Shown here: in pieces, positions 1 to 64,000 of the stretch
Position numbering within the stretch: the first letter of the stretch is position 1
Layout of the letters: every line of letters begins with the position of its first letter
Assembly (NCBI GenBank): GCA_032117235.1
Contig: JAULZW010000006.1
Span: 2,532-66,531 of the forward strand
Reading direction: 5' to 3'
Source of the DNA: Minisyncoccota bacterium
GTDB lineage: Bacteria; Patescibacteriota; Minisyncoccia; SW-4-49-11
DNA: 64,000 bases
The notes under the pieces: generated by a model
What the model saw: only the letters and a program-made list of their open reading frames with translations
Databases searched by the model: none
Told to the model about the DNA's origin: nothing
Made by a program: the position numbers and the translations under genes

Positions 1-114
1 TATGATAAAACAGAAGATTTAATAAAAGATATAAATTCAATTAAAGGAGAAAATAATATTATTGTAACTATGGGTGCTGGAGATGTCTGGAAAATTACAA
101 AAGATATGATATAA
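1..114 (+). CDS. 3' end of an upstream gene (partial). The C-terminus ...NNIIVTMGAGDVWKITKDMI resembles a Mur ligase (MurC-like) C-terminus.
   Basis: Open frame runs from the window start to a TAA at 112-114. The 'TMGAGD' C-terminal motif is typical of Mur ligases. The gene is partial, so the call is tentative. Confidence 0.35.
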   Translation, partial: YDKTEDLIKDINSIKGENNIIVTMGAGDVWKITKDMI

Positions 115-147
115 TAAATAAATATTGGCGAATAAAAAGTATATATT

Positions 148-846
148 ATGATAGATCATATTGCAATTATACCAGATGGGAATCGTAGATGGGCTCGAGC
201 AAATGGTAAAAGTTCAGAAGAAGGACATTTGGAAGGATTTGAGAGGACTAGAGAGATTATAGAAAAAGCATTTGATGGTAGGGTTAAAAACATAACTATT
301 TGGGGAGCTTCTTTAGATAATTTAGCCAAAAGATCGGAAACAGAAGTAAAATATTTGTATAAAAATTTTCAAACTTATATCAATGCTTTATTAACTTATA
401 AAAAGATACATAATAAAAAAATTAAAATAAATGTTTTAGGTAAATGGCAAGAATTATTTCCAGAAATTTTACAAAATGTTATTCAAAAAGCTATAGATAG
501 TACTAAAGATTATTCTAATTATACATTGAATTTTTTATTGGGTTACAATGGGGATGAAGAAATGTTACAAGCGATAAAGTCAATTTCAGAACATAAATCA
601 GCTAATCCTAATTTAGAAATTACTCCTGATTTAGTTAAAAAATCTCTATATACCAAAGACTTGCCACCAGTAGACTTATTAATTCGTACAGGCGGAGAAC
701 CTCATAATAGTGTTGGTTTTATGATGTGGGATACTGCGAATTCTCAGTATTATTTTACAGATATTAATTATCCTGATTTTAATACACAGGAATTTGATAA
801 AGCTATTGCAGAATATCATACAAGAGGTAAAAGACAAGGTAAATAA
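148..846 (+). CDS. uppS: Undecaprenyl-diphosphate synthase (cis-prenyltransferase)
   Basis: 232-aa ORF. The N-terminal 'HIAIIPDGNRRWA' signature and 'RTGGE' motifs of the UPP synthase family are present. Confidence 0.9.
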   Translation: MIDHIAIIPDGNRRWARANGKSSEEGHLEGFERTREIIEKAFDGRVKNITIWGASLDNLAKRSETEVKYLYKNFQTYINALLTYKKIHNKKIKINVLGKWQELFPEILQNVIQKAIDSTKDYSNYTLNFLLGYNGDEEMLQAIKSISEHKSANPNLEITPDLVKKSLYTKDLPPVDLLIRTGGEPHNSVGFMMWDTANSQYYFTDINYPDFNTQEFDKAIAEYHTRGKRQGK

Positions 847-853
847 TAGATTT

Positions 854-1924
854 ATGAAAATTATAATAATGGCGGGAGGTACAGGTACAAGATTATGGCC
901 ATTGAGTAGAACTTCCAAACCAAAACAATTTCAACCACTATTTGGAGATGAGACGATGTTACAGATGACAGTAAAGAGATTGTTGACACATTTTACTTTA
1001 GATGATATATATGTCTCTACTAATATACAATATCAATCTGAAGTTTTAGCTGAATTGCCACAGCTACCAAAAAACCATATTATTTTAGAACCAGAAAAAA
1101 GAGATACCGCTCCAGCTAATGGACTATCTGCCATAGCCGTGGGTGCTAAATCAGATGAGGCTATAGCTTTTTTAGCAGCAGATCATTATATTCATAAGCC
1201 TCAAGAGTTGTGTAAAATTCTACAGTTAGCAGATAGTTTTATCCAACAATCTCCAGAATATATTGTCACCATCGGTATTACTCCCACCTCACCTGAGACA
1301 GGTTATGGGTATATCAAGTATAGTCAAGATTCATTAGTTGAAAATCAGGAGAACTCTATTTATGAAGTTGATGCTTTTGTGGAAAAACCAGATTTTCAAA
1401 CTGCTACTAAATATTTGTCCGAGGGCAATTATATTTGGAATTCTGGAATGTTTGTAGTACAAAAACAAATATTATTAGATATGTATCAGGAATATCTACC
1501 AAATACTGCCAAAATTTTGATAGAGTTAGAAAAAAATAATTTACAAAATTTATCTCAGTTATATCAAAAGACGGATTCTATTAGCTTTGACTATGGAATT
1601 ATGGAAAAAGCTCAATATATAGCTGTTATTCCAGCAGATATAGGTTGGAGCGATATAGGCTCTTGGTCTACTCTAAAGGATATGTTACAAACAGATGATG
1701 TGACTGTAACTCATAAAGGTAGCTCACAACACTTTGATATTGATTCGGATCATATATTAGTACACTCACATAATAAAAATAAAGTTATTGCCACAATTGG
1801 AATTCGTGATATAGTAATAGTGGAGACGGAGGATGCTTTGTTAGTTTCACATATAGATAAAGTTCAGGAAGTCAAGAAAATTAATACCCTATTGAAGTTA
1901 GCTAATTTAGAAGATAAGATATAA
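854..1924 (+). CDS. Sugar-phosphate nucleotidyltransferase, mannose-1-phosphate guanylyltransferase-like
   Basis: Starts 'MKIIIMAGGTGTRLWPLSRTSKPKQF', the GXGXRL nucleotidyltransferase motif. The tracked ORF begins at 794 but overlaps uppS, so the internal Met at 854 is the more plausible start. Confidence 0.75.
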   Translation: MKIIIMAGGTGTRLWPLSRTSKPKQFQPLFGDETMLQMTVKRLLTHFTLDDIYVSTNIQYQSEVLAELPQLPKNHIILEPEKRDTAPANGLSAIAVGAKSDEAIAFLAADHYIHKPQELCKILQLADSFIQQSPEYIVTIGITPTSPETGYGYIKYSQDSLVENQENSIYEVDAFVEKPDFQTATKYLSEGNYIWNSGMFVVQKQILLDMYQEYLPNTAKILIELEKNNLQNLSQLYQKTDSISFDYGIMEKAQYIAVIPADIGWSDIGSWSTLKDMLQTDDVTVTHKGSSQHFDIDSDHILVHSHNKNKVIATIGIRDIVIVETEDALLVSHIDKVQEVKKINTLLKLANLEDKI

Positions 1925-1926
1925 AA

Positions 1927-2922
1927 ATGATTAAAAAAATCATATACTGGATATTATTAATACTATTTATAATGGGGGTGGCTGGAGCCATTTATGTTGT
2001 TAATATAGTTAATACTATTGGCTCTCCAGTTTTAATTAAAGAAGACACACTATTTCAGGTTAAAGAAGAGGAAAGTTGGAATGATATAGTTAACAACTTA
2101 AAAGAACAAAATATTATATCTAAAATAGATGGCATATACTTTTATATTAATTTTAGAAAATTAACTCCAAAACCTGCTACATATAATATTAAAACTAATA
2201 TGAACACAGATCAGGTTATAAAAATGATAGCTAGAGGTGTTTTAACTAGGCCAGAAGTCACCATAACAATTCCAGAGGGCTCTGATATATATATAATTGG
2301 AGATATTTTAGAATCGGGACTCAAATTTAGTAGAGCAGATTTTATTAAAGCAACTGAGGACTTTGATACAAAAGAATATGACTTTATAGAAAACAAATCT
2401 CTACAAGGATATTTATACCCAGATACATATCGGTTTTTTGATGATTCTAATGCAGAAGACGTAATTATAAAAATGCTTAATAATTTTCAAAAAAAGGCTT
2501 TACCTAGTTTAAAGTCTATTGATCAATTGTCTCAATATGAAACACTTACTTTAGCTTCTATTGTTGAAAAAGAAGTCTCAAAATCTGATGATAGGAAAAT
2601 AGTCTCTGGTATATTTATAAATAGACTGAGAGATGGAATGAAACTACAAAGCGATGCTACAGTTAATTTTATTACTCAATCTGGGAGGTCGCAGTCTACA
2701 TTAGAAGATTTAAAAATCGATTCTCCTTATAATACTTATAGAGTGACTGGTTTACCGCCAGGGCCAATTACTAATCCAAGTGTAGATTCTATTAAATCAG
2801 TAGTAAATTACACTCCTAATGAATATTATTTTTTCTTGACTTCTAAGGACAATCCTCCTAAAACTATATTTTCTAAGACATTTGAAGAACATATACAAGC
2901 TAAAAAACAGTATCTTCCTTAA
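1927..2922 (+). CDS. mltG: Endolytic murein transglycosylase MltG (YceG family)
   Basis: N-terminal TM helix, and the family motif 'GYLYPDTYRF' followed by 'LASIVEKE'. Confidence 0.85.
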   Translation: MIKKIIYWILLILFIMGVAGAIYVVNIVNTIGSPVLIKEDTLFQVKEEESWNDIVNNLKEQNIISKIDGIYFYINFRKLTPKPATYNIKTNMNTDQVIKMIARGVLTRPEVTITIPEGSDIYIIGDILESGLKFSRADFIKATEDFDTKEYDFIENKSLQGYLYPDTYRFFDDSNAEDVIIKMLNNFQKKALPSLKSIDQLSQYETLTLASIVEKEVSKSDDRKIVSGIFINRLRDGMKLQSDATVNFITQSGRSQSTLEDLKIDSPYNTYRVTGLPPGPITNPSVDSIKSVVNYTPNEYYFFLTSKDNPPKTIFSKTFEEHIQAKKQYLP

Positions 2923-2926
2923 AACT

Positions 2927-3928
2927 ATGACAACTAAAGTTCATCATATAGCGGTTTTGATAGATTGTGATAGAGAAAAGGCAATTCATTGGTTTGAACT
3001 ATTTCGACAAATTCCAATATACCTAAAATCTGAGATACATTTGATTGTATGGAAAGAAGATTTAGCTGATGTGGCTAGATCAATTGTAGATATTGATAAA
3101 GTTCACTTAATGTTACGATCTTTATTTAAGTTCAACGATTATAAATCAATTAATCTTTTAATTCAACAATATAAAATTGAAAAATGTATAGAAATTGGCA
3201 ATATACCTAAATTTGTTAGTTGGAAATTGAAACAGAATAGTATATTAAATATAATCAAAGTATTAGATAAATTTGAACCAGTTGAGCAAATTAATGACTA
3301 TTTCTCAATTTATCCTAGTTATACATCTAAAGTTAATTATAATAAAAAAATTACTTACACTCCATTTCCACAAATTAATTATAAAAATTTTCTTGACTTA
3401 GATACTCAGACAGTATTAGATATCAAGCAAAACATAGGTCTAATAACTTATGACAATCAAATGATAAAAAAATCTTTTGCGTGTGGTTATGCTGGCAATA
3501 TGACTAATGAGTTTATTAAATATGCGGAATACAATCAATGTGAATGGTATGATGTAATTACTAAGGAAGGAAGTTTTGTATTATCAGAAGACTTGTCTAG
3601 TGACTTACCAATAGTATATGAATTGTTAGATTGTTTAGTAGTTAGTGGGGATATAGATACTTTAATACAATATCAAATTCTAAATGCCATAGCCTCAGGT
3701 ACTATAGTAATAGCCCCTAGAGAAGATGCCTACCAAGAGTTACTAGGTAGAGGAGCCCTTTATTATAGTGCTAACTCCGGCAGTGAATTAGAAGCTTGCA
3801 TAGATATTATTCAAAAAAATGAAAATAAAAAAATTGCAATTAGAGAATTAGCATCAGAGCAATTTCAAAGGAAGTATAGTTACCAAGCTATAGCTAATTT
3901 TTGGGGACATATATTAACTAAAATTTAG
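2927..3928 (+). CDS. Hypothetical protein whose C-terminal half resembles a GT-B glycosyltransferase C-domain
   Basis: ORF 2882-3928. The Met at 2927 avoids overlap with mltG. The C-terminal 'ASGTIVIAPREDAYQELLGRGALYY' weakly resembles GT1 C-terminal motifs. Confidence 0.35.
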   Translation: MTTKVHHIAVLIDCDREKAIHWFELFRQIPIYLKSEIHLIVWKEDLADVARSIVDIDKVHLMLRSLFKFNDYKSINLLIQQYKIEKCIEIGNIPKFVSWKLKQNSILNIIKVLDKFEPVEQINDYFSIYPSYTSKVNYNKKITYTPFPQINYKNFLDLDTQTVLDIKQNIGLITYDNQMIKKSFACGYAGNMTNEFIKYAEYNQCEWYDVITKEGSFVLSEDLSSDLPIVYELLDCLVVSGDIDTLIQYQILNAIASGTIVIAPREDAYQELLGRGALYYSANSGSELEACIDIIQKNENKKIAIRELASEQFQRKYSYQAIANFWGHILTKI

Positions 3929-3973
3929 TTTTAGGATTTGACTTAATATTATAAATTTGGCACAATAACATAT

Positions 3974-4990
3974 ATGAAAATTTTAGCAATAGAAACATCT
4001 TGTGATGAAACAGCCTTGGCTTTATTGAATTTAGATATAGAATCTAAAAAATTTAGAGTATTTGATCATATTCTTTATTCACAGATTAATGAACATAGTC
4101 AATATGGAGGAGTAGTCCCAGCCCTTGCTGCTAGACTACATAATAAAAAGCTACCTGTAATGTTACAAGAGTTTATTCATCGTAATGGTAGGGAAATTGA
4201 TATTATTGCAGTCACTGTGGGACCAGGGTTAGAGCCATCTCTATATGTTGGAGTAAATTTAGCTAAACTTTTAGCTGAAACATTAGGAGTTCCACTAATT
4301 CCAGTAAATCATATGCATGGACATATATTCTCAGGGCTTTTAGATGATAATTTAGAAGGCAATATCCCAACAGAATATCCTTTTATTGCCTATATTATAT
4401 CAGGAGGTCATACAGAGCTTGTCTTGGTCAAAGATTATAATGATTATGAAATCATTGGAATTACCCAAGATGATGCAGCTGGGGAGGCTTTTGATAAAGT
4501 AGCTAAAATGCTCAATTTAGCTTATCCGGGAGGGCCCAAAGTTTCCAAATTAGCAGAGATGGGAGATAGTGAAGCTATAAAATTCCCAAGACCAATGTTA
4601 AATTCTGGAGATGGTAAAATGTCTTTTTCAGGACTTAAAACTGCAGTTTTATATCATATTAAAGATAATCCACCTCAAAATGATACAGATATTGCCAATA
4701 TTTGTGCCAGTTTTGAGCAAGCAGTAATAGATGTATTAATAGCAAAATTGAATTGGGCTGTCAATGAATATAATGTCAATCAAGTAATAATAGGTGGGGG
4801 AGTAACAGCTAATATTAAATTAAGACAAGCTTTTGAAGAATATGCTAATCAAAATAATATAAAGCTTTTAATTCCAAATAAAATTTTATCCACAGATAAT
4901 GCTATTATGATCGGAGTAGTAGCCTGTTTAGACATTATACATAATATACAAAATAGACCACAAGAGGTTAATGGTAATTTGGTGGTATAA
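3974..4990 (+). CDS. tsaD: tRNA N6-adenosine threonylcarbamoyltransferase TsaD (Kae1/Gcp)
   Basis: 'MKILAIETSCDETALAL' N-terminus, 'GGGVTAN' motif, His-rich metal site 'HMHGH'. Confidence 0.9.
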   Translation: MKILAIETSCDETALALLNLDIESKKFRVFDHILYSQINEHSQYGGVVPALAARLHNKKLPVMLQEFIHRNGREIDIIAVTVGPGLEPSLYVGVNLAKLLAETLGVPLIPVNHMHGHIFSGLLDDNLEGNIPTEYPFIAYIISGGHTELVLVKDYNDYEIIGITQDDAAGEAFDKVAKMLNLAYPGGPKVSKLAEMGDSEAIKFPRPMLNSGDGKMSFSGLKTAVLYHIKDNPPQNDTDIANICASFEQAVIDVLIAKLNWAVNEYNVNQVIIGGGVTANIKLRQAFEEYANQNNIKLLIPNKILSTDNAIMIGVVACLDIIHNIQNRPQEVNGNLVV

Positions 4991-5031
4991 TAGTCTAATA
5001 CTTTTATATATATATGCTATTATGTTAATAT

Positions 5032-6510
5032 ATGAAAACAGCATTTTTGATTTATCCACATCAACTTTTTGAAGATATTACGAGGCTTAAGTCTAGTGAT
5101 ATAGTATTTCTTATAGAAGATCCACTTTATTTTAGTGAATTTAAATTTCATAAACAAAAGCTAGTTCTACACAGGGCTAGTATGCAGAAGTATAAACAAT
5201 ATTTGGAGCAAAACCAGATTAAGGTAGCGTATCTAGAATTTCATCAATTAGCCAAAACTGAGTCTATAGCTGATATATTACAACAGCATCAAATCCAAAA
5301 AGTAGAGATATATGACTTAGTAGATGATTGGCTATATACAAGATTATCAAAATATCTAAGTTTAGCTTCAATACAATTAAATATTCATAATAGCACAATG
5401 TTTTTGACCTCTGACAGTGAATTTAAAGAGTTTTTTGAGTCAAGGACTGGATCCCGCAAATATTGGATGAATGACTTCTATATATGGCAGAGGAAACGCC
5501 TCAATATTCTGATTGAAGATAATAAACCACAAGGCGGTAGATGGAGTTTTGATACTGAAAATAGGAAAAAATTGCCAAAAGATATAATTATCCCTAATAC
5601 TTTTGAAATTCAAAATAATAGCTATATTAAAGAAGCTAGAGATTATATAGAAAAATATTTCCCAGATAATTTTGGACAAACTGATACATTTTGGTGTCCG
5701 ATAGACTTTCAGGTAGCAAAGTCTCATTTAAAAGAATTTTTACATACCAGGTTAGAATTATTTGGTCCTTATGAAGATGCAATTACCCAACAATCAGCTT
5801 CAGTTTTTCATAGCACAATTTCACCACTACTAAACAATGGCCTGCTTACTCCAGATTATGTAATAAAGGAGACTCTAGAATTTGTAGATATAAATAAAAT
5901 TTCTTTAGCTTCAGTAGAAGGATTTATCCGGCAAATTATAGGCTGGCGAGAATATATTAGAGCTTTGTATGTACTAGAAGGTAGGAAAATTAGAACTAGT
6001 AATTATTTTGTCTCCAACAAATCTATGCCAAAAGCAATGTGGGTAGCCGAGACAGGTATTGAACCAATAGATTATCATATAGAAGTCCTCAAGAAATATG
6101 CCTATACTCATCATATTCCTCGCCTGATGGTTCTGGGAAATTATATGAATTTATGCCATATTGAACCCAATGCAGTATATGAATGGTTTATGGAAATGTA
6201 TATTGATGCTTATGACTGGGTGATGGTGCCCAATGTATATAGTATGACACTTTATGCTGATGGTGGGTTACTTACTACCAAGCCCTATATAGCATCTTCT
6301 AACTATATTCTCAAAATGAGTGATTTTAAAAAAGGGGAGTGGTGCGATACTTTGGATGCGCTTTTTTGGAATTTTGTGGGGCAGAATTTTATAAAATTAC
6401 AAAAAGAAGGGAGACTTGGCTTTATAGGCGTACAATATAGCAAAATGCCAGAGAGTAAAAAAGAAAATTATACTAAAGTAGCTCAAGATTATTTAGATAA
6501 TTTAGTATAA
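5032..6510 (+). CDS. Cryptochrome/photolyase-family protein (COG3046 / FeS-BCP-like, candidate (6-4) photolyase)
   Basis: 492 aa. The N-terminal 'HKQKLVLHRASM' region and the C-terminal 'WxxFWNF' region follow the layout of COG3046 photolyase-related proteins. Confidence 0.55.
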   Translation: MKTAFLIYPHQLFEDITRLKSSDIVFLIEDPLYFSEFKFHKQKLVLHRASMQKYKQYLEQNQIKVAYLEFHQLAKTESIADILQQHQIQKVEIYDLVDDWLYTRLSKYLSLASIQLNIHNSTMFLTSDSEFKEFFESRTGSRKYWMNDFYIWQRKRLNILIEDNKPQGGRWSFDTENRKKLPKDIIIPNTFEIQNNSYIKEARDYIEKYFPDNFGQTDTFWCPIDFQVAKSHLKEFLHTRLELFGPYEDAITQQSASVFHSTISPLLNNGLLTPDYVIKETLEFVDINKISLASVEGFIRQIIGWREYIRALYVLEGRKIRTSNYFVSNKSMPKAMWVAETGIEPIDYHIEVLKKYAYTHHIPRLMVLGNYMNLCHIEPNAVYEWFMEMYIDAYDWVMVPNVYSMTLYADGGLLTTKPYIASSNYILKMSDFKKGEWCDTLDALFWNFVGQNFIKLQKEGRLGFIGVQYSKMPESKKENYTKVAQDYLDNLV

Positions 6511-6526
6511 AAAATAAAATTAAAAC

Positions 6527-7156
6527 TTACCTCATACCTAAATATTTCAAAATTTCTAAAATCAATACCCAACCTCCAGAGATGAGAATAGTAAAATAGA
6601 TTATAGTAATTAGATTAAAGATATGCCCCCAGATTATACTAATTCCATCCTTTTGTAATAATCCAATAGCATAGAATAACAAAGCAATGGCAGGAAAAGT
6701 GTTGCTAAAAGGAATAAATCCAAAAGGTGCCATTAATAAGATAGCTGCTAATATAATAGATAGGCCATTAATAATATGGGCTCCATGCCCAGCGGTAATC
6801 CAAATTGCTCTATGCGGTTTACTTATCTTTTCTAAACGAATAAACCACTTTAATCCAGCTGAAAAAGCTTTTCTCAGAGCCGAGGCAGGCAACTCTCTTC
6901 TTAAGAAGCTTTTTGGTAACCATAAATCCCAACCGAATAAAATACTAACTCCAATCAATAAAATTGTCCCTCCAAAAACTGTACTCACTCCAGGAATTGA
7001 TACAGGAATTAGAAACACTACAGTTAATAAAACTACTAATAATAACATTCCATCTCGACCTAAAATATCTCTAATTTCAGCTAAAGTCAATTTATCCTGA
7101 GGTAACTCAGCAATAATTGTTTCTAATTTTTCTCGAATGGGAATATTTTCTTGCAT
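6527..7156 (-). CDS. ExoD-family membrane protein (exopolysaccharide synthesis ExoD-like)
   Basis: 209 aa. The N-terminal 'LTLAEIRDILGRDGMLLLVVLLTVVFLIPVSIPGVSTVFG...WLPKSFLRREL' matches the ExoD family pattern. Several TM helices follow. Confidence 0.6.
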   Translation of the reverse strand: MQENIPIREKLETIIAELPQDKLTLAEIRDILGRDGMLLLVVLLTVVFLIPVSIPGVSTVFGGTILLIGVSILFGWDLWLPKSFLRRELPASALRKAFSAGLKWFIRLEKISKPHRAIWITAGHGAHIINGLSIILAAILLMAPFGFIPFSNTFPAIALLFYAIGLLQKDGISIIWGHIFNLITIIYFTILISGGWVLILEILKYLGMR

Positions 7157-7231
7157 ATTATAAATAAAAATAATACTTGACTTGCTATCTATCTATTATC
7201 TCATAAAAATAGATTTTTAGTAAGTGTAGAT

Positions 7232-7723
7232 TTATAATTTATCTACAATATTTACCTCTTGCTCTATCACATTATCATCTACTCCAAATGTAAAGCTGGC
7301 TTTGACACCAGACCCTTTTATAACTTCTGGTAGCCACAATATATCATCAGCCCACATTGATTCAAATGGAATACTATCTATCTTAAACCAAGCTGGTTTC
7401 ATCTCCTCACTTTCTTGAGGCTCTCCAAGCCATTCTTCTGTGAAATAAACATGAACTAATTGATTAAAATTAGGATTATGTGGGAAGTAAAACTCTAATT
7501 CAGCAACTTTATCTAAATTTTTAACATCAACCAGAATCTCCTCCTGAGCTTCTCTGACTGTAGCCTCTGTAATACTCTCAATCCCTTGATTGATTTTACC
7601 GCCAACTCCATTCCATCTATTCATACCAAAACCTCTTTTTTTCATAGCCAGACAAATATCACTAATCTCAGAATTATTCTTTTTGATTAAAAATAGTAGG
7701 GTAGAATCTCTAAGTTTTTGCAT
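7232..7723 (-). CDS. NUDIX hydrolase
   Basis: Nudix box 'GGKINQGIESITEATVREAQEEILV' (GX5EX7REUXEEXGU). Confidence 0.75.
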   Translation of the reverse strand: MQKLRDSTLLFLIKKNNSEISDICLAMKKRGFGMNRWNGVGGKINQGIESITEATVREAQEEILVDVKNLDKVAELEFYFPHNPNFNQLVHVYFTEEWLGEPQESEEMKPAWFKIDSIPFESMWADDILWLPEVIKGSGVKASFTFGVDDNVIEQEVNIVDKL

Positions 7724-7816
7724 AAACTTTATATTATAATGTAATTATAACATAACTTTACAAAATAAAATAAAACTATTATAATAAATTTATAATTAAA
7801 GTAAGTAATAAAAAAT

Positions 7817-8305
7817 ATGGATGATCAAAATACAAACCAAAGTTCTGAGCAAAATACAGACAAGCTACAAGAAATATCTCAAATATACCAAGACAAGCCA
7901 ATTACTAATATAGATGGCACAAATAGTGTGTCAGTGGATAAATCACCAATAGACTATTATATTGATGCTTTTCGTAAATATGCTACCTTTAGTGGGCGGG
8001 CAACTAGAGCAGAGTATTGGTGGTTTTATCTAGTGACTATTGCAGTCTCTATCTTGATTGGTATATTAGAGTCAATTCTTAATATCCCATTTAGCTTAAT
8101 ATCAATAATTTACTCCCTAGCATCACTAATTCCTAGTATAGCAATTCAAGTAAGAAGATTACACGATGTAGATAAGAGTGCTTGGTATATGTTATTAAAC
8201 TTTGTAATTATAATCGGTTGGATCTGGTTGCTCATATTACATATTCTAGATAGCACTCCTGGAGTAAATAAATATGGACCTAATCCTAAGGGAATTGGGA
8301 ATTAA
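7817..8305 (+). CDS. DUF805-family membrane protein
   Basis: The signature 'FSGRATRAEYWWFYL' is followed by TM helices. Confidence 0.7.
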   Translation: MDDQNTNQSSEQNTDKLQEISQIYQDKPITNIDGTNSVSVDKSPIDYYIDAFRKYATFSGRATRAEYWWFYLVTIAVSILIGILESILNIPFSLISIIYSLASLIPSIAIQVRRLHDVDKSAWYMLLNFVIIIGWIWLLILHILDSTPGVNKYGPNPKGIGN

Positions 8306-8352
8306 GGAAAAAAATAGCATCCTGATAGTATTGAATAATATTTAAATAAAAT

Positions 8353-8838
8353 ATGAGATATTTATCAGGAGAAGAAGAACAGGAAGCAAAAGACTATATG
8401 CAATACACCTCCGAACTTGCAAAGTCAGCAACTTGTGAGCGGAGTAAATGTGGATCTATCATCCTCGCTAATAATGTCATTATCGGGGAGGGTATTAATA
8501 GTCCAGCTCATAATCAAGAGAATCAAAGACGCTGTACTTATGATAAAGATTCCTATCACCGCAAAGTAACAGATAAAACCTGTTGTATTCATGCTGAGTA
8601 GAGAGCTATTATGGATGCTCTAGCACGGAATTCAGACAAGATAATAGGCTCAAGATTATATTTTATGAGATTAGATGAAGAGGATAATCTCACCCGAGCG
8701 GGAAAGCCATATTGTGCTATTTGTATCAAAATTTCCCTCGATGTGGGGATACAAGAATTTGTCTTATGGCATGAAGATGGAATCTGTGTATATGATACTG
8801 ATGAATATAATCTGTTATCTTATAAGTATAAGGGGTAG
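8353..8838 (+). pseudogene. CMP/dCMP-type zinc deaminase interrupted by one in-frame TAG (8599-8601)
   Basis: ORFs 8353-8601 and 8611-8838 are in the same frame. The translation reads ...TCCIHAE*RAIMDALARN...KPYCAICIK, so the HAE and PCxxC zinc motifs lie on either side of the stop. Confidence 0.6.
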
Positions 8839-8843
8839 TGTTA

Positions 8844-8872
8844 TTGTAGATATAGGGGAAATGGGGTAGAAT
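8844..8872 (+). promoter_or_regulatory. Conserved sigma70-like promoter cassette, copy 1 (TTGTAG-N17-TAGAAT)
   Basis: -35 TTGTAG at 8844-8849, a 17-nt spacer ATATAGGGGAAATGGGG, and -10 TAGAAT at 8867-8872. It lies upstream of the 8903 CDS and is one of three near-identical copies. Confidence 0.5.
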
Positions 8873-8902
8873 GAGATGATAATATAGTCCCAAATAATTA
8901 CT

Positions 8903-9592
8903 ATGGATGATTTTGAACAATATCTAGAATCTCTATCTCAGAATGAAGAGAAGAAAAGTACTTTGAACTCCAGAGAGAAGATTTTAGTCTATTCGGGAGT
9001 TCATCTTAATTGGATGGGAGATTTTTTGGCAAATCCTAATATTAACTATACCAAAAAGCAAATCCCTATAGAGCAGGTGCTTTTTACCGGGACTAGTCCA
9101 GATTGGAATGAAATATTAATTAAACAATGCAAGCGATCGGTTTCACAATTTCAAGAATTAATACAACAGGATACAGCAATCAAAGAGCTCTTTACCCAAA
9201 AAGCATCATTTGAACTTCTTCCTATTCTACTCTATGGTCCAGACGAAGAAGGTTTCTATAGAGTATTTGATGGTATGCATAGATTTGTGGGTGCTATTCT
9301 TGCAAATCACACAATTGTAGAAGCATATATCCCAACTAATGTATCAGACCATCTCCCTATTTGTGAAGCGCATGTGATTTATGATTTAATTCGAGCTTTT
9401 CAACGCCACGCAAAAGATGAAAATGGTAAAAAAGAATTATACTATGCGTTACGCTTATTAGCTCGTACTTATGGAAATGTGATTTATCTCCTAGAGAGTA
9501 GATTTAATATTACATATGTTTCAGATAATGATGTCCAAGAAATTATTACACGGGTAATTCAAGAAGTAAAACATAATCAACTGAAAGCTTAA
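8903..9592 (+). CDS. Hypothetical protein, possibly a ParB/Srx-like fold
   Basis: 229 aa. 'VFDGMHRFVGAIL' resembles the ParB-N/sulfiredoxin GxHR motif. The match is weak. Confidence 0.3.
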   Translation: MDDFEQYLESLSQNEEKKSTLNSREKILVYSGVHLNWMGDFLANPNINYTKKQIPIEQVLFTGTSPDWNEILIKQCKRSVSQFQELIQQDTAIKELFTQKASFELLPILLYGPDEEGFYRVFDGMHRFVGAILANHTIVEAYIPTNVSDHLPICEAHVIYDLIRAFQRHAKDENGKKELYYALRLLARTYGNVIYLLESRFNITYVSDNDVQEIITRVIQEVKHNQLKA

Positions 9593-9600
9593 AAGTGTTA

Positions 9601-9629
9601 TTGTACAGATAGGGGAAATGGGGTAGAAT
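9601..9629 (+). promoter_or_regulatory. Conserved promoter cassette, copy 2 (TTGTAC-N17-TAGAAT)
   Basis: TTGTAC at 9601-9606, spacer AGATAGGGGAAATGGGG, TAGAAT at 9624-9629. The -10 element overlaps the first ATG of the downstream ORF, which suggests a leaderless transcript starting near the ATG at 9637. Confidence 0.5.
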
Positions 9630-9636
9630 GAATATT

Positions 9637-10281
9637 ATGAATAAAAATATTATCATCATTGGATTAGGTCCTAAATTAGGATTTGCTATGGCAAAAAAGT
9701 TTGGGGAGAATGGATTTGTAGTTGGTCTTATTAGTCGTAATGAAATTATGTTAAAGGAGCGGGCTATTTTGTTGCAAGAGCAAGGAATTAGTGTTTTTTA
9801 TCATACAGCTAATGTATATGATAAGGATGAACTTGAGACAGCTATCTCGTTTTTGAAGAATGAAATGGGTATTATAGATGTTTTGTTTTATAATGCTGCA
9901 GGTATGAAAAGGAAAAACCTATTATCTGAAGAAACTGATGATCTCGTGAATGATTTTCGATTAAATGTTGCTCATGTATTTCATTCGGTACAATATCTTT
10001 TGGATGATTTACGACAAACAAAGGGAGCGGTATTATTAACGGGGGGAGGATTTTCGCTCAACCCTAATCATGAATTTGGGTCATTGTCATTGGGTAAGGC
10101 TGGACTAAGAAATTTAGCACTTCAATTGAATGAAGCCTTAAAAGAGGATGATATTTATGTAGGGACGCTCACTATTAATGGGCATATTCAGGTAGAGAGT
10201 AATCTCTATTCACCGTCTATATTAGCTAATATGTTTTGGGAGATGTATATGAGTAGAATAGATACAGAGATAAGATATTAG
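9637..10281 (+). CDS. SDR-like (short-chain dehydrogenase fold) protein
   Basis: N-terminal Rossmann motif 'IIIIGLGPKLGFAMAKKF', then 'YNAAG' and 'GKAGLRNL'. The canonical YxxxK Tyr is not obvious. The alternative start is 9628. Confidence 0.55.
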   Translation: MNKNIIIIGLGPKLGFAMAKKFGENGFVVGLISRNEIMLKERAILLQEQGISVFYHTANVYDKDELETAISFLKNEMGIIDVLFYNAAGMKRKNLLSEETDDLVNDFRLNVAHVFHSVQYLLDDLRQTKGAVLLTGGGFSLNPNHEFGSLSLGKAGLRNLALQLNEALKEDDIYVGTLTINGHIQVESNLYSPSILANMFWEMYMSRIDTEIRY

Positions 10282-10317
10282 GTTTGATATTCTGCTAAAG
10301 TTAATGATTTAGCTATA

Positions 10318-10761
10318 TTAAGTCTCTTTCGTTTTCATAGATAACATAAATAAAAGAATAGATAAAATAATAAACACATAATTCCCTATACCTCCTGGGG
10401 CGACACCTGTGAGGGTAAGGGGTTTGAAAAATCCAAGTATAAGTCTGAGACTATATTCAGTAAAGACAAACAGATACATAAGGGGGATAAGAGCTTTGTA
10501 GCGAATTGTGATGATGAGAAACACTATTCCAAGCAGTAGTTGAGAAATTCCCCATAATCCAAACATAAAAATAACCGTATTAGCACTTTCTACAGAATAG
10601 GTATCGAGTGGAATAGTGGCTATACTTTGTGCTCCACCATCAGGGGCTAATATATGAATTAGACTTCGGACTATAGTTATAAAGATGATAATATAAAAAG
10701 TATAGAGAGCAATAGGATGTCCAGTATAGGTGTTATTTATTTGTTTTGGGAAAATATGCAT
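10318..10761 (-). CDS. Hypothetical polytopic membrane protein
   Basis: 147 aa with about four hydrophobic helices and no recognisable motif. Confidence 0.4.
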   Translation of the reverse strand: MHIFPKQINNTYTGHPIALYTFYIIIFITIVRSLIHILAPDGGAQSIATIPLDTYSVESANTVIFMFGLWGISQLLLGIVFLIITIRYKALIPLMYLFVFTEYSLRLILGFFKPLTLTGVAPGGIGNYVFIILSILLFMLSMKTKET

Positions 10762-11366
10762 ATGCTATTATTTTATCTATATTATATCATAGATGAATAA
10801 AAATGCGGAATAATATGCCTGTCTTATGATTTAATGTAAACTATCAATAATCATAAGTTTGATAGGACTTATTACAGTAAAGAGTCAAATTCTGTATAGA
10901 GACTTTTTATTGTAGAAATAATGTGGTCTTGAGATTTTATTATATCTATATTCTGATTTATTGCATCTGCTATTTATTGGGTAAACCCTGTACCTATAAC
11001 GAATTGAGATACGGACTCTTTATTTGGTTTTTGGCTGAAATATTCCTGAAGTAGTGTATGCCATTTACGAATATCATATTCACTAAGTCCATACTCTATC
11101 TCAGAGGACAATACATCTTGTAAATATTCAATATATGAATATAGTATTTCGTCTTCCAAAAATTTTAATGATTGAGTAATATATGGGGATTCAGGACATA
11201 GTGAATATATCTTATTATCAATAATATATTACTCCCTTACTTTGTCTACAATAGAATGAAATTTTACTCCCGCTAAAAATCTAGTGTTGTCTCACCTATT
11301 TCTAGTTCTCCATTTTTTACATATAATACGTTATATCCATAAGTGATTATGAGTTTTCTTATTTAT

Positions 11367-11570
11367 TTATACTCCAAAACTATACCCCTCCTCAGGTTGC
11401 CAAATATGCCCACATTGCTCACAAAGATGTTTTTTGTGGAGTCTTTTTGACCAATCATCTCTATCAATATGATGCAATCCACATTCAGGGCAATTTATAT
11501 CATTGCGAATAGAGAAGCTCCCAATAATTACTGAATTGCTTGGTTGGGGTTCTTGCTCTTGATTGCTCAT
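11367..11570 (-). CDS. Small zinc-ribbon protein (two CxxC pairs)
   Basis: 67 aa with 'CPECG...HLCEQCGH'. Coding status is uncertain. Confidence 0.35.
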   Translation of the reverse strand: MSNQEQEPQPSNSVIIGSFSIRNDINCPECGLHHIDRDDWSKRLHKKHLCEQCGHIWQPEEGYSFGV

Positions 11571-11615
11571 AATACAATTTACTAAATATTTATTGATTTA
11601 ACTATAACATACTTT

Positions 11616-11817
11616 TGCCCCCCTTCGGAGGGGGTGCCTGAAAGGTAGACTGTAAGTCTGGGAAAGGGGTCGGGAAAACGGGAGTTTTCCCGTGAAGGAA
11701 GGTTGGGAAACCGTGAGGTTTCACAGAAGCAAATCCTATTTGCGACGGGGGCGGATAAAATACAAACTTAAACTCTATCCACCTCCGGCCTGACGGCCAC
11801 CTCCTCCAAAGGAGGAT
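11616..11817. repeat. Full copy (modules A+B) of a GC-rich hairpin-dense element; candidate structured ncRNA or miniature mobile element
   Basis: Consecutive perfect hairpins: CCCCCC-ttcg-GAGGGGG, GGGAAAAC-ggga-GTTTTCCC, GAAACC-gtga-GGTTTC, GCAAAT-cct-ATTTGC, GGATA..TATCC, GGCC-tgac-GGCC and CCTCC-aaa-GGAGG. Module A recurs at 12548-12618 and module B at 38051-38156. Confidence 0.5.
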
Positions 11818-11888
11818 AGTTTTTGTAATAAGCTATGGTCGGTAGTCTAATAATATATAGTAATCTTTTTTGTCTACGATCTCTTCTA

Positions 11889-11917
11889 TTGTACGGATAG
11901 GAGAAATGGGTTAGAAT
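11889..11917 (+). promoter_or_regulatory. Conserved promoter cassette, copy 3 (TTGTAC-N17-TAGAAT)
   Basis: TTGTAC at 11889-11894, spacer GGATAGGAGAAATGGGT, TAGAAT at 11912-11917, upstream of the 11949 CDS. Confidence 0.45.
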
Positions 11918-11948
11918 TAGTTTTATAATATAGCAAAAAACACTTAAT

Positions 11949-12236
11949 ATGGAAGCAATAATAGGAGCTTTAAGCACATTTAATCCACTTATTGCGCTAC
12001 TAATTCTAGTAGCATATATTGTTATAGATGCACTTTATGCAAAGTATACCTTAGATATTGCCAATTATAATGAATATAGAGCTGCTACTGTTGGTTCAAT
12101 TATACACTTTTGTATTGCATTTGGAGTAATTAATTATACTGAAAACTGGCTTTATATTTTCCCCCTTGCTATTGGATCATGGATTGGAACTTTTTTGATG
12201 GTAAAAAGAGAGCGTCTCAAGAAAAAGAAAGAGTAA
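11949..12236 (+). CDS. Small hypothetical membrane protein
   Basis: 95 aa with two or three TM helices and a Lys-rich C-terminus. It is preceded by promoter cassette copy 3. Confidence 0.4.
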   Translation: MEAIIGALSTFNPLIALLILVAYIVIDALYAKYTLDIANYNEYRAATVGSIIHFCIAFGVINYTENWLYIFPLAIGSWIGTFLMVKRERLKKKKE

Positions 12237-12377
12237 CTGTGTATCTCTAGAATTATAGGCTATATATAATGTAAATTATTTATAATTATAAATCTATAAT
12301 CACTTTATACCTTTTGAATAAGAATAAGTTGCAAAATTATGAAAATTTAGGTATACTAAAATAGTTAATTTAATTAT

Positions 12378-12468
12378 GGAGAGATGGCTGAGCTGGTCGA
12401 AAGCACCACACTGCTAACGTGGCATAGGGTAAAACTTATCAAGGGTTCGAATCCCTTTCTCTCCGCCA
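12378..12468 (+). tRNA. tRNA-Ser (anticodon GCT), type II with a long variable arm and an encoded CCA
   Basis: Acceptor GGAGAGA/TCTCTCC, anticodon loop CTGCTAA, variable arm ATAGG..CTTAT, T-arm AGGG-TTCGAAT-CCCT, discriminator G, then CCA. Confidence 0.9.
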
Positions 12469-12496
12469 AAATTAAGAATAGGGATAATATCCCGAC

Positions 12497-12648
12497 CTTT
12501 AATTTATGGGAGTTAGTAAAAAGGGATTCGAATCCAGGGAAGGGGGCGGGAAACGGGAGTTTCCCGTGGAGGATGTATTGAAACCGAGTGGTTTCAAGGA
12601 GCAAATCCCATTTGCGACAGGTTCGTAATCCCTTTCTCTCCGCCAAAA
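12497..12648 (+). repeat. Degenerate tandem copy of tRNA-Ser (pseudo-tRNA) whose middle is occupied by module A of the GC-rich hairpin element. It ends in a near-exact 28-nt repeat of the tRNA-Ser 3' end.
   Basis: The upstream context and 5' segment ('taatttatgggag') echo the true tRNA ('taattatggagag'). 12620-12648 ('ggttcgtaatccctttctctccgccaaaa') repeats the true 3' end with one indel. 12548-12618 is module A. Confidence 0.5.
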
Positions 12649-12681
12649 TATAGAGGATAGGGCTATCAGTTATTTTGTAAG

Positions 12682-13443
12682 ATGAAACTTATATCATTAA
12701 ATACATGGGGTGGTCGAGCAGGGAAGGAAAATCTTCTTGAGTTTTTTAAGGCTTATAAAGATGTAGATATTTTTTGTTTACAGGAAATTTGGGCTGCTCC
12801 ATATGAAAATCTAGAATATGACTCTGTTAGTGGATTTAGTATTGATGATGATTATGCTAAATTTTATATTCAAGAAGTTGTAGATTTGATAACAACTCAT
12901 ACAGCATATTTTAGACCACAATATTCTGATTATTGGGGCCTGATGATATTAATCAAAAAAGATATAAATGTAATTTCAGAGGGGGAGCTTTTCGTCCATA
13001 AAGAAAAGGACTATATTCCTGAAGGAGATATTGGATTACATGCACGAAATATACAATTTGCGACAATTGCAACTCCGAATGGGCACAGGTCTATTATCAA
13101 TTTTCATGGATTATGGAATGGTAAAGGAAAAGGGGATAGCGAAGATAGACTATTACAATCAGATAAAATAATTGAGTTTATACAAACTTTAGCTAATCCA
13201 TATATTATAGCTTGAGATTTTAATCTATTGCCGGATACTCAGAGTATTAAAAAGTTTGAGGACTTGGGACTGAATAATCTCATCAAAGAATATAATATTA
13301 CTTCAACACGTACGAGTTTTTATACTAAGCCCGAAAAATTTGCCGATTATGTGTTTACCGATAAAGATATTACTATAAAAGACTTTAAGGTATTACCTGA
13401 TGAGGTATCTGATCATAGTGCTTTGTATTTGGAATTTGAATAA
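12682..13443 (+). pseudogene. Endonuclease/exonuclease/phosphatase (EEP) family protein interrupted by an in-frame TGA at 13213-13215
   Basis: ORFs 12682-13215 and 13228-13443 share a frame. The sequence reads 'PYIIA*DFNLLPD', so the stop sits where the EEP 'GDFN' Gly is expected. The C-terminus has 'SDHSALY', as in the EEP family. Confidence 0.6.
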
Positions 13444-13494
13444 TTTCAAACTTCTCGATTTTGCAACCAAGATAGATAGGTATATAGTTATTTA

Positions 13495-14118
13495 TTATCT
13501 CACCTCTAAAATTTCCTCCATATCAAATCGGACTTTTGGCCAGCTTTGATGATCATCTTCCGAACTGCGGTAGCCAAGTCCAATTAGGGTGACGGCGGTA
13601 TAATCTTTGAGCCCTAATATCTCGGTTACTTTCGTAGCATCAAACCCTTCCATAGGGGCGGCATCTACTTCAAGTTGAGCGGCTGTTAGTAATAGTATCC
13701 CAAGTGAAATATAGGCTTGTCTACGGCTCCAATCAAAGAATTTTTCAGGTTTAGTTTTATCTACAAATCCTTGTAACATATTGTGATATCCCTCAAGCTC
13801 AGAAATTTCTACTTTTCGTGCTTCAGCTGCTTTGCTAATAATACGATTGACATAAGGAGAATCAAGTGTATTAGGTATAGTAAGTACCAGTAAGGTAGGA
13901 GATGTCTTTATCGAATCTTGCTTGAACCCAGCTTCGAATATTTGATTACGAATTTCTGGGGATTGTATAGAGATATATTTCCATGGTTGAAAATTCATAG
14001 ATGAGGGGGATAGTCGTGCCGCCTCTATAATGGTATGCAATATATCCTCTGAGATAGCAGTAGGTAGGAATTTATCTGTGGCATAGCGCCAATTGAGGGC
14101 TTCTAATATAGATTTCAT
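13495..14118 (-). CDS. Nitroreductase-family NAD(P)H oxidoreductase
   Basis: 207 aa with 'LNWRYATDKF', 'IEAARLSPSSMNFQPW' and 'GLGYRSSEDD', a typical nitroreductase layout. Confidence 0.7.
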   Translation of the reverse strand: MKSILEALNWRYATDKFLPTAISEDILHTIIEAARLSPSSMNFQPWKYISIQSPEIRNQIFEAGFKQDSIKTSPTLLVLTIPNTLDSPYVNRIISKAAEARKVEISELEGYHNMLQGFVDKTKPEKFFDWSRRQAYISLGILLLTAAQLEVDAAPMEGFDATKVTEILGLKDYTAVTLIGLGYRSSEDDHQSWPKVRFDMEEILEVR

Positions 14119-14224
14119 TTTGGTAAATTTAATTATTTCATATTGTTAACAAGTATATTATAGCAAAATATTAAAAAATATGATATAATTTTAATATAAA
14201 GTAAACTCACTTAATCAATAAAAT

Positions 14225-16183
14225 ATGAAACTTATAAATAAAATTAATAGACTAATTGGAGTGGCTTTTGTTTTTTATGTATGTCTGCCTTTTGTAGCTC
14301 AAGCTAATAGCTTAAGCTTTCCTAATGGAATTTTATTAAAATCTACTAATAATCCAAAGGTTTATTATATAGAAAATGGTAAAAAAAGACCAATTGAGTC
14401 ACCCAATATGCTGAAGTCTCAGTTTAGATGGGATGATTTAGTAGTGAGCACTCCTGTAGAATTAGATTCTATACCAATTGGGGAGGAGATGACATATAGA
14501 GATGGGTCTTTATTATCCAACCGTGGAGCAGTATATGTAATTTCAGATGGTGCGCGCAGACCAGTAGAGTCAGCAAATACATTTTTACAAAAAGGCTATA
14601 AATGGAGTAATGTAATAGCAGTTAGTGATGCTGAGTTGGCCCCTCATCCACAAGGAGCTATGTTGGTGGCTAGTGAAAAACATCCAAATGGTAGTTTATT
14701 GGTAAGACCGGGAGGTGAGGTTTATGTGATTAAAAATGGGCAGAGAAGATATATTCCAAGTCCACTTATATTTCAAGCAAGATATCGTTGGGAGTCTCTG
14801 ATTGATGTCTCAGAGTTATATCTGAATACGTATCCACAAGGAGCTAATGAATTTTATCCCGATGGGTTGCTAATATCTAGTGCCACGGGAGTATTTATGA
14901 TGCAGAATAATGTAAGACAGCCTATTACTTCTCCTGCAGTTTTTGAGAGCTATGGCCTTAATTGGGGACAGGTGAGACGGGCTACAGATTTTGAATTATC
15001 TATTATCCCAGAATCTGGAGCTTTTAATAGGGTGAAACAATATGAAGGAGGCTCTATTATTGGAGCTTCTAGTGGTCCTGTATATCGTGTGGCTAATGAT
15101 GGAAGTTTGCAATATATTTCCAGTCCTAAAATTTTTGCAAGTCAAGGATATAGTTGGGATTCCGTACTAAGATTACCAGACAGTGTTGTAGATAAATATA
15201 CAAAAGCAGGAAGAGTTGGATTTGGTAATGGAACTTTAATTTCTTATAATGGAGGAGTTTATTGGATTGAAAATGGATTAAAAAGACCAGTACCAAGTCC
15301 CGCAATATTTAATGCCAGAGGATTTAGATGGAATAATGTAACTGCGGTTTCGGAGGATGAATTTAATGCCAATGCTATGGGGCAGGCTTTATCTGATATC
15401 CAATCTGCTAGTATAGATGGGTATATCATTCCAGCTACTAGCGGTAGAACTGCTCGAGAACAGCACTTAGCTCGAGATTGTAATGAAACAAGTGCTGATC
15501 ATTATGGACGAGCTTTAACTTCAGCTTCAGCACAAAATGGATTATTAACTACTGGAGGAGCCTTTGCTTTAACTTGTCCAGCAGGAAGTCTTAATTCAAG
15601 TTATGCTCCATTTAGTGTTGATGAAGAGAAATATTATATTACTATGCGTTGGAATTATGTAAGATGGTATGAGGCTACTAGTACTTTGACTCAGAATATT
15701 TCTGTTACTTCGGATAGAATTTTACTAACATCAGTAGCTGATTTTCCTAATACTGGTTGGGTTATAATTAATGGAGAGATTATTGCCTATAGTGGAAAGG
15801 ATGGTAATAGTTTAATAGTATCTCAGCGAGGTGTAGATAGTCCAGCTGTGGCAGCAAGTCCACGAGCTCATAATTCAGGAAGTACAGTACAAGAAGTATA
15901 TGAATATAGGTCAGATACTTGGCGCGGTAGAACTCGTACAGCTGAAATTTCAAACACATCTCAATCTAAAAACTGGCATCGGGGAAGAAAAGTTTTAGTA
16001 ACCAATCCATCCAATGGTAGAATGTTGGTAGCATCTATTATGGAATCAGGACCTGCTATATTTACAAATCGTGTGTCCGGGCTGTCTCCAGAAGCTATGT
16101 TAGAATTAGGTATATCTACTGACTCTAATTTAGAGTATGGGTTCTTAATTGATCAATCAATACCAGTTGGACCATTACAATAA
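14225..16183 (+). CDS. Secreted repeat protein (about six copies of a 65-70-aa module) with a C-terminal RlpA-like double-psi beta-barrel domain
   Basis: Signal peptide present. Repeats follow the pattern 'DGSLL...VYxIxNGxKRPIxSPxxFxxxGYxWxxV'. The C-terminal 'KVLVTNPSNGRMLVASIMESGPAIFTNRVSGLSPEAMLELG' resembles an RlpA/DPBB domain. Confidence 0.55.
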   Translation: MKLINKINRLIGVAFVFYVCLPFVAQANSLSFPNGILLKSTNNPKVYYIENGKKRPIESPNMLKSQFRWDDLVVSTPVELDSIPIGEEMTYRDGSLLSNRGAVYVISDGARRPVESANTFLQKGYKWSNVIAVSDAELAPHPQGAMLVASEKHPNGSLLVRPGGEVYVIKNGQRRYIPSPLIFQARYRWESLIDVSELYLNTYPQGANEFYPDGLLISSATGVFMMQNNVRQPITSPAVFESYGLNWGQVRRATDFELSIIPESGAFNRVKQYEGGSIIGASSGPVYRVANDGSLQYISSPKIFASQGYSWDSVLRLPDSVVDKYTKAGRVGFGNGTLISYNGGVYWIENGLKRPVPSPAIFNARGFRWNNVTAVSEDEFNANAMGQALSDIQSASIDGYIIPATSGRTAREQHLARDCNETSADHYGRALTSASAQNGLLTTGGAFALTCPAGSLNSSYAPFSVDEEKYYITMRWNYVRWYEATSTLTQNISVTSDRILLTSVADFPNTGWVIINGEIIAYSGKDGNSLIVSQRGVDSPAVAASPRAHNSGSTVQEVYEYRSDTWRGRTRTAEISNTSQSKNWHRGRKVLVTNPSNGRMLVASIMESGPAIFTNRVSGLSPEAMLELGISTDSNLEYGFLIDQSIPVGPLQ

Positions 16184-17778
16184 TGAGACAAAAAAATATT
16201 TTTTTTATTTGCCTAATAGCATTGTTATTTATAGGGTATAATCCTATAATTAGTTTTGCTAGTACTCCTAATATACAAGCTCGTAATACTTGGGCAACAG
16301 ATAGTGATAATAATTTTACCAATAATATTTGGCCACCTAATGTCAATAATACTTTTCAAGTAAAGCGAATTCTAATTCATGATACAGCCATACCTAGTTT
16401 TAATAGTGATTCTCTAGATTCTAGGCAAATGACGAGATCTATTTTTATTATGCATGCCAGAGATAATGGTTGGGGAGATATTGGGTATAATTATCTTATT
16501 GCTCGGGACGGTACAGTTTATCAGGGAAGAATGGGACAAAATGGAGTAAGAGGTGCTCATCTTTATGTTAATCGAACAGGAGATAATTTTAATTATCAAA
16601 GTGTCGGTATCGCTTTATTAGGTCAATATGGTAGTGGTTATTCAACAGCACCAGAAGCTATGAAACAATCTTTAGCTAAATTATCTGGATGGCTTAGCTC
16701 AGTAAACAGTGTTTCTCCGACTGATTTTGTAAATGAGCCAATTTGGAATTTTTATACCAAGGGATATACCTCTACTTATAACGGATTTAGAGTTTCTGAC
16801 CATGGTGAGATTGAAGCTGGAAATGGAGATACTAATATGGTAGATATGTCTTGGCTTAGAAATAGAGCTCAAGAATGGAAACAATATTATGACAACTCAG
16901 TTTATCGTACAGAAAATGGAAGGATTTATAATATTCAAAACGGTATAAAAACTCCTACAGGTAATATTGGTGGTAAAACTATAATCAATATTAGTTCAAC
17001 AGAAATTAATTTGTTCCCAGATACTACCGATATTAGAACTTTTCCTGACGGATCATTATTAAGAACAGATACTGGAGTTGGATATTTGGAAAATGGAAGT
17101 ATTAGACCTATTATAAATCCAGATATTTTTAATTCTAGATTTAATTGGAAGGATGTAATAGATATTACAAGAGCAGAGTGGAACTCTTATCCATTAGCTT
17201 CAGCTCTAACTTTTAGAGAGGGTATGTTGGTTAGGGAGAGGAGTAATTCAGATGTATATGTAATTAGTAATCAGCAAAGAAGACATATTCCGTCTCCAGT
17301 TACATTTGAGAATTTGGGTTATCAATGGATTAATATAACTACTATTGCAGATGGGACTTTAGATATTTCTCATCCAAAGGGAGTTCCAATGCAATCTAGT
17401 CCATATCCTGATGGAACATTATTGGTGAATAGAGATAATCCTACCGGGATTGAGTTGTTAGAAAATGGTAAAAGAAGACCAATTCCAAGCCCTGAAGTAT
17501 TTGATACTCAATATAATTATAAAGATCTAGTTCGTGTATCGGGAAGTGAATGGAATTCTTATCCACAAGGATCTGCTGTATATTTTCGGGATGGAGTTAT
17601 TCTGAGAGCATCAGGCAGAGGAGAGGTATATATAATGTCTAATGGTAAAAAAAGATATGTCACTTCACCTTTTGTTTTTGAAAGATTAGGATATAAATGG
17701 AATAATATAAAAGTAGTATCTTCAGCTGGTTTGGATAGTGTTCCTTCGGGTAGTCCAATCACAGAAGATATGTTATAA
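16183..17778 (+). CDS. N-acetylmuramoyl-L-alanine amidase (amidase_2 / PGRP domain) fused to the same repeat module
   Basis: Signal peptide present. 'IHDTA...FIMHARDNGWGDIGYNYLIARDGTVYQGR...GAHLYVNRTGDN...SVGIALLGQY' matches the amidase_2/PGRP pattern. It is followed by five or six copies of the 65-70-aa repeat. Confidence 0.7.
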   Translation: MRQKNIFFICLIALLFIGYNPIISFASTPNIQARNTWATDSDNNFTNNIWPPNVNNTFQVKRILIHDTAIPSFNSDSLDSRQMTRSIFIMHARDNGWGDIGYNYLIARDGTVYQGRMGQNGVRGAHLYVNRTGDNFNYQSVGIALLGQYGSGYSTAPEAMKQSLAKLSGWLSSVNSVSPTDFVNEPIWNFYTKGYTSTYNGFRVSDHGEIEAGNGDTNMVDMSWLRNRAQEWKQYYDNSVYRTENGRIYNIQNGIKTPTGNIGGKTIINISSTEINLFPDTTDIRTFPDGSLLRTDTGVGYLENGSIRPIINPDIFNSRFNWKDVIDITRAEWNSYPLASALTFREGMLVRERSNSDVYVISNQQRRHIPSPVTFENLGYQWINITTIADGTLDISHPKGVPMQSSPYPDGTLLVNRDNPTGIELLENGKRRPIPSPEVFDTQYNYKDLVRVSGSEWNSYPQGSAVYFRDGVILRASGRGEVYIMSNGKKRYVTSPFVFERLGYKWNNIKVVSSAGLDSVPSGSPITEDML

Positions 17779-17826
17779 TATTTATCTTGCAAAAAAGTTT
17801 AGTTTATGATATACTTATACTTAAAT

Positions 17827-17900
17827 GCGCGTGTAGCTCAGCTGGTTAGAGCGCTACACTGATAATGTAGAGGTCCCATGTTCAAGTCATGGCATGCGCA
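17827..17900 (+). tRNA. tRNA-Ile (anticodon GAT)
   Basis: GCGCGTG acceptor, D-arm GCTC/GAGC, anticodon loop CTGATAA, T-arm CCATG-TTCAAGT-CATGG. Confidence 0.9.
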
Positions 17901-17920
17901 CACTTTAGATAGAATAAATG

Positions 17921-18757
17921 TTACTTTAATTCTCCAGATCTTAACTTCTTTAGATTGGCTAAGTTTTGTATTAGCGCCCAAACAGTCAGAGGCCCAACAC
18001 CTCCTGGAACTGGAGTGACTTGTCCTTTAAAATCAAAGTTTTTGTGATAAATATCTCCTCTAATTTTATTATTTTCGTCTTTTAGAATACCAACATCAAC
18101 TATAATTTGATTCTCTCTAAATGTAATGTCTTTTAGTATTTTAGAATTTCCAGTAGCGGAGATTATGATATCGGATAAAGTAATTAATTGCTTTAAATTT
18201 TGAGTTTCTTTATGAGCTAAGATTGGTGTGGCTCCAAAGGCAGGCAGTATGGTAGCTAAAGGTTTTCCTACTAGAACGCTATCATTTATTATCAATACGG
18301 TTTTTCCAACTAAATCAATATTATAATAATCAAATAACAGAATAATCCCTTTAGGAGTAGCTGGAATAATAGGAGCTAAATTAGCACTAATTCGGCTTTG
18401 AAATAGTTTGCCTAACCAATAATCAGTGAGCCCATCAGCATCTTTTAAAGGGGTAATTGTATTAAGAATAGTATGCTCTTCTATAAAGGGGGAGAGGGGT
18501 AACTGTACAATAATACCATCAATACCAGTATATTGATTTAATGCTTTGATAGCCTCAACTAAATCTTCTTGAGATATATCTACGGGATATTGGAATAATT
18601 GTAATTTACCTCCTACATCTTTGAGTGCTTGGGACTTTTTTTCAATATAAATTTTAGAGGCCATATCATCACCAACTAGTATCACAGCCAAATTCAAACC
18701 CTGAGGAATAGTAGGTATTATATTTTCAATAATAGGTTTAGCAGATAATAAATTCAT
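17921..18757 (-). CDS. folD: Bifunctional methylene-THF dehydrogenase/cyclohydrolase FolD
   Basis: 278 aa. 'LAVILVGDDMASKIY', 'IIVQLPL' and 'PVPGGVGPLTVWAL' are characteristic FolD motifs. Confidence 0.9.
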   Translation of the reverse strand: MNLLSAKPIIENIIPTIPQGLNLAVILVGDDMASKIYIEKKSQALKDVGGKLQLFQYPVDISQEDLVEAIKALNQYTGIDGIIVQLPLSPFIEEHTILNTITPLKDADGLTDYWLGKLFQSRISANLAPIIPATPKGIILLFDYYNIDLVGKTVLIINDSVLVGKPLATILPAFGATPILAHKETQNLKQLITLSDIIISATGNSKILKDITFRENQIIVDVGILKDENNKIRGDIYHKNFDFKGQVTPVPGGVGPLTVWALIQNLANLKKLRSGELK

Positions 18758-18763
18758 ATTAAA

Positions 18764-19972
18764 TTATAATTTAAATTTACTAATAAATTTAATCACTTCA
18801 GATTTTATTTGATCTAATTGATTAGAACGATCTATATTCTGAGCTACTTGAGCTATAAATTCAGAAATATTTTCCATATCTTGCTCTTTTAATCCCAAGG
18901 TAGTAACAGCTGGAGTCCCCAATCTTATTCCGTTTGGTTTAAAAGGAGAGGCAGTATCAAAAGGTATGGTGTTTTTATTAGTCTCAATATTGACTGAATT
19001 GAGAGCCTTTGACAAAGTATCTCCATCAATACCTTTGTTTCTTAAATCTACCAATATTAGGTGGTTTTCAGTACCTCCAGACACAATATCAAAACCTCTA
19101 TTTTGCAAAGCCTTAGCTAAAGCTTTGGCATTGAGAATTATTTGTTTACAATAATCTGTATATTCTGGTTTAAGGGCATCTTCAAGAGCAATAGCAATTC
19201 CTGCGATATTATTATTATGAGGTCCACCTTGTAGTCCAGGGAATACAGCTTTATCTATTTTTTGAGCTAATTCAGGGGAGTTGGTCATTATTAAAGCGCC
19301 TCTTGGACCCCTTAGAATTTTATGTGTGGTAGTGGTAATTATATCTGCGTCAGGAAATGGATGCGGATGTAATCCAGTAGCTACTAAACCAGAAATATGA
19401 GATATATCAGCCAAATGATAAGCTCCAATACTTTTGGCAATCTCCCCAATTCTTTTAAAATTAATTTGTCTAGGATAGGCTGAGTGCCCTGAGATAATAA
19501 GCTTGGGTTTATGTTCTTGAGCTAACTTTTCAATTTCAGCATAATCTATATACCCTTCCGGAGTAAGTCCATAACTAATAGAATTAAACCATTTACCAGA
19601 AATACTAACTTTATGTCCATGAGTAAGATGTCCTCCTGCTGGGAGCGAAAGTCCCAAAATAGTATTATGTGGCTCAAGTAAAGCAAAATAAACAGCTAAG
19701 TTAGCGGGGCTACCAGAATAAGCCTGAACATTAGCAAATCTTGTACCAAATAAATTTTTGGCGGATTCAATGGCAATTAATTCAATTTGATCTATGAATT
19801 CTTGTCCTTCATAATATCTAGATTGTGGATAACCTTCACTATATTTATTGGTAAGACTAGATCCGAGTGCTGTTAGAATTTCTTGAGAAACATAATTCTC
19901 AGAAGCTATCAGTCTAATTGTATTAGCTTGTCTCTTGGTTTCTTGTTGAATTAAATCTAAAATTTTACTCAT
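18764..19972 (-). CDS. glyA: Serine hydroxymethyltransferase
   Basis: 402 aa. 'LIASENYVS', PLP-site 'TTTTHKILRGPRG'. Confidence 0.95.
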   Translation of the reverse strand: MSKILDLIQQETKRQANTIRLIASENYVSQEILTALGSSLTNKYSEGYPQSRYYEGQEFIDQIELIAIESAKNLFGTRFANVQAYSGSPANLAVYFALLEPHNTILGLSLPAGGHLTHGHKVSISGKWFNSISYGLTPEGYIDYAEIEKLAQEHKPKLIISGHSAYPRQINFKRIGEIAKSIGAYHLADISHISGLVATGLHPHPFPDADIITTTTHKILRGPRGALIMTNSPELAQKIDKAVFPGLQGGPHNNNIAGIAIALEDALKPEYTDYCKQIILNAKALAKALQNRGFDIVSGGTENHLILVDLRNKGIDGDTLSKALNSVNIETNKNTIPFDTASPFKPNGIRLGTPAVTTLGLKEQDMENISEFIAQVAQNIDRSNQLDQIKSEVIKFISKFKL

Positions 19973-20068
19973 TTTATTAGAATTATATATAAAATAATTA
20001 TAGCAAAATATATAATATTATACTAATTATTATGATATAATGGTATATATGATAAATAAATTAAATAG

Positions 20069-21193
20069 ATGAAACCTTTAAGTGGTAGATTATTATATAT
20101 AAATTTAGTTCTTGCTATAATTTGGGATACTATTGGGTTTTTTTTATTTATTTTAGGTTTAATCCCTGGGGCACAACCAATCACAATTACAGCATCTTTA
20201 GTTATTGATGCAACTGCATTTTTTACTGATTTAATATTTTGTATATTATATCAGGGTTATGTCAAAATATATAATGCTAATTTTAAGCTATATCAACTGA
20301 AAAGAATTAGGGAAATGATGAGATTATCCAAGAAAAATAGTGGTACATCTAATAATCCTATAACTAAGAATTTAGCTCGTCAAACTCAAAAAATAAATCA
20401 ATATATGCTGGATAATTTTTCTAATTATATAATAGGTTTTACTGTAAAAAAAATTCAATATTCAATCTTGACATCAGTAGTAGAAATAATTCCTTGGATC
20501 GGTGATTTTTCCCCATCTTGGACTATTAAGGCTAATTTGCATCTAAGAGAGCATCGTAAAATGGCTAGAGAATTAAAAATAAGAAATACAAAATTTGAAA
20601 AATCTTTAGCGAAGTGGCGAGGCTCCTTAAAAATTGGAGGCGTCAGAAAATTTATGTCCCCAAAAAATAAGAATACATCAGTTAAAGAGACAAACTCTAA
20701 TAATATCAGAACATTTAAAAGACGTGTACCAAGTGAGGTGGGACAATCTCCACAGCCAAAAAAAGATATGAATTTAGATGTTAAAAAGTCAGTCGCTAAT
20801 AATATTAGACCATTTAGAAGTCGCTTACCAGTCGAGAATGCTCAACCTGTACAGGCACAAAATAATAATAAATTAGCCAACATACAATCAACAGCTAACA
20901 ATGTTGCTTCTATCAGTAGACAGCTAGTTGGTTCTATACCACAACAGTCTTTAAAGGATGAAGATGATGAATTACAATACAGAAATCAACCTATTAATGA
21001 TATAAAGTCTATAAAAAAACAAGTATTTAGTGATATATCCAAACCCGTATCAGCTAAAAAAGATAATATTTTACCCAATATTAAAAGTGTAAATAATGAA
21101 AAATTAGGCTCTAACAATATTAGACAATTCTCAAGAAGTGCACAGAGTCAAGTAAATAGTGATAAAATACTAGAAACATTAATCAAAAAATAA
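20069..21193 (+). CDS. Hypothetical membrane protein with an internally repetitive C-terminal half
   Basis: N-terminal TM helices. The C-terminal half has four degenerate repeats of 'NNIR(T/P/Q)F(K/R/S)R..P..V'. Confidence 0.4.
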   Translation: MKPLSGRLLYINLVLAIIWDTIGFFLFILGLIPGAQPITITASLVIDATAFFTDLIFCILYQGYVKIYNANFKLYQLKRIREMMRLSKKNSGTSNNPITKNLARQTQKINQYMLDNFSNYIIGFTVKKIQYSILTSVVEIIPWIGDFSPSWTIKANLHLREHRKMARELKIRNTKFEKSLAKWRGSLKIGGVRKFMSPKNKNTSVKETNSNNIRTFKRRVPSEVGQSPQPKKDMNLDVKKSVANNIRPFRSRLPVENAQPVQAQNNNKLANIQSTANNVASISRQLVGSIPQQSLKDEDDELQYRNQPINDIKSIKKQVFSDISKPVSAKKDNILPNIKSVNNEKLGSNNIRQFSRSAQSQVNSDKILETLIKK

Positions 21194-21246
21194 ATACTAT
21201 TCTAAAACTTTAAAATATGATATAATTTACAATATGTATTAAATAT

Positions 21247-22467
21247 ATGAAATATAGAAATATTATTAAAATAATTATCTTAACCATAATTATAGGCTTG
21301 TTGGATACAGGCTCTCTCTTAGCTCAGACTATAGATAATAATGCCACCACTAATTCAACTACTCCCAATTTAATCAGTTCTATTAATAATGATCCCAAGA
21401 CTCAGGAAGAAGCTAATAGGTTAATTGACTCTTTAATTAATAAAAGTTTTGCTGATAGCTATTATACAGATAAATCATCAATAGGTGAGATAAAATTAGT
21501 AATAAAAAATAAATATTTATTCACTAAACAGAAGATAGATTTTTCTACCGTGAACTATCATATAGATAAAAACTTTAAATTTGAGGGAGCGGAATACATT
21601 TGGAAAATTAAAAAAGGAGATAAGATTGTAATGGAGTTGAAAGACATCAATAAATCTAGCTTTTTCTATAATTTTACAGAATCAGGGACTTATCAGATAG
21701 AGGTGAGTGTTAATTCAGCTGGAGTTGTGAAAACAGGTAGCATTAGTATAGATATTTATAATAAATTATCTCTAGATTACAGACCACTTAATCCTGGTAA
21801 AGGAGATATAATTACAACAGCTACAGAATTACCAGTATCCCAATATGCAATAGAATGGAAAGTAGATGGAGAAACCAAAGAGACAAATAACAATAAGATA
21901 ACATTTACAGAAAATAAAGGATATAAACAAAACTATTTTATAGAAGCTATCGCTCGAGATAAGCTGAGTGGATATACTAAATATTATGGTAATACCACTA
22001 TCAATATTCAAGAACCAGAAATAAGAATATCTTTGGTAAATAACAAAAATAATGCTCCAATTGACTTTAATGAAGAAATTAATATTAATGAGCCTATTCA
22101 ACTATTAATCTCTAGTGATGTGTTGAACTCTAGTCAAGATTCAAAATTAGCATATACATATAGAATTAATGACAAATTACAAGATGGTAGTGGAAACTCT
22201 GTAACATTAGATATTGATCCTAATCAATCATATAAAATAGATATAATTTCTAGAGATACTAGTGAAAAAGATGCTAATGCAATAAAATCCTTTATTATCA
22301 ATAAAGATAAAATATCAACTCCAGTAGATGCTAATTTAGCCAAAGTGAGTAGATTAGATTATTTCAAAAATGATAGATATTTGGGAATAGGACTATTATC
22401 CATAATTCTAGTAATGATATTAGTAATGTCTAATCATAGCTCACTGAATAAGAAAATTGAGAAATAG
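21247..22467 (+). CDS. Hypothetical secreted protein with a C-terminal membrane anchor
   Basis: Signal peptide, Asn/Thr-rich, C-terminal TM 'LGIGLLSIILVMILVM'. Confidence 0.4.
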   Translation: MKYRNIIKIIILTIIIGLLDTGSLLAQTIDNNATTNSTTPNLISSINNDPKTQEEANRLIDSLINKSFADSYYTDKSSIGEIKLVIKNKYLFTKQKIDFSTVNYHIDKNFKFEGAEYIWKIKKGDKIVMELKDINKSSFFYNFTESGTYQIEVSVNSAGVVKTGSISIDIYNKLSLDYRPLNPGKGDIITTATELPVSQYAIEWKVDGETKETNNNKITFTENKGYKQNYFIEAIARDKLSGYTKYYGNTTINIQEPEIRISLVNNKNNAPIDFNEEININEPIQLLISSDVLNSSQDSKLAYTYRINDKLQDGSGNSVTLDIDPNQSYKIDIISRDTSEKDANAIKSFIINKDKISTPVDANLAKVSRLDYFKNDRYLGIGLLSIILVMILVMSNHSSLNKKIEK

Positions 22468-22771
22468 TATTGTGGATAACTTAAGTAAGAAGCAAAAATT
22501 TATTATTTTATTAGTTGGAGGTGGGATAATAATTGTAGGTGCATTTATTTGGTCTATGGTCCTTAATTTAAGTCAAATGTCAATTTTAAATCCAGTTCCA
22601 GAATTAAGTTTCCCAAAAGAAATCTCAGAAATAATAGAAAAAAATAATTCTTCATCAGAATTACAAAATATAACTGAAATTTTAGAAAAAGATAAAAATA
22701 AAAGTGTAGATTTAGATGAAAATAATAAGGCTAATACAGAATTAAATTTAGACTCAGATACAAAACAATAA
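22457..22771 (+). CDS. Small hypothetical membrane protein
   Basis: 104 aa with one TM helix. Coding status is uncertain. Confidence 0.3.
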   Translation: MRNSIVDNLSKKQKFIILLVGGGIIIVGAFIWSMVLNLSQMSILNPVPELSFPKEISEIIEKNNSSSELQNITEILEKDKNKSVDLDENNKANTELNLDSDTKQ

Positions 22772-22778
22772 TAGTATA

Positions 22779-23219
22779 TTATTCAGAGATATCCTGAATT
22801 ACAGTTTTTTCCCCATAAGTATCTAAAGTCCAAGCTACCTCTTCTACTCTAGATTGGCTATACTCATTCTTCTCCCGCATATAAGAGGCTTTCTTTTTTT
22901 GAGTAGTAATTTTGATAACTGATCTTGTAATATCAACATCACGAGACCATAAAAATAAAGTCGGTTTTATAATATAAATTATAATATTTGTAAGTAAAAT
23001 ATCAAAGTTCTGGCCATTTATTTTAACAAATGCAAAAGCAAAGGTTGCCCCTATCACAGGTAATATACTAATAAAAAACACTCCTAGATTAGGCTTGAAG
23101 TACCATAAAAATCCACCAATCACGACTCCAATAGCTAAAACAGCAAATTGTCTAATAGTAATAGGTCCAAATATTTTATCTTCAGAATCAACAAATTGAG
23201 GGATATTATATTGTTGCAT
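22779..23219 (-). CDS. PrgI/VirB3-like small membrane protein (tentative)
   Basis: 146 aa. The N-terminal 'KIFGPITIRQFAVLAIGVVIGGFLWY' followed by a second TM helix resembles the PrgI-family 'fGltlrQ' pattern. It is the last gene of the operon. Confidence 0.4.
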   Translation of the reverse strand: MQQYNIPQFVDSEDKIFGPITIRQFAVLAIGVVIGGFLWYFKPNLGVFFISILPVIGATFAFAFVKINGQNFDILLTNIIIYIIKPTLFLWSRDVDITRSVIKITTQKKKASYMREKNEYSQSRVEEVAWTLDTYGEKTVIQDISE

Positions 23220-23225
23220 ATTAGT

Positions 23226-24113
23226 TTATTCAGGTTGCTTTAAATTTACTAAATTTTTAGGAATAGGAGTTGGCTTGGCAGTTAGTACAATTGGAGCTGA
23301 AGACTTAGTCGGAACAGGCATACGAGGCACCGGTTGAGGGCTAAATTGAGGTATATTATTAGCAATACCACTATGAGTAGTGGATTGGGTAGGTTTAGGA
23401 TTTGTATTATTAACTATATGTGTTGGTAAGGGAGTATTAATAGCCTCCTTACGAACAGGCTCAGTATTAACAGCAGGTATATTATTATTATCTAAATCTT
23501 GATAAAGTACAGTAGTATCTGTTTGTAAATAATCATAAAAAGATAATACTTTTCTTAAAGCTTCTTTTTCAGCTGGACTCAAAGTTTGGACTACAGTATC
23601 TCCACTAATAAATTTAGATTTAGCAAAATTATCATTAGAGTTAATCCCAGTAGCTCTATTATAATATTCAATCCAATTAGCAATATTAGGTTTAGCTTGA
23701 GGATTGTCTTGAGATAAATGTAGGGGAACAGTCCCAATTTGCTGATTGTTTTTCTCAACTAAACTCAATAAATCTTTTCGCATCATTTCTTTGATTAACT
23801 CTATTGGATAAATAGAATATTTACTCTCAATTCTGGCTCTAAGATCTCGCTCAGAAGGCCAAATAGGATTCAAAGACTCAATTAGGTTAAAAGATATAAT
23901 GTTAAATAATAATTCGTATTTTAAATTCGGAATAGCCGTCACATAAAGTTGGAAAATAATTTTAGATAATTCGCGATAAGCATCTGGATTGGATGTTTTT
24001 ATATTATTATCAATAAGAGATTTTTCTAATTTTTCAGCAAATTCAAAAGCCCCGAGAACATTGTCATAAGTTATCAGTGATTTGGCTTCTTCTTGTATTT
24101 CAGTGAGTGTCAT
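23226..24113 (-). CDS. Hypothetical protein with a Pro-rich C-terminus
   Basis: 295 aa with no TM helix. The C-terminus is 'PQPVPRMPVPTKSSAPIVLTAKPTPIPKNL'. It lies in the operon with the VirB6-like gene. Confidence 0.4.
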   Translation of the reverse strand: MTLTEIQEEAKSLITYDNVLGAFEFAEKLEKSLIDNNIKTSNPDAYRELSKIIFQLYVTAIPNLKYELLFNIISFNLIESLNPIWPSERDLRARIESKYSIYPIELIKEMMRKDLLSLVEKNNQQIGTVPLHLSQDNPQAKPNIANWIEYYNRATGINSNDNFAKSKFISGDTVVQTLSPAEKEALRKVLSFYDYLQTDTTVLYQDLDNNNIPAVNTEPVRKEAINTPLPTHIVNNTNPKPTQSTTHSGIANNIPQFSPQPVPRMPVPTKSSAPIVLTAKPTPIPKNLVNLKQPE

Positions 24114-24138
24114 GGGGGGATATTTTATTTTTATATTA

Positions 24139-26214
24139 TTAAGGAGATGAAGTTATTCTATTTTTACCACCTAGTCCTTTTAGTGCAGCCTTCAATTTGT
24201 TCTCACCAATTTCTGGCACTGATAATTCTGGGTAAGTGGCACGAGCTACAGCTGGATCTGATTGATATAAAGATAAATAGTTATTTATTTCTTTAATAAT
24301 ATTGGTTCTTATTCCTCCATATTTATTCCATGATTTTGGATCTTCTAAAGTGTCGAGTGAAGATTCATTTGCTATAATCGGAGCAAATTTCTTAATATCA
24401 AAGTTGTCTTCATATATTTCTCTTCCTGATGAATCTGTAACTTTACTTTTTGTATTAAATATAGAGTTATTTTTTGCAACCATATCTCCTGCTCCGACTA
24501 ATCCAGCTTTTGCTGCTTTAGCAGAGGGTGAGTAATTTGTATTTTTTACATCTCGTTCTGCTAATCCAGCGGCAAAATTACCAACCCCCTTATCATTTAA
24601 TATATTAGCCTGACGACTTCTAAAGCTATTTGTTGTTTGAGTACCTATAACTTTACCATTAGCATCTCGGATAAGGTTTCCAGCACTATCTTTTTGCTCA
24701 AAATTATCATTAATGAATGCATCAAGTTGCTTAGCATCAGTATCATAACCATTAGATGGGTCTGAATATTTACTATAATCACCTTGTGTAAATATTTTAT
24801 TCCATCCTTTTAATTCAGATATTCTTGTTGCTAATGCCATGGCAGTGAATTTATCTCCATCATCAAGAGCTTTCTTCATATCTTGAGCTAATTTATCAAC
24901 ATTAAATTCATCTTTGACTTCTGTAGCAGCAGCTCCTTGTAGTGTAGCAGCCATTTTTTTATAGCGTTCATTTCCTTTCTCTTCTAACTTACCTTCATTA
25001 AACAAACGAATTGCTTTTTCTTTCTCAAAATCTTCTAATTGTTGTTTTTTCCCTTCAGCTGAAAACCCTTGAAATCTTCCCACGAATCCAATCCCTTCTT
25101 TTTGTTGTTCTATCAAATCTCTTTTTTTACTTTCATATTTTTGATTGGCATTTTGCAATGCTTTAATTCCAGTTACTCCACCCACAGCTCCAGCTGTATT
25201 AGTGAGCCCACCAGCTAACTTATCAGTATTCTTAATACCACCCTGCACTAATTCTTTTCCCTTACCAAACATTTTTCCAGTACCAACTCCTCCAGCTCCG
25301 ACATAAGCTCCTAGTCCTAATGTGGCAACAGTACCAGCTACTCCCACAGCATTTTTTAGTATAGTAGGAGCAGATTGAGCAGCCTTGGTGGCTGTAGAAT
25401 TGGCCAAGAATAATAATCCTATCACTAAGACATAATTTATTAGATTACCATTATTCATCAAATTATCCCCACCAGTCGTAGCAGTATTAGCAGAAATTCC
25501 AGTGCTCATCAAAGAAAATGCTAAATATAAGAAAAACATTAAAGTTGGCCCAGTAACTAAGGCTTCTTGTAATTGTTTTTTCCAATCATCACTAATAGAT
25601 TTTAGTCCTGGTATTAAAGTAGCCATAAAAGCCAAAGGAGCTAACATTATTACAAACCACAAGGTTACTATCCTCATAGCTAGAATAAGTGCAGTCCATA
25701 ATAGTACAAATACTAAAATAGCAATTACAACAATAGTAAATATATTTAAAATAATATTCTCTGTATTAGATTCTGAACCTGATTCTGCTATTCTGGATGC
25801 AGTTCCAATAATGTTTGCCATATTAGGTCCAAAGGAATTATAAAAAGATATCATTATAATTTGGCTAATATCTATCAAGAATCCTACAATAGCTTTACTG
25901 AAATTTATAAATAAAGCTACAAATATAAAATTAGGCAACATTCTTTTAGCTGTATAATTATCTAAGGATCCAACATTAAGTACAGTTGAGATTGCAATTA
26001 ATAATAAAACTAAAGCAAAGAATAAATTAGAGAAGTTTCTAGTAATTTCCCAGCCAGCATTAACTCCTTCACTAAAGAAATTCTGATAGGACATAACATT
26101 TGTTAATAATGGGACAACAGCATTGTTTAATAACATTAAAAAAAAGTTTTTAAACATACCAACTATGTTTGCCACTAAAAATCCACCTGCTTTATCTAAA
26201 AACCAATTAACCAT
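24139..26214 (-). CDS. VirB6/TrbL-like polytopic membrane protein with a long Gly-rich hydrophilic C-terminal tail
   Basis: 691 aa with 6-7 TM helices. 'VIMLAPLAFMATLIPGLKSISDDWKKQLQEAL' fits the TrbL/VirB6 core pattern (aPl..a..l.p.t....W.kql). The tail runs 'GAGGVGTGKMFGKGKE...'. Confidence 0.5.
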   Translation of the reverse strand: MVNWFLDKAGGFLVANIVGMFKNFFLMLLNNAVVPLLTNVMSYQNFFSEGVNAGWEITRNFSNLFFALVLLLIAISTVLNVGSLDNYTAKRMLPNFIFVALFINFSKAIVGFLIDISQIIMISFYNSFGPNMANIIGTASRIAESGSESNTENIILNIFTIVVIAILVFVLLWTALILAMRIVTLWFVIMLAPLAFMATLIPGLKSISDDWKKQLQEALVTGPTLMFFLYLAFSLMSTGISANTATTGGDNLMNNGNLINYVLVIGLLFLANSTATKAAQSAPTILKNAVGVAGTVATLGLGAYVGAGGVGTGKMFGKGKELVQGGIKNTDKLAGGLTNTAGAVGGVTGIKALQNANQKYESKKRDLIEQQKEGIGFVGRFQGFSAEGKKQQLEDFEKEKAIRLFNEGKLEEKGNERYKKMAATLQGAAATEVKDEFNVDKLAQDMKKALDDGDKFTAMALATRISELKGWNKIFTQGDYSKYSDPSNGYDTDAKQLDAFINDNFEQKDSAGNLIRDANGKVIGTQTTNSFRSRQANILNDKGVGNFAAGLAERDVKNTNYSPSAKAAKAGLVGAGDMVAKNNSIFNTKSKVTDSSGREIYEDNFDIKKFAPIIANESSLDTLEDPKSWNKYGGIRTNIIKEINNYLSLYQSDPAVARATYPELSVPEIGENKLKAALKGLGGKNRITSSP

Positions 26215-26220
26215 AAAATT

Positions 26221-27921
26221 TTAAGGTATTAAACCATTAACAGCTCCACTTACTGCATTGTTTACAGCTCCAGTAGCATTTGTTATGGCTCCACTTACAT
26301 TGCCTATTCCTGGAATTTCCATATTGCCAACTATTCCGTTTAATAATCCAGAAATCTGTTTGTTTAATTCACAAGATAAACCACTAGTTACATTTATTAC
26401 TAATGAATCTTGAAGAGATTTAAAAAATCTATCTGGGTCAGGTATTGCTCCAGTTCCAGTTAATCCGGCTTGCAACTGATTAGCAAATCCTTGTGGATTC
26501 TTCAGAGAATTAATAGGATCAGATTTGGCATTATTAAGTACAGAGGACAAGGTATTATTTACTCCATATAACCCTTGGGTTAGGACTGGTTTTAGTGTGC
26601 CGTCTAGAATATTTTGAGGTATAGCTTCAAAACAATTATCCCCAGAAGCTAAAATAGCTTGATCTATAGTAGCTTCATTAACTTTTTGGGATAGGGAAGA
26701 TATATTAGATCCTGGAGTTTGGATTACTTTAGTAAATGGATTTTTATTATTATCCTGTGTTTTAGAGAAGTATCCATCTCCCATATAGACTACCTCGTCG
26801 TTTAATTGTGTTTCTGCCTTTTTAGATTTTTCATCAGCCATAAAACCAATTGTAGTTGCAATGTCATTAGCATTATTATTTGTTTTAAGTCCTTCAATTA
26901 TACAGTCTAAGGTATCTGCCTCTTCTACTTTGATATTCCCACATTTTTCAGTAAATGTTTCTTTAGGTAATTGACTCTCGGTTGGGTCTTGTAAGTCTTT
27001 AAAATATTCTTCCAACTCCTGATTTTTCTTTAAGGAAAAATTAGCATAATCTCCATAAGTCTCTATAGCATCATTTGACACTACTCCAGTTTCAGGATCT
27101 AGAGCTCCGAATTGTATCCCTAGTTTTCTCAAATCATCTAAGTTTTGAGGCATTAGATTATCATTACTAATTTGAGTTCTTAGAGTATCACTTACTGTAG
27201 CAATAGTTTTAGCCTTTTGCTGTGCTGCCAGAGGAGCATCAACTAATTCCTTTTGTTGATATAGAGCTAAATCATCTACTACAACTACTGGTAATGGAGT
27301 AGGTGAGGTGATATTAACTGGCAAAGGTAAAGGATTGAATAAGTCTACTGGTAGCGGAGCTATCAATCTTCTGGTATCAATTACTTCATTTATATTATTA
27401 TAATTACATTCCTCAAATATTTTTTCTAATCCTATTAAATCATTGAAGTTACCAGTAAATTGTCCGATAGGATCTGCTACTACTCCAGTTAATGTACCAT
27501 CTAATTTAAGTCCAAATGGTGAATTTAAATTCCCTAAAAAATCCCCAGCTAAATTACTAAGATTACTGGTAAAGGAGCCTCCCAATATTCCTCCAGTAAT
27601 AGAATTTGCAAAGTCAGATCCAAGTCCATTTGGTCCAGATCCACAACCAACATCTCCTTTATATGGACTTTCCGGAGCTTCTATAGGCTGTGGTTTTACA
27701 CAGGTATATGTCGCGTTTCCAACTTTATCCTTAGACTCTATTGGTAGTAATCCACGATATTGCTTCTGGCAAACTTCATCTTGGCTACATTTTTTATCCC
27801 CACATGTTTGACCGTATAAATTATCGGCATAAGTTATATTGGGTAAAATAAATATAAATAAAGATAAAAATAATATTTGGAATAATTTTATGTTTATTTT
27901 ATTTTTAATAATATAATTCAT
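26221..27921 (-). CDS. Secreted Cys- and Gly-rich protein (possible VirB5/TrbJ-like or surface adhesin component)
   Basis: 566 aa. Signal peptide, an N-terminal Cys cluster, and Gly-rich segments 'GCGSGPNGLGSDFANSITGGILGG'. It sits immediately upstream of the VirB6-like gene with a 6-nt gap. Confidence 0.4.
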   Translation of the reverse strand: MNYIIKNKINIKLFQILFLSLFIFILPNITYADNLYGQTCGDKKCSQDEVCQKQYRGLLPIESKDKVGNATYTCVKPQPIEAPESPYKGDVGCGSGPNGLGSDFANSITGGILGGSFTSNLSNLAGDFLGNLNSPFGLKLDGTLTGVVADPIGQFTGNFNDLIGLEKIFEECNYNNINEVIDTRRLIAPLPVDLFNPLPLPVNITSPTPLPVVVVDDLALYQQKELVDAPLAAQQKAKTIATVSDTLRTQISNDNLMPQNLDDLRKLGIQFGALDPETGVVSNDAIETYGDYANFSLKKNQELEEYFKDLQDPTESQLPKETFTEKCGNIKVEEADTLDCIIEGLKTNNNANDIATTIGFMADEKSKKAETQLNDEVVYMGDGYFSKTQDNNKNPFTKVIQTPGSNISSLSQKVNEATIDQAILASGDNCFEAIPQNILDGTLKPVLTQGLYGVNNTLSSVLNNAKSDPINSLKNPQGFANQLQAGLTGTGAIPDPDRFFKSLQDSLVINVTSGLSCELNKQISGLLNGIVGNMEIPGIGNVSGAITNATGAVNNAVSGAVNGLIP

Positions 27922-27924
27922 ATA

Positions 27925-28677
27925 TTATGGTTTTTTATAAATAAGATTATATTTTTGTCTAAGTGTTTGTAATTCTTGTTTGATTACTAAGTCTAGTCTT
28001 TGAAGTAAAGATACAGTTAATTTGTTGTTAATGTCTAATTTTAAAGGGTCAGAACTAGCATTTAATAAAATCAATAAAAAGCTATTTTGTACTTGGGCTA
28101 TTCTTATATAAGCCTTATGTAATTGAAGAGCATCTGGAGGAACTTCTATTATGAATAAAGATAAATATAAACTCTTGTTTTTATTAAGTAGGGATTGTAT
28201 ATTTTGAGTTTTTCCACTCAAAGCATCTTCAGACAATTGATTTATATTTGGTTGAATAGAATTCTCTCTGAATACATTGTATAAATTAGTTAGATAATTG
28301 TCAATAGAGTTTTCATTTAATTCTTCAGTTGATAATAAATTTATATTTTTTTCTGGTAATGGAGGTAAATCTATATTATCAATGCCTATGTTTTTGGTAT
28401 TATTTTGGATTTCCTCCACTAATGGCTTATCTGAGATGAGTGAGTTAGTCAATATCTCGGCTCCTATTTTGGTAAAATTAACTTCTTGTTGCTTGCCATC
28501 TTTGGTGGTTTGTAAAATTCTGATTGGAGCAAGTCCTTTATCTATTTCTGATAAATTAGCTGATTGAGACTTGCCAGAGTTTTTTATAATATAAAAAACA
28601 ACAACTAATACTATAACTAATATAATTATAATGCCTATATAAACCAGATTTTGCCTTTTGAAGATAGATTGTAACAT
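27925..28677 (-). CDS. Bitopic membrane protein (VirB8-like topology, unconfirmed)
   Basis: 250 aa with a single N-terminal TM 'LVYIGIIIILVIVLVVVFYII'. It is the first gene of the operon. Confidence 0.35.
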   Translation of the reverse strand: MLQSIFKRQNLVYIGIIIILVIVLVVVFYIIKNSGKSQSANLSEIDKGLAPIRILQTTKDGKQQEVNFTKIGAEILTNSLISDKPLVEEIQNNTKNIGIDNIDLPPLPEKNINLLSTEELNENSIDNYLTNLYNVFRENSIQPNINQLSEDALSGKTQNIQSLLNKNKSLYLSLFIIEVPPDALQLHKAYIRIAQVQNSFLLILLNASSDPLKLDINNKLTVSLLQRLDLVIKQELQTLRQKYNLIYKKP

Positions 28678-28805
28678 TCGATTTATATATATTTTAACCT
28701 ATAAATATTATACTATATTATTGCATTTATAGTCAAACTATCTATTTTGAATTGACAAGCTAAAAATATATGATAATCTAATTAATATAGTATAAAAATA
28801 TAAAT

Positions 28806-29174
28806 ATGATTACAGAAGAATTATTGCTTAGTATATATGCTGTACTTTTACTAGAGGTCGGTTTGTTACTAATGATTTTAATATTAATTGTATTAGATAT
28901 AAAAAATACAGTTGATTCTGTTAGGCAACTTATCAACAAATTTGTAAAGCTAGGTCATATTACGCTAGATACTGCTGAAGAATTTAAGTCAAAACTGACT
29001 TCTTTGTCCGGTATCACCACTATGATTGGTGGGTTGCCTAATATTATATCTATAATACAGGGTTGGAATAACAGGTCTCAGGTTCAGGATAAAACTAAAG
29101 AAGAGACAGAAGTAGATGATTTAGGTGAGGTTTTGTCTAAAGTTGTTCCAAAGAAAAAAAAGCGAATTATATAA
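28806..29174 (+). CDS. Hypothetical small membrane protein
   Basis: 122 aa with one TM helix, divergent from the operon. Confidence 0.35.
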   Translation: MITEELLLSIYAVLLLEVGLLLMILILIVLDIKNTVDSVRQLINKFVKLGHITLDTAEEFKSKLTSLSGITTMIGGLPNIISIIQGWNNRSQVQDKTKEETEVDDLGEVLSKVVPKKKKRII

Positions 29175-29193
29175 TTATTAAGATTACACAAAT

Positions 29194-29502
29194 ATGAGTA
29201 CAAAAAATTTATTCAAAGGATTAATAGCTGGACTTGCAATAGGAGGTTTATTAGGTATATTATTAGCTCCTAAATCAGGAAAGCAAGTGAGACATGATTT
29301 AAAAAAAGCTTATAAATCTACTAGTCAAGATGTGGCTAAAAGAATTAGTAGTATCGAAGACATCAGTAAGTCTCAATATGAGCAAATTGTAGAGGCTGTA
29401 GTAAATGAATATAAAAAATTAGATCCTATTACTAAGGAGCAGATAGATTCTTTAAAGTCGATATTGCAAAACAAGTGGTCTGAAACTGTGGATAAAAAGT
29501 AG
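29194..29502 (+). CDS. YtxH-family protein
   Basis: 'GLIAGLAIGGLLGILLAPKSGKQVRHDLKKA' is the YtxH signature. Confidence 0.55.
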   Translation: MSTKNLFKGLIAGLAIGGLLGILLAPKSGKQVRHDLKKAYKSTSQDVAKRISSIEDISKSQYEQIVEAVVNEYKKLDPITKEQIDSLKSILQNKWSETVDKK

Positions 29503-29571
29503 TAATTAAACTAAATGTTATTAATTGACAAAAGATAATAATAATTATATAATGTTTTATATAATTATTAT

Positions 29572-30195
29572 TTGAATATGGCTTATAATATATTGTATTG
29601 GCTTACCTTTTGGAAGTTTCATACAACTATGCAAATTTTTGTAAGGCAAACAGACATTCAGGGGGTAGAAAAGTTACAAGGAATACAATCTCCATTAATT
29701 CTAGTATCTAATCACAGAGGCAGGTTTGACGGTATTTGGATTTGGTATTATTTTGCTAAAATGAATAGGTCGAATCTTATATATATGAGAATTGTTACAG
29801 GTGAGAGTTTTTTTAGGATTCCAATTATAGGGTGGTATTTAAGACAAATGAAATGTTTTCCAGTTGAGAAGGGAAGAGGGGTTGATATATTAGACCCGAT
29901 GGTAGATGCTCTAAAAAAAGGTCAAATTGTAACTATATTCCCAGAAGGTAAAATGCAAAAAAAGCCTGGACATAAAGGTGATGCCAAAAGAGGGGTTGGA
30001 TATTTAATTTGGAAATCTAAGGTACCAGTTCTTCCAGTTTATATTAACTATATAAAAAGATATAAATATTTACCAATATGGGAAATGACTTTCAAAGTAG
30101 GAGATATTAAGCCATATAGTGTTAAGTCAGAAAATGAATTAAAAACTATCTCTGAGAAGGTGTTAGACTCAGTTTATAAATTAGCCGAAAATTAA
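29572..30195 (+). CDS. Lysophospholipid (1-acyl-glycerol-3-phosphate) acyltransferase, PlsC family
   Basis: 'VSNHRGRFDG' (HX4D) and 'IFPEGK' motifs. Confidence 0.7.
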   Translation: MNMAYNILYWLTFWKFHTTMQIFVRQTDIQGVEKLQGIQSPLILVSNHRGRFDGIWIWYYFAKMNRSNLIYMRIVTGESFFRIPIIGWYLRQMKCFPVEKGRGVDILDPMVDALKKGQIVTIFPEGKMQKKPGHKGDAKRGVGYLIWKSKVPVLPVYINYIKRYKYLPIWEMTFKVGDIKPYSVKSENELKTISEKVLDSVYKLAEN

Positions 30196-30277
30196 ATTTT
30201 TAGTTTTATATATTATATCTATTGGAAAAGATATATAAAATATGATATTATTTAAATCAATAGTATAAGAATAAATT

Positions 30278-31669
30278 ATGAGTATTATAGCTACTACTAA
30301 TCTAGTTGGACAAGAAGTTGATATTGTTGGATGGGTAGATACCAAAAGAGATCATGGCAAAATTGCTTTTATAGATTTGAGAGATAGAACAGCTAAAGTA
30401 CAAGTGGTTTTAGTTCCTGCTAGTCTTGATGAAAAATCAAAAGCTTTAATGTCAGAAATTAGACCAGAATGGGTATTAAAAATTCATGGTTTGGTTAAAT
30501 CTAGACCAGAAAGATTAATAAACCCTGATTTAGCTACTGGAACTATTGAAATAGAAGCTTTGTTGATTGAGGTTTTAAATACTGCGATTACGCCGTTTTT
30601 CCCTTTGGAGCAAGATAAGAATGAAATTAGCGAAGAATTGAGATTACAGTATAGATATTTGGATTTAAGAAGGCCGTCTATGTACAATAATCTTCTTAAA
30701 AGACATAAAGTGAATCAATTTGTGAGAAATTTTTTAGATAAAGAAGGTTTTATTGAAGTTGAAACTCCAATTTTGACTAAATCTACTCCAGAAGGGGCTA
30801 GAGACTTTATTGTACCATCAAGACATCAAGCCGGTAGTTTTTATGCTCTTCCTCAATCTCCACAACAGTATAAGCAATTGCTTATGGCTGGAGGGGTTGA
30901 AAAATATTTCCAAATTGCTAGATGTTTTAGAGATGAAGATACTCGCAAGGATAGACAGCCAGAATTTACTCAGCTTGATATGGAAATGAGTTTTGTTACT
31001 GAAGAAGATGTAATGAGTTTGAATGAAAAGCTTTTAATAGATTTAGTACAAGCTATTTATCCAGAGAAAAAAATTCAATCTATTCCTTTCCCTAGAATTA
31101 GTTATGCTGAGGCTATGGAGAAATATGGTAATGATAGGCCAGATATTAGAGATGATAAAGAGAATGAGAATTTATTAGCCTTTTGTTGGATTGTAGATTT
31201 TCCACAATTTGAAAAAACCGATGAGGGGAATTGGACCTTTTCACATAATCCTTTTTCTGCACCTAAACAAGAATATATGGAAAACTTGTTGGCAAAGCAT
31301 GATATTGATAATATTATTTCCACGCAATATGATATTGTATTAAATGGATTTGAAATTGGAGGTGGAAGTATTCGTAATCATAGACCAGAAGCTCTAAGAA
31401 AAGTTCTAGAAATAATTGGCTATGAGGGAGAAATTATGGATAGTTCTTTTGGACATATTTTAACAGCTCTATCTTCAGGCACTCCTCCTCATGGAGGTAT
31501 TGCTTGGGGACTAGATAGGTTATTAGCAGTATTACAGAATGAATCTAGTATTAGAGAGGTGATTGCTTTTCCAAAAACAGGAGATGCTCACGATCCGATG
31601 ATGCAATCTCCAAGCCCAGTATCAATAGAACAATTGTTAGAGTTAGGAATCGGTGTTAAAAAACAATAG
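30278..31669 (+). CDS. aspS: Aspartate--tRNA ligase (short form without the large insertion domain)
   Basis: 463 aa. Class II motifs 'FQIARCFRDEDTRKDRQPEFTQLDMEMSF' and 'GGGSIRNH' are present, with an N-terminal OB fold. Confidence 0.8.
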   Translation: MSIIATTNLVGQEVDIVGWVDTKRDHGKIAFIDLRDRTAKVQVVLVPASLDEKSKALMSEIRPEWVLKIHGLVKSRPERLINPDLATGTIEIEALLIEVLNTAITPFFPLEQDKNEISEELRLQYRYLDLRRPSMYNNLLKRHKVNQFVRNFLDKEGFIEVETPILTKSTPEGARDFIVPSRHQAGSFYALPQSPQQYKQLLMAGGVEKYFQIARCFRDEDTRKDRQPEFTQLDMEMSFVTEEDVMSLNEKLLIDLVQAIYPEKKIQSIPFPRISYAEAMEKYGNDRPDIRDDKENENLLAFCWIVDFPQFEKTDEGNWTFSHNPFSAPKQEYMENLLAKHDIDNIISTQYDIVLNGFEIGGGSIRNHRPEALRKVLEIIGYEGEIMDSSFGHILTALSSGTPPHGGIAWGLDRLLAVLQNESSIREVIAFPKTGDAHDPMMQSPSPVSIEQLLELGIGVKKQ

Positions 31670-31698
31670 TTGACTATAATAGGTATTATTGGTACAAT
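31670..31698 (+). promoter_or_regulatory. Sigma70-like promoter for tRNA-Pro (TTGACT-N17-TACAAT)
   Basis: -35 TTGACT at 31670-31675 and -10 TACAAT at 31693-31698, about 14 nt upstream of the tRNA start. Confidence 0.45.
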
Positions 31699-31711
31699 GG
31701 TATAACTTATG

Positions 31712-31784
31712 CGGGAAGTGGCGCAATGGCTAGCGCACCTGGTTTGGGACCAGGGGGCTGCAGGTTCGAGTCCTGTCTTCCCGA
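31712..31784 (+). tRNA. tRNA-Pro (anticodon TGG)
   Basis: Acceptor CGGGAAG/CTTCCCG, D-arm GCGC/GCGC, anticodon loop TTTGGGA, T-arm GCAGG-TTCGAGT-CCTGT. Confidence 0.85.
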
Positions 31785-32041
31785 CACTGATTTTATATTA
31801 TATGCAGTATATTAGTTTTTGACTTTATATACAATTTATAATATAATTTATATTGAAATATTAAATACACATCCAATATGAATCCTCAAGATACTGACAC
31901 AGTTACAAAGATAACCATAGAAGACATTAGTTCTCACCAAACAGAACCTGTGGAAGTAACTCATAAAGCAGAAGCAGAGATGAGACCAGAACGAGAAAAC
32001 GCTATCAAAATACCTTTAGACAATGTAAGTAAGAAATAGTT

Positions 32042-32716
32042 ATGTTAACTCAAGAACAAGTCAAGATACTTGTGGAGAATAATTACACTGAAGAGGAAAT
32101 TTATTTAGATTTATTACAAAAAGGATTTAAGGTTAGAGAAATTGAACTAGAACTTAAATTAGCTACTAGAAAAAAATTAGATATACAGTCCAGAGTTATT
32201 ACACTTATTATATTATTCGGTTCAATTTCAATTGGATTAGCAGCAGTTAGCTTTATAGCTTCTGGCTGGGATGTCTTTGGAGATTTTGGAAAAATTGCAA
32301 TCATTTGTTCTAGCTTATTATTATCCTACATAGGAGCGATTTATACTAAATCTATTGGCTTATCAAGAGTATATAACGGATTGTTATTATTAGCTCAGTT
32401 AATATTTGGAGCTGGAATATTTTTGATTGGGGAAATAGTAAATATTAAAATTGCTTTTCAGATTAGCTTTTTGGTTTGGGCAATCGGAGTTGTTTGTGCA
32501 AGTTATCTATTGAAATCAAATATATTGAGATGGTTTATGTTGATTTTAATCCTATTCTCTATATTTGGTATACCTGAATTTTTTTATACTTATGACTGGT
32601 ATAGAATAGATTATAATATATATGCAATTTTGGGACTTATATTATCTTTTGAAATATTTTATTATGTATTTATTAAATTCAAAAATATAGATTATTCTAA
32701 ATATTTATATGATTAA
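32042..32716 (+). CDS. Hypothetical polytopic membrane protein (first of a three-gene membrane set)
   Basis: 224 aa with about six TM helices. Confidence 0.4.
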   Translation: MLTQEQVKILVENNYTEEEIYLDLLQKGFKVREIELELKLATRKKLDIQSRVITLIILFGSISIGLAAVSFIASGWDVFGDFGKIAIICSSLLLSYIGAIYTKSIGLSRVYNGLLLLAQLIFGAGIFLIGEIVNIKIAFQISFLVWAIGVVCASYLLKSNILRWFMLILILFSIFGIPEFFYTYDWYRIDYNIYAILGLILSFEIFYYVFIKFKNIDYSKYLYD

Positions 32717-32721
32717 ATAAT

Positions 32722-33810
32722 ATGGCGATATTTTCAATTTTATTAGTAATTATAATTTTTATAGCTATAATATATACAATTATAGTATTGGTCAGAGGAG
32801 TTAATATTAGAAAAAATTTTGCTGACAACATCTTTCATATAGCAATATCCTATGAAGATTTATTCAGACAATTATTGTTAGTATTTGCTTTTATTGTGGG
32901 TATTACAGCCTTATATGCTGGATTTAATTCATTAGGAATTGAACTTGGTTGGTATTGGTTTTCTACAATTGGAGGAATATTGTTAACTTATACAGGCTAT
33001 AAGCAACATAGTCCTATTACATTTATTATTGGACTATTGATGATAGTAGTAGGAATTACCTTTGGTGGCTATGAAGTAGCATCCAATCATAAAATAGATA
33101 AAGGACTTACCTTTATATCGGCTTTTCTAATTTTCACCTCTTTTTATGGATTATCTATTAGCTTCTTTAATAATATTAGATCAAAGAGGTATTATACAAT
33201 TTTGAATTTATTAGGAATATTAGGCTTAGGGGGAATTACTTTTTTCTTAGGTTCATTTGGTTCAAGAGAAGTTTGGGGATATATTTCCAATAGTCAAGAC
33301 TCGGTAATTTGGAGTAATGTCAAAACAGGGTTGATTTTAGCTGGAGTAATAGGTTTATTTATAATCAGCTATATTAAGTCTATATCATATTTTAGTAAAA
33401 ATTTATATCAACTAGTCCTTACAGGAGTTGGGGTGATAGGTGCTAGTTTAGTTTTAGTATTGCCAAATATATCATTATTATATGACTATAATAATACCTA
33501 TTCCTATACTCAAAATGATTGGGCTCAGAAAAATTTAGAAATATTCCCACATATTATATCGATGAATATTTTATTTTTAATAGGAGTTTTATGGCTTTTG
33601 TATAGTGCTTATAAATTAAAAGAAATTTGGAGATTGAATTTGAGTATTTTAGCTTTATTTATATTTATATTAGTCAGGTATTTTGATTGGGTTGAAAGAA
33701 CAGAATTAGATAGAAGTTTATTTTTCTTAAGTTTAGGGGTTGTATTCTTGACTGCAGGTTGGGTATTAGAAAGATTAAGAAAAAATATATTAGCTAGTAT
33801 AGATAATTAG
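32722..33810 (+). CDS. Hypothetical polytopic membrane protein (second of the set)
   Basis: 362 aa with about ten TM helices. Confidence 0.4.
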   Translation: MAIFSILLVIIIFIAIIYTIIVLVRGVNIRKNFADNIFHIAISYEDLFRQLLLVFAFIVGITALYAGFNSLGIELGWYWFSTIGGILLTYTGYKQHSPITFIIGLLMIVVGITFGGYEVASNHKIDKGLTFISAFLIFTSFYGLSISFFNNIRSKRYYTILNLLGILGLGGITFFLGSFGSREVWGYISNSQDSVIWSNVKTGLILAGVIGLFIISYIKSISYFSKNLYQLVLTGVGVIGASLVLVLPNISLLYDYNNTYSYTQNDWAQKNLEIFPHIISMNILFLIGVLWLLYSAYKLKEIWRLNLSILALFIFILVRYFDWVERTELDRSLFFLSLGVVFLTAGWVLERLRKNILASIDN

Positions 33811-33811
33811 T

Positions 33812-34399
33812 ATGAAAAATAAGAATTTAATTATAATATTTATACTACAACTAGTTATTATATTAGGACTGTTTGCTTATTTTTATAATAGAGACAAAAA
33901 AGACTTTTCAATAGTGTATTTATCAATAGTAAGTTCAGAAAATAATAGTAATAAATTAAAATATGACATCAATGAAATAGATGAATATCTTTTTCAAAAT
34001 AATGGGTATCAGCAGAATGAGTCTGAAATAGATAATAAAGCAAACTTAAATCTAAAAGTAGGGGATACAGTCTATGTGAAATTAGATCAATCTAGTGGCC
34101 GAACAACCTCTATGACTTTAGCTACTAATGATTTTAAATCTATCAACTCTCATACCTATTATGAATATGAGGATATGGAGAAAAAGCCTTTTATTATAGG
34201 TACAATAGTAGAAATTAAAGCAGGAGAGCAACAAGGGGATTCAAATAAATATAGAATAGAATATGGTATAGAAGAAGGTGAGTTTGTGGCAGGTAATCTT
34301 GCAGGAGCAGTAGCTAAAGTTAAAATAAATTCTCAGGGAAAATCCACTTTACTAGAGGTTTATCAGGATAATAAAGTTATTTATAAATCTCTTGAATAA
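33812..34399 (+). CDS. GDYXXLXY-domain-like protein (third of the set)
   Basis: N-terminal TM helix. 'VGDTVYVKL' and 'RIEYGIEEGEFVAG' resemble the GDYXXLXY family 'YGIESYFVxEG' pattern. The gene spacing is tight (start overlaps the previous stop). Confidence 0.4.
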   Translation: MKNKNLIIIFILQLVIILGLFAYFYNRDKKDFSIVYLSIVSSENNSNKLKYDINEIDEYLFQNNGYQQNESEIDNKANLNLKVGDTVYVKLDQSSGRTTSMTLATNDFKSINSHTYYEYEDMEKKPFIIGTIVEIKAGEQQGDSNKYRIEYGIEEGEFVAGNLAGAVAKVKINSQGKSTLLEVYQDNKVIYKSLE

Positions 34400-35582
34400 A
34401 ATCATAAGTTTGCTTGGCAATAGCTTGATATGAAAATTTATTTTTAGCTCTTTGTTGTGCTAACTTTGATAATTTTTCATATTTATTTTTATTAGTATAA
34501 GCTTCTATTAAAGCCTTTCTAATATATTGAATGTTTTTTTCTGGGACTATATACCCAGTATCTCCTACCACTAAAGGTATAGCACCACTATCTGAGCCAA
34601 TCACAGGAGTCCCAGCTGCCATAGACTCTACTAATACTCGTCCAAACTGCTCTTTCCAAATAGGAGTAGTATGTGAGAGTAATAGAGAAATATTGAATAA
34701 TTGAAAATAGGCAGGAATTTCTTCAAAGGGGATAGCATTTTTGAATATGACAATATCATCAAGTTTTAATGTCTGTACCAGTTGTTTGATTTGATTTACA
34801 TATTCTGTATCTCCATTCCCAATAATAATGAGTTTAGTATTATCTTTATTCCAACCCTCAAAAGCATAAATCATATCCTCAATACCTTTTTCTGGTATAA
34901 TTCTCCCAATATAGCCATACACAAAGGTATTATCATCAAGCCCCAAATCTACTCTTATTGACTGTAATTGTGGTGAATTATGAGCAAAGCGATTATAATC
35001 AACGCCAAGTTGGGGAAGTGTCCCTCTTTTCCCTTTAAACCCTAGCCCATCAATACGATTTTCAAAATCTTGCCATACACCAGGAAGTTGAAATATAAGT
35101 CCATCTAGTTTTGAAATAACATATTTTTCAATGAAATGAAAGGATGTATAGCGAAATTTTTGATAGAGAGTTTCTGCCTCTTTTTCCCAAATATGACACA
35201 TATTTTCACAAGAAAGTAATATTAATTTGGTGTGAGGGAAGAATTTTTTTGTAATATAAGTCACTTGAGCAGCAATTTGAGTCCAATATTCCTCTTCCAA
35301 AAGTATAATATCTGGATTAAGAGATTGTAGAGTTGATTTGAGGTTTTTGAATACAAAAAAATTGAGTTTCCCCGTAAAATATCCCGATAATATAATATGG
35401 TGATATTGTTTACCTGTATATTGCTCAGCATATACTTTTTGACCACCACCTTCTAATCCAAATTCCGGTGTAATGAGGGTGATATTGAGATCATGATATT
35501 CTGATAAAGCTTCAACTTTAGCTCTATAGGCAGAATAGACATAGGCATGAGATATAATTACTAAGTTTAATTTATTTTGCAT
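34377..35582 (-). CDS. Glycosyltransferase family 4 (GT-B)
   Basis: 'RIIPEKGIEDMIYAF...LIIIGNGD' and 'ESMAAGTPVIGSDSGAIPLVV' match the GT1/GT4 C-domain. Confidence 0.75.
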   Translation of the reverse strand: MQNKLNLVIISHAYVYSAYRAKVEALSEYHDLNITLITPEFGLEGGGQKVYAEQYTGKQYHHIILSGYFTGKLNFFVFKNLKSTLQSLNPDIILLEEEYWTQIAAQVTYITKKFFPHTKLILLSCENMCHIWEKEAETLYQKFRYTSFHFIEKYVISKLDGLIFQLPGVWQDFENRIDGLGFKGKRGTLPQLGVDYNRFAHNSPQLQSIRVDLGLDDNTFVYGYIGRIIPEKGIEDMIYAFEGWNKDNTKLIIIGNGDTEYVNQIKQLVQTLKLDDIVIFKNAIPFEEIPAYFQLFNISLLLSHTTPIWKEQFGRVLVESMAAGTPVIGSDSGAIPLVVGDTGYIVPEKNIQYIRKALIEAYTNKNKYEKLSKLAQQRAKNKFSYQAIAKQTYDFIQEIYK

Positions 35583-35606
35583 ATTTGCTAATGATAAAGA
35601 ATATAA

Positions 35607-36005
35607 TTATTTCCAATTAAGATAAGTAATAGATAGTTGTAGAGCTGTCGCAATACAAACCCAGATTAGATAAGGAATTTGCATCAAAGCCACCCATTTC
35701 ATAGAAGGCCAAATAGCAAAAATTGCCCAAATAATCGTAGCTAATAATAAAACAATATCTATAGCCCCTAGCAAATTATTTCGAAGCCCAAATTGGAGAG
35801 GACTAAAAGCAATATTAAAGACAATATTCAAAATAAAAGGAAAAGCTACCGTCCAACTAATTTTACCATTTATAGCCTTATAAAATACCGCACTAAAAGA
35901 TATGAAAATCAGAATATACAATACAGACCAAACATTCCCAAACAACCAAGTAGGTGGAGCCCAAGAGGGTTTTATCAATTCCTCATACCAATTAGAAGTA
36001 TTCAT
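35607..36005 (-). CDS. tspO: TspO/MBR family tryptophan-rich membrane protein
   Basis: 'LIKPSWAPPTWLFGNVWSVLYIL' together with Trp-rich TM helices. Confidence 0.8.
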   Translation of the reverse strand: MNTSNWYEELIKPSWAPPTWLFGNVWSVLYILIFISFSAVFYKAINGKISWTVAFPFILNIVFNIAFSPLQFGLRNNLLGAIDIVLLLATIIWAIFAIWPSMKWVALMQIPYLIWVCIATALQLSITYLNWK

Positions 36006-36074
36006 AAGTTATTTTTAGTTTATATTTTTTAGTATAGCATAGTTTGGGGGTAGTACATACTTAATATTACTAAT

Positions 36075-37052
36075 CTAAAATAAACTTGGTACTTTAATTT
36101 TATTATCTAATCTTTTTTCTGCAATTTTAAAATAATCTTGATCAAGTTCATATCCTATAAATTTTCTTTTTAACTCTATACAAGCCACTCCTGTTGACCC
36201 ACTTCCCATAAAAGGGTCTAAAATAATATGTTCATCGAATGTTATTAGTTTTACTAAATGGTGCATCAATTCAATAGGTTTTAGTGTGGGGTGAAAATTA
36301 AAATCTTCTTTATTTTGTCTTACTTTTGGTACTAAAAAAAATTTATCATATCCATCTTTAAATTCATCAGTTCTTATTATATTTGCTGGAACTCTACCTT
36401 TTTCGTGGGGGTTATGTCCTACTTTACCTTCATTTTCAGCATAAGGTAGTCTTGTATTTTCAAAATTTAATGCTCCAGTACCATATTTAATTATATTTTG
36501 AGCAACATTTAAACCTTTTTCTAAGGGCTTTTGTATTAAAATGATTGGTTCATATGCTGGCTTTAATCCTAATCCTGCCCCATTATATCTTTTACCCAAT
36601 TCTGAAATAGGAGATAATTTATGTTTCTCACCTACTTTATAATTATCAGCACCATTTTTTTTATATCCTTGAACATATTTATATCGTCCAACTTTTTTAC
36701 TTTCAATATTAAGTTCTGAATCTATCAACAAGCCAACATTTCTACTTTTTGGCATTCCATTTAAATAAGACCAAAATAATACATCTTTGATTAAAAAGCC
36801 ACTATCTTCTAAATCAACCATTAACCTATGCATTAATCTAACAGAACTAAAAACCAAACCAAAACCACCTGGTTTAATTTTTTTAAAACTATTATTCCAT
36901 ATTTCTTTACTGGGTAAATCTTTATCCCAATAATTATTTTGGTATGAAATACCATAAGGAGGATCAGTTATTATTGAATCAATATAATTATCCTCTATAT
37001 CTTCTAGTAAATATGAGTTTTTATTATAAATTTGAAACATGTTAAACATCAT
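36075..37052 (-). CDS. DNA methyltransferase (beta-class N6-adenine / N4-cytosine; motif IV precedes motif I)
   Basis: 'IITDPPYGISY' (motif IV) is followed near the C-terminus by 'ILDPFMGSGSTGVAC' (motif I). Confidence 0.85.
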   Translation of the reverse strand: MMFNMFQIYNKNSYLLEDIEDNYIDSIITDPPYGISYQNNYWDKDLPSKEIWNNSFKKIKPGGFGLVFSSVRLMHRLMVDLEDSGFLIKDVLFWSYLNGMPKSRNVGLLIDSELNIESKKVGRYKYVQGYKKNGADNYKVGEKHKLSPISELGKRYNGAGLGLKPAYEPIILIQKPLEKGLNVAQNIIKYGTGALNFENTRLPYAENEGKVGHNPHEKGRVPANIIRTDEFKDGYDKFFLVPKVRQNKEDFNFHPTLKPIELMHHLVKLITFDEHIILDPFMGSGSTGVACIELKRKFIGYELDQDYFKIAEKRLDNKIKVPSLF

Positions 37053-37662
37053 TAATGCTCAAAATATCATCTATTGTTAAATATTTTGATATATTTCTTT
37101 TATAATTTATTAATAATTTATATACAAAATCTTTTTTCTTATCTGGTGGAACAATAACATTAAATTTATACTCTTGAATCATTTTTTCTATTCCAATATT
37201 TTGGGTTGAGCGAGTACTTGTATTGGCAACAGCTTTTACTCTTTCCAGTAAATATTTCCCTAAAGCTACATGTTGCCCATATATAATAAATTGTAAATCT
37301 ACAGCTCCTTTCCATACTCCAACAGCTGTAAACAATCTTTTATCACTAAAAGCTATAGCTTTTTCTTCACTTGTATCATTCCATGTTCCACCCAATCTTT
37401 TAGAAAAAACACTACATTGTTTTACCTCAAGAAATTTACCAGTTTTTGAGCTCTTACCGTCAAAGCCATGTTTATTGAAATTTAACAAATCATATCCTAA
37501 ATAATTACCAACAATAGAATCTCTTATTTCATTTATTGTTGTATCAGTATCATAAGACTTAAATTCATTTTGAAATTTAGTTAATTCTTCTAATGCAAGA
37601 ATTCCTTTCGTTCTAAAGGAATATGGGATTGGTCTATAATCACCTTTTTTAAAAATATTCAT
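37042..37662 (-). CDS. Candidate restriction endonuclease (PD-(D/E)xK-like) partner of the methyltransferase
   Basis: It overlaps the MTase start by 11 nt. 'HGFDGKSSKTGKFLEVKQ' gives a D...E-V-K arrangement. The tracked ORF extends to 37716, but that part overlaps a tRNA-derived repeat, so the Met at 37662 is preferred. Confidence 0.45.
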   Translation of the reverse strand: MNIFKKGDYRPIPYSFRTKGILALEELTKFQNEFKSYDTDTTINEIRDSIVGNYLGYDLLNFNKHGFDGKSSKTGKFLEVKQCSVFSKRLGGTWNDTSEEKAIAFSDKRLFTAVGVWKGAVDLQFIIYGQHVALGKYLLERVKAVANTSTRSTQNIGIEKMIQEYKFNVIVPPDKKKDFVYKLLINYKRNISKYLTIDDILSINDV

Positions 37663-37692
37663 AATATTTTTTAGTATACATAAAACAATTTG

Positions 37693-37711
37693 GCGGAAGT
37701 GAGAGGATTCG
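37693..37711 (-). repeat. 19-nt direct repeat of the tRNA-Ser(TGA) 3' end (att-like)
   Basis: 'gcggaagtgagaggattcg' at 37693-37711 matches 37899-37917. The roughly 190-bp interval between the copies has acceptor-like pairing (GAAGTGA...TCACTTCC), like a degraded tRNA copy. Confidence 0.6.
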
Positions 37712-37899
37712 GTCACAAGTAATTTTCCTGACGGAAAATTCTCGCGACCCCGTCTCGCTGTGTTCGCCTTGTGCTTCGCACAAACTCACACTGGGCTGCG
37801 ACTTTCTCATCCCCACGGGAGCAATGCTATTGCTCTCTGTCACTTCTTCAAATATTATTTTTATCTTTTGGCATAAATACCAAAAGATAAAAATATATG

Positions 37900-37986
37900 C
37901 GGAAGTGAGAGGATTCGAACCTCTGGTAGGGGTAAACCTACAACAGTTTTCAAGACTGCCGCCTTCAACCGCTCAGCCACACTTCC
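37900..37986 (-). tRNA. tRNA-Ser (anticodon TGA), type II
   Basis: Minus-strand read: GGAAGTG acceptor, anticodon loop CTTGAAA, long variable arm, T-arm AGAGG-TTCGAAT-CCTCT, discriminator G. Confidence 0.9.
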
Positions 37987-38050
37987 ATTTATAAAATTTA
38001 TTATATCATATTTATGCACTTTTGTACATACTATATATAGAGTCTTAAAA

Positions 38051-38156
38051 TTCCCCTCTTGAGGGGTGTACAGCTTTGCTGGACGGGGTGGATAAAACAT
38101 AAACTAAAACTATATCCACCTCCGGCACTCCGTGCCACCTCCTCCAAAGGAGGACA
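38051..38156. repeat. Partial copy (module B) of the GC-rich hairpin element
   Basis: CCCCTC-tt-GAGGGG, GGATAAAA...TATCC, GGCAC-tcc-GTGCC (compensatory versus GGCC-tgac-GGCC at 11.8 kb) and CCTCC-aaa-GGAGG. It abuts the 5' side of tRNA-Ser(TGA). Confidence 0.45.
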
Positions 38157-38238
38157 ATGTTTTATACTAATTTGTTATTAGATTATTATATTAGATATAA
38201 AGTATGCTATAATATTCATAGAATTTAATATAAAATTT

Positions 38239-38985
38239 ATGGCTGGTATTTGGCGACGCTGGAGAAGATATAAAACAAAATTAAGACAATATGTATCTCA
38301 GCATTATCTAAGAGAAATTGTATATGGTGGTAGTGATGGAATTGTGACTACTTTTGCGGTGGTGGCTGGTTTTACAGGGGCTAATGCTAGTGGTTCAGAT
38401 ATGATTGGTTTGACTATTGGGACAGTGGTTTTGTTTGGTTTAGCTAATCTTTTCTCAGATGCAATGTCTATGGGACTGGGGGATTATATGTCTATTAGAT
38501 CTCAAGAAGATTTATATCAGACTACTTATCAAAAAGAATTAAAGCATTTAGAACATAGTAGTGAATCTTTTAGTAATAGAATTCAGGATAAATTGGTGGA
38601 AAAAGGTTTTAATAAAAATGATGCTAAAGAAATTATGCAATTATTTCATAAAAATCCAAAATTTGGGATTGAGTGGTTAATGCGAGAGTATCATGGTATT
38701 CCTGATCCTGGTGAGACTAGTCCTATTTTTTCAGCTTTATCTACGATTGTCTCTTTCTTGTTTTTTGGGTTTATTCCTTTGATTCCTTTTGTGTTTGGGA
38801 TTACTGATACAACTAAGGCATTTTTATTTTCTATTTCTGGAGTTATTACAGCTTTAATTTTACTTGGGTTAATTAGGTGGAAAGTTGTGGGCTATGGACT
38901 GACAAGAGCTTTAGGTGAGACTTTGCTTTTGGGGGGAGTTTCAGCTACGATTGCTTTTATAATTGGAGCTATAATTGGAGCTTAG
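38239..38985 (+). CDS. VIT1/CCC1-family iron/manganese transporter
   Basis: 'GGSDGIVTTFAVVAGFTGA' and the C-terminal TM cluster ending 'GGVSATIAFIIGAIIG'. Confidence 0.75.
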   Translation: MAGIWRRWRRYKTKLRQYVSQHYLREIVYGGSDGIVTTFAVVAGFTGANASGSDMIGLTIGTVVLFGLANLFSDAMSMGLGDYMSIRSQEDLYQTTYQKELKHLEHSSESFSNRIQDKLVEKGFNKNDAKEIMQLFHKNPKFGIEWLMREYHGIPDPGETSPIFSALSTIVSFLFFGFIPLIPFVFGITDTTKAFLFSISGVITALILLGLIRWKVVGYGLTRALGETLLLGGVSATIAFIIGAIIGA

Positions 38986-39042
38986 ATTGACTAAAAGTTG
39001 TAAAAACGGCATACTATATAAAGAGATAAAATAGTTTACATT

Positions 39043-40137
39043 ATGAGAGTAGCTTTGGTGCATGATTATTTGGTTCAATATGGTGGGGCAGAGCGAGTAT
39101 TGGAGGTTTTCGCTGAAATGTTTCCTGAGGCTCCAATTTATACTTTGATTCACGACCAGTCCCAACTATATGGAGCTTTTAGTAATAAAAAAATTCGTAC
39201 TTCTTTTTTACAAAATTTACCTTTTGCCAAAACTAATCATAGGTTATTTCCTGTCTTGATGCCTTTAGCAGTGGAGGATTTAGATTTGACGGCTTATGAC
39301 TTGGTTATATCTTCTTCTAATAGTTATACTAAGGGTGTAATTACTAGACCAGATGCGATCCATATTTGCTACTGTCATACTCCAATGAGATATGCTTGGG
39401 ATGATTATCATAGGCATTTTCAGGAATTTAATTATGTGGCTGGGATTAGAAATTTATTACCTTTTGCGATGAATTATATTCGTCTTTGGGATAAAATTTC
39501 AGCAGATAGAGTGGATTATTATTTGGCTAATTCTCAAAATGTGGCTCAGAGAATCAATAAGTATTATCGTATGGATGCTGAGGTTTTATACCCTCCAGTT
39601 AATACTGAGGTTGACTTTGATGCTAATTTTAAAGGCGAATATTATCTTATGTTAGGTAGGTTCTTACCTTATAAACACTATGATATTGTGGTGGAGGCTT
39701 TTGTTAGAAATGGGAAAAAGTTACATCTTGTAGGTTCTGGTCCGGATGAGGAAAAATTAAAGAATATTGCTAAAGGGCATGATAATATTAAATTTTTTGG
39801 TAGATTAAGTGATGAAGACTCTCAGAAACAGTTTAGAGGTTGTAAAAGTTTTATCTTTGCTTCCGAAGATGATTTTGGAATTGTACCAGTAGAAGCTATG
39901 GCAGTTGGTAAACCAGTAATTGCTTATGGTCGTGGTGGAGCTCTGGAGACAGTAGAGGATGGTAAAACTGGGATATTCTTTGATGAGCAAAGTCCAGATT
40001 GTATTATAAAGGCAGTTGAGAAATTTGAAAAAATGAAGTTTGACGCAAATTATATTCATAATCACGCTCAAAAGTTTTCTAAAGATGCTTTTAAACATAA
40101 TTTCTATAAATTTTTAGAAAAATATGATATTATGTAA
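39043..40137 (+). CDS. Glycosyltransferase family 4
   Basis: N-terminus 'MRVALVHDYLVQYGGAERV'. C-domain 'FIFASEDDFGIVPVEAMAVGKPVIAYGRGGALE'. Confidence 0.8.
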   Translation: MRVALVHDYLVQYGGAERVLEVFAEMFPEAPIYTLIHDQSQLYGAFSNKKIRTSFLQNLPFAKTNHRLFPVLMPLAVEDLDLTAYDLVISSSNSYTKGVITRPDAIHICYCHTPMRYAWDDYHRHFQEFNYVAGIRNLLPFAMNYIRLWDKISADRVDYYLANSQNVAQRINKYYRMDAEVLYPPVNTEVDFDANFKGEYYLMLGRFLPYKHYDIVVEAFVRNGKKLHLVGSGPDEEKLKNIAKGHDNIKFFGRLSDEDSQKQFRGCKSFIFASEDDFGIVPVEAMAVGKPVIAYGRGGALETVEDGKTGIFFDEQSPDCIIKAVEKFEKMKFDANYIHNHAQKFSKDAFKHNFYKFLEKYDIM

Positions 40138-40157
40138 CATATAATTAATAAACTTTC

Positions 40158-40751
40158 ATGGATATATATAAGACTTTTTTTAAAAAAAACGCACTATTCT
40201 TGAGTATAATAACTATAGTTGGTATTAGTGCTGGTCTTGCAATTACCAGAATATTACCAGCATCTTATGATGTATCTTTAGCTATTAACATTGAAAGAAA
40301 AGTCGAGAATACAGGACAATTTTATACTTATGATGGATATTATGCCATTCAAGCCACTGAATTATTTGGTAAAAGTGTAGCTAGTTGGTTTGTTACACCA
40401 GATTTTGTAGAGGATGTTTTGAAAAATTCAGATAAGTCCAATCTAGATAAATTATCAGTCAAAGACTTTAGGAGAGTATTTACACCAGAGCAAGTTTCAG
40501 CTAATTTGGTTGAAGTTAGATTTGGAGTAGACAGTGTAGATTTAGGAAACACTTTAACAGATTCAATCTCAAGTAGTATTGTTTCATATATGCAAAGTAG
40601 TGATATTAAAGATTATAATATATTCGTTGGAACTCCAGTAACTAGAAAAGTAAATTATAACCCAATTTTATTTTCTCTAGGAGGAGCCTTTTTAGCAATT
40701 GCCATTGGTATTAGTATAGCTGCTAGTAGACAGCATTATTGGAAAAAATGA
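40158..40751 (+). CDS. Small Wzz-like (polysaccharide chain-length-determinant-like) bitopic protein; tentative
   Basis: TM helices at the N- and C-termini flank a soluble domain. It sits between two GT4 genes and ends with the window's only TGA terminator. Confidence 0.35.
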   Translation: MDIYKTFFKKNALFLSIITIVGISAGLAITRILPASYDVSLAINIERKVENTGQFYTYDGYYAIQATELFGKSVASWFVTPDFVEDVLKNSDKSNLDKLSVKDFRRVFTPEQVSANLVEVRFGVDSVDLGNTLTDSISSSIVSYMQSSDIKDYNIFVGTPVTRKVNYNPILFSLGGAFLAIAIGISIAASRQHYWKK

Positions 40752-41860
40752 CAATAGGTATAGATGCTCGCGGTATTACGGATGGATTCAAGGGTGGAGT
40801 GGGTGAATATACACAGCATATAACTCAGGCTCTTCGTCAATATTCAGATTTGCACTTAGAAACTTTATCTACAGGATTAAAACAAAATCCTGGTGTAGGG
40901 GGGATTAAAGACACTTGGGTTAGTTACCCCAATAAAGTATTGAATTTGTCATTAAAATTAGCTTCACAACCCTATATAGATAGTCTATTTAGTAAAGTTC
41001 CTGAAAAAATTTGGATGCCCAATTGGAATATTACCGCAATAAGTCCAGAAACTGAATTGATATTAACAGTACATGATATTGCCTTTCGTATTTTACCCGA
41101 GGTATTCTCTCGGCGAATGCGATTATGGCATCAATATATTGGTATAGAAAAACTTCTCAAAAGAGCTAATACTATTATCGCCGTATCCGAGTCTACTAAA
41201 AGAGATTTAATAGATATATATGATATAAATCCCGAAAAAGTACAAGTTATTTATTCTGGCATTGATCCATTATTTCGCCAAGCAATACAGCAAGATGCAA
41301 TACAAAGAGTAAAAAAACGCTATCAACTCCCTGAACGCTATATATTATATTTAGGGACTATTGAGCCGAGGAAAAATATACAATTATTAATACAAGCCTT
41401 TGAAAACTTAGCCAGCAAGGATACAGATATACGACTCGTAATAGCAGGAGTAAATGGTTGGCTATATCATCAAATACATACTATTATAGACAAATCTCCC
41501 TATCGAGATAGAATACTCAGAATAGGATTTGTGGAAGTAGAAGATAAACCCATTGTATATCATTTGGCACAAATTTTTGTATATCCATCTCTGTATGAAG
41601 GTTTTGGATTTCCACCCCTAGAGGCTATGGCGTCAGGTACTCCGACTATTGTAGCTAATAATTCAGCTTTTCCTGAAATTGTGCTTGATGCGGCGTATAA
41701 AACCTCACCTTATGACGTCTTAGAATTAACTGATATAATGCATAATTTACTCACGGATAGTAATATTCATCAATATTATACAGAGCTTGGACTCAAACGT
41801 AGTCTAGATTTTGACTGGAATAATACGGGTAAACAAGTATATGAAATATTGGGCAGATAA
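40739..41860 (+). CDS. Glycosyltransferase family 4
   Basis: 'LGTIEPRKNIQLL...LVIAGVNGW' and 'YPSLYEGFGFPPLEAMASGTPTIVANNSAFPEIV'. Confidence 0.8.
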   Translation: MEKMTIGIDARGITDGFKGGVGEYTQHITQALRQYSDLHLETLSTGLKQNPGVGGIKDTWVSYPNKVLNLSLKLASQPYIDSLFSKVPEKIWMPNWNITAISPETELILTVHDIAFRILPEVFSRRMRLWHQYIGIEKLLKRANTIIAVSESTKRDLIDIYDINPEKVQVIYSGIDPLFRQAIQQDAIQRVKKRYQLPERYILYLGTIEPRKNIQLLIQAFENLASKDTDIRLVIAGVNGWLYHQIHTIIDKSPYRDRILRIGFVEVEDKPIVYHLAQIFVYPSLYEGFGFPPLEAMASGTPTIVANNSAFPEIVLDAAYKTSPYDVLELTDIMHNLLTDSNIHQYYTELGLKRSLDFDWNNTGKQVYEILGR

Positions 41861-41928
41861 AATGACATATAGTATTGACAAAATTGTAAAAGTGTGATAT
41901 AAGTATATTTGTTCTAAGGCTTTAAACC

Positions 41929-42537
41929 ATGTCCGTTTTAAAAGTTAATGCACAGCCCCACTTCATTGGAGGGTTTGAAGACCTTTCTCTGATGGGAGCA
42001 AGCGGAATATTGAAGGGGGCGATTTCTACTAATGGGACAATCACTCTTAAAGGGGGATTTAATGGTAGATCTCTAATTATTAATCAAACGGTTTCTGAAT
42101 TAGTTCCGGGACTCATAATGGCAGGAGTGAGTTCAGTACTTTTCGTTGTGTCTCCACGAACAAAGTGTGGGTTTGTAAAATCTTTTGAAGTGAATGATGT
42201 TTGGAAACCATCCATTCTTGATCCAGGTTCCGGGGAATCGGATGATCGACCCGAGGAATTTTGCATTAGGGGTGAGGTAATTAGGGTAGGTAGGAATCAT
42301 ATGCGGGGGCGCTATGTTGCTGTCCGCGTATTAAGCATTTATTATGTCTCTGTAGATTTGTTACCCTTATCTATATTTCTGAATGAGGGAGACTTTGTTG
42401 AGATTACAGCCACGCTCTCCCAATATAATCGGCTTCGCGCCAATTCTGTGCGGATATTAAATTCCAGGAATTTTACTAGTAGTTCTCAGAACAGCAGACA
42501 GTACCAACAATATAGGCGTCATAAAGTTAGGCGTTAA
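41929..42537 (+). CDS. Orphan hypothetical protein encoded in an anomalously GC-rich segment
   Basis: 202 aa with an Arg-rich C-terminus 'QYQQYRRHKVRR'. Local GC is visibly higher (about 42-45%) than the flanks. No recognisable motif. Confidence 0.35.
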   Translation: MSVLKVNAQPHFIGGFEDLSLMGASGILKGAISTNGTITLKGGFNGRSLIINQTVSELVPGLIMAGVSSVLFVVSPRTKCGFVKSFEVNDVWKPSILDPGSGESDDRPEEFCIRGEVIRVGRNHMRGRYVAVRVLSIYYVSVDLLPLSIFLNEGDFVEITATLSQYNRLRANSVRILNSRNFTSSSQNSRQYQQYRRHKVRR

Positions 42538-42561
42538 GCCTTCTATAAGTTCCACTTATTC

Positions 42562-42597
42562 GCCCGTACACCCAACAGAGTGACGGGCTTTTTTCTT
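42562..42597 (+). terminator. Rho-independent terminator
   Basis: GCCCGT-(14 nt loop)-ACGGGC followed by TTTTTTCTTT. Confidence 0.6.
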
Positions 42598-42656
42598 TAT
42601 AATTTGACGAAATAGATAATTCAATATAGACTACTAGAGAATTAAATATATATTAT

Positions 42657-44852
42657 ATGTCCAAAGCTCTGATTATTGTAGAGTCTCCCACCAAGGCAAA
42701 AACAATTGGTAAATTTCTGGGAAGAGATTATACGGTTATTTCTTCTATGGGGCATATTCGTGATTTACCAAAATCTAAAATTGGAGTTGATCCAGCTAAG
42801 GATTTTGAAATTACTTATGAAATCCCAGCTAAAGCAAAGAAGACAGTAACTGAACTCAAAAAATTAGCTAAAATGAGCGGGGAGGTAATACTCGCAACTG
42901 ATGAAGACCGAGAAGGAGAAGCTATATCTTGGCATTTGGCACATATTTTGAAATTAAAACCTGAAACAGCCAAAAGAATGGTATTCCATGAAATCACCGA
43001 ATCTGCTATTCAAAAAGCCTTAGCAAATCCTCGCCATATTGATATTAATCTGGTGGATGCTCAGCAAGCCAGGCGAGCTTTGGATCGTTTGGTTGGATAT
43101 AAATTATCCCCATTTTTATGGCAAAAAGTACAGCGAGGTTTATCTGCTGGGCGAGTACAATCTGTGGCTCTTCGCCTCATAGTAGATAGGGAGAGGGAAA
43201 TAGAGGCTTTTCAGAAAGAAGAATATTGGTCTATTGAGGGAGTTTTTTTGAGTGGGGATACTTCTCTTGATATTCCTGCCAATCTTACGCATATTGGAGG
43301 AAAACGGTTAGATAAATTTGCCTATAAGACAGAAAGTGAATCACAAAATTTGGTGGCGGGGCTGCAAGCCTTATCCTATAAGGTTAAATCCATAGAGAAT
43401 AAATCTGTTTCTCGCAATCCCTATCCTCCATTTATTACCTCATCTCTACAACAAGATGGGGCGAGAAGATTATATTTTTCTGCCAAGCAAACTATGATGG
43501 TGGCTCAGCAATTATATGAAGGAGTGTCTCTTGGCGCTAAGGGGCAGACAGGACTTATTACCTATATGAGAACAGATTCTACTAATTTATCTGGGCAGGC
43601 AATTGCAGCGGCAAAAGTACAAATTACCAAACAATTTGGGGAAAGCTATTATCAGGTGAGACAATTCAAAACCAAGGCTAAGAATGCGCAAGAAGCTCAT
43701 GAGGCTATTCGTCCGACAGACCCAAGTCTTACACCGGAAGATGTGAAGCCGTATCTGGATGATAAACAATACAAATTATATAGTCTTATTTGGGGGCGAT
43801 TTATGGCAAGTCAAATGAAGCCCGCTCTATTCGATACTATGAATGTGGCTATTGCTGATACCAAATCGGAGAATTATACATTTACTGCTACCGGGAAATC
43901 GCTAGTCTTTGATGGATTTATGCGAGTATATGATATTAAATCAGAAGATGTATTGCTACCGCGTATCAATCAAGGAGAGACTCTCACAACTCAGGATATT
44001 AGAGGAGAACAGCATTTTACTCAACCTCCAGCTCGCTATAGTGAAAGTAGTTTGGTTAAGGCTCTTGAGACAAATGCAATTGGACGGCCATCTACCTATG
44101 CTTCGATTATATCTACTATTCAGACCAGAGGATATGTAGTCAAAAATGATGATAGACGATTTGCTCCAACTGATATTGGGAAAGTAGTCACTGATATGTT
44201 GGTACAGCATTTCCCTCAAATTGTAGATATTGATTTTACTGCTAAAGTAGAACAGCAATTTGATGAAATCGCAATAGGGAAGGATAGTTATCAAAAAACA
44301 ATGGCAGATTTTTATGTGCCATTTGCTAAAAATTTGAAAGATAAGGAGAAAAGTGTAGAGCGACATCGAGATATTATTGAAAATAGACCTTGCCCCGAAT
44401 GTGGTAATCAGCTTGAAATAAAGCGAAGTAAATTTGGTAAATTCATAGCTTGTACCAATTATCCTGAATGTAAATATACTGAGCAAAGTGATGAGGAAAA
44501 GCAATTGCAGGCAGATTTTGGTGGAGAAAAATGCCCTAATTGTAGCGATGGAATAATGGAGGTGAAATCTGGAAGATTTGGACCATTTTTGGGATGCTCT
44601 AATTATCCCACTTGTAAGACAATTAAGAAAATTGAGCATAAAACTGGGGAAAAATGCCCAGAATGTGGTGTGGGGGATATGGTCTTCAAAAAAGGAAAGC
44701 GTGGGCCATTCAAAGCTTGTAATCGGTATCCAGATTGTAAATATATAGAAGGGGCAAAGAAACAAACAGGTAATTATAGTGCTAAGAGTAAAAAGAAATC
44801 TAGTACTGCCAAAAAATCAGCACCTAAGAAAAAAGTGAGTACTAAGAAATAA
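42657..44852 (+). CDS. topA: DNA topoisomerase I with C-terminal zinc ribbons
   Basis: 'ALIIVESPTKAKTI', the Toprim/topo IA core, and four C-terminal 'CPxCG' zinc ribbons. Confidence 0.95.
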   Translation: MSKALIIVESPTKAKTIGKFLGRDYTVISSMGHIRDLPKSKIGVDPAKDFEITYEIPAKAKKTVTELKKLAKMSGEVILATDEDREGEAISWHLAHILKLKPETAKRMVFHEITESAIQKALANPRHIDINLVDAQQARRALDRLVGYKLSPFLWQKVQRGLSAGRVQSVALRLIVDREREIEAFQKEEYWSIEGVFLSGDTSLDIPANLTHIGGKRLDKFAYKTESESQNLVAGLQALSYKVKSIENKSVSRNPYPPFITSSLQQDGARRLYFSAKQTMMVAQQLYEGVSLGAKGQTGLITYMRTDSTNLSGQAIAAAKVQITKQFGESYYQVRQFKTKAKNAQEAHEAIRPTDPSLTPEDVKPYLDDKQYKLYSLIWGRFMASQMKPALFDTMNVAIADTKSENYTFTATGKSLVFDGFMRVYDIKSEDVLLPRINQGETLTTQDIRGEQHFTQPPARYSESSLVKALETNAIGRPSTYASIISTIQTRGYVVKNDDRRFAPTDIGKVVTDMLVQHFPQIVDIDFTAKVEQQFDEIAIGKDSYQKTMADFYVPFAKNLKDKEKSVERHRDIIENRPCPECGNQLEIKRSKFGKFIACTNYPECKYTEQSDEEKQLQADFGGEKCPNCSDGIMEVKSGRFGPFLGCSNYPTCKTIKKIEHKTGEKCPECGVGDMVFKKGKRGPFKACNRYPDCKYIEGAKKQTGNYSAKSKKKSSTAKKSAPKKKVSTKK

Positions 44853-44910
44853 TGTTAATTGACAAAAAGCTGTAGACTGTGTATAGTGATCTTGTTCACT
44901 GCAAATTTTT

Positions 44911-45141
44911 ATGTCTACGGACACGCAAGTCAAAAAAGTGGAAAATCCTACCTTAGATTATGTGGGATTTTGGGGGCATGCATTTATAGCGATACAAAAT
45001 ATACCAGACAAAGGGTATGTATATAGACAATTTAAGACCACTAAGGAATGGGTTGATGCGTTCTTAACCCAAAAAAGGACAGGAATACCAGATCTAGAAA
45101 CTTGGATAAAGACAATCGTTGCAGAGAATAGGGATAAGTAA
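44911..45141 (+). CDS. Small hypothetical protein
   Basis: 76 aa, followed by a terminator-like hairpin. Confidence 0.35.
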   Translation: MSTDTQVKKVENPTLDYVGFWGHAFIAIQNIPDKGYVYRQFKTTKEWVDAFLTQKRTGIPDLETWIKTIVAENRDK

Positions 45142-45152
45142 AAATTTCAAAA

Positions 45153-45181
45153 GGGGATGTCGTATTGGCATCCCTATTTTA
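45153..45181 (+). terminator. Terminator-like hairpin
   Basis: GGGATG-(9 nt)-CATCCC followed by TATTTTA. Confidence 0.45.
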
Positions 45182-45193
45182 CTTTCTCATATT

Positions 45194-45259
45194 GTGGATA
45201 AATTTATTTGACATGGGATAAAAATATATGTATAATGGTAAAAAGTGGTAAAAAGTGGA
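45194..45259 (+). promoter_or_regulatory. Consensus sigma70 promoter (TTGACA-N17-TATAAT) plus MraZ-box direct repeats
   Basis: -35 TTGACA at 45208-45213 and -10 TATAAT at 45231-45236. Downstream lies TGGTAAAAAGTGGTAAAAAGTGG, three (G)TGG repeats at 10-bp periodicity (45236-45258). Further (G)TGG(G) copies sit at 45194-45197 and 45213-45216. Confidence 0.6.
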
Positions 45260-45275
45260 AATAAATGGTGAATAT

Positions 45276-45707
45276 ATGTTCATAGGAGAATACAGCCATA
45301 ATATTGATGATAAGGGAAGGCTTGCTGTCCCCAAAAAATTTCAAGAAGACTTGAAAGCTGGGCTTGTTGTGACAAAGGGTTTGGATAATTGTCTATGGGT
45401 TTATACTTATGAATCTTGGAGAGAATTAGCTACAAAACTTAGTAAGCTACCTATTAGTAGTACTAATAATAGAGCTTTTAGTCGATTAATGTTAGCGGGA
45501 GCTATGGATGTGTCTTTAGATAAACAGGGGAGGATTGTATTGCCTGATTATCTAAGGAATTATGCTAAGTTAGGTAAAAAAGTTGTGATTACTGGTTTAT
45601 TTGATAGATTAGAAATTTGGGATGAGTCTGAATGGCAGGGTTATAAAGAGAAGACTGAGGCGGAGTCTGCTGAAATAGCGGAGCAGTTAGCAGATTTAGG
45701 AGTATAA
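45276..45707 (+). CDS. mraZ: Transcriptional regulator MraZ
   Basis: 'MFIGEYSHNIDDKGRLAVP' and a second 'DKQGRIVLP' repeat. The tracked ORF starts at 45255, but the conserved N-terminus begins at the Met at 45276. Confidence 0.9.
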   Translation: MFIGEYSHNIDDKGRLAVPKKFQEDLKAGLVVTKGLDNCLWVYTYESWRELATKLSKLPISSTNNRAFSRLMLAGAMDVSLDKQGRIVLPDYLRNYAKLGKKVVITGLFDRLEIWDESEWQGYKEKTEAESAEIAEQLADLGV

Positions 45708-45709
45708 TT

Positions 45710-46609
45710 ATGTCTGATTTAAAACATATTCCAGTTTTAAGAGATGAAGCAATACAAGGGCTTTCTATTCGTGATGATGGTGTTTATGTAGATGCTACTG
45801 TTGGTTTTGGTGGTTACACAGATATGATTTCAGATCAAATTGTGTCTGGAAAAGTTATAGGTATTGATGCTGATAAACAAGCTTTAGCTTTAGTTGAGAA
45901 AAGATTTTATTCTCAAGTTAGTGAAGGAAAGATTATTCTAAAACATAGTAACTTTAGATTTATTGAACAAGTTTTGGCAGAATTGAGAATTAATTCAGTA
46001 GATGGAATTGTTGCTGATTTGGGATTATCCTCTATGGAGCTAGATGATATATCTAGAGGGTTTAGTTTTAAAACTGAGGCTCCACTTGATATGCGCTTTG
46101 ATATCAGTTCTGATGGTATGACGGCTGCAGATGTTGTTAATTCTTATTCTCAGGATAATTTAGCTAATTTATTTCGCGATTTGGGAGACGAACCTTTCTC
46201 CGGTAGAATTGCTAGAGTTATTGTGGAGGCTCGTAAAAAGCAAACCATTTCTACAACTACAGAATTAGTAGGTTTAATTTTATCTATTGTACCATCTAAA
46301 TTTGTAAAAAAAACCATTCATCCAGCAACTAGAGTTTTTCAAGCTTTGAGAATGGAGGTTAATGATGAGATTGGTGCCTTGAACTCTCTTTTGGCCTCTG
46401 CTTTGAATGTGCTTAATGCTTCTGGTAGATTAGTAGTTGTATCTTTCCATTCTGGGGAGGATAGAATTGTAAAAAACACTTTTCGTGAGTGGAAATCTCA
46501 GGGATTTGTAAATATTTTGACTAAAAAGCCTATTACTCCTTCTGAGATAGAATTGAGTACTAACCCAAGATCTAGTTCTGCTAAACTACGTATTATTGAA
46601 AAAATTTAA
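45710..46609 (+). CDS. rsmH: 16S rRNA (cytosine1402-N4)-methyltransferase RsmH (MraW)
   Basis: 'HIPVLRDEAIQGL...VDATVGFGGYT' and 'VSFHSGEDRIVK'. Confidence 0.9.
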   Translation: MSDLKHIPVLRDEAIQGLSIRDDGVYVDATVGFGGYTDMISDQIVSGKVIGIDADKQALALVEKRFYSQVSEGKIILKHSNFRFIEQVLAELRINSVDGIVADLGLSSMELDDISRGFSFKTEAPLDMRFDISSDGMTAADVVNSYSQDNLANLFRDLGDEPFSGRIARVIVEARKKQTISTTTELVGLILSIVPSKFVKKTIHPATRVFQALRMEVNDEIGALNSLLASALNVLNASGRLVVVSFHSGEDRIVKNTFREWKSQGFVNILTKKPITPSEIELSTNPRSSSAKLRIIEKI

Positions 46610-46886
46610 ATATATGAAAATACAACCAATTTATACTTTAATCTCCATAGTGCTTTTATTAGGAGTGGTTTATATTGCTGAGACGAATAACCTTTGGGTT
46701 GTTAGTTATACTTTAGCTGATGAAAAAAAAGAAATGGATGATGTTAAACAATACTATACTCAATTAAACACCCAGATTGCCCAGTATAATTCTATTCGTA
46801 ATGCAATGTCTAATCCTGAAATTATAGCTATGGAAAAATCAGAGTTTATTTATTTAGATCAGAATGGGGCTTTGGTAAAAAAATAA
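46596..46886 (+). CDS. FtsL-like small bitopic cell-division protein
   Basis: 96 aa with a single TM helix. It lies between rsmH and ftsI, the FtsL position in dcw clusters. Confidence 0.45.
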   Translation: MKKFKYMKIQPIYTLISIVLLLGVVYIAETNNLWVVSYTLADEKKEMDDVKQYYTQLNTQIAQYNSIRNAMSNPEIIAMEKSEFIYLDQNGALVKK

Positions 46887-46889
46887 TTT

Positions 46890-48674
46890 ATGTCAGCTAA
46901 GGGATCTCAAAGTAGTAATAAAATAATTAGAAAAAAAGCAAAGGAAAATTGGAGATTCTGGACTTTGATTAGCGGTATAGTTCTTATATTTGGAGTTCTT
47001 ATTGTGAGATTATTTCAAATTCAAATTTTAGAACATGAGAAATATAAAGCTAAGGCTGAAAATAAGCATCAAGGGGAGTTTAAATTATTTGGAGACAGGG
47101 GTAATATATATTTTCAAAATATTAAATCTGGAGATAATTTCCCAGTTGCAATTAATTTAAGTAGTTATGATGTTGGAATAGATTCCAATTTTATTAGTCA
47201 ACACAATGAGTCTAATAAGGTTCAAATTAAAGAAATTATTGAACAGAATTTTCCGGATATAGATAAATCTAAATTAGAAGAAGAACTGAATAAAACTGAT
47301 AGTAAATATTATATTTTTGCTAGAGATGTACCAGAGTCTATTGTTAATCCTATTAAAGATAAAAAGCTTCGAGGCTTGATTTTGGAAAAAAAATCTACAA
47401 GGTATTATCCAGAAAAAAACTTAGGATCTCAAATTATAGGATTTGTATCTAAAAATGATAAAGTTGGGCAGTATGGAATTGAGCAGTATTATGATGAGCA
47501 ATTAAAAGGACAGGATGGATTAGCTAAAGTGGAAGCCAAAGATAGGAGAGGAGTGTGGCTAGCTAACACAGATATACAGAAGCAGGATGCGGTCAATGGG
47601 TCTAATATTGTTTTAACGATTGATCATACTTTACAATTTAAATTAGAGGAAGTTTTAGATGAATTGGCGAAAGAATATAAAACAAAAGTTGTTTTGGGAG
47701 CTATTATGAACCCTAAAACTGGTGATATATTAGCAATGGCCTCTACTCCCAGCTTTGATGCTAATGAGTATAATAATGTTAATGATATTGGGGTATATAA
47801 AAATCCCTTCGTATCCAGTCGTTATGATCAAGGATCTATTTTTAAGCCAATTACAGTTGGAATTGGGCTTGATAAAGGTGTTATTACCCCAAACACCACT
47901 TACGAGGATAAAGGTAAGGAAATAATCAATACCTTTGAAGTATCAAATTGGTCTAATAAGGCTTATGGGATACAAAGTATGAGTTATGCTTTAGAAAACT
48001 CTTTGAATTTAGGTATGATTTTTATTCAGCGTAAATTAGGTAGAGATGCTTTTATGTCAGGAATACTAGATCAATTTCAAATAGGTAATAAAACAGGTAT
48101 TGATTTACCAGGAGAAGTTAATAATGATATTAGTAACTTAACAAAATTAGCTAGAGATGCTAGGGAAATTGACTATGCTAACATATCTTTTGGACAGGGT
48201 ATATCAATTACTCCAATTAGAATGTTAACTTCGTTCAATAGTATTGTTAATGAGGGTAAAATTATGAAGCCAAGAATTGTGAAGTCAATTCAAGCTCCAG
48301 ATGGAAAAACGCAAACTTTTGAGCCAAAAATACAAGGACAATCTATGTCAGCGGAAAGTGCTAAACAATTATCAGAGATGCTAGTAGATGTTGTGGAAAA
48401 AGGATCTGCTAAATCAGCTTCAGTATCTGGTTATAGCATAGGTGGAAAGACTGGTACAGGACAAATTTTAGTTGATGGTAAATATATTAAAGATGGAGGT
48501 CCAACTTATCAGTCCTTTATAGAATTTGCTACTTTAGACAATCCAAAGTATACTTTACTTATATCTCTTGATAGTCCACAGGGATCAAGGTTTGCGGATG
48601 GTTCTGTTGTTCCAAAGGTGAAAGGACTGAATGAGTTTTTATTGAATTACTTTGCTATTCCCCCAGATAAATAA
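46890..48674 (+). CDS. ftsI: Penicillin-binding protein (FtsI/PBP2-type transpeptidase)
   Basis: N-terminal TM helix and the transpeptidase motifs 'SIFKP' (SxxK), 'SNW' and 'GKTGTG' (KTG). Confidence 0.85.
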   Translation: MSAKGSQSSNKIIRKKAKENWRFWTLISGIVLIFGVLIVRLFQIQILEHEKYKAKAENKHQGEFKLFGDRGNIYFQNIKSGDNFPVAINLSSYDVGIDSNFISQHNESNKVQIKEIIEQNFPDIDKSKLEEELNKTDSKYYIFARDVPESIVNPIKDKKLRGLILEKKSTRYYPEKNLGSQIIGFVSKNDKVGQYGIEQYYDEQLKGQDGLAKVEAKDRRGVWLANTDIQKQDAVNGSNIVLTIDHTLQFKLEEVLDELAKEYKTKVVLGAIMNPKTGDILAMASTPSFDANEYNNVNDIGVYKNPFVSSRYDQGSIFKPITVGIGLDKGVITPNTTYEDKGKEIINTFEVSNWSNKAYGIQSMSYALENSLNLGMIFIQRKLGRDAFMSGILDQFQIGNKTGIDLPGEVNNDISNLTKLARDAREIDYANISFGQGISITPIRMLTSFNSIVNEGKIMKPRIVKSIQAPDGKTQTFEPKIQGQSMSAESAKQLSEMLVDVVEKGSAKSASVSGYSIGGKTGTGQILVDGKYIKDGGPTYQSFIEFATLDNPKYTLLISLDSPQGSRFADGSVVPKVKGLNEFLLNYFAIPPDK

Positions 48675-48691
48675 ATCTAATATAGAGTGTT

Positions 48692-49999
48692 ATGAAATTT
48701 CTAATATATCGAATCTTAAAATATGCTAGTAAAAAATTATTAAAAAGATATAATCCTACTATTATAGGTGTAGTTGGTAATGTGGGTAAAACAAGTATGA
48801 GGGCTAATATAGTTTTATTTTTAGAACAATTTAGTCCAGTTGGAACTAATATTGATAATTATAATACCCCTATAGGAATTACCTTATCTTTTATTGATGA
48901 AAAATTTCCTGGAAAAAATATTTTTGCTTGGCTTAGAATTATATTCAAATCTTTATCTAAATCTTGGTTTGGAGATAGTGAGTTTGCACCCATTTGGGTT
49001 TTAGAAATTGGGGTTGATACTCCAGGAGATATGGATGAATTCATAACAGATTTTTTGAAGTTTGATGTAGTTGTATTCGGTTTTATTGGAGAACATCCTG
49101 TTCATTTAGCTCAATTTAAGGATAGAAAACAATTAATTCAAGAAGATGCCAAGATATTAAGGGCCTTGAAATCAGATGGAACTCTTATTATAGATGGGGA
49201 TGATTTCGTATTAAAACCTATTTATCGTAAAAGAGGAAATGTAATTACTTTTGGATTTGGAGATACACATATAAAGGCTTCTGATTTTAAGGTTGCTATT
49301 GAATCTGTTAATTCTGAAGAACAATGGTCTAATTATTATAGTAGTATTGTACCTAAAGGTAAGTTTAAAGTTGAATATAAGGGTAGTAGTATACCATTTC
49401 AGGTAGATTATGTTTTGGGGAAACATCAGGTAAACTCGATCTTGCCATCTATTGCATTGGGGCTAGTAGATGGTATGAATTTAGTTGATATTTCACAACA
49501 AATAAAGAAAATTGTTCCTGTTAGGGGGAGACTCAGATGTCTTGAGGGTATAAAAGATACTTTGTTAATAGATGACACTTATAATGCGGCTCCTGCTGCT
49601 ATGGCTATGGCTTTAGATGCAGTTTCTCGGCTTAATGTAAAGGGAGTTCGCAAAGTAGCGGTTTTAGGTGAAATGAAGGAATTAGGTCCTGATTCACAAG
49701 CTATTCATCAAGATATTGGAGCTTTAGCCGCTGAAATAGTAGATGTATGTGTTTGTGTTGGAGAGGGTGCTAAAGATATTCTATTGGCTTTTCATAAACA
49801 CAATCCTAGTGGTCTATATCATTGGTTCAAAAATTCTGAAGAAGCAGCTTCCAAAATAGTTGACTTTATTACGGCAGATGATATTATTATAGTAAAGGGT
49901 TCACAGTCATCTAGGATGGAAAAAGTTTCTTTAGAGTTATTATCTAATAAAAGATATCGTAAAGAATTATTAACTAGACAATCAGCAGAGTGGCTGTAA
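48692..49999 (+). CDS. murF: UDP-MurNAc-tripeptide--D-alanyl-D-alanine ligase MurF
   Basis: Mur ligase P-loop 'GVVGNVGKTS' and the MurF-type 'DDTYNAAPAAM'. Confidence 0.8.
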   Translation: MKFLIYRILKYASKKLLKRYNPTIIGVVGNVGKTSMRANIVLFLEQFSPVGTNIDNYNTPIGITLSFIDEKFPGKNIFAWLRIIFKSLSKSWFGDSEFAPIWVLEIGVDTPGDMDEFITDFLKFDVVVFGFIGEHPVHLAQFKDRKQLIQEDAKILRALKSDGTLIIDGDDFVLKPIYRKRGNVITFGFGDTHIKASDFKVAIESVNSEEQWSNYYSSIVPKGKFKVEYKGSSIPFQVDYVLGKHQVNSILPSIALGLVDGMNLVDISQQIKKIVPVRGRLRCLEGIKDTLLIDDTYNAAPAAMAMALDAVSRLNVKGVRKVAVLGEMKELGPDSQAIHQDIGALAAEIVDVCVCVGEGAKDILLAFHKHNPSGLYHWFKNSEEAASKIVDFITADDIIIVKGSQSSRMEKVSLELLSNKRYRKELLTRQSAEWL

Positions 50000-50000
50000 A

Positions 50001-50225
50001 TTGAAATATATGAAAAAAACAGAGCAATCATTTAAGCAGATTTTCAGTGAATTAGAGACACTTACTAAAGAATTGGAAAATAATGATGTGATTGAGTTAG
50101 AGAAGGGAGTTCAGTTATTTGAAAAAGGTATGGAGCTCTCTAAAATATGTCGATCAAAACTAAGTATAATGGAGAATAAAATTATAAATATAAAGAATAA
50201 ATATGCTAATAATGAAAAAGATTAA
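50001..50225 (+). CDS. xseB: Exodeoxyribonuclease VII small subunit-like protein
   Basis: 74 aa. 'SFKQIFSELETLTKELENNDV.ELEKGVQLFEKGMELSKICRSKL' aligns with the XseB pattern. Confidence 0.55.
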   Translation: MKYMKKTEQSFKQIFSELETLTKELENNDVIELEKGVQLFEKGMELSKICRSKLSIMENKIINIKNKYANNEKD

Positions 50226-52026
50226 ATATAATTTGCTTTTACTGTCTATAATATTTATATTACCAAATATTGCGTTTGCTGACACAGGTGATAAAATTGT
50301 ATACACTAACTGTGAGATTCAGTCTTATGAGGAACAATTAGCTGATAATTTTTATTTAGTAGATAATGTTGATGCTAACCAAGGTTGTGTTGTTAAGTCT
50401 ATTCCAGATCAAAGAATTCACCTAACTTCTAATGATTCAAATTATGCAGATCAATGGGCATTAAAAAATGTAGGCCAATCTATTCTAGGTCAATCTGGAC
50501 TATCTGGTGTTGATGTTGACTTTACCAATGCCTATCCTAAAATATCTAATATAGCTAAAGGTAATACTAAAATTGCCGTTATTGATACAGGTGTAACTAT
50601 TATACCAGAGCTTTCTGGTCAGATTTTGTCTGGTTATAATTTTATTAATAATTCTAACAATGCTAATGATGATAATGGTCATGGCACATTTATCTCTAGT
50701 ATTATTGCCTCTAAAGTTAATAACTCAATAGGTATTGCTGGGATTAACGATAGAGTCAATATTTTGCCACTAAAAGTTTTAGACTCAGAGGGTAAAGGTT
50801 TTTTGTCAGATTTAATCAAAGCAATTCAGTATTCCATAGATCAAAATGTATCTATTATTAATCTTAGTCTAGCTTCTACTTCATTTGACCCTATTCTTAA
50901 TAATATTATTGAATCGGCTTATCAAAGAGGGGTAATTGTTGTGGCTGCTGCTGGTAATAGTGGTATTAATATTACATCGCCTAATGTTTCCCCTCTAAAT
51001 AATGATGGTAATAAAAATTGGGTTGTTGGTGTTGGTGCAATTGATAATAAAGGTAATAGACCAAATTACTCAAATTATGGGCTAGGGGTAGATGTTGTAG
51101 TGCCGGGAGATAAAATTTTAGGTTATAATAACAATAATGTTTTAGAATATAGGTCTGGAACTTCTATGGCAGCGGCTATAATGACTGGGGTTTTATCAGC
51201 TTGGAGAGATTATTATGGAGAATTAAATACTGACGAGGCTCATAATCTTATTAAAAGCTCAAGTAAGTCTTTAAGATTGATTTCTATGGATAGTGTTATG
51301 ACAAGACGAAATTATCCAAATGGTTCTCTAATAAGAACTTCTAATTCAGGTGTTTATCTTATAAAACAAGGAGTCAAGAGGCCAATTATTGATCCAATTA
51401 TATTCTTGTCCTATTATTATAAATGGCAAGATATTTTAGTGGTGAGCGATGTTAGTTTCAACTCTATTCCTACGGGAGATGCTTTACCTTTAAGAGAAGG
51501 ATTTTTGATTTCTGATAAAGATAAGGTATATGTTATAGAGCAGGGTATGAAAAGACCTATTGCTTCACCAGAAGTGTTTTTAGGGTTAGGATATAAATGG
51601 GGTAATATATCTAGTGCTTCTAATTCAGTATTGGATTTACATCCTACAGGCTCAATTATATCTGATATAAATCAAATCCCAAATGGTAGTGTAGTATTTT
51701 CTGAAGGTACAGGTGCTTATTTAATAGAGAATGGTAAAAAACTACCTTTCTCTACACCATATACTTATCTTTCTAGGTATAGCTGGAGTGATTTAATTAA
51801 GATTAGACTGACTTTGTTAAACTCTTTTCCTACAGCCAATGAAGTGTATCCTCAAGAAGGTTCAATTATTAGAGATGATGGAGCTGTGTATTGGATAGAA
51901 AATAATACTAAGCGTCCATTCGCATCTCCACAGGCTTTCCTTGGGATGGGTTTGTCTTGGGGTAGAGTTATTTATCCTCCTTTGACTGTGTTGAATAGTT
52001 TGTCTAAAGGTGATATTATACAATAA
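50203..52026 (+). CDS. Secreted subtilisin-like serine protease (S8) with C-terminal copies of the shared 65-70-aa repeat
   Basis: Signal peptide. Catalytic triad contexts 'AVIDTGV', 'HGTFISSIIAS' and 'GTSMAAAIMTG'. Four C-terminal repeats follow, like those in 14225-17778. Confidence 0.8.
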   Translation: MLIMKKIKYNLLLLSIIFILPNIAFADTGDKIVYTNCEIQSYEEQLADNFYLVDNVDANQGCVVKSIPDQRIHLTSNDSNYADQWALKNVGQSILGQSGLSGVDVDFTNAYPKISNIAKGNTKIAVIDTGVTIIPELSGQILSGYNFINNSNNANDDNGHGTFISSIIASKVNNSIGIAGINDRVNILPLKVLDSEGKGFLSDLIKAIQYSIDQNVSIINLSLASTSFDPILNNIIESAYQRGVIVVAAAGNSGINITSPNVSPLNNDGNKNWVVGVGAIDNKGNRPNYSNYGLGVDVVVPGDKILGYNNNNVLEYRSGTSMAAAIMTGVLSAWRDYYGELNTDEAHNLIKSSSKSLRLISMDSVMTRRNYPNGSLIRTSNSGVYLIKQGVKRPIIDPIIFLSYYYKWQDILVVSDVSFNSIPTGDALPLREGFLISDKDKVYVIEQGMKRPIASPEVFLGLGYKWGNISSASNSVLDLHPTGSIISDINQIPNGSVVFSEGTGAYLIENGKKLPFSTPYTYLSRYSWSDLIKIRLTLLNSFPTANEVYPQEGSIIRDDGAVYWIENNTKRPFASPQAFLGMGLSWGRVIYPPLTVLNSLSKGDIIQ

Positions 52027-52049
52027 ATATTATTAATAAAATATATACT

Positions 52050-53078
52050 ATGAAAAAAAGAATAGCAATTAATGGTTTTGGAAGAATTGGGCGAACAGTA
52101 TTAAAAATTTCCCTTTTACCTCCATATAATGAGCAGTTAGAAATCGTGGCTGTAAATGATTTAGGAGATGTACAAAATCTAGCTTATTTAGTGAAATATG
52201 ATTCGGTTTACGGTACTATTCCACAAGAAATATCAGTTATAGAAAGGGAAGGAAAGCCATATATTAAAATTGATAGTCAAGAAATTTTAGTTTGTTCTGA
52301 AAAAGATCCATCTAATTTACCTTGGGGTAATTTGGGTATTGATGTTGTAATTGAATCTACTGGTTTTTTTACTAGTACTGAAAAATCTAAAGCTCATATT
52401 GAAGCTGGAGCAAAAAGAGTCGTTATCTCAGCACCTACTAAAGACGAGACTCCAATAGTAACTCCATCATTGAATGAAGACTCTCTTAAAGATGTACTTA
52501 TTAGCTCTAATGCATCTTGTACTACTAATGCTACTAACCCAGTAGCTTCAGTTATTCATGAGGCTCTAGGTATTGAAAAAGCTTTATTATCTACAGTTCA
52601 TGCTTATACTGCTACACAATCTTTAGTAGATGGTATGGCTGATCCAAGTGATTTGAGAAGAGGCAGAGCTGGAGCACAAAATATTATACCCTCTACTACT
52701 GGTGCAGCAAAAGCTGTTAGTAAGGTTATCCCTGATTTAGCTAATAAATTTGATGGAGTGGCAGTTAGGGTTCCCGTAGTAGGGGGGTCTTTAATAGACT
52801 TGACAATGTTAGTTTCAAGAGATACTACAGTTGAGGAAATTAATCAGATTTTGACTAATGCTGCTGAATCTGAAAAATGGAAAGGTATTCTAGGTGTTAC
52901 AAATGCTCCAATTGTGTCAACCGACATATTAAAAACTTCTTATGGTAGTTTAGTGGCCTTAGATTTGACTCAAGTAGTGGATGGAGATTTAATCAAAGTT
53001 ATGGCTTGGTATGATAATGAATGGAGTTATACATCAATGTTGATGAAACACGTTGTCACTGTTCTTAACTTTCTATAA
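52050..53078 (+). CDS. gap: Glyceraldehyde-3-phosphate dehydrogenase
   Basis: 'INGFGRIGR' and the active site 'ASCTTNA'. Confidence 0.95.
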   Translation: MKKRIAINGFGRIGRTVLKISLLPPYNEQLEIVAVNDLGDVQNLAYLVKYDSVYGTIPQEISVIEREGKPYIKIDSQEILVCSEKDPSNLPWGNLGIDVVIESTGFFTSTEKSKAHIEAGAKRVVISAPTKDETPIVTPSLNEDSLKDVLISSNASCTTNATNPVASVIHEALGIEKALLSTVHAYTATQSLVDGMADPSDLRRGRAGAQNIIPSTTGAAKAVSKVIPDLANKFDGVAVRVPVVGGSLIDLTMLVSRDTTVEEINQILTNAAESEKWKGILGVTNAPIVSTDILKTSYGSLVALDLTQVVDGDLIKVMAWYDNEWSYTSMLMKHVVTVLNFL

Positions 53079-53130
53079 AAGTCTTCATATATTATGATAT
53101 AATATATTTATAAATTATAGATTGTTTTAT

Positions 53131-53508
53131 ATGTCTACTATATTTACAAAAATAAGAGAAGGTCTCATTTCAGGATTTATATTCGACGATAATGGTGAAT
53201 TTTTTGTTATTCATACTAATAATCCAATTCAGTTAGGACATTTATTAGTAATTCCGTATAATGAGACAGATTATATTTTTGATTTAGATGATAGTACTTA
53301 TGATAAATTGTGGAAATATGTAAAAAATATATCTATTCGTTTACAACAAGTTACAGGAGCTAAAAAAATTGCAATTAAAGTTGAAGGTATGGAGGTTAAT
53401 CATGTACATATACACTTAATTCCTATTAATAATCCTTCAGATATGTTGGAGCATACCAAGGTTACAGCTCAAGAAATAATAGATTTGCAAAATAGATTCA
53501 AACATTAA
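53131..53508 (+). CDS. HIT-family (histidine triad) protein
   Basis: 'HVHIHLIP' triad. The alternative start is 53122. Confidence 0.7.
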   Translation: MSTIFTKIREGLISGFIFDDNGEFFVIHTNNPIQLGHLLVIPYNETDYIFDLDDSTYDKLWKYVKNISIRLQQVTGAKKIAIKVEGMEVNHVHIHLIPINNPSDMLEHTKVTAQEIIDLQNRFKH

Positions 53509-53511
53509 ATT

Positions 53512-55659
53512 ATGTCTAAAAAAGAGACTATATCTAATACAAAGATTAAAAGTGAAGCCAAGAGAACAATATTAGGGGTTACATTTGTTGCTTTTTCAAT
53601 ACTAAGTTTTTTATCTTTCTTTTCTTCAGCAGGAGTTTTTGGTAACAGTATTAACAATAGCTTTTCTTTTTTATTTGGGTTTGCTAAGTTTATATTGCCA
53701 TTTATATTATTATATATTGGTGTTAAATTATTAGTCAAACCAAAAACAGTTACAAGTTTCTACTATATAAATTTGTTAGCTTTATTAAATTTATTTATAT
53801 TATTTTTAGGTCTGTTACAATTTGTACAATTTGATAATTCTGAACAGTCTTTAGAGAATGCGAAAAATGGTGTCGGAGGAGGTTATATTGGTTATTATAT
53901 AGGAGCATTGATTAAATATGTATTCGGTGAATTTGGTGGTTTTATAGCTATAATAACTGGTATTAGCATCTCTGCTATTATTTTACTTAATAGAGCAATA
54001 CACCTTGATGGTTTGATATCATTGATGAAACCTATATTTTCTAAAGAAACTAAGATAGAGGATGTTCATCAAGATAATAAAGATAATTCCCAAATTAATT
54101 CTAATAGAATTTTCAATCAAGAAGCTAAAGTAGAAGAATTAGGTGATAAGGTAATATCAAATAATAAAGTTATAATCAATAAAATTCCTGAGTGGATGAA
54201 AGAAAATCAGTTTAGTTTGCCCACAGTAGATTTATTAGAAAAGGGAAAACTAGATGATGGTCCTAAAAGTGGAGATACCAAAAAAAGTTCAGAAATTATT
54301 AAGGGTACATTATCTACTTTTGGTATTGAGGTTGAAATGGGTAAAATTGATGTTGGTCCATCTGTTACGCGATTTATGCTTCGGCCATCTAATGGTATAA
54401 AATTATCCAGAATTACTTCATTACAAAATGATTTAGCTCTAGCTATGGCAGCTCAATCAATTAGAATAGAAGCTCCAATTCCAGGAATGTCATATGTCGG
54501 CGTAGAAACTCCTAATGCTAAAAGAGCCACAGTGAGAATGAGAGAAATTATGGAGTCTAAAGAGTTCAATGATAATGAATATCACTTACCACTTGCTTTA
54601 GGTAGAGACGTTATGAATAAAGTTATTGTCTTTCCATTAGAAAAGATGCCACATTTATTAATTGCAGGAGCTACAGGAGCTGGTAAGTCTATGGGACTGA
54701 ATGCTATGATTTTAAGTATGTTATATAAAAACCCACCTTCTAAATTAAAATTTATATTTATTGACCCTAAAAGAGTTGAGTTATCTACATATAATGGTAT
54801 ACCTCATCTTTTAACTCCAGCTATAGTTAGTCCCGAAAAAGCTATGAATGCTCTAAATTGGTGTGTAGGAGAGATGGAAAGACGTTATGAAACTTTAGCA
54901 AAAGCAGGAGCAAGAAATATATTCACATATAATGAAAAGATTATAGATGGAACTTTGAAATCAGAAAATGATCAAGAATTAGAAATTATGCCATTTATTG
55001 TTGTTGTAATAGATGAGCTTGCTGATTTAATGAGTAGTCATAAAAAAGAAGTTGAAGGTTCAATTGTGAGAATAGCTCAGATGGCAAGAGCGGTGGGTAT
55101 ACATCTAATTTTAGCTACGCAAAGACCATCCACAGATGTAATTACGGGTATTATAAAAGCTAATTTACCATCTAGAGTGAGCTTTCAGGTGGCTTCTCAA
55201 ATTGACTCCAGAACTGTACTAGATATGATGGGAGCAGAAAAATTATTAGGTATGGGAGATATGTTGTTTTTAGGTGGTGATTTATCCAAACCTCAGAGAA
55301 TACAAGGTCCTTTTGTTCCGGAGAATGAAGTGAAATCTGTTGTTAAGTGGTTAAAAAGTCAAGGAGAAAACCAATATGACAACTCTATTACGGAGTCAGA
55401 ATCACCTAAACAAATTTATTATGACGGTGGAGTAGATTATGGTAGTGAAGGCACAGACACTTTATTTGAGGAAGCAAAAGACTTAGTGTTACAGAGTGGT
55501 AAGGGTTCAGCATCTCTTTTGCAGAGGAGATTAAAGATAGGGTATGCCAGAGCCGCTAGACTATTAGATGAACTAGAAGCAGCTGGAATTGTTGGGCAGG
55601 CTGAAGGGTCTAAGCCTAGAGATGTATTGATAGAAAAACATAGTATAGATAATGAATAA
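53512..55659 (+). CDS. ftsK: DNA translocase FtsK
   Basis: N-terminal TM helices, Walker A 'GATGAGKS', 'VIDELADLM', and a C-terminal gamma winged-helix domain. Confidence 0.9.
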   Translation: MSKKETISNTKIKSEAKRTILGVTFVAFSILSFLSFFSSAGVFGNSINNSFSFLFGFAKFILPFILLYIGVKLLVKPKTVTSFYYINLLALLNLFILFLGLLQFVQFDNSEQSLENAKNGVGGGYIGYYIGALIKYVFGEFGGFIAIITGISISAIILLNRAIHLDGLISLMKPIFSKETKIEDVHQDNKDNSQINSNRIFNQEAKVEELGDKVISNNKVIINKIPEWMKENQFSLPTVDLLEKGKLDDGPKSGDTKKSSEIIKGTLSTFGIEVEMGKIDVGPSVTRFMLRPSNGIKLSRITSLQNDLALAMAAQSIRIEAPIPGMSYVGVETPNAKRATVRMREIMESKEFNDNEYHLPLALGRDVMNKVIVFPLEKMPHLLIAGATGAGKSMGLNAMILSMLYKNPPSKLKFIFIDPKRVELSTYNGIPHLLTPAIVSPEKAMNALNWCVGEMERRYETLAKAGARNIFTYNEKIIDGTLKSENDQELEIMPFIVVVIDELADLMSSHKKEVEGSIVRIAQMARAVGIHLILATQRPSTDVITGIIKANLPSRVSFQVASQIDSRTVLDMMGAEKLLGMGDMLFLGGDLSKPQRIQGPFVPENEVKSVVKWLKSQGENQYDNSITESESPKQIYYDGGVDYGSEGTDTLFEEAKDLVLQSGKGSASLLQRRLKIGYARAARLLDELEAAGIVGQAEGSKPRDVLIEKHSIDNE

Positions 55660-56281
55660 GCAAAAGATAACTTTAGGATATGTGTTAAGAAAATATAGGT
55701 CAAAGTCTAATTTAGATATAGATAGACTATCCTATAAAATATCAACAGACATTGATTATATTATAGCTTTAGAAAAGGGAAATTATAAAATTTTCACATC
55801 ATTCAATCAAGCCTTGCCAATAATTAGAAAGTTAAGTTATACACTTGGTTTGAAGTATCAAAGTTTAGTAGAGCTGTATAATAAGGAGTATGAGTTTTAT
55901 ATTCACAATAATAACAATAATATAGTTAAATCTAAGACATTTATAAATTATAACTTATTTAAGTTTAGTGGTGGTTTAATAGTAGGAATTGTTATTCTAG
56001 GTTATTTAATGTTACAAGTATATCAAATGACATATAGTCCAATAATTACTCTAGATAATGCTCAACCTTATCAATTTTATGACAAAGAAGAGTATAAATT
56101 AAATGGTAATTTGTCGAGAGCTAGTCAGTTGACATTGAATGGGCAAAAGGTTACAATTAAAGAAGATGGTAATTTTGAAGCTTTGTTAAATTTACAAAAG
56201 GGTGAAAATAGGATTGAGTTATCTGTAAAAAAAGATAATAAATTCGTAAAAACATTACAAAAAACAATTTATAGACAATAA
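55652..56281 (+). CDS. RodZ-like protein (N-terminal HTH, TM helix, extracytoplasmic domain)
   Basis: 'LGYVLRKYRSKSNLDIDRLSYKISTDIDYIIALEKGNY' matches the RodZ HTH_25 pattern. The TM helix is 'FSGGLIVGIVILGYLMLQVY'. Confidence 0.45.
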   Translation: MNKQKITLGYVLRKYRSKSNLDIDRLSYKISTDIDYIIALEKGNYKIFTSFNQALPIIRKLSYTLGLKYQSLVELYNKEYEFYIHNNNNNIVKSKTFINYNLFKFSGGLIVGIVILGYLMLQVYQMTYSPIITLDNAQPYQFYDKEEYKLNGNLSRASQLTLNGQKVTIKEDGNFEALLNLQKGENRIELSVKKDNKFVKTLQKTIYRQ

Positions 56282-56282
56282 T

Positions 56283-57527
56283 ATGGAAATTAAAAATATT
56301 CAAGGTTATGAGATATTAGACTCTAGAGGAAATCCAACCACAGCTTGTTTAGTTGAGTTATTAGATGGTACTCAAGCAAAGGCATATGTGCCATCTGGAG
56401 CATCTACTGGTTCTCATGAAGCAGTAGAATTAAGAGATGTTGACGAAAATCGTTATAATGGTATGGGTGTGCTGATAGCTGTTAATAATATTAATAGTAT
56501 TATTAAACCAGCCTTGATTTCTAAAAATGCTTATGATCAAGAAAATATTGACCAAATTTTAATAGATTTAGATGGTACTCATAATAAATCAAAATTAGGT
56601 TCTAATGCAATCTTAGCAGTTTCATTAGCAGTTGCTAGGGCCTCAGCTATTTCACAGGGAAAAGAGTTATATCAATATATTCAAGATATATTTAAACCTA
56701 ACTCTAATTTATCTAAGCAATTCCCCCAAATTGGATTTAATGTATTGAATGGAGGTAAGCATGCTGACTCTGGGTTAGATGTACAAGAATATATGATTAT
56801 GCCACTTAAAACGAATATTGATGAAAATATCCGTATTGGATCTGAGATATATCATACTTTAAAAAAGATTCTAGCTAAAAATGGACAAATTGTTTCAGTA
56901 GGAGATGAAGGTGGTTTTGCTCCTAGATTAGACAATAATGAAGCGGGCCTTGACTTATTAGTAAAAGCTATTCAAGAGGCGGGATATGTGCCAGGAATAG
57001 ATTGTTCCTTAGCTTTAGATATTGCAGCCACTGAGTTCTTTGATAGTACTTTACAAAAATATACATTTGATAAACAAATTTATTCTGGAATTGAGTTGTC
57101 TGCTATATATCAAAATTGGTTAAATAAATATCCACTAGTTTCAATAGAAGATCCATTTTCTGAAGATGATTATGTGAGCTGGAGTAATTTTCAAAAACTT
57201 AGGGGCAATTCTTTACGTATAGTTGGAGATGATTTATTAGTAACAAATACAGATAGAATTAAAGAAGCAATTGAAAAGAAACTGTGTAATTCAGTATTAA
57301 TTAAACCAAATCAAATAGGAACATTAACTGAAACTTTAAAGGCTATTAATTTGGCTCATCAAAATAATATGACCACTATGATATCTCATCGTAGTGGAGA
57401 TACAATAGATACATTTATATCTGACTTAGCCGTCGGAGTGTCTGCTAGATATATTAAATCTGGAGCCCCAGCTCGAGCTGAGAGAGTAAGTAAATATAAT
57501 AGATTATTAGAAATATATTATTTTTAA
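56283..57527 (+). CDS. eno: Enolase
   Basis: 'SHRSGDTIDTFISDLAVG...IKSGAPARAERVSKYNRLLEI' together with the N-terminal enolase barrel. Confidence 0.9.
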   Translation: MEIKNIQGYEILDSRGNPTTACLVELLDGTQAKAYVPSGASTGSHEAVELRDVDENRYNGMGVLIAVNNINSIIKPALISKNAYDQENIDQILIDLDGTHNKSKLGSNAILAVSLAVARASAISQGKELYQYIQDIFKPNSNLSKQFPQIGFNVLNGGKHADSGLDVQEYMIMPLKTNIDENIRIGSEIYHTLKKILAKNGQIVSVGDEGGFAPRLDNNEAGLDLLVKAIQEAGYVPGIDCSLALDIAATEFFDSTLQKYTFDKQIYSGIELSAIYQNWLNKYPLVSIEDPFSEDDYVSWSNFQKLRGNSLRIVGDDLLVTNTDRIKEAIEKKLCNSVLIKPNQIGTLTETLKAINLAHQNNMTTMISHRSGDTIDTFISDLAVGVSARYIKSGAPARAERVSKYNRLLEIYYF

Positions 57528-57535
57528 TTAAAAAA

Positions 57536-58498
57536 ATGGAAACAAAATATAAGGTTTTAATAGTGGAAGATGATCCATTAATTAGACAAATTTATACTGA
57601 AAGGCTGAGTGCAGATCAAGATATTGATGTTTTTACAGCAGAAGATGGCTTAGATGGGTTAAATAAAATTAAGGAACAAAAATACAATTTAATTTTTTCT
57701 GGTATACAAATGCCAAATAAGACTGGGTTTGAACTATTTCAAGATTTACAAAATGATGTAGAGCTATCTAATATTCCATTTGTTATATTTAGTCATTTAG
57801 GTAGAGTTGAAGATATACAAACAGCAAAAGAATTAGGAATAGATAACTTTATAATTAGGGGTAGTACTACTCCAGATGAAGTAGCAATGACAATCAAACA
57901 TATTATTAGTAAACATAATATGTTTGAGAGTTTAGCTATAAAACAATATAAAATATTAATTGTTGAGGATAATTCTGAGATAAGAGCTACATATAGAGAT
58001 AGATTTGTTCAAAGCCCACAAATTATAGTAGAAGAAGCGATAGATGGACTAGATGGATTGAATAAAATTAAAACAAATAAATATGATTTGGTATTTTCTG
58101 GTATTTATATGCCTAATCAAACAGGGTTTGAACTATTCCAAGAAGTTCAAAATTTGGTAGATAAGAAAGATATTCCTATAGTTTTATTTAGTCATTGGGG
58201 TAGACCCGAGGATATAGAAAGGGCTAAAGAATTAGGTGTAAAATATTTTATTATAAGAGGTCAAAATACTCCTAATGATATTTTTAATCAAATATTATCT
58301 ATTTTAAGTGTTAATGATCAAATGTATAAACTTGTAATTAAAAAAGACTCCTTAGATTACTCTAAATTTGTTGCAAGATTTTATCCAAATTATATTATTG
58401 AAAATTTGGATAATGATGACATTTCAGTTAGAGTTATTTTAAGTGAGAATTCAAAGCCATTTAAATTCTTTATAGAATTAGATGATATAAATAAATAA
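57536..58498 (+). CDS. Tandem double receiver-domain protein in which both phospho-acceptor positions are Gly (pseudo-receiver), with no output domain
   Basis: Two CheY-like repeats: 'KVLIVEDD...NLIFSGIQMP...IPFVIFSH...FIIRG' and 'KILIVEDN...DLVFSGIYMP...IPIVLFSH...FIIRG'. Gly replaces the canonical Asp and Arg replaces the conserved Lys. Confidence 0.65.
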   Translation: METKYKVLIVEDDPLIRQIYTERLSADQDIDVFTAEDGLDGLNKIKEQKYNLIFSGIQMPNKTGFELFQDLQNDVELSNIPFVIFSHLGRVEDIQTAKELGIDNFIIRGSTTPDEVAMTIKHIISKHNMFESLAIKQYKILIVEDNSEIRATYRDRFVQSPQIIVEEAIDGLDGLNKIKTNKYDLVFSGIYMPNQTGFELFQEVQNLVDKKDIPIVLFSHWGRPEDIERAKELGVKYFIIRGQNTPNDIFNQILSILSVNDQMYKLVIKKDSLDYSKFVARFYPNYIIENLDNDDISVRVILSENSKPFKFFIELDDINK

Positions 58499-58509
58499 TA
58501 TTTTTCAAT

Positions 58510-60342
58510 ATGAAAGCAAAATATCAGTGGCATATTAATAAACCTATAACTAAGGATATCTTATCTCAGTATCCAGAATTAAATCCAATTATATTGCAGT
58601 TGTTATGGAATAGAGACATTAACGATGTTAAGGATATTGATAATTTCATCAATTCTGACTATCAAGATCTATTGAACCCTTTTTTAATACTAGATATGAA
58701 AAAAAGTATAGAAAGAATTATTGAAGCTATTAAAAATAAAGAGAAAATAATTATATTTGGAGATTATGATGCTGATGGAGTTACGGGTAGCACAATATTG
58801 TATCAAGCTATTAAAACAACATTTCTAGCATTACATCAACAAGGTAAATTAGATTTAGGAACTACTCTAAATAAAGAGGTATCTAATTTTATAGAAGTAT
58901 ATATTCCAGACAGACATAAAGAGGGATATGGACTAAAAGATAATGGAGTTAATTATATATTAGAATCTCAAGCTAAATTAGTTTTAACCGTAGATTGTGG
59001 AGTTAGAAGCGAAGAAGAAATTAGAGTTATACAGAGTGCAGGAATCGATGTTATTGTTATTGATCATCATTCTGTGCCAGAGGAAATGCCACCAGCTTTT
59101 GGTATTATTGTGCCGAAAAGAAAGGGAGACCCATATCCATTTAAAGATTTATGTGGAGCTGGACTTGCTTTTAAAGTTATTACCGCGCTTTTAACGGAAG
59201 CTAGAACGCAATTAGGTTATGATTTTATACCATTAGGTTATGAAAAGTGGTTATTGGATTTAACAGCAATAGGAACTATTGCCGATATGGTGCCTTTGGT
59301 AGGAGAAAACAGAATTATTGTTAGGTATGGTCTATATGTTCTAGGTAAAACTCGAAATATTGGACTAAAATCCTTAATGGATAATATAGGCATAACTACA
59401 GAGGTAGATGAAATTGATGGTATAGATGCTAATAGTATTAGTGTTTATTCTGTAGGTTTTCAAATAGCTCCACGTATTAATGCGGCTGGTAGAATTGCTC
59501 ATGCCAATCAAGCCTTTAAGTTATTTACTACTGATGATACATCTGAAGCTTTAGAATTAGCTGAAGAACTTCAAAAATTAAATGATAATCGTAAATCTCT
59601 AACTGAAAATATCTTAAACGAAGTAGAAGCTAGAATCTCTAAATATGAGAATATACAAAATCAGGCTCTTATTTTTGAAGGAGACAAAAATTGGTCAATT
59701 GGAGTTTTGGGTATAGTAGCCTCTAGGCTTGCAGAAAAATATTATAGACCAGTAGTCTTGTATCAAGAACAATTACATCATTGTGTGTCATCTGCTCGTA
59801 GTATTCCTGAATTTGATATTTCAAAAACATTACAAAAAATGGAACCTATCTTAATTTCTGGAGGAGGCCATAGTCAAGCCGCTGGATTAACATTTGATAA
59901 TCACAGGAAAGAAGAAATTAAAGACTTCTTTATAGAGCAAATTAGAGAGCAAGTAGACATTAATAATCTCCAACCATATAAACATATAGATATGGAAGTC
60001 AATGCTCAAGATATTGATTGGGAGCTATATGATACTTTTTATAAATTATCTCCATTTGGAATGAATAATTCAGTACCAATATTTTTAGTGAGAAAATTAA
60101 GAATATTAGATATAAAGTTTATAGGAGATGATAAAAAACATATTAAATTAAAAATATCATCAGAATCTCAATTAGGAACTCCATTAATTATAAATGCAAT
60201 TGGATTTAACTTTGGAAATATTATAGATAAAATACATCGTAATGACATTATTGACTTGGTGTTTAAATTAGAAGTGAATGAGTGGAACGGAAACAGAGAA
60301 TTACAATTAAATATTGTAGATATAGCATCTAGTGAAAGTTAA
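58510..60342 (+). CDS. recJ: Single-stranded-DNA-specific exonuclease RecJ
   Basis: DHH motifs 'IIFGDYDADGVTG', 'DHH' ('VIDHHS') and DHHA1 'GGGHSQAAG'. Confidence 0.9.
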   Translation: MKAKYQWHINKPITKDILSQYPELNPIILQLLWNRDINDVKDIDNFINSDYQDLLNPFLILDMKKSIERIIEAIKNKEKIIIFGDYDADGVTGSTILYQAIKTTFLALHQQGKLDLGTTLNKEVSNFIEVYIPDRHKEGYGLKDNGVNYILESQAKLVLTVDCGVRSEEEIRVIQSAGIDVIVIDHHSVPEEMPPAFGIIVPKRKGDPYPFKDLCGAGLAFKVITALLTEARTQLGYDFIPLGYEKWLLDLTAIGTIADMVPLVGENRIIVRYGLYVLGKTRNIGLKSLMDNIGITTEVDEIDGIDANSISVYSVGFQIAPRINAAGRIAHANQAFKLFTTDDTSEALELAEELQKLNDNRKSLTENILNEVEARISKYENIQNQALIFEGDKNWSIGVLGIVASRLAEKYYRPVVLYQEQLHHCVSSARSIPEFDISKTLQKMEPILISGGGHSQAAGLTFDNHRKEEIKDFFIEQIREQVDINNLQPYKHIDMEVNAQDIDWELYDTFYKLSPFGMNNSVPIFLVRKLRILDIKFIGDDKKHIKLKISSESQLGTPLIINAIGFNFGNIIDKIHRNDIIDLVFKLEVNEWNGNRELQLNIVDIASSES

Positions 60343-60385
60343 AATATTTGCTCTTTTATCAAAAAATCTTTATAATGAAAAGTAT

Positions 60386-60713
60386 CCAATAAGAATGGTA
60401 ATCGCGCATATCCATTTTATGGTGAGTGAGGAAAGTCTGGACACCTGTTGCTTAAAAACAATAAATGATAGTGGGTAACACCCATCCTTAAGTTTACTTA
60501 AGCGGGATAAGTATCGCAGAGACAAAACATTTGAGTATAACTCATCTAAGGTGAAAAGAGATAAACCCTATCAGGTGCAAGGCCGTGCTTTTCTTAATTG
60601 AAAAGAGTGCCGCCAAGAAAGTGCTGGTAACAGTACTTCAAGATAAATGATTACCTTAAGTATTATTGCTAGACAATATGCTTAAACAGAATCCAGCTTA
60701 TATTCTTTATTGG
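60386..60713 (+). ncRNA. rnpB: RNase P RNA (bacterial type, reduced size)
   Basis: P4 strands 'GAGGAAAGTCTGGAC' and 'ACAGAATCCAGCTTA'. P1 pairs CCAATAAGAATGG with ATTCTTTATTGG. A TATAAT -10 lies at 60371-60376. Confidence 0.8.
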
Positions 60714-60739
60714 GTACTATATATCACCAATATAATAAT

Positions 60740-62158
60740 ATGAATAGATTTGAGCTATTATTCAGTGCAGTTCGAGTGCCAATAGATTTTATTTTAATCA
60801 TTTTAGCTGGATTTATATCATATCAGATTAGAATTTCTAGCTTTGCAATAGAAGCAAGACCTATTATATATGATCTTAGTAATAGCTGGTATAATGGCTT
60901 TGTTCTAATATTTGCTGTAATAACCATTTTTATTTTAGCTTTATCAGGGATGTATGTTACAAAAAGAACTCGTACTATAGTAATAGAGTTTTATAGAATT
61001 TTAAGCTCAGTTTCAACTACAACTTTAATTATAATTCTATATTATTTCTTTTACTCCAGAGACATATTTTCATCAAGATTTCTAATAATTTCAATTTGGA
61101 CATTATCAATAGGATTTCTTTTATTGGGAAGAGTAAGTTTACATTTAATACAAGATTATATCACCAAAAAATACAAATGGGGTATACATAAAGTAGCCAT
61201 TATAGTCGGTAATAATATAGCGGGCAAATTACTTTTAGACACACTTAATACAAAATCATCGGGATTAGGTTATCAAATCGTAGAAATTCAAAAAGAGCTA
61301 AACTTAAAAAGTTTAAGACATTTAATAATTACCAAACAAATTGACGAAGTAATACTAGCCGACACTAATCTAGAACAAGAACAATTAATCAAAATCAACT
61401 ATCTCTGTGAAGAATATAAAATAGATTTTCAATATGTACCCAATATATTCGATATGTATACCCAAGTAGAAGTCAGAAATCTATCAGGAGTATTATTATT
61501 CAGAGTCAAGAGAACTACTCTGGAAGGATGGGGAAGTATATATAAAAGAATATTTGACATTTTAGTAGCAAGTTTAGCCATAATTATATTATCTCCAATA
61601 TATATATTAACAATCATAGCCATCAAATTAGATTCTCCAGGTCCAATCTTGTATAAAAATCGTAGAGTAGGTGTAGGGAAGAAAATATTCAATGTCTATA
61701 AATTTAGAAGTATGTATCAGGACTTATGTACAGATGAGAGTAATTCCGCCTCAATAGAGTTAGAACAGAAGCTTCTAGCCGAGAAAAACACAAAATCAGG
61801 ACCATTATATAAAATAAAAGACGACCCAAGAGTGACTAGACTAGGAAAATTTATAAGAAAAACTAGTATCGATGAATTACCTCAGTTCTTGAATGTAATA
61901 CAAGGGACAATGAGTCTAGTAGGTCCAAGACCACATCAACCACGAGAAGTAGATAAATATAAGCAACATCATAAAAAGGTATTAACAATTAAACCAGGTA
62001 TTACAGGGATGGCACAAGTCAATGGAAGATCCGATTTAAGTTTTGAGGAAGAGGTGTTATATGACACTTTTTACATAGAAAACTGGAGTATATGGCTAGA
62101 TATAATTATATTACTCAAAACCCCGTGGGCAGTTATAGCACCAAGAAAAGCCGATTAA
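60740..62158 (+). CDS. Exopolysaccharide polyprenyl glycosylphosphotransferase (bacterial sugar transferase, WbaP/CpsE-like)
   Basis: N-terminal TM helices, then the C-terminal 'FDILVASLAIIILSPIYIL...KFRSM...DELPQFLNVIQGTMSLVGPRP'. The Met at 60740 avoids overlap with rnpB. Confidence 0.85.
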   Translation: MNRFELLFSAVRVPIDFILIILAGFISYQIRISSFAIEARPIIYDLSNSWYNGFVLIFAVITIFILALSGMYVTKRTRTIVIEFYRILSSVSTTTLIIILYYFFYSRDIFSSRFLIISIWTLSIGFLLLGRVSLHLIQDYITKKYKWGIHKVAIIVGNNIAGKLLLDTLNTKSSGLGYQIVEIQKELNLKSLRHLIITKQIDEVILADTNLEQEQLIKINYLCEEYKIDFQYVPNIFDMYTQVEVRNLSGVLLFRVKRTTLEGWGSIYKRIFDILVASLAIIILSPIYILTIIAIKLDSPGPILYKNRRVGVGKKIFNVYKFRSMYQDLCTDESNSASIELEQKLLAEKNTKSGPLYKIKDDPRVTRLGKFIRKTSIDELPQFLNVIQGTMSLVGPRPHQPREVDKYKQHHKKVLTIKPGITGMAQVNGRSDLSFEEEVLYDTFYIENWSIWLDIIILLKTPWAVIAPRKAD

Positions 62159-62238
62159 TATAATTATAAAAATTTGCTAAAAATTAATAAATGTGATATA
62201 ATTCAAAATATAAAGTATAAAAAATAAATATAGAATAT

Positions 62239-64000
62239 ATGGGAAGGGCATTTGAATCAAACTTTAGTAGGGAGTATGATGATACGGAGAGAATTTCAGA
62301 GGTTGGTTTTTATAGTTCCGGTATAAAGTTTATAAATAAACAATATAGAAACATAGGCCTAATTTTAGGCATTACAGACGAAACAGATTTAAATAATCTT
62401 AAAAAACAAGCTAAGGATGAAAGAAAATTACCAAATATAAATGAAGAGCCTAATTTAGAGGAAATTAATTTATATAGATTGCATTATAATTTATTGGCAC
62501 TAACACAAGATGAATATAAATTATTATCAATCCACTCTACAGGAATTGAGAGTGGTGTTGAGCAGGTAAGCCTAGAAGAAGAAATTTCTACTCCTGAGGG
62601 AGTGCAAATAAAAGAAAAACAGACAGCAGTAATAGATCCTGAAATACATAATGGAGATGAAGGGGACGAAGTGTTAGATAATATTTTAAATAAATATTTA
62701 CCGGAGGATGAACTTGATAAGCGGGGGGGGGCAACAACTCTTGAGGTCCCAGCTGAACATGATCCTAGGCAAGATGAAAGCGTGTCAACAACTGAAGCAA
62801 ATCCTTCCGAATTAGATTCAGAGACACAAAAACTACTTGATGGATTGCCTGGAGAAGAAGCATTAGCGCAAGAATTAAATGGTTTAGTTGATAGTATTGT
62901 TGAACAAGAAACGGGAGGTAAATTAGCTAGAATAGAGAGTGGAATATATCCTGGTGAAGGAGAATTAGAAACCCTTGATAAGAGTGCAGAAATTGAACAA
63001 GAGAAACAAGAATCTCTTCAAGCTATTGCTACATATCAACAATTTGCCCAAGAGCATCCTTTCCATACCCGAGATCAGGCAAAAAATGAGAGATATCGTG
63101 CATTAGAGAGATCTGCTTGGGAAGCTCTGAATAAACTTGCGCATATTAATGGAGGAGAAATCTTTGCTCTTCCGCAAAATAGAGATATATATTTATCACA
63201 TCCAGAAGCAGAAGTAAAAAATATAAAAGATTATCTAGAATCACAAGGATATGGATTTGATGGAAATGGAAATATTATTACCATTAAACATCATAGTAAA
63301 AATATAGAATTAAATCGACCTTATAGTATCTCAGATTTGATAGATAAACCTCGACCAGCTCATATACTTACAGATATTAATTTAGATGCAGTAGATTCTG
63401 ACTTACATCATACAGGCTATGTATTGCCAGGACTTAATCCACAAACTTCAGACTTTATTGTCAGTACACTCAGTAAAGATGAATTTATAAAGAGAGTTAT
63501 TGTAAATGATCCTGGTATTGAGCAAGTACAAGATCCCGAAGGATCAGAAGAACAATCTGAAATAGTTTTCGAGGAAATAGAAAATGGTCGGTATTTCCCT
63601 ATTGATGAGGCTAAAAAAATAGGAGCTTCTTTAGAAGGAGAAGTTATTACACAAGATGAGCAATTAGAAACTAGCTCAAGAGCACAACTTGATGATTTGA
63701 GAACAGCTTATGCCAGAGCTGAGGAGGCTTGGAATAGAAAAAGAGGAGATGAAGATTTAGAAGAAGCTTTTGAATTAGCAAGAGAAGCTTATAATACAGA
63801 ATTAGAGAGAGTATTAAAATTACAAATAGCAGAAGGACAAGAAGCTAATATCCATAAGATTTTCCAAGACGAGGTTAGTAGACTTAGAGACAGTAGGATA
63901 GGTCAGTCCCAAGAGCTACAAGGTAAATGGGAGAAAAAATTTAATGGGGCTAAAGAAAGATTTTTAGGCTGGGCAACCAAAAACAAAACTCGTTGGATGT
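62239..64000 (+). CDS. Large acidic hypothetical protein (5' part; runs off the window end). It contains a G9 homopolymer.
   Basis: There is no stop from the ATG at 62239 to the window end, giving more than 585 codons. It is absent from the ORF track, presumably because it has no stop. The product is rich in Glu/Asp. Confidence 0.45.
   Translation, partial: MGRAFESNFSREYDDTERISEVGFYSSGIKFINKQYRNIGLILGITDETDLNNLKKQAKDERKLPNINEEPNLEEINLYRLHYNLLALTQDEYKLLSIHSTGIESGVEQVSLEEEISTPEGVQIKEKQTAVIDPEIHNGDEGDEVLDNILNKYLPEDELDKRGGATTLEVPAEHDPRQDESVSTTEANPSELDSETQKLLDGLPGEEALAQELNGLVDSIVEQETGGKLARIESGIYPGEGELETLDKSAEIEQEKQESLQAIATYQQFAQEHPFHTRDQAKNERYRALERSAWEALNKLAHINGGEIFALPQNRDIYLSHPEAEVKNIKDYLESQGYGFDGNGNIITIKHHSKNIELNRPYSISDLIDKPRPAHILTDINLDAVDSDLHHTGYVLPGLNPQTSDFIVSTLSKDEFIKRVIVNDPGIEQVQDPEGSEEQSEIVFEEIENGRYFPIDEAKKIGASLEGEVITQDEQLETSSRAQLDDLRTAYARAEEAWNRKRGDEDLEEAFELAREAYNTELERVLKLQIAEGQEANIHKIFQDEVSRLRDSRIGQSQELQGKWEKKFNGAKERFLGWATKNKTRWM

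Follow-up and report, generated by a model that had tools for sequence, protein, structure and literature searches.

Genomic setting and gene content of the locus

The window, by which we mean the whole 64-kb stretch of DNA analyzed here, belongs to the AT-rich chromosome (~32% GC) of a Paceibacteria (CPR) organism; the host is placed among the CPR bacteria because its nearest genome, L002, is a Candidatus Paceibacteria MAG. Chromosomal genes in the window include mraZ/mraW/ftsI/mur, topA, GAPDH, enolase, ftsK, recJ and an aminoacyl-tRNA synthetase, together with RNase P RNA and four tRNAs. The usual promoters of the host genome take the form TTGACA-N17-(TGn)TATAAT with AT-rich spacers (mean spacer GC 0.26). 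Shine-Dalgarno-like sequences are essentially lacking, with only 2 of 49 gene starts in the window preceded by one. We also observed that several window genes have TATAATATAG, then exactly 15 nt, then the ATG (starts 8903, 11949 and 28806), and that the same arrangement precedes ATG 10761 of the minus-strand gene 10318-10761; the constant distance suggests short leaders of fixed length.

Within the window lies a hypervariable island whose conserved left border is a dCMP-deaminase-like gene and whose right border is tRNA-Ser(gct) (Table 1). The deaminase-like gene is broken by an in-frame TAG at 8599-8601 (CIHAE*RAIMDA), where its orthologues have CAA (Gln). The same TAG recurs in an independent assembly (L038) and probably represents a nonsense mutation or a pseudogene. 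The first gene inside the island encodes a 229-aa ORFan that is present on only one other contig, of the same haplotype, and that had no significant match in Pfam, NCBIfam, PADLOC, PHROGs or PDB; a ParB-like identity, suspected from a DGxHR motif, was dropped for want of a significant match to profile or structure libraries. It is followed by a gene for a short-chain dehydrogenase (SDR) and, further downstream, by genes for a small Zn-ribbon protein and for a 95-aa membrane protein that is a conserved small CPR protein.

Table 1. Coordinates of the features discussed in the text, by position in the window.
Feature	Position	Strand	Details
dCMP-deaminase-like gene	8353..8838	+	conserved left border of variable island
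P1 (copy 1)	8837..8874	+	reads AGTGTTATTGTAGATATAGGGGAAATGGGGTAGAATGA; 29-nt core 8844-8872; -35 TTGTAG 8844-8849; spacer ATATAGGGGAAATGGGG 8850-8866; -10 TAGAAT 8867-8872
229-aa ORFan	8903..9592	+	ATG 8903, 30 nt after P1 -10; predicted to be P1-driven
P2 (copy 2)	9594..9631	+	reads AGTGTTATTGTACAGATAGGGGAAATGGGGTAGAATGA; 29-nt core 9601-9629; -35 TTGTAC 9601-9606; spacer 9607-9623; -10 TAGAAT 9624-9629
SDR gene	9637..10281	+	ATG 9637; longest ORF from ATG 9628
Repeat R, first copy	10832..10858	+	TAATGTAAACTATCAATAATCATAAGT; at block boundary
Small Zn-ribbon protein gene	11367..11570	-	67 aa; accompanies P3 in every strain carrying P3
RNA-like element	11610..11826	+	GC-rich, with own terminator
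P3 (copy 3)	11882..11919	+	reads TCTTCTATTGTACGGATAGGAGAAATGGGTTAGAATTA; 29-nt core 11889-11917; -35 TTGTAC 11889-11894; spacer GGATAGGAGAAATGGGT; -10 TAGAAT 11912-11917
95-aa membrane protein gene	11949..12236	+	ATG 11949; predicted to be P3-driven
Repeat R, second copy	12267..12293	+	just upstream of tRNA-Ser promoter
tRNA-Ser(gct)	12378..12468	+	right border of island

Three copies of a promoter-like block

Direct reading of the sequence shows three copies of a promoter-like block (P1, P2 and P3) with the core TTGTA(G/C)-NN-ATAGG(G/A)GAAATGGG(G/T)-TAGAAT and a spacer of 17 nt. A repeat finder grouped them as one family, with copies 2 and 3 at 95% and 74% identity to copy 1. Searching the window for GGGGAAATGGGGTAGAAT with up to 3 mismatches returned 3 matches, compared with 0.02 expected from shuffled sequence, and the 29-nt degenerate pattern also returned 3, compared with 0.00 expected. 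There are no further copies in the 64-kb window; the 12-mer GGGGAAATGGGG, with up to 2 mismatches, gave elsewhere in it only one chance-level match. Each copy lies upstream of a plus-strand ORF and is oriented like that ORF. The proteins encoded by these ORFs are unrelated, with no Pfam family in common and a clear family for the SDR only. The sequence-only reading had described three near-identical TTGTA(G/C)-N17-TAGAAT copies in front of unrelated genes, and these counts bear it out. It had also given the copies a common upstream flank of ~7-10 nt, which holds for copies 1 and 2 but not for copy 3, which shares the 29-nt block alone.

P1 begins at the stop codon of the deaminase gene and has orthologues in L002, L029, L052 and L055; its transcription start is predicted at ~8879. 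P1 and P2 are identical at 36 of 38 positions, including a private 7-nt extension (AGTGTTA), suggesting that duplication or conversion occurred recently in this strain; the two flank the ORFan cassette as direct repeats. P3 is invariant across all strains that carry the 95-aa gene. In both P1 and P3 a second -10-like hexamer (GATAAT and TATAAT, respectively) lies 5-6 nt downstream and could be the real -10 of these copies.

The start of the SDR gene deserves comment, as ATG 9637 lies 7 nt after the TAGAAT of P2. For SDR orthologues that have a different promoter (L002, L031 and L055), the alignment begins at the codon matching ATG 9637; this codon reads ATA in L031, and in L002 it is closely preceded by a stop codon. 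ATG 9637 is probably the true start, in which case the SDR mRNA would be leaderless or nearly so, and the earlier proposal of a leaderless transcript from this ATG is plausible on the strength of the orthologue alignment and the upstream stop in L002.

Two other readings of the block were rejected. An RNA element found no Rfam match even at E <= 1, and the G-rich block cannot self-pair. A mini-ORF with its own Shine-Dalgarno sequence (AGGGGAAATGGGGTAG, read as SD plus Met-Gly-stop) fails because Shine-Dalgarno sequences are near-absent in this host, the spacing is too short and the stop is lost in the second copy of L016 (L016b) and in L055.

Distribution of the block among related strains

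We scanned 185,579 species genomes, one representative genome per species, for exact matches to the 20-mer pattern TAGGNGAAATGGGNTAGAAT and obtained 9 loci, the only related one being L002. A search of metagenome contigs with the same pattern gave 19 loci and added only L016 and L020 as related ones, and a search of viral contigs gave 0 loci. The remaining matches have unrelated flanks and base compositions, and their number is within our own chance estimate of ~17 per scan. Among them, several Bdellovibrionales MAGs and contigs (L001, L006, L009, L021 and L026) carry an orthologous promoter-like site, TTGACG-cacTAGGGGAAATGGGC-TAGAAT, with a spacer almost identical to ours in a phylum unrelated to that of the host. 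The three Bdellovibrionales species-genome matches are one orthologous locus, and the total number of matches is consistent with chance. A genome-wide pattern search had been proposed. In the species-representative MAG L002 it yielded only two exact copies, both inside this island, and a genome-wide regulon is not seen.

Further haplotypes were found through look-ups of island proteins followed by relaxed motif scans, which brought the collection to 12 distinct copies. The relatives stem from lake metagenomes, L002 being a Lake Mendota-type MAG. All 12 lie between the dCMP-deaminase stop codon and tRNA-Ser(gct), and all 12 are oriented like the next gene, with 7-103 nt between the -10 and the start codon. 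Copies precede at least nine unrelated genes, among them the ORFan, the SDR, membrane proteins and a restriction-modification methylase. Where a convergent gene follows the deaminase, as in L049-51, the block is absent. It is lineage-specific: in other lineages the orthologous downstream genes lack it, as do some sister strains (L031/32). The idea of a motif tied to the 95-aa gene was rejected because orthologues of that gene at 72-81% identity are preceded by unrelated sequence in which the block is missing. Since the block is not tied to the genes downstream of it, it appears as a young, lineage-specific module that is reused within the island.

The sequence-only reading had named membership of a larger dispersed repeat as an outcome that would count against it. 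The copies show no such membership: their flanks are unrelated up to the edges of the block, and they lie in one island, before genes. BLAST searches for a phage or plasmid origin of the block gave chance matches only, a look-up of the DUF805 protein for further contigs found no exact match on record, and a literature search with the 12-mer found only unrelated eukaryotic papers.

Block order in the island varies among strains, and part of the cargo is nuclease-like or restriction-modification-like. The window and L038 share the arrangement P1-ORFan-P2-SDR. In L029, L030 and L033, P1 is followed by genes for proteins of 268 aa, 238 aa (HSDR_N_2) and 181 aa (bPH/SHOCT), and then by a P2 variant (P2') and the SDR gene; in these L029-type strains the P2 site has GGGGAAATGGGGTAGAAT with a different left half (TTGATA). 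L002 has P1, genes for 122 aa and 155 aa, another promoter and the SDR gene, and L055 has P1, a DNA methylase gene, a gene for an AlwI-type endonuclease, another promoter and the SDR gene. Two copies are also present in L052 (P-186aa-P-89aa) and in L016 and L047 (P-membrane protein-P-nuclease-like gene). L031 and L032 have neither P1 nor P2, and L049-51 have a convergent transporter gene and no block. Five haplotypes carry five different cassettes behind the resident P1, and the SDR promoter is P2 in some strains and a different one in L002, L031 and L055.

Anatomy and conservation of the block

The hexamers of the 12 copies are a TTG-type -35 and a TAnAAT -10 separated by a 17-nt spacer, the one exception being the second copy of L052 (L052b), with TAGCAG at the -35 position. 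The -35 varies among TTGTAG, TTGTAC, TTGATA (L029 P2) and TTGGAG and has been lost in L052b alone; the -10 reads TAGAAT or, in L016b and L055, TATAAT. Hexamers 17 +/- 1 bp apart and a promoter-like position and orientation before genes are the hallmarks of sigma-70 promoters, and the anatomy given in the sequence-only reading, with a TTG-type -35, a 17-nt spacer and a TAGAAT or TATAAT -10, recurs across the copies. In an alignment of eight copies (A1), the flanks are unrelated up to the edges of the 29-nt block.

We then compared the parts of the block, bearing in mind that conservation statistics are only indicative here as the copies are phylogenetically related. Across the 12 copies departures from consensus were most frequent in the -35 (0.111), followed by positions 1-5 of the spacer (0.067), its G-rich positions 6-17 (0.035) and the -10 (0.028), so that the G-rich half of the spacer is conserved like the -10 and more than the -35. 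In L052b the -35 is lost and AGATAGGGGAAATGGGGTAGAAT is kept perfectly. Among five orthologous P1 copies (A2), 3 of 29 sites in the block were variable, while in the adjoining gene 14 of 31 third-codon positions varied (p = 0.004); for the spacer the count was 2 of 17 against the same 14 of 31 (p = 0.026), and downstream of the block 24 of 28 sites were variable. The spacer is constrained in this lineage, to judge from these alignments, and the earlier claim of an unusually conserved spacer stands. The constraint is not universal, since the two copies of L047, a more distant relative, have decayed about as fast as the background or are broken by a deletion.

Neither dyad symmetry nor a helically phased direct repeat is present in the spacer, whose GGGG runs are 8 nt apart. 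It does not form a TGn extended -10 either, as the sequence is TGGGG-TAGAAT, with TG at -17/-16 and G at -16 to -13. The points at which strains diverge are scattered. Downstream of P1 they fall 7-17 nt after TAGAAT; elsewhere they fall after TTGTA (L054), before AGATA (L052b), before GGGG (L029 P2) or after GGGGAAAT (L047b), with no common crossover point.

Proposed interpretation as a reused sigma-70-type promoter

With moderate confidence, we propose that TTGTAG-AGATAGGGGAAATGGGG-TAGAAT is a compact housekeeping sigma-70-type promoter of a single strain-variable island, that it has been duplicated there, and that its G-rich spacer is mainly part of the core promoter. P1 would be the resident copy, placed at the island's left end immediately behind the deaminase stop codon and driving any forward cassette that comes to lie there. 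P2, P3 and the second copies in L016 and L052 would have arisen through local duplication or recombination, and such extra copies may supply individual cassettes with a transcription start of their own. With RNA polymerase starting ~7 nt after TAGAAT, the ORFan and 95-aa transcripts would have leaders of 20-30 nt, and the SDR mRNA would have essentially none. The A/T tract and the G run that follows it and abuts the -10 may together act like an extended -10, offsetting a weak and replaceable -35.

A spacer architecture of four regions has been described across bacteria, in which an A/T tract and a G-rich stretch beside the -10 raise promoter strength, the spacer alone having effects of up to 600-fold (PMC12641261). 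In the same work a G-rich -10-proximal stretch can substitute for the -35, and G at -14/-13 is a feature of the mycobacterial minimal promoter (PMC12641261). The succession AGATA, GGGG, AAAT and GGGG in our spacer matches the four-region layout of that study (PMC12641261), and conservation rising from the -35 through the spacer to the -10 is what one would predict for a promoter whose -10-proximal spacer stands in for the -35. By this comparison the spacer is probably part of the core promoter, a role that explains it equally well or better than a regulator site does. A regulator-binding site or a mobile promoter module had been put forward in the sequence-only reading. Reuse in front of at least nine unrelated genes agrees with the general idea, but a regulator was not found and dyad symmetry is lacking in the spacer; the word mobile is apt only for reuse inside one island, as transposon-like features were not found. 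More generally, no recombinase, alternative sigma factor or regulator linked to the block was detected in the window or in the haplotypes examined.

Alternatively, the spacer may be an operator, with an island-specific protein binding ATAGGGGAAATGGGG, overlapping the -10 and co-regulating the cassettes as a small local regulon. We regard this as possible but unlikely. The spacer is constrained beyond the hexamers and differs from the AT-rich spacers of ordinary host promoters; since these show that a G-rich spacer is not required by the polymerase, it could mark regulation. The motif is also limited to one neighborhood with nuclease and restriction-modification-type cargo, and the small Zn-ribbon gene lies beside P3 in every strain carrying P3. 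However, an operator would be expected to show the dyad symmetry or helically phased repeat that the spacer lacks. No regulator gene co-occurs with the block across the haplotypes examined (there is none in L016 or L052, and no nearby candidate in the window), the L047 copies decay, and polymerase contacts already account for the spacer layout.

A more doubtful explanation is that the spacer has no function and that its identity among copies reflects recent descent of one piece of ~30-40 nt, or gene conversion, rather than selection. Such descent would agree with the lineage specificity of the motif, which is missing from orthologous promoters elsewhere and from sister strains L031/32, with the private extension that marks P1 and P2 (36/38 identical) as products of a recent event within the strain, and with drift of the L047 copies at the background rate. 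Yet neutrality would make the spacer more variable than the rest of the block, while its G-rich part is conserved like the -10 and above the -35, and the spacer is less variable than the adjoining third-codon positions. The edges of the block also coincide with the limits of the promoter in 12 contexts.

That the block is primarily an att-like recombination site for the insertion or exchange of cassettes, its likeness to a promoter being secondary, seems to us very improbable. Direct copies do bracket cassettes, namely the ORFan in the window, three genes between P1 and P2 in L029 and one gene in L016, and homology between strains ends at or near the block. Nevertheless, the inverted-repeat arms of recombinase core sites are absent, no integrase or recombinase is encoded in the window or beside the copies, the breakpoints are scattered rather than placed at one crossover point, and the block is missing if the next gene lies on the other strand.

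Recognition by an alternative sigma factor, or by a phage-type single-subunit RNA polymerase starting at ATA|GGGG as in T7, seems to us highly improbable: the ~21 nt of contiguous conservation that include ATAGGGGA are superficially like the T7 promoter (CTATAGGGAGA), and GGGTAGAAT fits a GGnnAnAnT-type -10, but no gene for such a polymerase or sigma factor is present in the 64-kb window, viral contigs gave no matches, there are only 2-3 copies per genome, and the hexamers, their spacing and the TTGATA and TATAAT variants fit sigma-70 better. Readings as SigB/F-, ECF-, sigma-54- and SPO1 gp28-like promoters were rejected, as the copies do not consistently show the required spacings or second boxes.

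Comparison with known systems

Both promoter reuse and variable islands have been described before, and the block, read as a reused sigma-70-type promoter, is a real but fairly ordinary instance of such reuse, not a new kind of element or a demonstrated new mechanism. The closest known case is promoter reuse in the form of "putative mobile promoters" (Matus-Garcia, Nijveen and van Passel 2012; PMC3575422). As in that work, similar upstream sequence stands before non-paralogous genes of a genome and of its close relatives, and no transposase is associated with it (PMC3575422). The screen that defined those promoters asked for >=50 nt at >=80% identity between -150 and -50 (PMC3575422). Our block differs in being 29-38 nt long, below that length, in including the -10, in lying within -7 to -140 and in having flanks that cannot be aligned. 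Putative mobile promoters are also scattered, whereas all copies of the block are in one island.

P1 resembles the platform promoter Pc of integrons in being fixed at the edge of an array, before unrelated cassettes that can replace one another, many of which are small or have no known function. In an integron, cassettes are inserted downstream of the resident Pc and are mostly promoterless. Unlike an integron, the island has no integrase, no attI/attC-type palindromes and no single crossover point, and its internal cassettes carry a promoter copy of their own; a recombinase was found neither in the window nor beside the copies, and the block lacks dyad symmetry. Nor does the block have the makings of a miniature transposable element, as the unit is only 29-38 nt long, has no inverted ends, is confined to one island and always stands before genes.

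With extended -10 and G-rich spacer promoters the block shares G directly upstream of the -10, a preceding A/T tract, a weak or dispensable -35 and apparent selection on the spacer. It differs from the TGn extended -10 (-15/-14) in having its TG at -17/-16 and a longer conserved stretch (15 nt). The host's usual promoters, in contrast, use the classical TGnTATAAT.

To our knowledge, almost nothing has been established experimentally about the transcription signals of CPR/Patescibacteria, which cannot grow alone. The block is a candidate for a strong, portable CPR promoter, for example in reporter or heterologous-expression work, and its copies form a natural experiment on the importance of the promoter spacer, within the narrow lineage to which the motif is limited. 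The locus shows a very small genome keeping one hot spot for the swapping of accessory and defense-type genes between strains.

A companion repeat and other features of the island

A second repeat, R, is present twice in the island. The copies at 10832 and 12267 bracket a block consisting of a minus-strand gene for 61 aa, the minus-strand Zn-ribbon gene, a non-coding RNA and P3 with the 95-aa gene, and the position of this block is strain-dependent. The consensus of R is TAATGTAAA(T/C)TAT(C/T)(A/T)ATAAT(T/C)A(C/T)AA(A/G)T. It was found in the window, L002, L029, L031, L047 and L055, with a remnant in L054; all copies have the same orientation and lie at the edges of blocks that vary in order or presence between strains. 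In L002, L031 and L055, R is the upstream part of the alternative SDR promoter (TTACAA-N16-TATAAT).

Xer/dif sites are 28 bp long and consist of two 11-bp arms and a 6-bp center, with a conserved inner palindrome (PMC6449649). One variant of R, TTATCTCATAA-TGTAAA-TTATCAATAAT, can be divided 11-6-11 in the manner of a dif/Xer site, with ATAA/TTAT as the inner palindrome; the fit is poorer for other variants, and the likeness could be due to chance in AT-rich DNA. As in the dif modules of Acinetobacter, a short repeated site bounds accessory-gene blocks that are shuffled between relatives (PMC6449649), but R copies have one orientation whereas pdif sites alternate (PMC6449649), and the R locus, unlike those modules, is chromosomal and does not coincide with a GC-skew switch. 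No Xer genes were seen in the window, and FtsK with a gamma domain is present there. One could imagine the island, from the deaminase to tRNA-Ser, as an integrase-less CPR gene-cassette system, in which the promoter block and a dif-like R are portable scaffolding for plugging in, expressing and shuffling DNA, with natural transformation as a possible source, R being used by the host Xer/FtsK and the promoter block doubling as a short homology anchor; we regard this as speculative and improbable.

Behind tRNA-Ser(gct) we observed an insert of ~150 nt, GC-rich, followed at 12600-12650 by a duplicated and slightly different tRNA 3' half (GGTTCGTAATCCCTTTCTCTCCGCCA), an arrangement suggestive of a scar left by an integrated element. 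Beyond the tRNA, some strains have a large serine recombinase element, and in L031 a large serine recombinase gene and an HTH gene occupy the corresponding region after the 95-aa gene. The RNA-like element upstream of P3 is GC-rich and structured within an AT-rich genome (MFE -84 kcal/mol, z = -2.96), ends in its own terminator (CCTCCTCCAAAGGAGG plus a T-run) and had no Rfam match. It is kept in L002, where its 5' hairpin is longer. A shorter relative at 38045-38160 (+) adjoins tRNA-Ser(tga), and the central domain recurs at 12520-12620 (+), in the insert after tRNA-Ser(gct).

Among 57 ORFs in the window, 48 end in TAA, 8 in TAG and 1 in TGA. An in-frame TGA at 13213-13215 interrupts an endonuclease/exonuclease/phosphatase gene (IIA*DFNLL), apparently at the Gly of what we take to be the "GDFN" motif, and could indicate a pseudogene or hint at unusual use of TGA. 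Finally, the segment 57643-58278 holds two 399-nt tandem repeats at 73-77% identity within gene 57536-58498, which encodes a protein with two receiver domains, and is an internal domain duplication.

Follow-up and report, generated by a model that had tools for sequence, protein, structure and literature searches.

GC-rich hairpin islands in a Patescibacteria genome are probably remnants of lineage-specific mobile repeats

Introduction

The stretch of DNA analysed here (the window, 64,000 nucleotides) has a GC content of 31.8% overall, and 51-59% is reached locally in segments made of hairpins. Such segments raise the question of whether they are genes for structured RNAs, regulatory leaders, recombination sites or repeats. 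The initial annotation of one of them, at 11616-11817, favoured a discrete functional element, possibly an RNA, in three copies. We find instead a dispersed, multi-copy and modular repeat family. Two of the window elements, E1 (11596-11894) and E3 (38050-38200), are probably degenerate, immobile copies of lineage-specific non-coding mobile repeats of Paceibacteria/Parcubacteria-type Patescibacteria. The third copy (E2, 12508-12648) reuses one module of the family in a different vehicle, a body that follows a tRNA gene and ends in a duplicate of its 3' part.

Results

Hairpin islands in the window

Apart from the tRNAs, non-coding islands with more than 50% GC are few in the window, at 11594-11826, 12376-12644, 37686-37990 and 38052-38160. 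The sequence at 11616-11817 is as first described and the chain of GC-rich hairpins is borne out, Table 1. All stems had been called perfect. This does not hold throughout, as hairpin P3 of E1 contains one C.A mismatch (GGCGGATA, in relatives GGTGGATA). The boundaries also need correction, as the AT-rich right arm reaches ~11894.

The recurrence of both halves of the element is confirmed by BLAST within the window. The 3' half, called module B, recurs at 38050-38156 (11748-11816 against 38085-38154, 85.7% over 70 nt, E=3e-9). Module A recurs at 12536-12618 (11707-11746 against 12580-12618, 87.5% over 40 nt, E=0.003), and this match is supplemented by a collinear 12-mer. The window contains the pattern CCACCTCC..CCACCTCCTCC at two places, whereas 100 shuffles yield none. 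The folding energies are lower than those of shuffled sequences, with z = -2.8 for E1, -4.8 for E3 and -3.7 for E2. A covariance model of the core finds two copies in the window, E3 with 100 bits and E1 with 68 bits, and no further match there. Only spurious short ORFs overlap E1 and E3. A small ORF following the GGAGG of E3 (ATG at 38158) was ruled out, as relatives carry indels there. A fourth GC-rich structured element, E4, absent from the first reading, lies at 37690-37850 on the minus strand.

Table 1. Features of the hairpin elements and their tRNA neighbours in the window.
Feature	Position	Strand	Remarks
E1 left-arm remnant, AT-rich, diverged	11596-11617	+	from alignment to full-length copies L178 and L201
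E1 hairpin P1	11618-11634	+	CCCCCU-UCGG-AGGGGG
E1 hairpin P2	11636-11646	+	GCCU-GAA-AGGU; module A directly 3'
E1 module A	11647-11746	+	optional insert of ~100 nt, ends in GCGAC
E1 hairpin P3	11747-11786	+	GGGGGCGGAUA paired with UAUCCACCUCC, AU-rich loop
E1 hairpin P4	11787-11798	+	GGCC-UGAC-GGCC
E1 hairpin P5	11799-11816	+	CCUCCUCC-AAA-GGAGGA, then TAGTTTTTG; terminator-like score
E1 right arm (AT-rich) and truncated right terminal inverted repeat	11817-11894	+	..TTTTGTCTACGATCTCTTCTATTGTAC
Promoter-like site of the cassette with the 95-aa membrane-protein gene	11889-11917	+	TTGTAC-N17-TAGAAT
tRNA-Ser(gct)	12378-12468	+	
E2 (copy 2), tRNA-linked structured body	12508-12619	+	
Duplicate of the tRNA-Ser(gct) 3' part	12620-12648	+	T-loop to CCA plus 3-4 nt
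Duplicate of the tRNA-Ser(tga) 3' part	37690-37712	-	T-loop C56 to CCA
E4, GC-rich structured body of another type, next downstream of tRNA-Ser(tga)	37713-37850	-	fold z = -7.8
tRNA-Ser(tga)	37899-37986	-	
E3 basic core without module A	38050-38156	+	covariance model 100 bits
E3 hairpins P1; P2; P3; P4; P5	38053-38066; 38071-38081; 38085-38123; 38124-38136; 38138-38155	+	
E3 right-arm remnant, diverged	38157-38200	+	terminal inverted repeat not recognisable

The basic core is ~105 nt long and consists of five palindromic units, P1 to P5. The AU-rich loop of P3 differs in sequence and length (~18 to 60 nt) among copies. Module A, which is found in some copies and missing from the basic 272-bp form, is made of four hairpins (11647-11659, 11671-11692, 11704-11725 and 11729-11743), and two of these have GNRA loops, GGGA in the second and GUGA in the third. 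In copies of the CCC-GUA-GGG type module A is placed within the loop of P2.

E1 aligns to full-length copies with module A from the inner left arm through the right terminal repeat. It has lost the left terminal inverted repeat and ~45 nt of the left arm, and the site of this missing end is taken by the start of a zinc-ribbon gene (11367-11570, minus strand). The right end is broken, in this genome only, by a 410-bp cassette with a promoter and a gene for a 95-aa membrane protein, which relatives carry at other places. This protein family is found in Falkowbacteria, Moranbacteria and other Patescibacteria. A relative contig (L123, ~96% identical here) contains the zinc-ribbon gene, E1, tRNA-Ser(gct) and copy 2, with the 95-aa gene at another place of the contig. 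E1 has kept its right end there, and this end borders directly on TAAGT|TGCAAA-N17-TATAAT, the promoter of the tRNA-Ser gene. Both E1 and E2 are absent at tRNA-Ser(gct) in L122, where the region is rearranged. In E3 the core and the inner arms are recognisable and the terminal repeats are absent. Orthologous E3 copies are found in L209 and L255 at the same place, between tRNA-Ser(tga) and a VIT-family gene.

A dispersed and modular family

For the family counts, a loose pattern (CCACCTCC-N(8-20)-CCACCTCCTCC) was replaced by stricter ones. The loose pattern also matches more than 120 viral contigs, in coding low-complexity repeats none of which is similar to the element. A metagenome scan with a pattern spanning P3 to P5 returned 94 stretches with ~100 true copies, mostly from lake samples. 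The contigs often hold several core copies each, and a dozen of the matches are coding false positives. Among 185,579 species-representative genomes the core pattern is present in ~8, nearly all of them Patescibacteria. The Patescibacteria are labelled Paceibacteria/Parcubacteria, two are labelled Saccharibacteria, and there is one Smithella bin in addition. Exact-pattern copies number ~20, ~21 and 10 in three MAGs. A copy count, proposed initially as a check, thus gives ~100 cores in metagenome contigs and ~20 per genome in two MAGs.

The cores occur in several settings. Among 123 cores with unique context, about a third are framed by terminal repeats and ~20% by another hairpin module (GTAGGGGCGACC.. 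and its complement), while ~7% lie in arrays and ~35% have none of these frames. The tandem array in L162 has a period of 135 nt and 9.9 copies with 94% matches, and is made of the core without terminal repeats. In the same locus a restriction-modification gene is bracketed by this array of 10 units and by three more copies on the opposite side. The neighbourhoods of the copies are rich in further GC-rich palindromes, in both orientations. A discrete functional RNA in three copies is not supported by this dispersed distribution. Our literature search for CPR MITEs returned nothing that describes this family.

One subfamily has the ends of a MITE

Many cores have conserved flanks of ~95 nt upstream and ~75 nt downstream, after which the sequences diverge abruptly. 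The intact unit is a gene-less element of ~272 bp, with AT-rich arms around the GC-rich core. Its ends are GAATAAGATGAGATGCATCGTAGACAAG on the left and ..GTCGACGATTACCTCATCTCGTACAA on the right. They form imperfect terminal inverted repeats of 28 bp, and the two consensus ends, one of them inverted, agree at 20 of 27 positions. We found 27 unique copies with both ends. Their modal length is 270-273 bp, and 16 are 270-279 bp long.

Identical 5-bp repeats flank 15 of these 27 copies, compared with 0 in shifted registers and ~1 in permuted pairs. A 65-bp deletion derivative in L140 has the same two ends and a 5-bp target duplication of its own. The target is NNNNT|TGACAA, i.e. the duplicated pentamer ends in T and TGACAA comes next. 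TTGACA is matched at five or more of its six positions, at a fixed place, in 22 of 46 unique right flanks (background 0.6%), and perfectly in 12 (background 0.03%). In 21 of these 22 flanks a -10-like hexamer is located 16-18 nt further on. The elements thus lie after the stop of one gene and ahead of the promoter of the following gene, where they directly abut the -35 box of sigma-70-type promoters with a constant orientation relative to it. No relationship is seen among the downstream genes, which are usually on the same strand as the element.

Small ORF-less units, inverted repeats, a duplication of fixed length and multiple copies are all found in the family, and one subfamily is a bona fide MITE. 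In the window, E1 retains a truncated right terminal repeat only, and E3 has neither. The MITE frame explains part of the spread of the family and not all of it, because only about a third of the 123 cores carry terminal repeats.

In ~1.1 Mb of flanks of core matches, we found neither an inverted pair of ends more than 450 bp apart, as an autonomous element would have, nor a transposase-like multi-copy ORF. The largest protein cluster near the copies was considered as a transposase, and is pilin-like instead.

Hairpins are maintained on a symmetric core

The hairpins persist while their sequences are replaced. The initial annotation had pointed to a stem swap between copies, GGCC-TGAC-GGCC against GGCAC-TCC-GTGCC, which is correct. 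Across all copies P4 has at least seven palindromic versions, among them GGCAC/GUGCC, GGCC/GGCC, GCCC/GGGC, GCCCC/GGGGC, GGCACC/GGUGCC and an 11-bp stem (GGUCCCUCCUA/UAGGAGGGACC). Copies of P4 with a single mismatch are a minority. The whole of P2 is exchanged for other hairpins, of which there are at least four unrelated ones, and the stem of P1 reads CUCCCU/AGGGAG in other copies, a U-A to C-G change. We used these counts of hairpin replacement in place of formal covariation, which is weak: double changes are seen in 3 of 26 pairs and follow largely one subfamily split, in copies collected with a search pattern that had fixed P3 and P5.

The proposal of a selected structure is supported insofar as hairpins are kept through sequence replacement, but RNA is not singled out. 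Hairpin conservation does not tell RNA from folded DNA here, because the element is dyad-symmetric and the model matches both strands: E3 scores 100 and 50 bits on the two strands, and E1 68 and 40 bits. When the 273-bp unit is aligned to its own reverse complement the score is 58, and shuffles reach 2.2 +/- 15.5. In reverse complement P5 is similar to P1, and P4 to P2, with P3 in the centre. The core and its surroundings are clustered imperfect palindromes in alternating orientation and extragenic position, as in REP/BIME. The pair of anti-SD and SD sequences noted at the end of module B exists, since CCUCC-AAA-GGAGG is P5, but it is the mirror of P1 and is located away from a translation start.

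No known RNA family was recognised by eye in the initial annotation, and the covariance models of Rfam 15 likewise give nothing on E1-E4, where with a cutoff as lax as E=10 the best hits are noise (E>0.4). In the window, only four tRNAs and the RNase P RNA (60386-60717) pass. On the full copies in L145, L178, L198 and L182 Rfam finds tRNAs only. As candidates, tmRNA, RNase P-like RNAs and riboswitches were rejected, after four Rfam scans without a match and an ARAGORN run without a tmRNA.

The core could still represent genes for small structured RNAs acting in trans, for instance by exposing or sequestering CCUCC/GGAGG mimics of the 16S 3' end or of the Shine-Dalgarno sequence. The terminal-repeat frame would then be merely one way of spreading such a gene. 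The replacement of whole hairpins described above fits this idea, as do the RNA-like loops (UUCG/UNGG, GGGA and GUGA), an invariant G.U pair in P3 on the plus strand, and the position of insertions, which are always in loops, as is seen for module A at P2 and, in L255, for an additional hairpin within the loop of P1. Further, E3 has a promoter-like site at 38023-38051, and P5 with its T-run scores as terminator-like in E1 and E3 only. However, such promoter-like matches are at chance level (6 against 2.5 +/- 1.7 expected), and the consensus element has no promoter-like site in the left arm and no hairpin followed by a T-run. The dyad symmetry, with a model that matches both strands, also argues against an RNA, and mismatches in P4 on the plus strand are more often of the A.C than of the G.U type. 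Finally, 20 near-identical copies and tandem arrays are atypical of a regulatory sRNA. Subfamily a resembles a consensus of the 16S rRNA 3' end (GTACCCGTAGGGG, 12 of 13 positions, p ~0.005 by shuffling), and this likeness is absent from subfamily b. Altogether we regard small RNA genes as improbable.

Structured bodies linked to tRNA genes

Both partial copies are adjacent to tRNA-Ser genes, as initially annotated. For E3 this proximity results from insertion into the interval that separates the VIT gene from the divergent tRNA-Ser(tga) gene. The position of copy 2 is meaningful, because a duplicate of the tRNA 3' end follows it. E2 is composed of a 5' frame (GGGAG..AGGGAUUCGAAUCCAGGGAAGGG), module A hairpins and the end UUUGCGAC. 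The duplicate has the 8-nt variant TTCGTAAT as its T-loop, and includes a 19-nt exact repeat (12627-12645) of the tRNA-Ser(gct) 3' end, present twice in the window where 0.02 are expected. E4 has the same layout at tRNA-Ser(tga), with an 18-nt exact repeat of the 3' end (2 in the window, 0 expected), and a restriction-modification pair comes next after its duplicate. Of the elements, only E4 has a clean empty site, in L255, where tRNA-Ser(tga) is present without it.

In other contigs, bodies 83-88% identical to E4 are found after genes for tRNA-Lys, -Gln and -Leu. They end in ..GTGAC (..GGAATGG for Lys), followed by the 3' part of that particular tRNA. In the window and the fetched loci together, 13 of 85 tRNA genes show this layout (Ser, Lys, Gln, Leu and Arg). 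The inserts are 120-270 nt long with a body of either the E4 type or the module A type, and in none of the 13 is there an integrase or any other ORF. The tRNA 3' repeats begin in the T-loop, are 19 to >53 nt long, and sometimes extend into the trailer. Reverse transcription of mature tRNAs was therefore rejected as their general source, since several duplicates run into the trailer of the gene.

A common frame is seen in the four cases linked to tRNA-Ser, AGAUUCGAAYUCAGGGAAGG..[variable]..GGAGCAAAUCCCAUUUGCGACRRGUUCGUAAUC, and the 3' strand of the local tRNA comes after it. It contains compensatory changes, GCAAAU/AUUUGC against GUGAAU/AUUCAC. Several bodies contain a 5' stretch with complementarity to the 3' strand of the tRNA, e.g. 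GAAGUGAcAGAG/CUCUcACUUC in the window, UGCAGGGA/UCCCUGCA in L248 and GGAGAGA/UCUCUCC in L246. Transcripts of such bodies would fold into a closed tRNA-like acceptor/T minihelix with a large insert.

Possible origins of these bodies are miniature integrative elements, insertion at a staggered cut, and partial tandem duplication. A target duplication of variable length could be produced by RNA-guided or Cas1-like staggered integration, or by miniature integrative elements served in trans. Alternatively, the bodies could be tRNA-mimicking RNAs, processed or charged like tRNAs. It is conceivable, if rather unlikely, that the module A and E4 bodies define a new class of ORF-less structured post-tRNA elements, either mobile or tRNA-mimicking.

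Recombination sites and cis-acting leaders

The hairpin modules might also be recombination sites, i.e. folded DNA similar to attC or to the att sites of integrases, that shuffle cassettes and small elements. The 410-bp cassette coincides with the broken right end of E1 and is placed elsewhere in relatives, the restriction-modification gene of L162 is bracketed by core copies, and direct repeats of tRNA 3' parts lie on both sides of module A and E4, a layout shared with integrated elements. Against this, we found no integrase next to any copy, cassette-like arrangements are few, and 5-bp duplications with terminal inverted repeats are signatures of a transposase and not of site-specific recombination. 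We find this explanation highly improbable.

A cis-acting leader (riboswitch, thermometer or attenuator), in which the 5' end would pair with the 3' end in place of the CCUCC-AAA-GGAGG hairpin, can be regarded as refuted in practice: in E1 the minimum-free-energy fold does pair GGAGGGGGUG with CACCUCCUCC instead of forming the local hairpins, P5 is terminator-like in both window copies and the downstream gene is usually on the same strand, but these genes are unrelated across copies and have their -35/-10 promoters downstream of the element, GGAGG is 83-130 nt away from the start codons, and E1 was rejected as the leader of the 95-aa gene because close homologues of that gene have other genes and not the element directly upstream, and in L123 the gene after E1 is tRNA-Ser.

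Discussion

The mobile repeat that we favour for E1 and E3 would be moved by a DDE-type transposase acting in trans. The hairpins would persist as a unit of propagation and of tolerance. The symmetric stack may fold the element back on itself, a structure that would help transposition. When transcribed from either side, the same stack would act as a barrier, a terminator-like insulator between transcription units, and this insulation would render insertions beside promoters harmless.

We would class the family as a new member, confined to one lineage, among the MITEs and palindromic repeats of bacteria. It has two uncommon traits, the modular, GC-rich and symmetric core and the targeting of the -35 hexamer by insertions. 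Correia elements of Neisseria and RUP of Streptococcus pneumoniae are short, ORF-less, multi-copy MITEs with terminal inverted repeats and a TA duplication. Like the family described here they are intergenic, combine inverted repeats with a target duplication and form a long foldback hairpin, and they can influence neighbouring transcription. They are set apart by unrelated end sequences and by TA in place of a 5-bp duplication. The family also differs from them in its core of exchangeable GC-rich palindromes within a 32% GC genome, in its insertion at a -35 hexamer in fixed orientation, and in its Patescibacteria host.

The family also resembles the mosaics of REP/BIME (enterobacteria) or BOX (S. 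pneumoniae), because many cores are outside the MITE frame and the neighbourhoods are full of palindromes in two orientations. These known repeats are modular as well, with optional or repeated internal modules and alternating palindromic units, and they are extragenic and form stable secondary structures when transcribed. The movement of REPs is generally attributed to RAYT (Y1) transposases, and REPs have neither terminal inverted repeats nor target site duplications. Here, in contrast to REPs, one subfamily has clear examples of both, and the module sequences are unrelated.

The copy 2 and E4 bodies share with genomic islands and integrative elements inserted at tRNA genes an intact tRNA, foreign DNA and a direct repeat of the 3' part. 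They differ in that the inserts are only 120-270 nt long, highly structured, and without integrase or ORF. Further differences are that one and the same body is found at several tRNA species, in each instance followed by the 3' part of that tRNA, and that some bodies have a 5' stretch complementary to this 3' part. For the tandem arrays there is a parallel in Porphyromonas gingivalis, where a MITE is reported to contain a minisatellite and its interior can expand as tandem repeats (PMC4596501). The 135-nt arrays here differ in that they consist of the core without terminal repeats.

For annotation, these results are a warning: an island of GC-rich hairpins in an AT-rich CPR genome is often a repeat and not a novel RNA gene. 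The exact placement at the -35 hexamer is unusual for a bacterial MITE, and offers a handle on promoter architecture in unculturable organisms. The part most likely to hide something new is the tRNA-linked bodies, which, if mobile or functional, would represent a new use of tRNA genes as landing sites or templates. Patescibacteria have genomes of ~1 Mb that are usually described as streamlined. With at least 20 copies per genome, arrays and nested modules, mobile non-coding DNA actively shapes their intergenic space.

tRNA-linked elements and other features of the window

E4 is a GC-rich structured body that follows a tRNA-Ser(tga) gene and belongs to a class distinct from the MITE. At the end of E4 the 3' part of the tRNA is duplicated exactly, with the duplicate starting at C56 of the T-loop. 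Bodies that are 83-88% identical to E4 also follow tRNA-Lys, tRNA-Gln and tRNA-Leu genes in other contigs, and each of these E4-type bodies carries the 3' part of its own local tRNA. In one relative, L255, E4 is absent at tRNA-Ser(tga), and the homology to the window stops at 37887. Beyond the tRNA duplicate, the methylase and the neighbouring ORF, for which no Pfam match was found, look like a restriction-modification island, see the table.

Of the 85 tRNA genes in the window and the loci L121-L279 fetched from other contigs, 13 have their 3' end duplicated within 120-270 nt downstream. In all 13 cases, a structured body without an ORF lies between the gene and the duplicate. A conserved frame is common to the Ser-linked cases and includes the 8-nt T-loop variant TTCGTAAT.

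Coordinates of features in the window, with their strand and main characteristics.
Feature	Position	Strand	Details
410-bp cassette	11889-12299		Promoter TTGTAC-N17-TAGAAT and 95-aa membrane-protein gene; at the broken end of E1
Two adjacent ORFs	12682-13215, 13228-13443	+	Endonuclease/exonuclease/phosphatase domain
N4/N6 DNA methylase (PF01555) and 224-aa ORF	within 36075-37716	minus	Immediately follow the 3' duplicate of tRNA-Ser(tga)
E4 and tRNA 3' duplicate	37690-37850	minus	GC-rich structured body; adjoins tRNA-Ser(tga), 37899-37986
RNase P RNA, bacterial class A	60386-60717	+	125.9 bits

The cassette at E1, a degenerate copy of the hairpin repeat, lies elsewhere in two close relatives (L122:2941-3352, L123:2874-3277), where it has a dCMP deaminase gene on one side and an SDR gene on the other. 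Its 43-nt promoter stretch occurs a second time in the window, upstream of the SDR gene (9601-9643). The two neighbouring ORFs correspond to the N-terminal and C-terminal portions of a single domain, and the gene appears to be split by a frameshift or stop. Compared with the model, peripheral helices of the RNase P RNA are shortened or missing.

Variation and surroundings of the core

The core, the hairpin unit P1-P5, also occurs in arrays. In L162 a large gene, encoded on the opposite strand, lies between a tandem array of 9.9 copies with a period of 135 nt and three more core copies (9938-11264 and 6560-7040). A 65-bp derivative (L140:2200-2264) consists of the two terminal repeats only and has its own 5-bp duplication, GACCT, with TTGACA-N17-TATAAT directly downstream. 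The orthologue of E3, the other degenerate copy, contains an additional small hairpin, UCCC-UGC-GGGA, within the P1 loop (L255:1380-1500), which is another instance of growth by loop insertion.

In core subfamily a, GTACCCGTAGGGG (e.g. L145:3401-3413) agrees at 12 of 13 bases with 16S rRNA in its 3'-terminal helix region. CACCUCC, resembling the 16S tail, is present in both P3 and P5. These likenesses may be a coincidence.

A second hairpin module, GTAGGGGCGACCTTTCAGTCGCCTGTG, also recurs, and about 20% of the cores are flanked by it and its complement in inverted orientation. The module is present at many loci, e.g. L135:1690-1720, L200:60-140, L136 and L190, and where it flanks cores it may represent a second mobile frame.

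Follow-up and report, generated by a model that had tools for sequence, protein, structure and literature searches.

The window analysed here (the whole stretch of DNA, 64,000 nucleotides in length) contains an intact tRNA-Ser(GCT) gene whose 3' end is repeated a short distance downstream, and the question raised by this locus is what the DNA between the two copies is and how it came to lie there. The window has a G+C content of about 32%, its proteins recur in freshwater metagenome contigs, and it is syntenic with L012, a Lake Mendota 'Candidatus Paceibacteria' MAG, at 73-99% protein identity.

The tRNA-Ser(GCT) gene (12378..12468, + strand) is intact and has an encoded CCA (ARAGORN and Rfam, 56 bits); at E ≤ 10, the sole match to Rfam RF00005 in the region is 12378-12465. 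Its sequence is the same in every related locus examined, with the exception of L114, which has one change at position 7. A promoter-like site upstream of the gene (TTGCAA, a 17-nt spacer, and TATACT; 12329..12357, + strand) is the only such site on the + strand before the second unit, and this promoter region is conserved in L012, L017, L111, L112, L115, L117, and L119. The 3' end of the tRNA recurs 177 nt downstream: there are exactly two occurrences of the 23-mer AATCCCTTTCTCTCCGCCAAAAT, at 12450-12472 and 12627-12649 (0.00 matches are expected in shuffled sequence), and if a single inserted T is allowed (GGTTCGtAATCC) the similarity extends upstream into the T-arm, for a total of about 30 nt. 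The first copy (12443..12472, +) consists of the T-arm, the acceptor 3' strand, G73, CCA, and AAAAT. The second (12619..12649, +), aGGTTCGtAATCCCTTTCTCTCCGCCA followed by AAAT, constitutes the 3' arm of a helix, P1, and a tRNA-like tail; the inserted T is confined to this copy in every genome compared. A preliminary description of the locus had reported a tRNA-Ser(GCT) followed by a repeat of its 3' end, with a hairpin module in the centre of the second unit. The former is confirmed by ARAGORN, Rfam, and the exact duplication of the 23-mer, and the latter by a covariance model, in which 12537-12618 is homologous to 11660-11746.

The same description took the second unit to be a degenerate tandem pseudo-tRNA. 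This identity does not hold, since the unit has neither a D arm nor an anticodon arm and is rejected by tRNA models. ARAGORN in its standard and intron modes finds no tRNA, whether functional, pseudo, or intron-containing, in 12508-12648; with a lowered threshold it places a 4-nt-anticodon call in the second unit, among other spurious calls. A tmRNA has also been rejected: the tmRNA mode of ARAGORN is negative, a tag frame is missing, and the element is multi-copy. The only Rfam signal for tmRNA is an 11.7-bit chance match to permuted tmRNA, which lies at another locus. (The stand-alone pairing GGGGGUG/CACCUCC-U-CCA was considered as a tmRNA mark and discarded, because ARAGORN is negative, the pairing fails in L032 and L013, and the element is multi-copy.) Likewise, a group I intron within a tRNA is rejected, there being no Rfam intron match, a core of 82 nt where a P3-P9 catalytic core has 200 nt or more, and no tRNA 5' half around the core. 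A functional tRNA or tmRNA that contains an intron or is otherwise unusual might be suggested by the GCCA end, the T-loop-like GGTTCGTAAT, and a possible 3:70 G-U. However, the intron and tmRNA modes of ARAGORN are negative, the Rfam models for tRNA, tmRNA, and group I intron find nothing in the second unit at E ≤ 10, and the unit has no D arm, anticodon arm, or tag frame, so that the probability of such an RNA is close to nil.

Orthologous loci, fetched by means of the neighbouring nitroreductase, show how this unit varies among relatives. (The comparison sequences are metagenome contigs and make up a small sample, selected in part by the pattern of the core called Y; only part of the loci returned by the metagenome pattern scan carried the element, and a covariance model recovered further true copies.) In these loci the tRNA-Ser(GCT) is identical, most of them share its promoter region as well, and what comes after the gene takes one of four forms. 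A cassette with the Y core is present in the window, L077, L097, L112, L114, L014, L030/L094, and L017; a cassette of about 215 bp with another core, X, is present in L111, L115, and L119; a variant cassette is present in L012, a close relative of the window; and in L117 and L113 the site is empty. The empty site that was to be looked for in relatives is found, and the functional intron-containing tRNA that had been named in advance as the observation that would speak against a pseudo-tRNA is absent from this position in the relatives. In L111, the flanks are those of the window on both sides, including the start of a nuclease-family gene, and the core is X instead of Y. In L117, the sequence ...CTCTCCGCAT is followed by 17 nt and then by a NUDIX gene, which is the same gene that follows the Y cassette in L097. 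At least five lineages have the 177-bp unit in nearly the same form. Conservation is about 97% for the cassette and about 87% for T1, a hairpin next to the tRNA, and the DNA past the second copy of the repeat differs between genomes; the neighbouring proteins are only 69-89% identical across genomes in which the cassette is near-identical. Since the insertion comes, goes, and is exchanged for another cassette, its behaviour is that of a mobile element, and the mobility of the cassette can be stated with good confidence.

Because the empty alleles do not have the hairpin T1, T1 must be part of the insert, and the inserted DNA in the window is 12469-12645, 177 bp that are non-coding. T1 (12469..12505, +) is a spacer hairpin formed by an inverted repeat (AAATTAAGAATAGGGATA / TATCCCgaccTTTAATTT), which is missing from L117 and L113 and is better paired in L014, L030, L017, and L114 than in the window. 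Next comes GGGAG with the linker TTAGTAA (12508..12519, +), a segment that is kept in all Y cassettes at tRNA-Ser(GCT) and that can form 4 bp with CTCC of the acceptor 3' strand. (If the 5' end of the cassette is taken as GGGAG, a G-U at 3:70 is possible.) The P1 5' arm, AAAGGGATTCGAATCC (12520..12535, +), is the complement of the T-arm part of the 3' piece and lies flush with the core, as seen by an inverted-repeat search, a minimum-free-energy fold, and an in-register pairing table. The Y core (12537..12618, +) is 82 nt of GC-rich sequence with a G-rich leader (GGGAAGGGGG), the hairpins H2 (12547-12566) and H3 (12578-12597), which show covariation, and H4 (12601-12615), an invariant palindrome (GCAAATCCCATTTGC) followed by a terminal GAC. 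UUCG and GNRA-type loops occur in the cassette. A short ORF after AGGAG...TTG was dismissed, as its frame, checked by eye, is not conserved. Beyond the repeat, the native downstream flank, common to the window, L111, and L114, has a weak hairpin (GATAGggCTATC) and then a T-rich run (12656..12676, +), which we infer to be a terminator; a terminator-like hairpin also follows the cassette in relatives.

Given an insert bounded by copies of a tRNA 3' end, it could be supposed that a large integrase-borne island once lay here, that all but about 150 bp of it has since been deleted, and that the second copy is its attR scar. The repeat starts in the T-arm and runs past the end of the tRNA, as it does at tyrosine-integrase sites, and the genes downstream are of the accessory type (the nuclease-family gene here, a DNA methylase with a partner ORF after an X cassette). 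An intact tRNA with a displaced 3' fragment as the bounding direct repeat, as in a tRNA-integrated island, is present; an integrase in or beside the insert is not, the 177 bp being non-coding and none occurring among 20 neighbouring proteins. In addition, the nuclease-family gene is also found beside the nitroreductase in L111 and L114 and is therefore not island cargo. A search for a third, distal copy of the repeat that would bound an island yielded nothing above shuffled controls, and a full-length island with an integrase between the repeats is seen in none of 15 related contigs. Moreover, the same 177 bp persist nearly unchanged in many genomes and are swapped in others for another small cassette. 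A scar of this kind is therefore very improbable, and both it and an intron-bearing tRNA are effectively excluded. The proposal in the preliminary description of an att-site duplication left by an integrase event thus survives in part: the tRNA 3' end does form a direct repeat on either side of the insert, but the insert is not the scar of a large island, and no integrase is nearby.

The Y core is a structured module that is present in multiple copies. The covariance model finds only two Y matches in the 64 kb, 12537-12618 (94.8 bits) and 11660-11746 (112.8 bits), and 37 among the loci compared, all of them in low-GC contigs; the true matches that carry an organism label come from Parcubacteria/Paceibacteria/Minisyncoccia MAGs, with one exception, which is labelled Saccharibacteria. 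The module is about 85 nt long, and the first 14 copies have a mean identity of 89%. Among 31 distinct Y sequences, the hairpins H2, H3, and H4 are 97% paired, and eight pairs have changes on both sides, a number reached by 0 of 500 shuffles, although the alignment was fitted to the covariance model and so leans towards structure. H2 and H3 have both compensatory changes and single-sided changes that give G-U on the sense strand, and H4 (GCAAATCCNATTTGC) with the following GAC is almost invariant in sequence; H4-GAC is also found joined to other upstream modules. With the gathering threshold and with E ≤ 10, Rfam identifies only tRNAs and RNase P at the three loci, and the Y core belongs to no Rfam family.

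The second Y copy in the window lies within a stand-alone composite element (11617..11824, +), which is made up of a 5' hairpin (11617-11636), the hairpin H1 (11647-11659), the Y core (11660-11746), the reverse complement of a multi-copy quasi-palindromic 'host' element (11747-11816), and a terminator. The host element, of which there are four copies in 14.7 kb of L092, also occurs without the Y module, as it does just upstream of the promoter of tRNA-Ser(TGA) in the window (38050..38155, - strand). At the orthologous site in L112, exactly H1 and Y are missing (approximately 11646-11745 of the window) and the remainder is collinear. Here the empty junction reads AAGG/CGGAGG, that is, AAGG/CGGAGGTGGAT, and the filled one has the insert between AAGG and GG.GG, that is, AAGG, then TAGACT...GCGAC, then GGCGGAGG. 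Consequently, at 11.6 kb the Y module is a clean insertion or deletion of about 100 bp with a duplication of at most 2 bp, and since the duplication is so small, the 26-52-nt repeat at tRNAs must arise by a different step. Truncated Y copies exist, as do copies with extra inserted modules.

The arrangement seen behind tRNA-Ser(GCT) is not restricted to that gene. A cassette with one layout (from 5' to 3', a hairpin, one or two short segments complementary to the T-loop and to the acceptor 3' strand, a core, and a copy of the 3' end of its own tRNA) is found behind six different tRNAs: Ser-GCT, with the Y core in the window and relatives and the X core in some relatives; Ser-TGA, with the X core, in the window (37691-37850, - strand); Ser-CGA, with X and then Y in tandem, each ending with the 3' end of the tRNA (L015); Leu-GAG, with the Y core (L011); Leu-TAA, with the X core, a 52-nt exact repeat that includes the terminator, and then a second, truncated unit (L051); and Lys-CTT, with the X core (L092). 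The Lys-CTT cassette rules out a restriction to class II tRNAs (Ser/Leu, with synthetases that ignore the anticodon). In the window, the X cassette follows tRNA-Ser(TGA) (37899..37986, -) and consists of GAAGTGA (37846-37840), a hairpin, GGGGAT (37814-37809), the X core, and the tRNA piece, an exact copy of the 3' end of tRNA-Ser(TGA) with its CCA (37711-37691, -). The X core is about 110 nt, is unrelated to Y, and is conserved across its loci; one of its hairpins, which reads GTGCGAAGCAC in some of the copies and CCCTGAAAGGG in another copy, is fully compensated. The tRNA-derived piece begins inside the T-arm in every cassette (at C56 in X cassettes, at U55 in the Leu-GAG Y cassette, and at G51 in the Ser-GCT Y cassette), the duplication of the tRNA 3' end ranges from 19 to 52 nt across tRNA sites, and the orientation is always that of the tRNA.

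Several familiar classes were compared with these cassettes. A MITE does not fit, because the arms vary with the tRNA, and a duplication that amounts to 19-52 nt at tRNAs is about 2 bp at 11.6 kb. A riboswitch or leader was set aside, as the downstream genes are unrelated to each other, and so was a phage origin, since viral contigs scanned for the pattern showed no matches other than chance ones. The integron attC boxes RYYYAAC/GTTRRRY are not evident by eye at the junctions, and the likeness to integrons is an analogy of a folded strand. An interspersed family of GC-rich palindromic repeats (REP/BIME- or GC-cluster-like), loosely defined, does describe the element. Rfam and a limited search of full-text literature returned no tRNA-tail cassettes with target-matched arms in CPR bacteria, and the cassette looks like a new kind of miniature mobile DNA at the ends of tRNA genes in these bacteria.

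The arms of the cassette are matched to the tRNA behind which it lies. In L015, L051, and L092, all eight nucleotides that immediately precede the X core pair with the eight that open the tRNA piece (8/8), and in the in-register table five of these eight positions change on both sides between tRNAs. (The in-register table was used because a free-register helix search that allows G-U is uninformative, given the high background from G/T-rich and C/T-rich strands; MAFFT with RNAalifold misaligned the Leu-GAG arm, and arm covariation there could not be scored in that way.) The arm of the Leu-GAG Y cassette forms seven Watson-Crick pairs and one G-U, and that of the Ser-GCT Y cassette 16 bp with one bulge; in the X copy of the window the pairing is weaker. 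Both the core-adjacent arm and the tRNA piece are flush with the core. In L015, where the 3' piece of the cassette is mutated, the arm is complementary to this mutated version (GAGATTCG/CGAATCTC). In longer X cassettes there is a second arm segment, and the hairpin that lies between it and the first is homologous from cassette to cassette. This second segment reads as the reverse complement of the 3' strand of the acceptor and T-stem: GAAGTGA for Ser-TGA, and GAGAGAAAG for Ser-GCT in L111. Since it continues past position 7 as complement rather than as tRNA 5' sequence, it is read as a paired arm. An acceptor-like helix is 4 bp in the Ser-GCT Y cassette and missing in L051 and L092.

These arms bear directly on a local, two-step origin, in which a tRNA and its terminator were duplicated in tandem, a GC-rich module entered the T-arm of the spare copy, and the D and anticodon arms were then lost. 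The preliminary description had noted a likeness between the start of the second unit and the tRNA leader and 5' region, and such a likeness is present and recurs in relatives (taatttatgggag vs taattatggagag), but it is short, AT-rich, and weak, and it is explained equally well as complementarity to the 3' piece; whether the GGGAG at the start of the Ser-GCT Y unit is a tRNA 5' copy or a paired arm is ambiguous. A leader and first bases like a tRNA start (aattAtggagag vs aatttAtgggag in the window, aattCtggagag vs aatttCtgggag in L017), the beginning of the L011 unit (ATGCAAGAAAGTGGA vs ATGCGCAGGTGGTGGA of the tRNA), the occurrence in L014, L111, and L051 of T1 and the downstream terminator as diverged duplicates, and the insertion of the Y module by itself elsewhere (the 11.6-kb site) are all what two local steps would produce. 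Yet duplication and invasion would have to have occurred independently at no fewer than six tRNAs and to have led to the same result each time, X and Y cassettes at one tRNA have the same layout, and the hairpin between the arms is homologous in the X cassettes at Ser-TGA and Ser-GCT. In addition, the 5' segments beyond position 7 are the reverse complement of the 3' piece and not the tRNA 5' end, and L051 and L092 lack any remnant of a tRNA 5' end. Such an origin is accordingly judged unlikely. As for the tandem tRNA invaded by a small insertion that had been offered as another reading, a small GC-rich module is indeed involved, but the unit is not simply a degenerate tandem tRNA.

A different reading of the same structures, to which a minor but appreciable probability is given, is that the cassette encodes a small RNA that is useful to the host and is tethered to the tRNA gene in a dicistronic precursor. 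The tRNA-like acceptor/T helix and GCCA tail would then provide tRNA-type end processing and stability, as they do in tmRNA or in an engineered tRNA scaffold, the GC-rich core would carry the function, and presence or absence would reflect gain and loss of an accessory RNA gene. This would agree with an identity of about 97% across lineages whose flanks are unalignable, with the compensatory and G-U-only single changes in H2 and H3, with the pairing of the arm to its own mutated 3' piece in L015, with the UUCG/GNRA-type loops, and with an orientation that is that of the tRNA, no separate promoter, and a terminator that follows. Against it, the cassette is dispensable (empty in L117 and L113, altered in L012), two unrelated cores are interchangeable at one site, and truncated or altered copies occur; there is no Rfam family, the acceptor-like helix is 4 bp in Y and missing in L051 and L092, and the downstream genes have no common theme. 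The near-identity of the cassette in genomes with divergent neighbouring proteins, taken with the covariation of hairpins and arms, suits a selected functional RNA no less than a mobile element. The small-RNA and mobile-element views are compatible, as they are for other transcribed repeats.

Taken together, these comparisons argue, with moderate confidence, that the best explanation for 12469-12645 is a small, protein-less, non-autonomous mobile cassette, specific to a clade of Paceibacteria, that targets the 3' ends of tRNA genes. It is considered non-autonomous because it has no coding capacity and no integrase or transposase is present among 20 neighbouring proteins; in a Pfam search of those proteins, neither of these enzymes nor a reverse transcriptase was found near any cassette. 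The homology of the hairpin in the X cassettes at Ser-TGA and Ser-GCT indicates that the between-arm hairpin travels with the cassette. In L015 and L051, the tandem arrays are what one would expect if a single site had been used more than once. How the cassette inserts can be suggested with low confidence. A tRNA-end repeat that begins in the T-arm and extends beyond the gene is the trace of Campbell-type integration at tRNA genes (PMC4383910, PMC1762012). It may enter by recombination through its own copy of the tRNA 3' end (Campbell-type, either site-specific or homology-driven), with a recombining enzyme that would be encoded elsewhere, an event that would duplicate the tRNA 3' end and leave the tRNA intact; no excised or circular form was observed. 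The inserted cassette would then be transcribed by read-through from the tRNA promoter, and the transcript could fold into a stem-closed RNA that resembles a tRNA minihelix and has a tRNA-type 3' end. Because the tRNA's promoter is the sole candidate and terminators follow the cassette in relatives, co-transcription and folding are likely, and the cassette is probably co-transcribed with the tRNA.

A single moving cassette leaves unexplained the match of the arms to each new tRNA. Candidate processes are selection for the closing helix, template switching that corrects imperfect inverted repeats, and fold-back synthesis at insertion. A more speculative scheme, which is put forward as rather doubtful, is that the cassette targets itself by tRNA mimicry and base pairing and represents a new class of miniature, protein-less, tRNA-guided mobile element in ultra-small bacteria. 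In this scheme, the arms and the tRNA 3' piece of a single strand would fold as a copy of the acceptor/T helix, and the unit that begins just after the first GCCA and ends with the second would be exactly the piece set free when tRNA 3'-end processing acts on the read-through transcript. The element might spread as the processed tRNA-trailer RNA or as a folded single DNA strand and be copied back beside a matching tRNA gene, with fold-back or template-switch synthesis producing the arm that abuts the core.

In Paceibacteria, as in other CPR bacteria, genomes are tiny and only a few mobile elements have been recognised. If the mobile-cassette explanation is true, these genomes contain non-coding cassettes of 180-215 bp that land at the ends of tRNA genes, belong to one family, and combine exchangeable structured cores with arms matched to the target tRNA. 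Such a family would be a marker for recent DNA exchange in uncultured lineages, would account for GC-rich islands and pseudo-tRNA signals in AT-rich genomes that annotation pipelines otherwise miss or mislabel, and would make it practicable to ask how an element without protein locates a tRNA gene, be it through a trans-acting recombinase, through homology, or through a folded nucleic-acid guide. If the cores are functional RNAs instead, X and Y would each define a new class of structured RNA that is naturally mounted on a tRNA scaffold.

Known systems share some features of the cassette and differ in others: its outcome is that of a tRNA-integrating island, its size and modularity recall mitochondrial GC clusters or bacterial mosaic repeats, and its shape is reminiscent of tmRNA or a tRNA scaffold. 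The Islander definition of tRNA-gene genomic islands, which use tyrosine integrases, includes a repeat that extends from the T-arm past the gene end (PMC4383910), and mycobacteriophage Ms6 has a T-loop attB within a tRNA gene (PMC1762012). As in tRNA-integrated islands and prophages, the tRNA at the cassette is intact and a displaced 3' end, starting in the T-arm, lies at the far end of the insert; as with such islands, tandem arrays occur at one tRNA (L015, L051) and occupancy varies. Unlike these islands, the cassette is only 177-215 bp and has no gene or integrase, the same core is found behind different tRNAs, each with its own end, and complementary segments flank the core.

The GC clusters of yeast are mobile GC-rich palindromes in an AT-rich mitochondrial genome that duplicate AG at the target (PMC4478555). 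Like mitochondrial GC clusters, the cassettes are built from short GC-rich hairpin modules in an AT-rich genome, are multi-copy and modular, merge and nest, are present or absent in close relatives, flank tRNAs, and have a tiny duplication (GG at 11.6 kb, AG in yeast). Yin et al. are said to have described, in 1981, GC-rich palindromes that flank tRNA genes in Neurospora mitochondria. In contrast to these clusters, the cassettes are in a bacterial host, their multi-hairpin units are longer (85-110 nt), and the tRNA-linked form duplicates 26-52 nt of the tRNA end and has matched arms.

In tmRNA and tRNA-scaffolded RNAs, a foreign structured domain sits between two ends that pair as an acceptor/T-like helix and carry a CCA tail, an architecture to which that of the cassette is similar; unlike tmRNA, the cassette has no alanine identity, tag frame, or SmpB-type D-loop analogue, and it is multi-copy and dispensable. 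REP/BIME, BOX, and Correia elements, Rickettsia palindromic elements, and MITEs are non-coding, multi-copy, intergenic, hairpin-forming, mosaic, and co-transcribed with neighbouring genes, and the cassette is alike in these respects, its own co-transcription being probable. We know of no transposase that goes with the cassette. It differs from these bacterial interspersed repeats in that it has no short, fixed target duplication at tRNA sites and in that its terminal inverted repeats vary, being copied from or matched to the target tRNA.

An arrangement found in a related locus, L076, suggests that dispersed copies of the GC-rich Y core have recombined with each other. Here (positions 3205-3409) a 5' part of the type seen in the stand-alone composite element is followed by a Y core and then by an orphan, diverged 3' piece of a tRNA-Leu. 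No tRNA gene lies upstream of the Y core and the orphan piece, and the flank that follows the piece is homologous to that of L011, a locus that carries a Y cassette at tRNA-Leu(GAG). Order also differs around the stand-alone element itself: the gene for a 147-aa membrane protein (10318-10761 in the window; 4320-4763 in L012, a close relative) lies on opposite sides of this element and a neighbouring gene in the two genomes. This change of side is a local rearrangement, with copies of the repeat family at its bounds.

Downstream of the tRNA-Ser(GCT) cassette is a gene of the endonuclease/exonuclease/phosphatase family (12682-13443), which in the window is broken by a single in-frame TGA (13213-13215). 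The gene is unbroken in L111 and L114, where it encodes 253 aa, and it is missing from L012, L014, and L112. L114 comes from a more distant relative, whose nitroreductase is only 75% identical but which hardly differs from the window in its Y cassette or in the flank downstream of it. In its tRNA-Ser(GCT) (L114 4651-4741, minus strand), position 7 is occupied by G (GGAGAGG), so that U66 lies opposite it in a G-U pair.

Behind tRNA-Ser(TGA) the window has another tRNA-tail cassette, this one built on the unrelated X core (37691-37986, minus strand); the tRNA gene reads GCAT, versus the GCCA encoded in the cassette's tRNA piece. Immediately upstream of the promoter of this tRNA is a copy of the 'host' element, which is quasi-palindromic and multi-copy; this one has no Y module (38050-38155, minus strand). 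Directly downstream of the cassette, an N6/N4 DNA methylase and an adjoining 203-aa ORF, which has no Pfam match, may form a restriction-modification pair (36075-37653, minus strand).

The Y core opens with a stretch (GGGAAGGGGGCGGGAAACGGG) that matches a four-run G-quadruplex pattern, at 12537-12559 and 11660-11684. In Y copies with a CGGTAG loop the fourth G run is broken, and the pattern is therefore not conserved across the family. In a widespread subfamily of the core, a third GC-rich module, Z (~90 nt, terminal inverted repeats AATCCCCC...GGGGGATT), is placed between the G-rich leader and hairpin H2. Copies of Z, which occurs in either orientation, are found in L012 (3940-4055), where it adjoins the tRNA-Ser gene, in L092 (5330-5420), and in L040, L026, L065, and L022.

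Elsewhere in the window, an RNase P RNA of the bacterial class A (60386-60717; 125.9 bits) has several helices reduced.

Follow-up and report, generated by a model that had tools for sequence, protein, structure and literature searches.

The assignment of UGA to glycine (genetic code 25) is established for the Gracilibacteria and the Absconditabacteria, and in these lineages the coding density rises when TGA is read as sense (PMC10746230). Here we describe a gene of the EEP superfamily from a freshwater Patescibacteria bacterium, which is interrupted by an in-frame TGA and which lies within a stretch of 64,000 nucleotides that was analysed as a whole (hereafter the window). The likeness to code 25 is apparent, since the UGA falls at a Gly position, in a member of the Patescibacteria/CPR with a low G+C content and few TGA stops. 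However, the locus differs from code 25 in that there is a single such codon and not many, the genus has genes that end in TGA, near-identical alleles have GGA at the same place, no tRNA-Gly(UCA) occurs in the window or in the loci fetched for comparison, and the lineage is nearest to Ca. Elulimicrobium. The other described situation that comes close is the young unitary pseudogene, that is, a bacterial accessory gene closed by a nonsense mutation. The gene matches it in that one base is changed and the remainder of the ORF is undamaged; close relatives carry intact alleles, and other strains are without the gene or have broken it independently. Nothing substantive sets it apart from an ordinary young pseudogene, the one curiosity being the place of the stop, at the invariant Gly of a catalytic motif. 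We consider it very probable that a recent GGA to TGA nonsense mutation has produced a young pseudogene in an accessory cassette, and such a finding is an ordinary one.

The interrupted gene occupies positions 12682-13443 of the plus strand as a single EEP-superfamily (PF03372) gene of 253 codons, whose sole defect is the TGA at 13213-13215 (Table 1). The codons around the stop are CCA TAT ATT ATA GCT TGA GAT TTT AAT CTA TTG CCG GAT, which translate as PYIIA*DFNLLPD, or more widely as ANPYIIA*DFNLLPDTQ. A reading made from the letters of the DNA alone (hereafter the sequence-only reading) had proposed that the ORFs at 12682-13215 and 13228-13443 are one EEP gene split by this codon. This is borne out, as both are in the same frame and, once joined with a Gly at the stop, match Pfam PF03372 (Exo_endo_phos) over profile positions 2-225 of 225 (E=1.8e-21, 77.4 bits, the gathering cut-off being 24.5 bits). 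The Gly that it expected at the interrupted position is likewise found in the homologues: position 178 is Gly in 24/24 and 30/30 of them in two alignments, within an invariant G-D-F-N. Indeed, the motifs N7, Q34-E35, D179-F180-N181 and S243-D244-H245 are invariant in the family and all of them are encoded in the window; only the Gly178 codon is altered.

Table 1. Positions of the interrupted EEP gene, of its cassette slot and of the tRNA-linked elements (window coordinates unless a locus is named).
Feature	Position	Strand	Remarks
tRNA-Ser(GCT)	12378-12468	+	left anchor of the cassette slot
23-nt direct repeat AATCCCTTTCTCTCCGCCAAAAT, copy 1	12450-12472	+	3′ end of the tRNA-Ser
A-type tRNA-linked structured element	12473-12626	+	insertion relative to L019, L022 and L026; outside the EEP gene
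23-nt tRNA 3′-end repeat, copy 2	12627-12649	+	its end is the left edge of the EEP cassette
Strain-variable EEP cassette	12647-13495	+	849 bp; conspecifics have a 659-bp NUDIX cassette instead
EEP gene, very probable pseudogene	12682-13443	+	joined Pfam match; 91-99.8% identity to intact alleles
5′ ORF (predicted truncated product)	12682-13215	+	177 aa, ends at TGA; N7 and E35 kept; without D179, N181, D244 and H245
In-frame TGA in place of GGA (Gly178, GDFN motif)	13213-13215	+	G>T transversion at 13213
3′ remnant ORF	13228-13443	+	71 aa from an internal TTG; undamaged, identical to intact alleles
Convergent nitroreductase gene	13495-14118	-	right anchor of the slot; its stop codon (13495-13497) is the right edge
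B-type element, window	37694-37850	-	
B-type element, L002	2170-2325		
B-type element, L036	9806-9961		
B-type element, L031	1108-1263	-	
B-type element, L016	18601-18739	-	

A search of 5.8 billion proteins returned 3130 homologues, almost all of them 250-255 aa long and from Patescibacteria (Giovannoni-, Kerfeld-, Ryan-, Uhr- and Paceibacteria, for example); between classes, they share 60-70% identity. The AF2 model of an intact allele (P0127; pLDDT 87.1, pTM 0.88) has the EEP fold, a four-layer alpha/beta sandwich. When this model was compared with solved structures in Foldseek, EEP structures were matched at a probability of 1.00 with TM values of about 0.65-0.72 (4c1r, 3mpr and 3g6s among them), and the closest folds were those of BT3783 (a Bacteroides mannosyl-6-phosphatase), uncharacterised EEP proteins, TDP2 and nocturnin. 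With a profile as the query, GDFN aligned with the IICGDFNT of Mth212, an ExoIII homologue of solved structure, and SDH with its SDH, a weak match at the level of motifs. A PDB sequence search with the single protein gave no match, and all NCBIfam matches were under their cut-offs. The gene thus shares with the EEP superfamily (ExoIII/Mth212, TDP2, nocturnin, BT3783) the full PF03372 match, the motifs and the predicted fold, but in contrast to the characterised enzymes its family is Patescibacteria-wide, uncharacterised and without a sequence-level match to solved structures. The label of nuclease is unproven for the product, the neighbours of the predicted structure including a sugar phosphatase, TDP2 and nocturnin among others.

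When we compared the interrupted gene with its relatives, we found GGA at the Gly178 codon in all six loci L002, L020, L021, L022, L024 and L035, a comparison of orthologues that the sequence-only reading had called for. In L002, where the gene has 91% identity to that of the window, the stop site reads GCT GGA GAT. The locus L035, which covers the last 501 nt of the gene, is identical to the window at 500 of the 501 nt, and the sole difference is the G at 13213 where the window has T. In L020 and L021, 3 of 762 nt are changed relative to the window, one of them being the G at 13213. The 90% protein cluster of the gene also contains near-identical intact alleles, and the 76 codons 3′ of the TGA bear no further damage. 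Since the L035 allele differs at 13213 only and that of L020 at 3/762 nt, the TGA at 13213-13215 is derived and very young, with the intact form still in circulation. This agrees with what had been the simplest interpretation of the letters alone, a GGA to TGA change giving a fresh pseudogene.

The interrupted allele is not restricted to the window. Records of exactly the same 177-aa and 71-aa products come from NCBI, JGI 3300059473 and the Logan assembly of SRR22423862, and the contig of the latter (L001) matches the window at 100% identity over 2017 bp. The same TGA is found on a second haplotype (L019, JGI 3300043773), which has two further nucleotide differences in the gene, and whose upstream flank has 97.8% identity to the window and is without a 134-nt element present there. 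These two changes, 12808 A>T and 12816 A>T, result in N43Y and E45D; both are nonsynonymous and lie in variable columns. As intact alleles have A at both positions, they arose on the TGA background. They fit a relaxed constraint, although two substitutions are far too few to test it, and dN/dS on the TGA lineage is uninformative for the same reason, with only 2 substitutions, both nonsynonymous.

These records bear directly on the possibility that the TGA is an error of sequencing or of assembly, position 13213 being a G in reality and the gene intact. The window differs from intact alleles by a single base, as an error would, and some of the recorded TGA contigs may share the read set of the window. 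However, the same TGA occurs in contigs from different pipelines and samples (NCBI, JGI 3300059473, Logan SRR22423862) and also on the distinct L019 haplotype with its divergent flank, and position 13213 lies outside any homopolymer, where a G>T at the consensus level would be an atypical artefact. Such recurrence of the TGA, in other samples and on another haplotype, makes an error, which the sequence-only reading had kept as an alternative, very improbable.

The sequence-only reading had also drawn attention to the TGA being placed exactly at the conserved Gly. The position is correct, but its weight as evidence is small. Among the 28 single substitutions that can create a TGA in this gene (full enumeration), 7 (25%) fall on GGA codons, so that 'exactly at Gly' carries little weight. 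Since a quarter of the TGA-creating mutations in this gene would hit Gly, code 25 should not be deduced in a CPR bacterium from a UGA at a conserved Gly alone.

The stop codons of the window and of its relatives also bear on whether the UGA is decoded. All 56 window ORFs of at least 100 aa are open under code 11, with 46 ending in TAA, 8 in TAG and 2 in TGA, the last two being the EEP lesion and the codon at 40749-40751. The latter belongs to an ATGA stop/start overlap at 40748-40751, where a 197-aa ORF (40158-40751) ends in TGA and the next gene starts with the ATG at 40748 (ATG ACA ATA GGT, MTIGIDARG); an in-frame TAG lies two codons after the TGA of the upstream ORF. In the sister species L020, FolD ends in TGA at its normal C-terminus (275 vs 278 aa). 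Over the window and the loci L002, L020, L022, L026, L036 and L039, we counted about 2 genuine TGA stops in about 117 ORFs of the genus, vs 26 TAG, and both are backed by a TAA or TAG within 2-7 codons. Two loci from other low-G+C Patescibacteria, L012 and L013, have 0/23 TGA stops, or 0/19 when only ORFs of at least 150 aa are kept. In SHMT, the organism is closest among named relatives to Ca. Elulimicrobium (84%), followed by Dojkabacteria (about 57%), and Ca. Elulimicrobiota forms a separate phylum within the Patescibacteria group.

When ORFs were called again with TGA as sense, no other pair of genes merged in the 64-kb window (about 56 genes and 18,000 codons), and in about 100 kb of DNA from the same genus no TGA joined two ORFs of a conserved gene. 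The TGA in the EEP gene is thus the only one in frame inside a real gene of the window, which upholds the earlier statement that the standard code leaves the remainder of the window intact. Many in-frame TGAs at Gly positions, which according to the sequence-only reading would have marked a code-25 genome, were looked for and none besides that of the EEP gene was present in the window genes or in the same-genus DNA. Searches for a tRNA with a UCA anticodon found none in the window or in any fetched locus, and tblastn found no release-factor gene of either type in the window and L001-L038. We did not find any paper on RF2 loss or UGA recoding in other Patescibacteria in a literature search.

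If the UGA were decoded, a full-length EEP protein would be made, with Gly inserted by a code-25-like suppressor tRNA or through low-level near-cognate readthrough. The TGA does lie exactly at an invariant Gly, but chance alone puts 25% of TGA mutations on Gly codons. The frame 3′ of the stop is still perfect, but the youth of the lesion, at 1 nt from an intact allele, explains this. Hardly any ORF of the window or of the genus ends in TGA, and the TGA allele is found on two haplotypes; set against this are the TGA end of FolD in the sister species, the ATGA overlap, the lack of any other sense-like TGA in the window codons or in relatives, and the tRNA(UCA) searches. Moreover, the window is already densely coding under code 11, unlike code-25 lineages (PMC10746230), and it belongs to a lineage nearest to Ca. 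Elulimicrobium and Dojkabacteria, not to Gracilibacteria or Absconditabacteria. As for the second route, near-cognate readthrough of UGA normally inserts Trp. Readthrough would thus put a Trp at the invariant Gly. Decoding of this UGA, by either route, seems to us highly unlikely. A code-25 genome is disfavoured because there are no other in-frame TGAs, TGA is a stop in the sister species and the lineage is the wrong one; the organism would appear to use the standard code, its TGA being no sign of an altered one.

A narrower form of the same idea is that an Elulimicrobium-like lineage has nearly purged its TGA stops and that the TGA at Gly178 is tolerated as UGA is weakly or newly decoded, with Gly or by readthrough. 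Were this true, the codon would represent an early stage of UGA reassignment, near the 'unassigned-codon' stage, outside the Gracilibacteria and Absconditabacteria, and the scarcity of TGA stops would be the background on which a reassignment could start. It is a very doubtful proposition, and the slim chance that we leave to some UGA decoding is due to the striking rarity of TGA stops in the genus and also at the other low-G+C Patescibacteria loci. A TGA allele imported from a code-25 donor was considered too and rejected, because the intact standard-code allele differs by one base only. Beside the EEP gene, the odd tRNA-like stretch at 12506-12650 was searched for a suppressor tRNA with permissive ARAGORN settings. 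The one candidate was poor, its 'anticodon' gagt having 4 bases and not being UCA, and Rfam returned nothing; a suppressor tRNA at this place was therefore rejected.

Selenocysteine insertion or another programmed recoding at the UGA has a negligible probability. An in-frame UGA in a conserved enzyme is formally the signature of a selenoprotein, but the homologous residue is Gly and never Cys or Sec, and near-identical alleles simply have GGA. The stretch 3′ of the TGA folds no better than shuffled controls (z=-0.62), so that no stable hairpin follows the UGA; no SECIS or other recoding structure was found at the site, there was no Rfam match, and no tRNA-Sec occurs in the window. The recoded or readthrough site that the sequence-only reading had listed beside an error is therefore disfavoured together with it, given the single in-frame TGA, the tRNA(UCA) searches, the Gly in homologues and the folding result.

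The interrupted gene is one that the lineage can do without. Four loci with an almost identical SHMT gene (L039, L040, L042 and L043) have flanks of 99.0-99.4% identity to the window over more than 10 kb and are without the EEP gene; they carry a 659-bp NUDIX-hydrolase gene between the tRNA-Ser repeat, which ends at about 12646 in this comparison, and the nitroreductase stop (4074-4732 of L039, reverse complement). In L002-L004, the same slot is occupied by the EEP gene together with an epimerase gene. In the sister lineage L022-L025, found in four samples, the EEP gene is split into 151 and 121 aa by an additional G in a GGGG run; in L022 the affected region is 10001-10760 and the lesion corresponds to about position 13132 of the window, and an intact version (P0130) also exists. 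Since strains with 99%-identical flanks lack the gene and a sister lineage broke its own copy independently, it is a dispensable accessory gene. The gene is moreover monocistronic and convergent with the nitroreductase gene, and no polar effect of the stop is therefore expected.

The slot resembles tRNA-adjacent integration hot spots and genomic islets: a tRNA gene and then a direct repeat of its 3′ end stand immediately before the gene, and strains differ in what they carry there (EEP, NUDIX, or EEP with epimerase). In contrast to integration hot spots, the cassettes of this slot hold one or two genes and there is no integrase in it. The EEP genes of L020, L035 and L036 have 99.6, 99.8 and 98.8% identity to the window, respectively, whereas the adjacent nitroreductase genes have 75.2, 88.8 and 88.6%, and the tract of high identity between the window and L020 runs from the tRNA to about 13510-13525. 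This difference between the gene and its neighbour implies, from the pattern of identities, that the cassette was recently exchanged horizontally between species. The exchange may have taken place by homologous recombination through the conserved flanks. In distant Patescibacteria, the distance from an EEP homologue to a tRNA gene (Ala, Met, Ser or Lys) was likewise found to be about 20-170 nt, as in L005 (tRNA at 9801-9872), L009 (9896-9970), L012 (9889-9976 and 11329-11416) and L031 (1257-1330). In L012, the homologue is bracketed by a tRNA-Ser(GCT) and by a tRNA-Ser-like gene with the odd anticodon ACT. These occurrences suggest that the EEP family travels in tRNA-adjacent islets.

What is shown here is that one base has changed, that the change is derived and present in several samples, and that the gene is dispensable; the preferred reading, a recent nonsense mutation in an accessory gene, builds on this. 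On this reading, the EEP gene was intact until very recently, when a single G>T transversion at 13213 turned GGA (Gly178) into TGA. Under the standard code, ribosomes are expected to terminate at UGA-G and to release a 177-aa fragment, which would be inactive because it is without the catalytic Asp and Asn of GDFN and without the C-terminal SDH motif. The mutation would be tolerated because the gene is accessory. A two-piece enzyme made by reinitiation at the TTG at 13228 was rejected, since D179 and N181 would be missing from it. With two backgrounds carrying it, the TGA allele must to some extent have persisted or spread. One interrupted gene among about 56 is no more than would be produced by chance or by ordinary gene decay.

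The loss of function could also have been selected, if the knockout was advantageous (through the removal of a costly or toxic enzyme, for example) and the TGA allele spread for this reason, the molecular event being the same. The occurrence of the allele in two backgrounds, the independent frameshift in the sister lineage and the replacement of the EEP gene in conspecific strains could all be taken in this sense, but neutral decay of a dispensable cassette accounts for the same facts. Moreover, intact alleles are common and highly conserved across Patescibacteria, as the 3130 homologues attest, which argues for a general usefulness of the gene, and the sample of alleles is too small for a test of selection. 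We consider selected loss unlikely.

Taken alone, one more young pseudogene in a metagenome-derived genome is of little importance. For annotation, the two ORFs should be joined and the EEP gene flagged as disrupted. The surroundings of the gene are of more interest, namely the one-gene cassette slot beside a tRNA-Ser that varies between 99%-identical strains, the near-identical EEP alleles found across species, the scarcity of TGA stops, and structured elements of about 150 nt at tRNA 3′ ends that are absent from Rfam.

Two types of such elements were distinguished. The A-type element separates the tRNA-Ser(GCT) from the EEP cassette, with a copy of the 23-nt direct repeat on either side, and is present in the window and in L020. 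It contains two 8-bp hairpins and an inverted copy of the T-arm, and it matches the model of the B-type weakly (10 bits); a second copy of its core, with 82% identity, is found at 11661-11749. The B-type element is structured and about 155 nt long, and in diverse Patescibacteria it follows immediately on the 3′ side of a tRNA gene (Ser-UGA, Ser-GCU, Lys-UUU or Leu-GAG). The copies at Ser-UGA, Ser-GCU and Leu-GAG end in a repeat of the 3′ end of their own tRNA, and the Lys-UUU copy (L031) shows no evident repeat of this kind. Of the 47 pairs predicted by RNAalifold, 8 have compensatory changes. Covariation between the 5′ end and the tRNA-derived 3′ end is seen in the tRNA-Ser copies (GAAGTGA/TCACTTC vs GAGAGAA/TTCTCTC), where the two ends form an acceptor-like stem. 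The covariance model built for the B-type recovers distant copies at E=1.6e-7 and 0.013, the element has no family in Rfam, and a search of viral contigs with its core found no match. The B-type element may represent a small RNA similar to a tRNA, or else a miniature integrative element.

Elsewhere in the compared loci, the FolD of L022 (16717-17376, minus strand) is only 219 aa long, where 275-278 aa is normal, through an apparent frameshift, which is either a second lesion in this lineage or an indel error of the contig. Within the window, positions 24149-25270 could not be aligned with conspecifics that are otherwise 99% identical. They lie inside a large TrbL-like ORF (24139-26214, minus strand), itself part of a PrgI/TrbL-like (type IV secretion-like) gene cluster, and on the strength of the alignments they would constitute a hypervariable region. 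A bacterial RNase P RNA of class A was found at 60386-60717 on the plus strand (125.9 bits), and its presence, along with that of uppS, mltG, tsaD, folD, glyA and aspS, indicates that the window is chromosomal.
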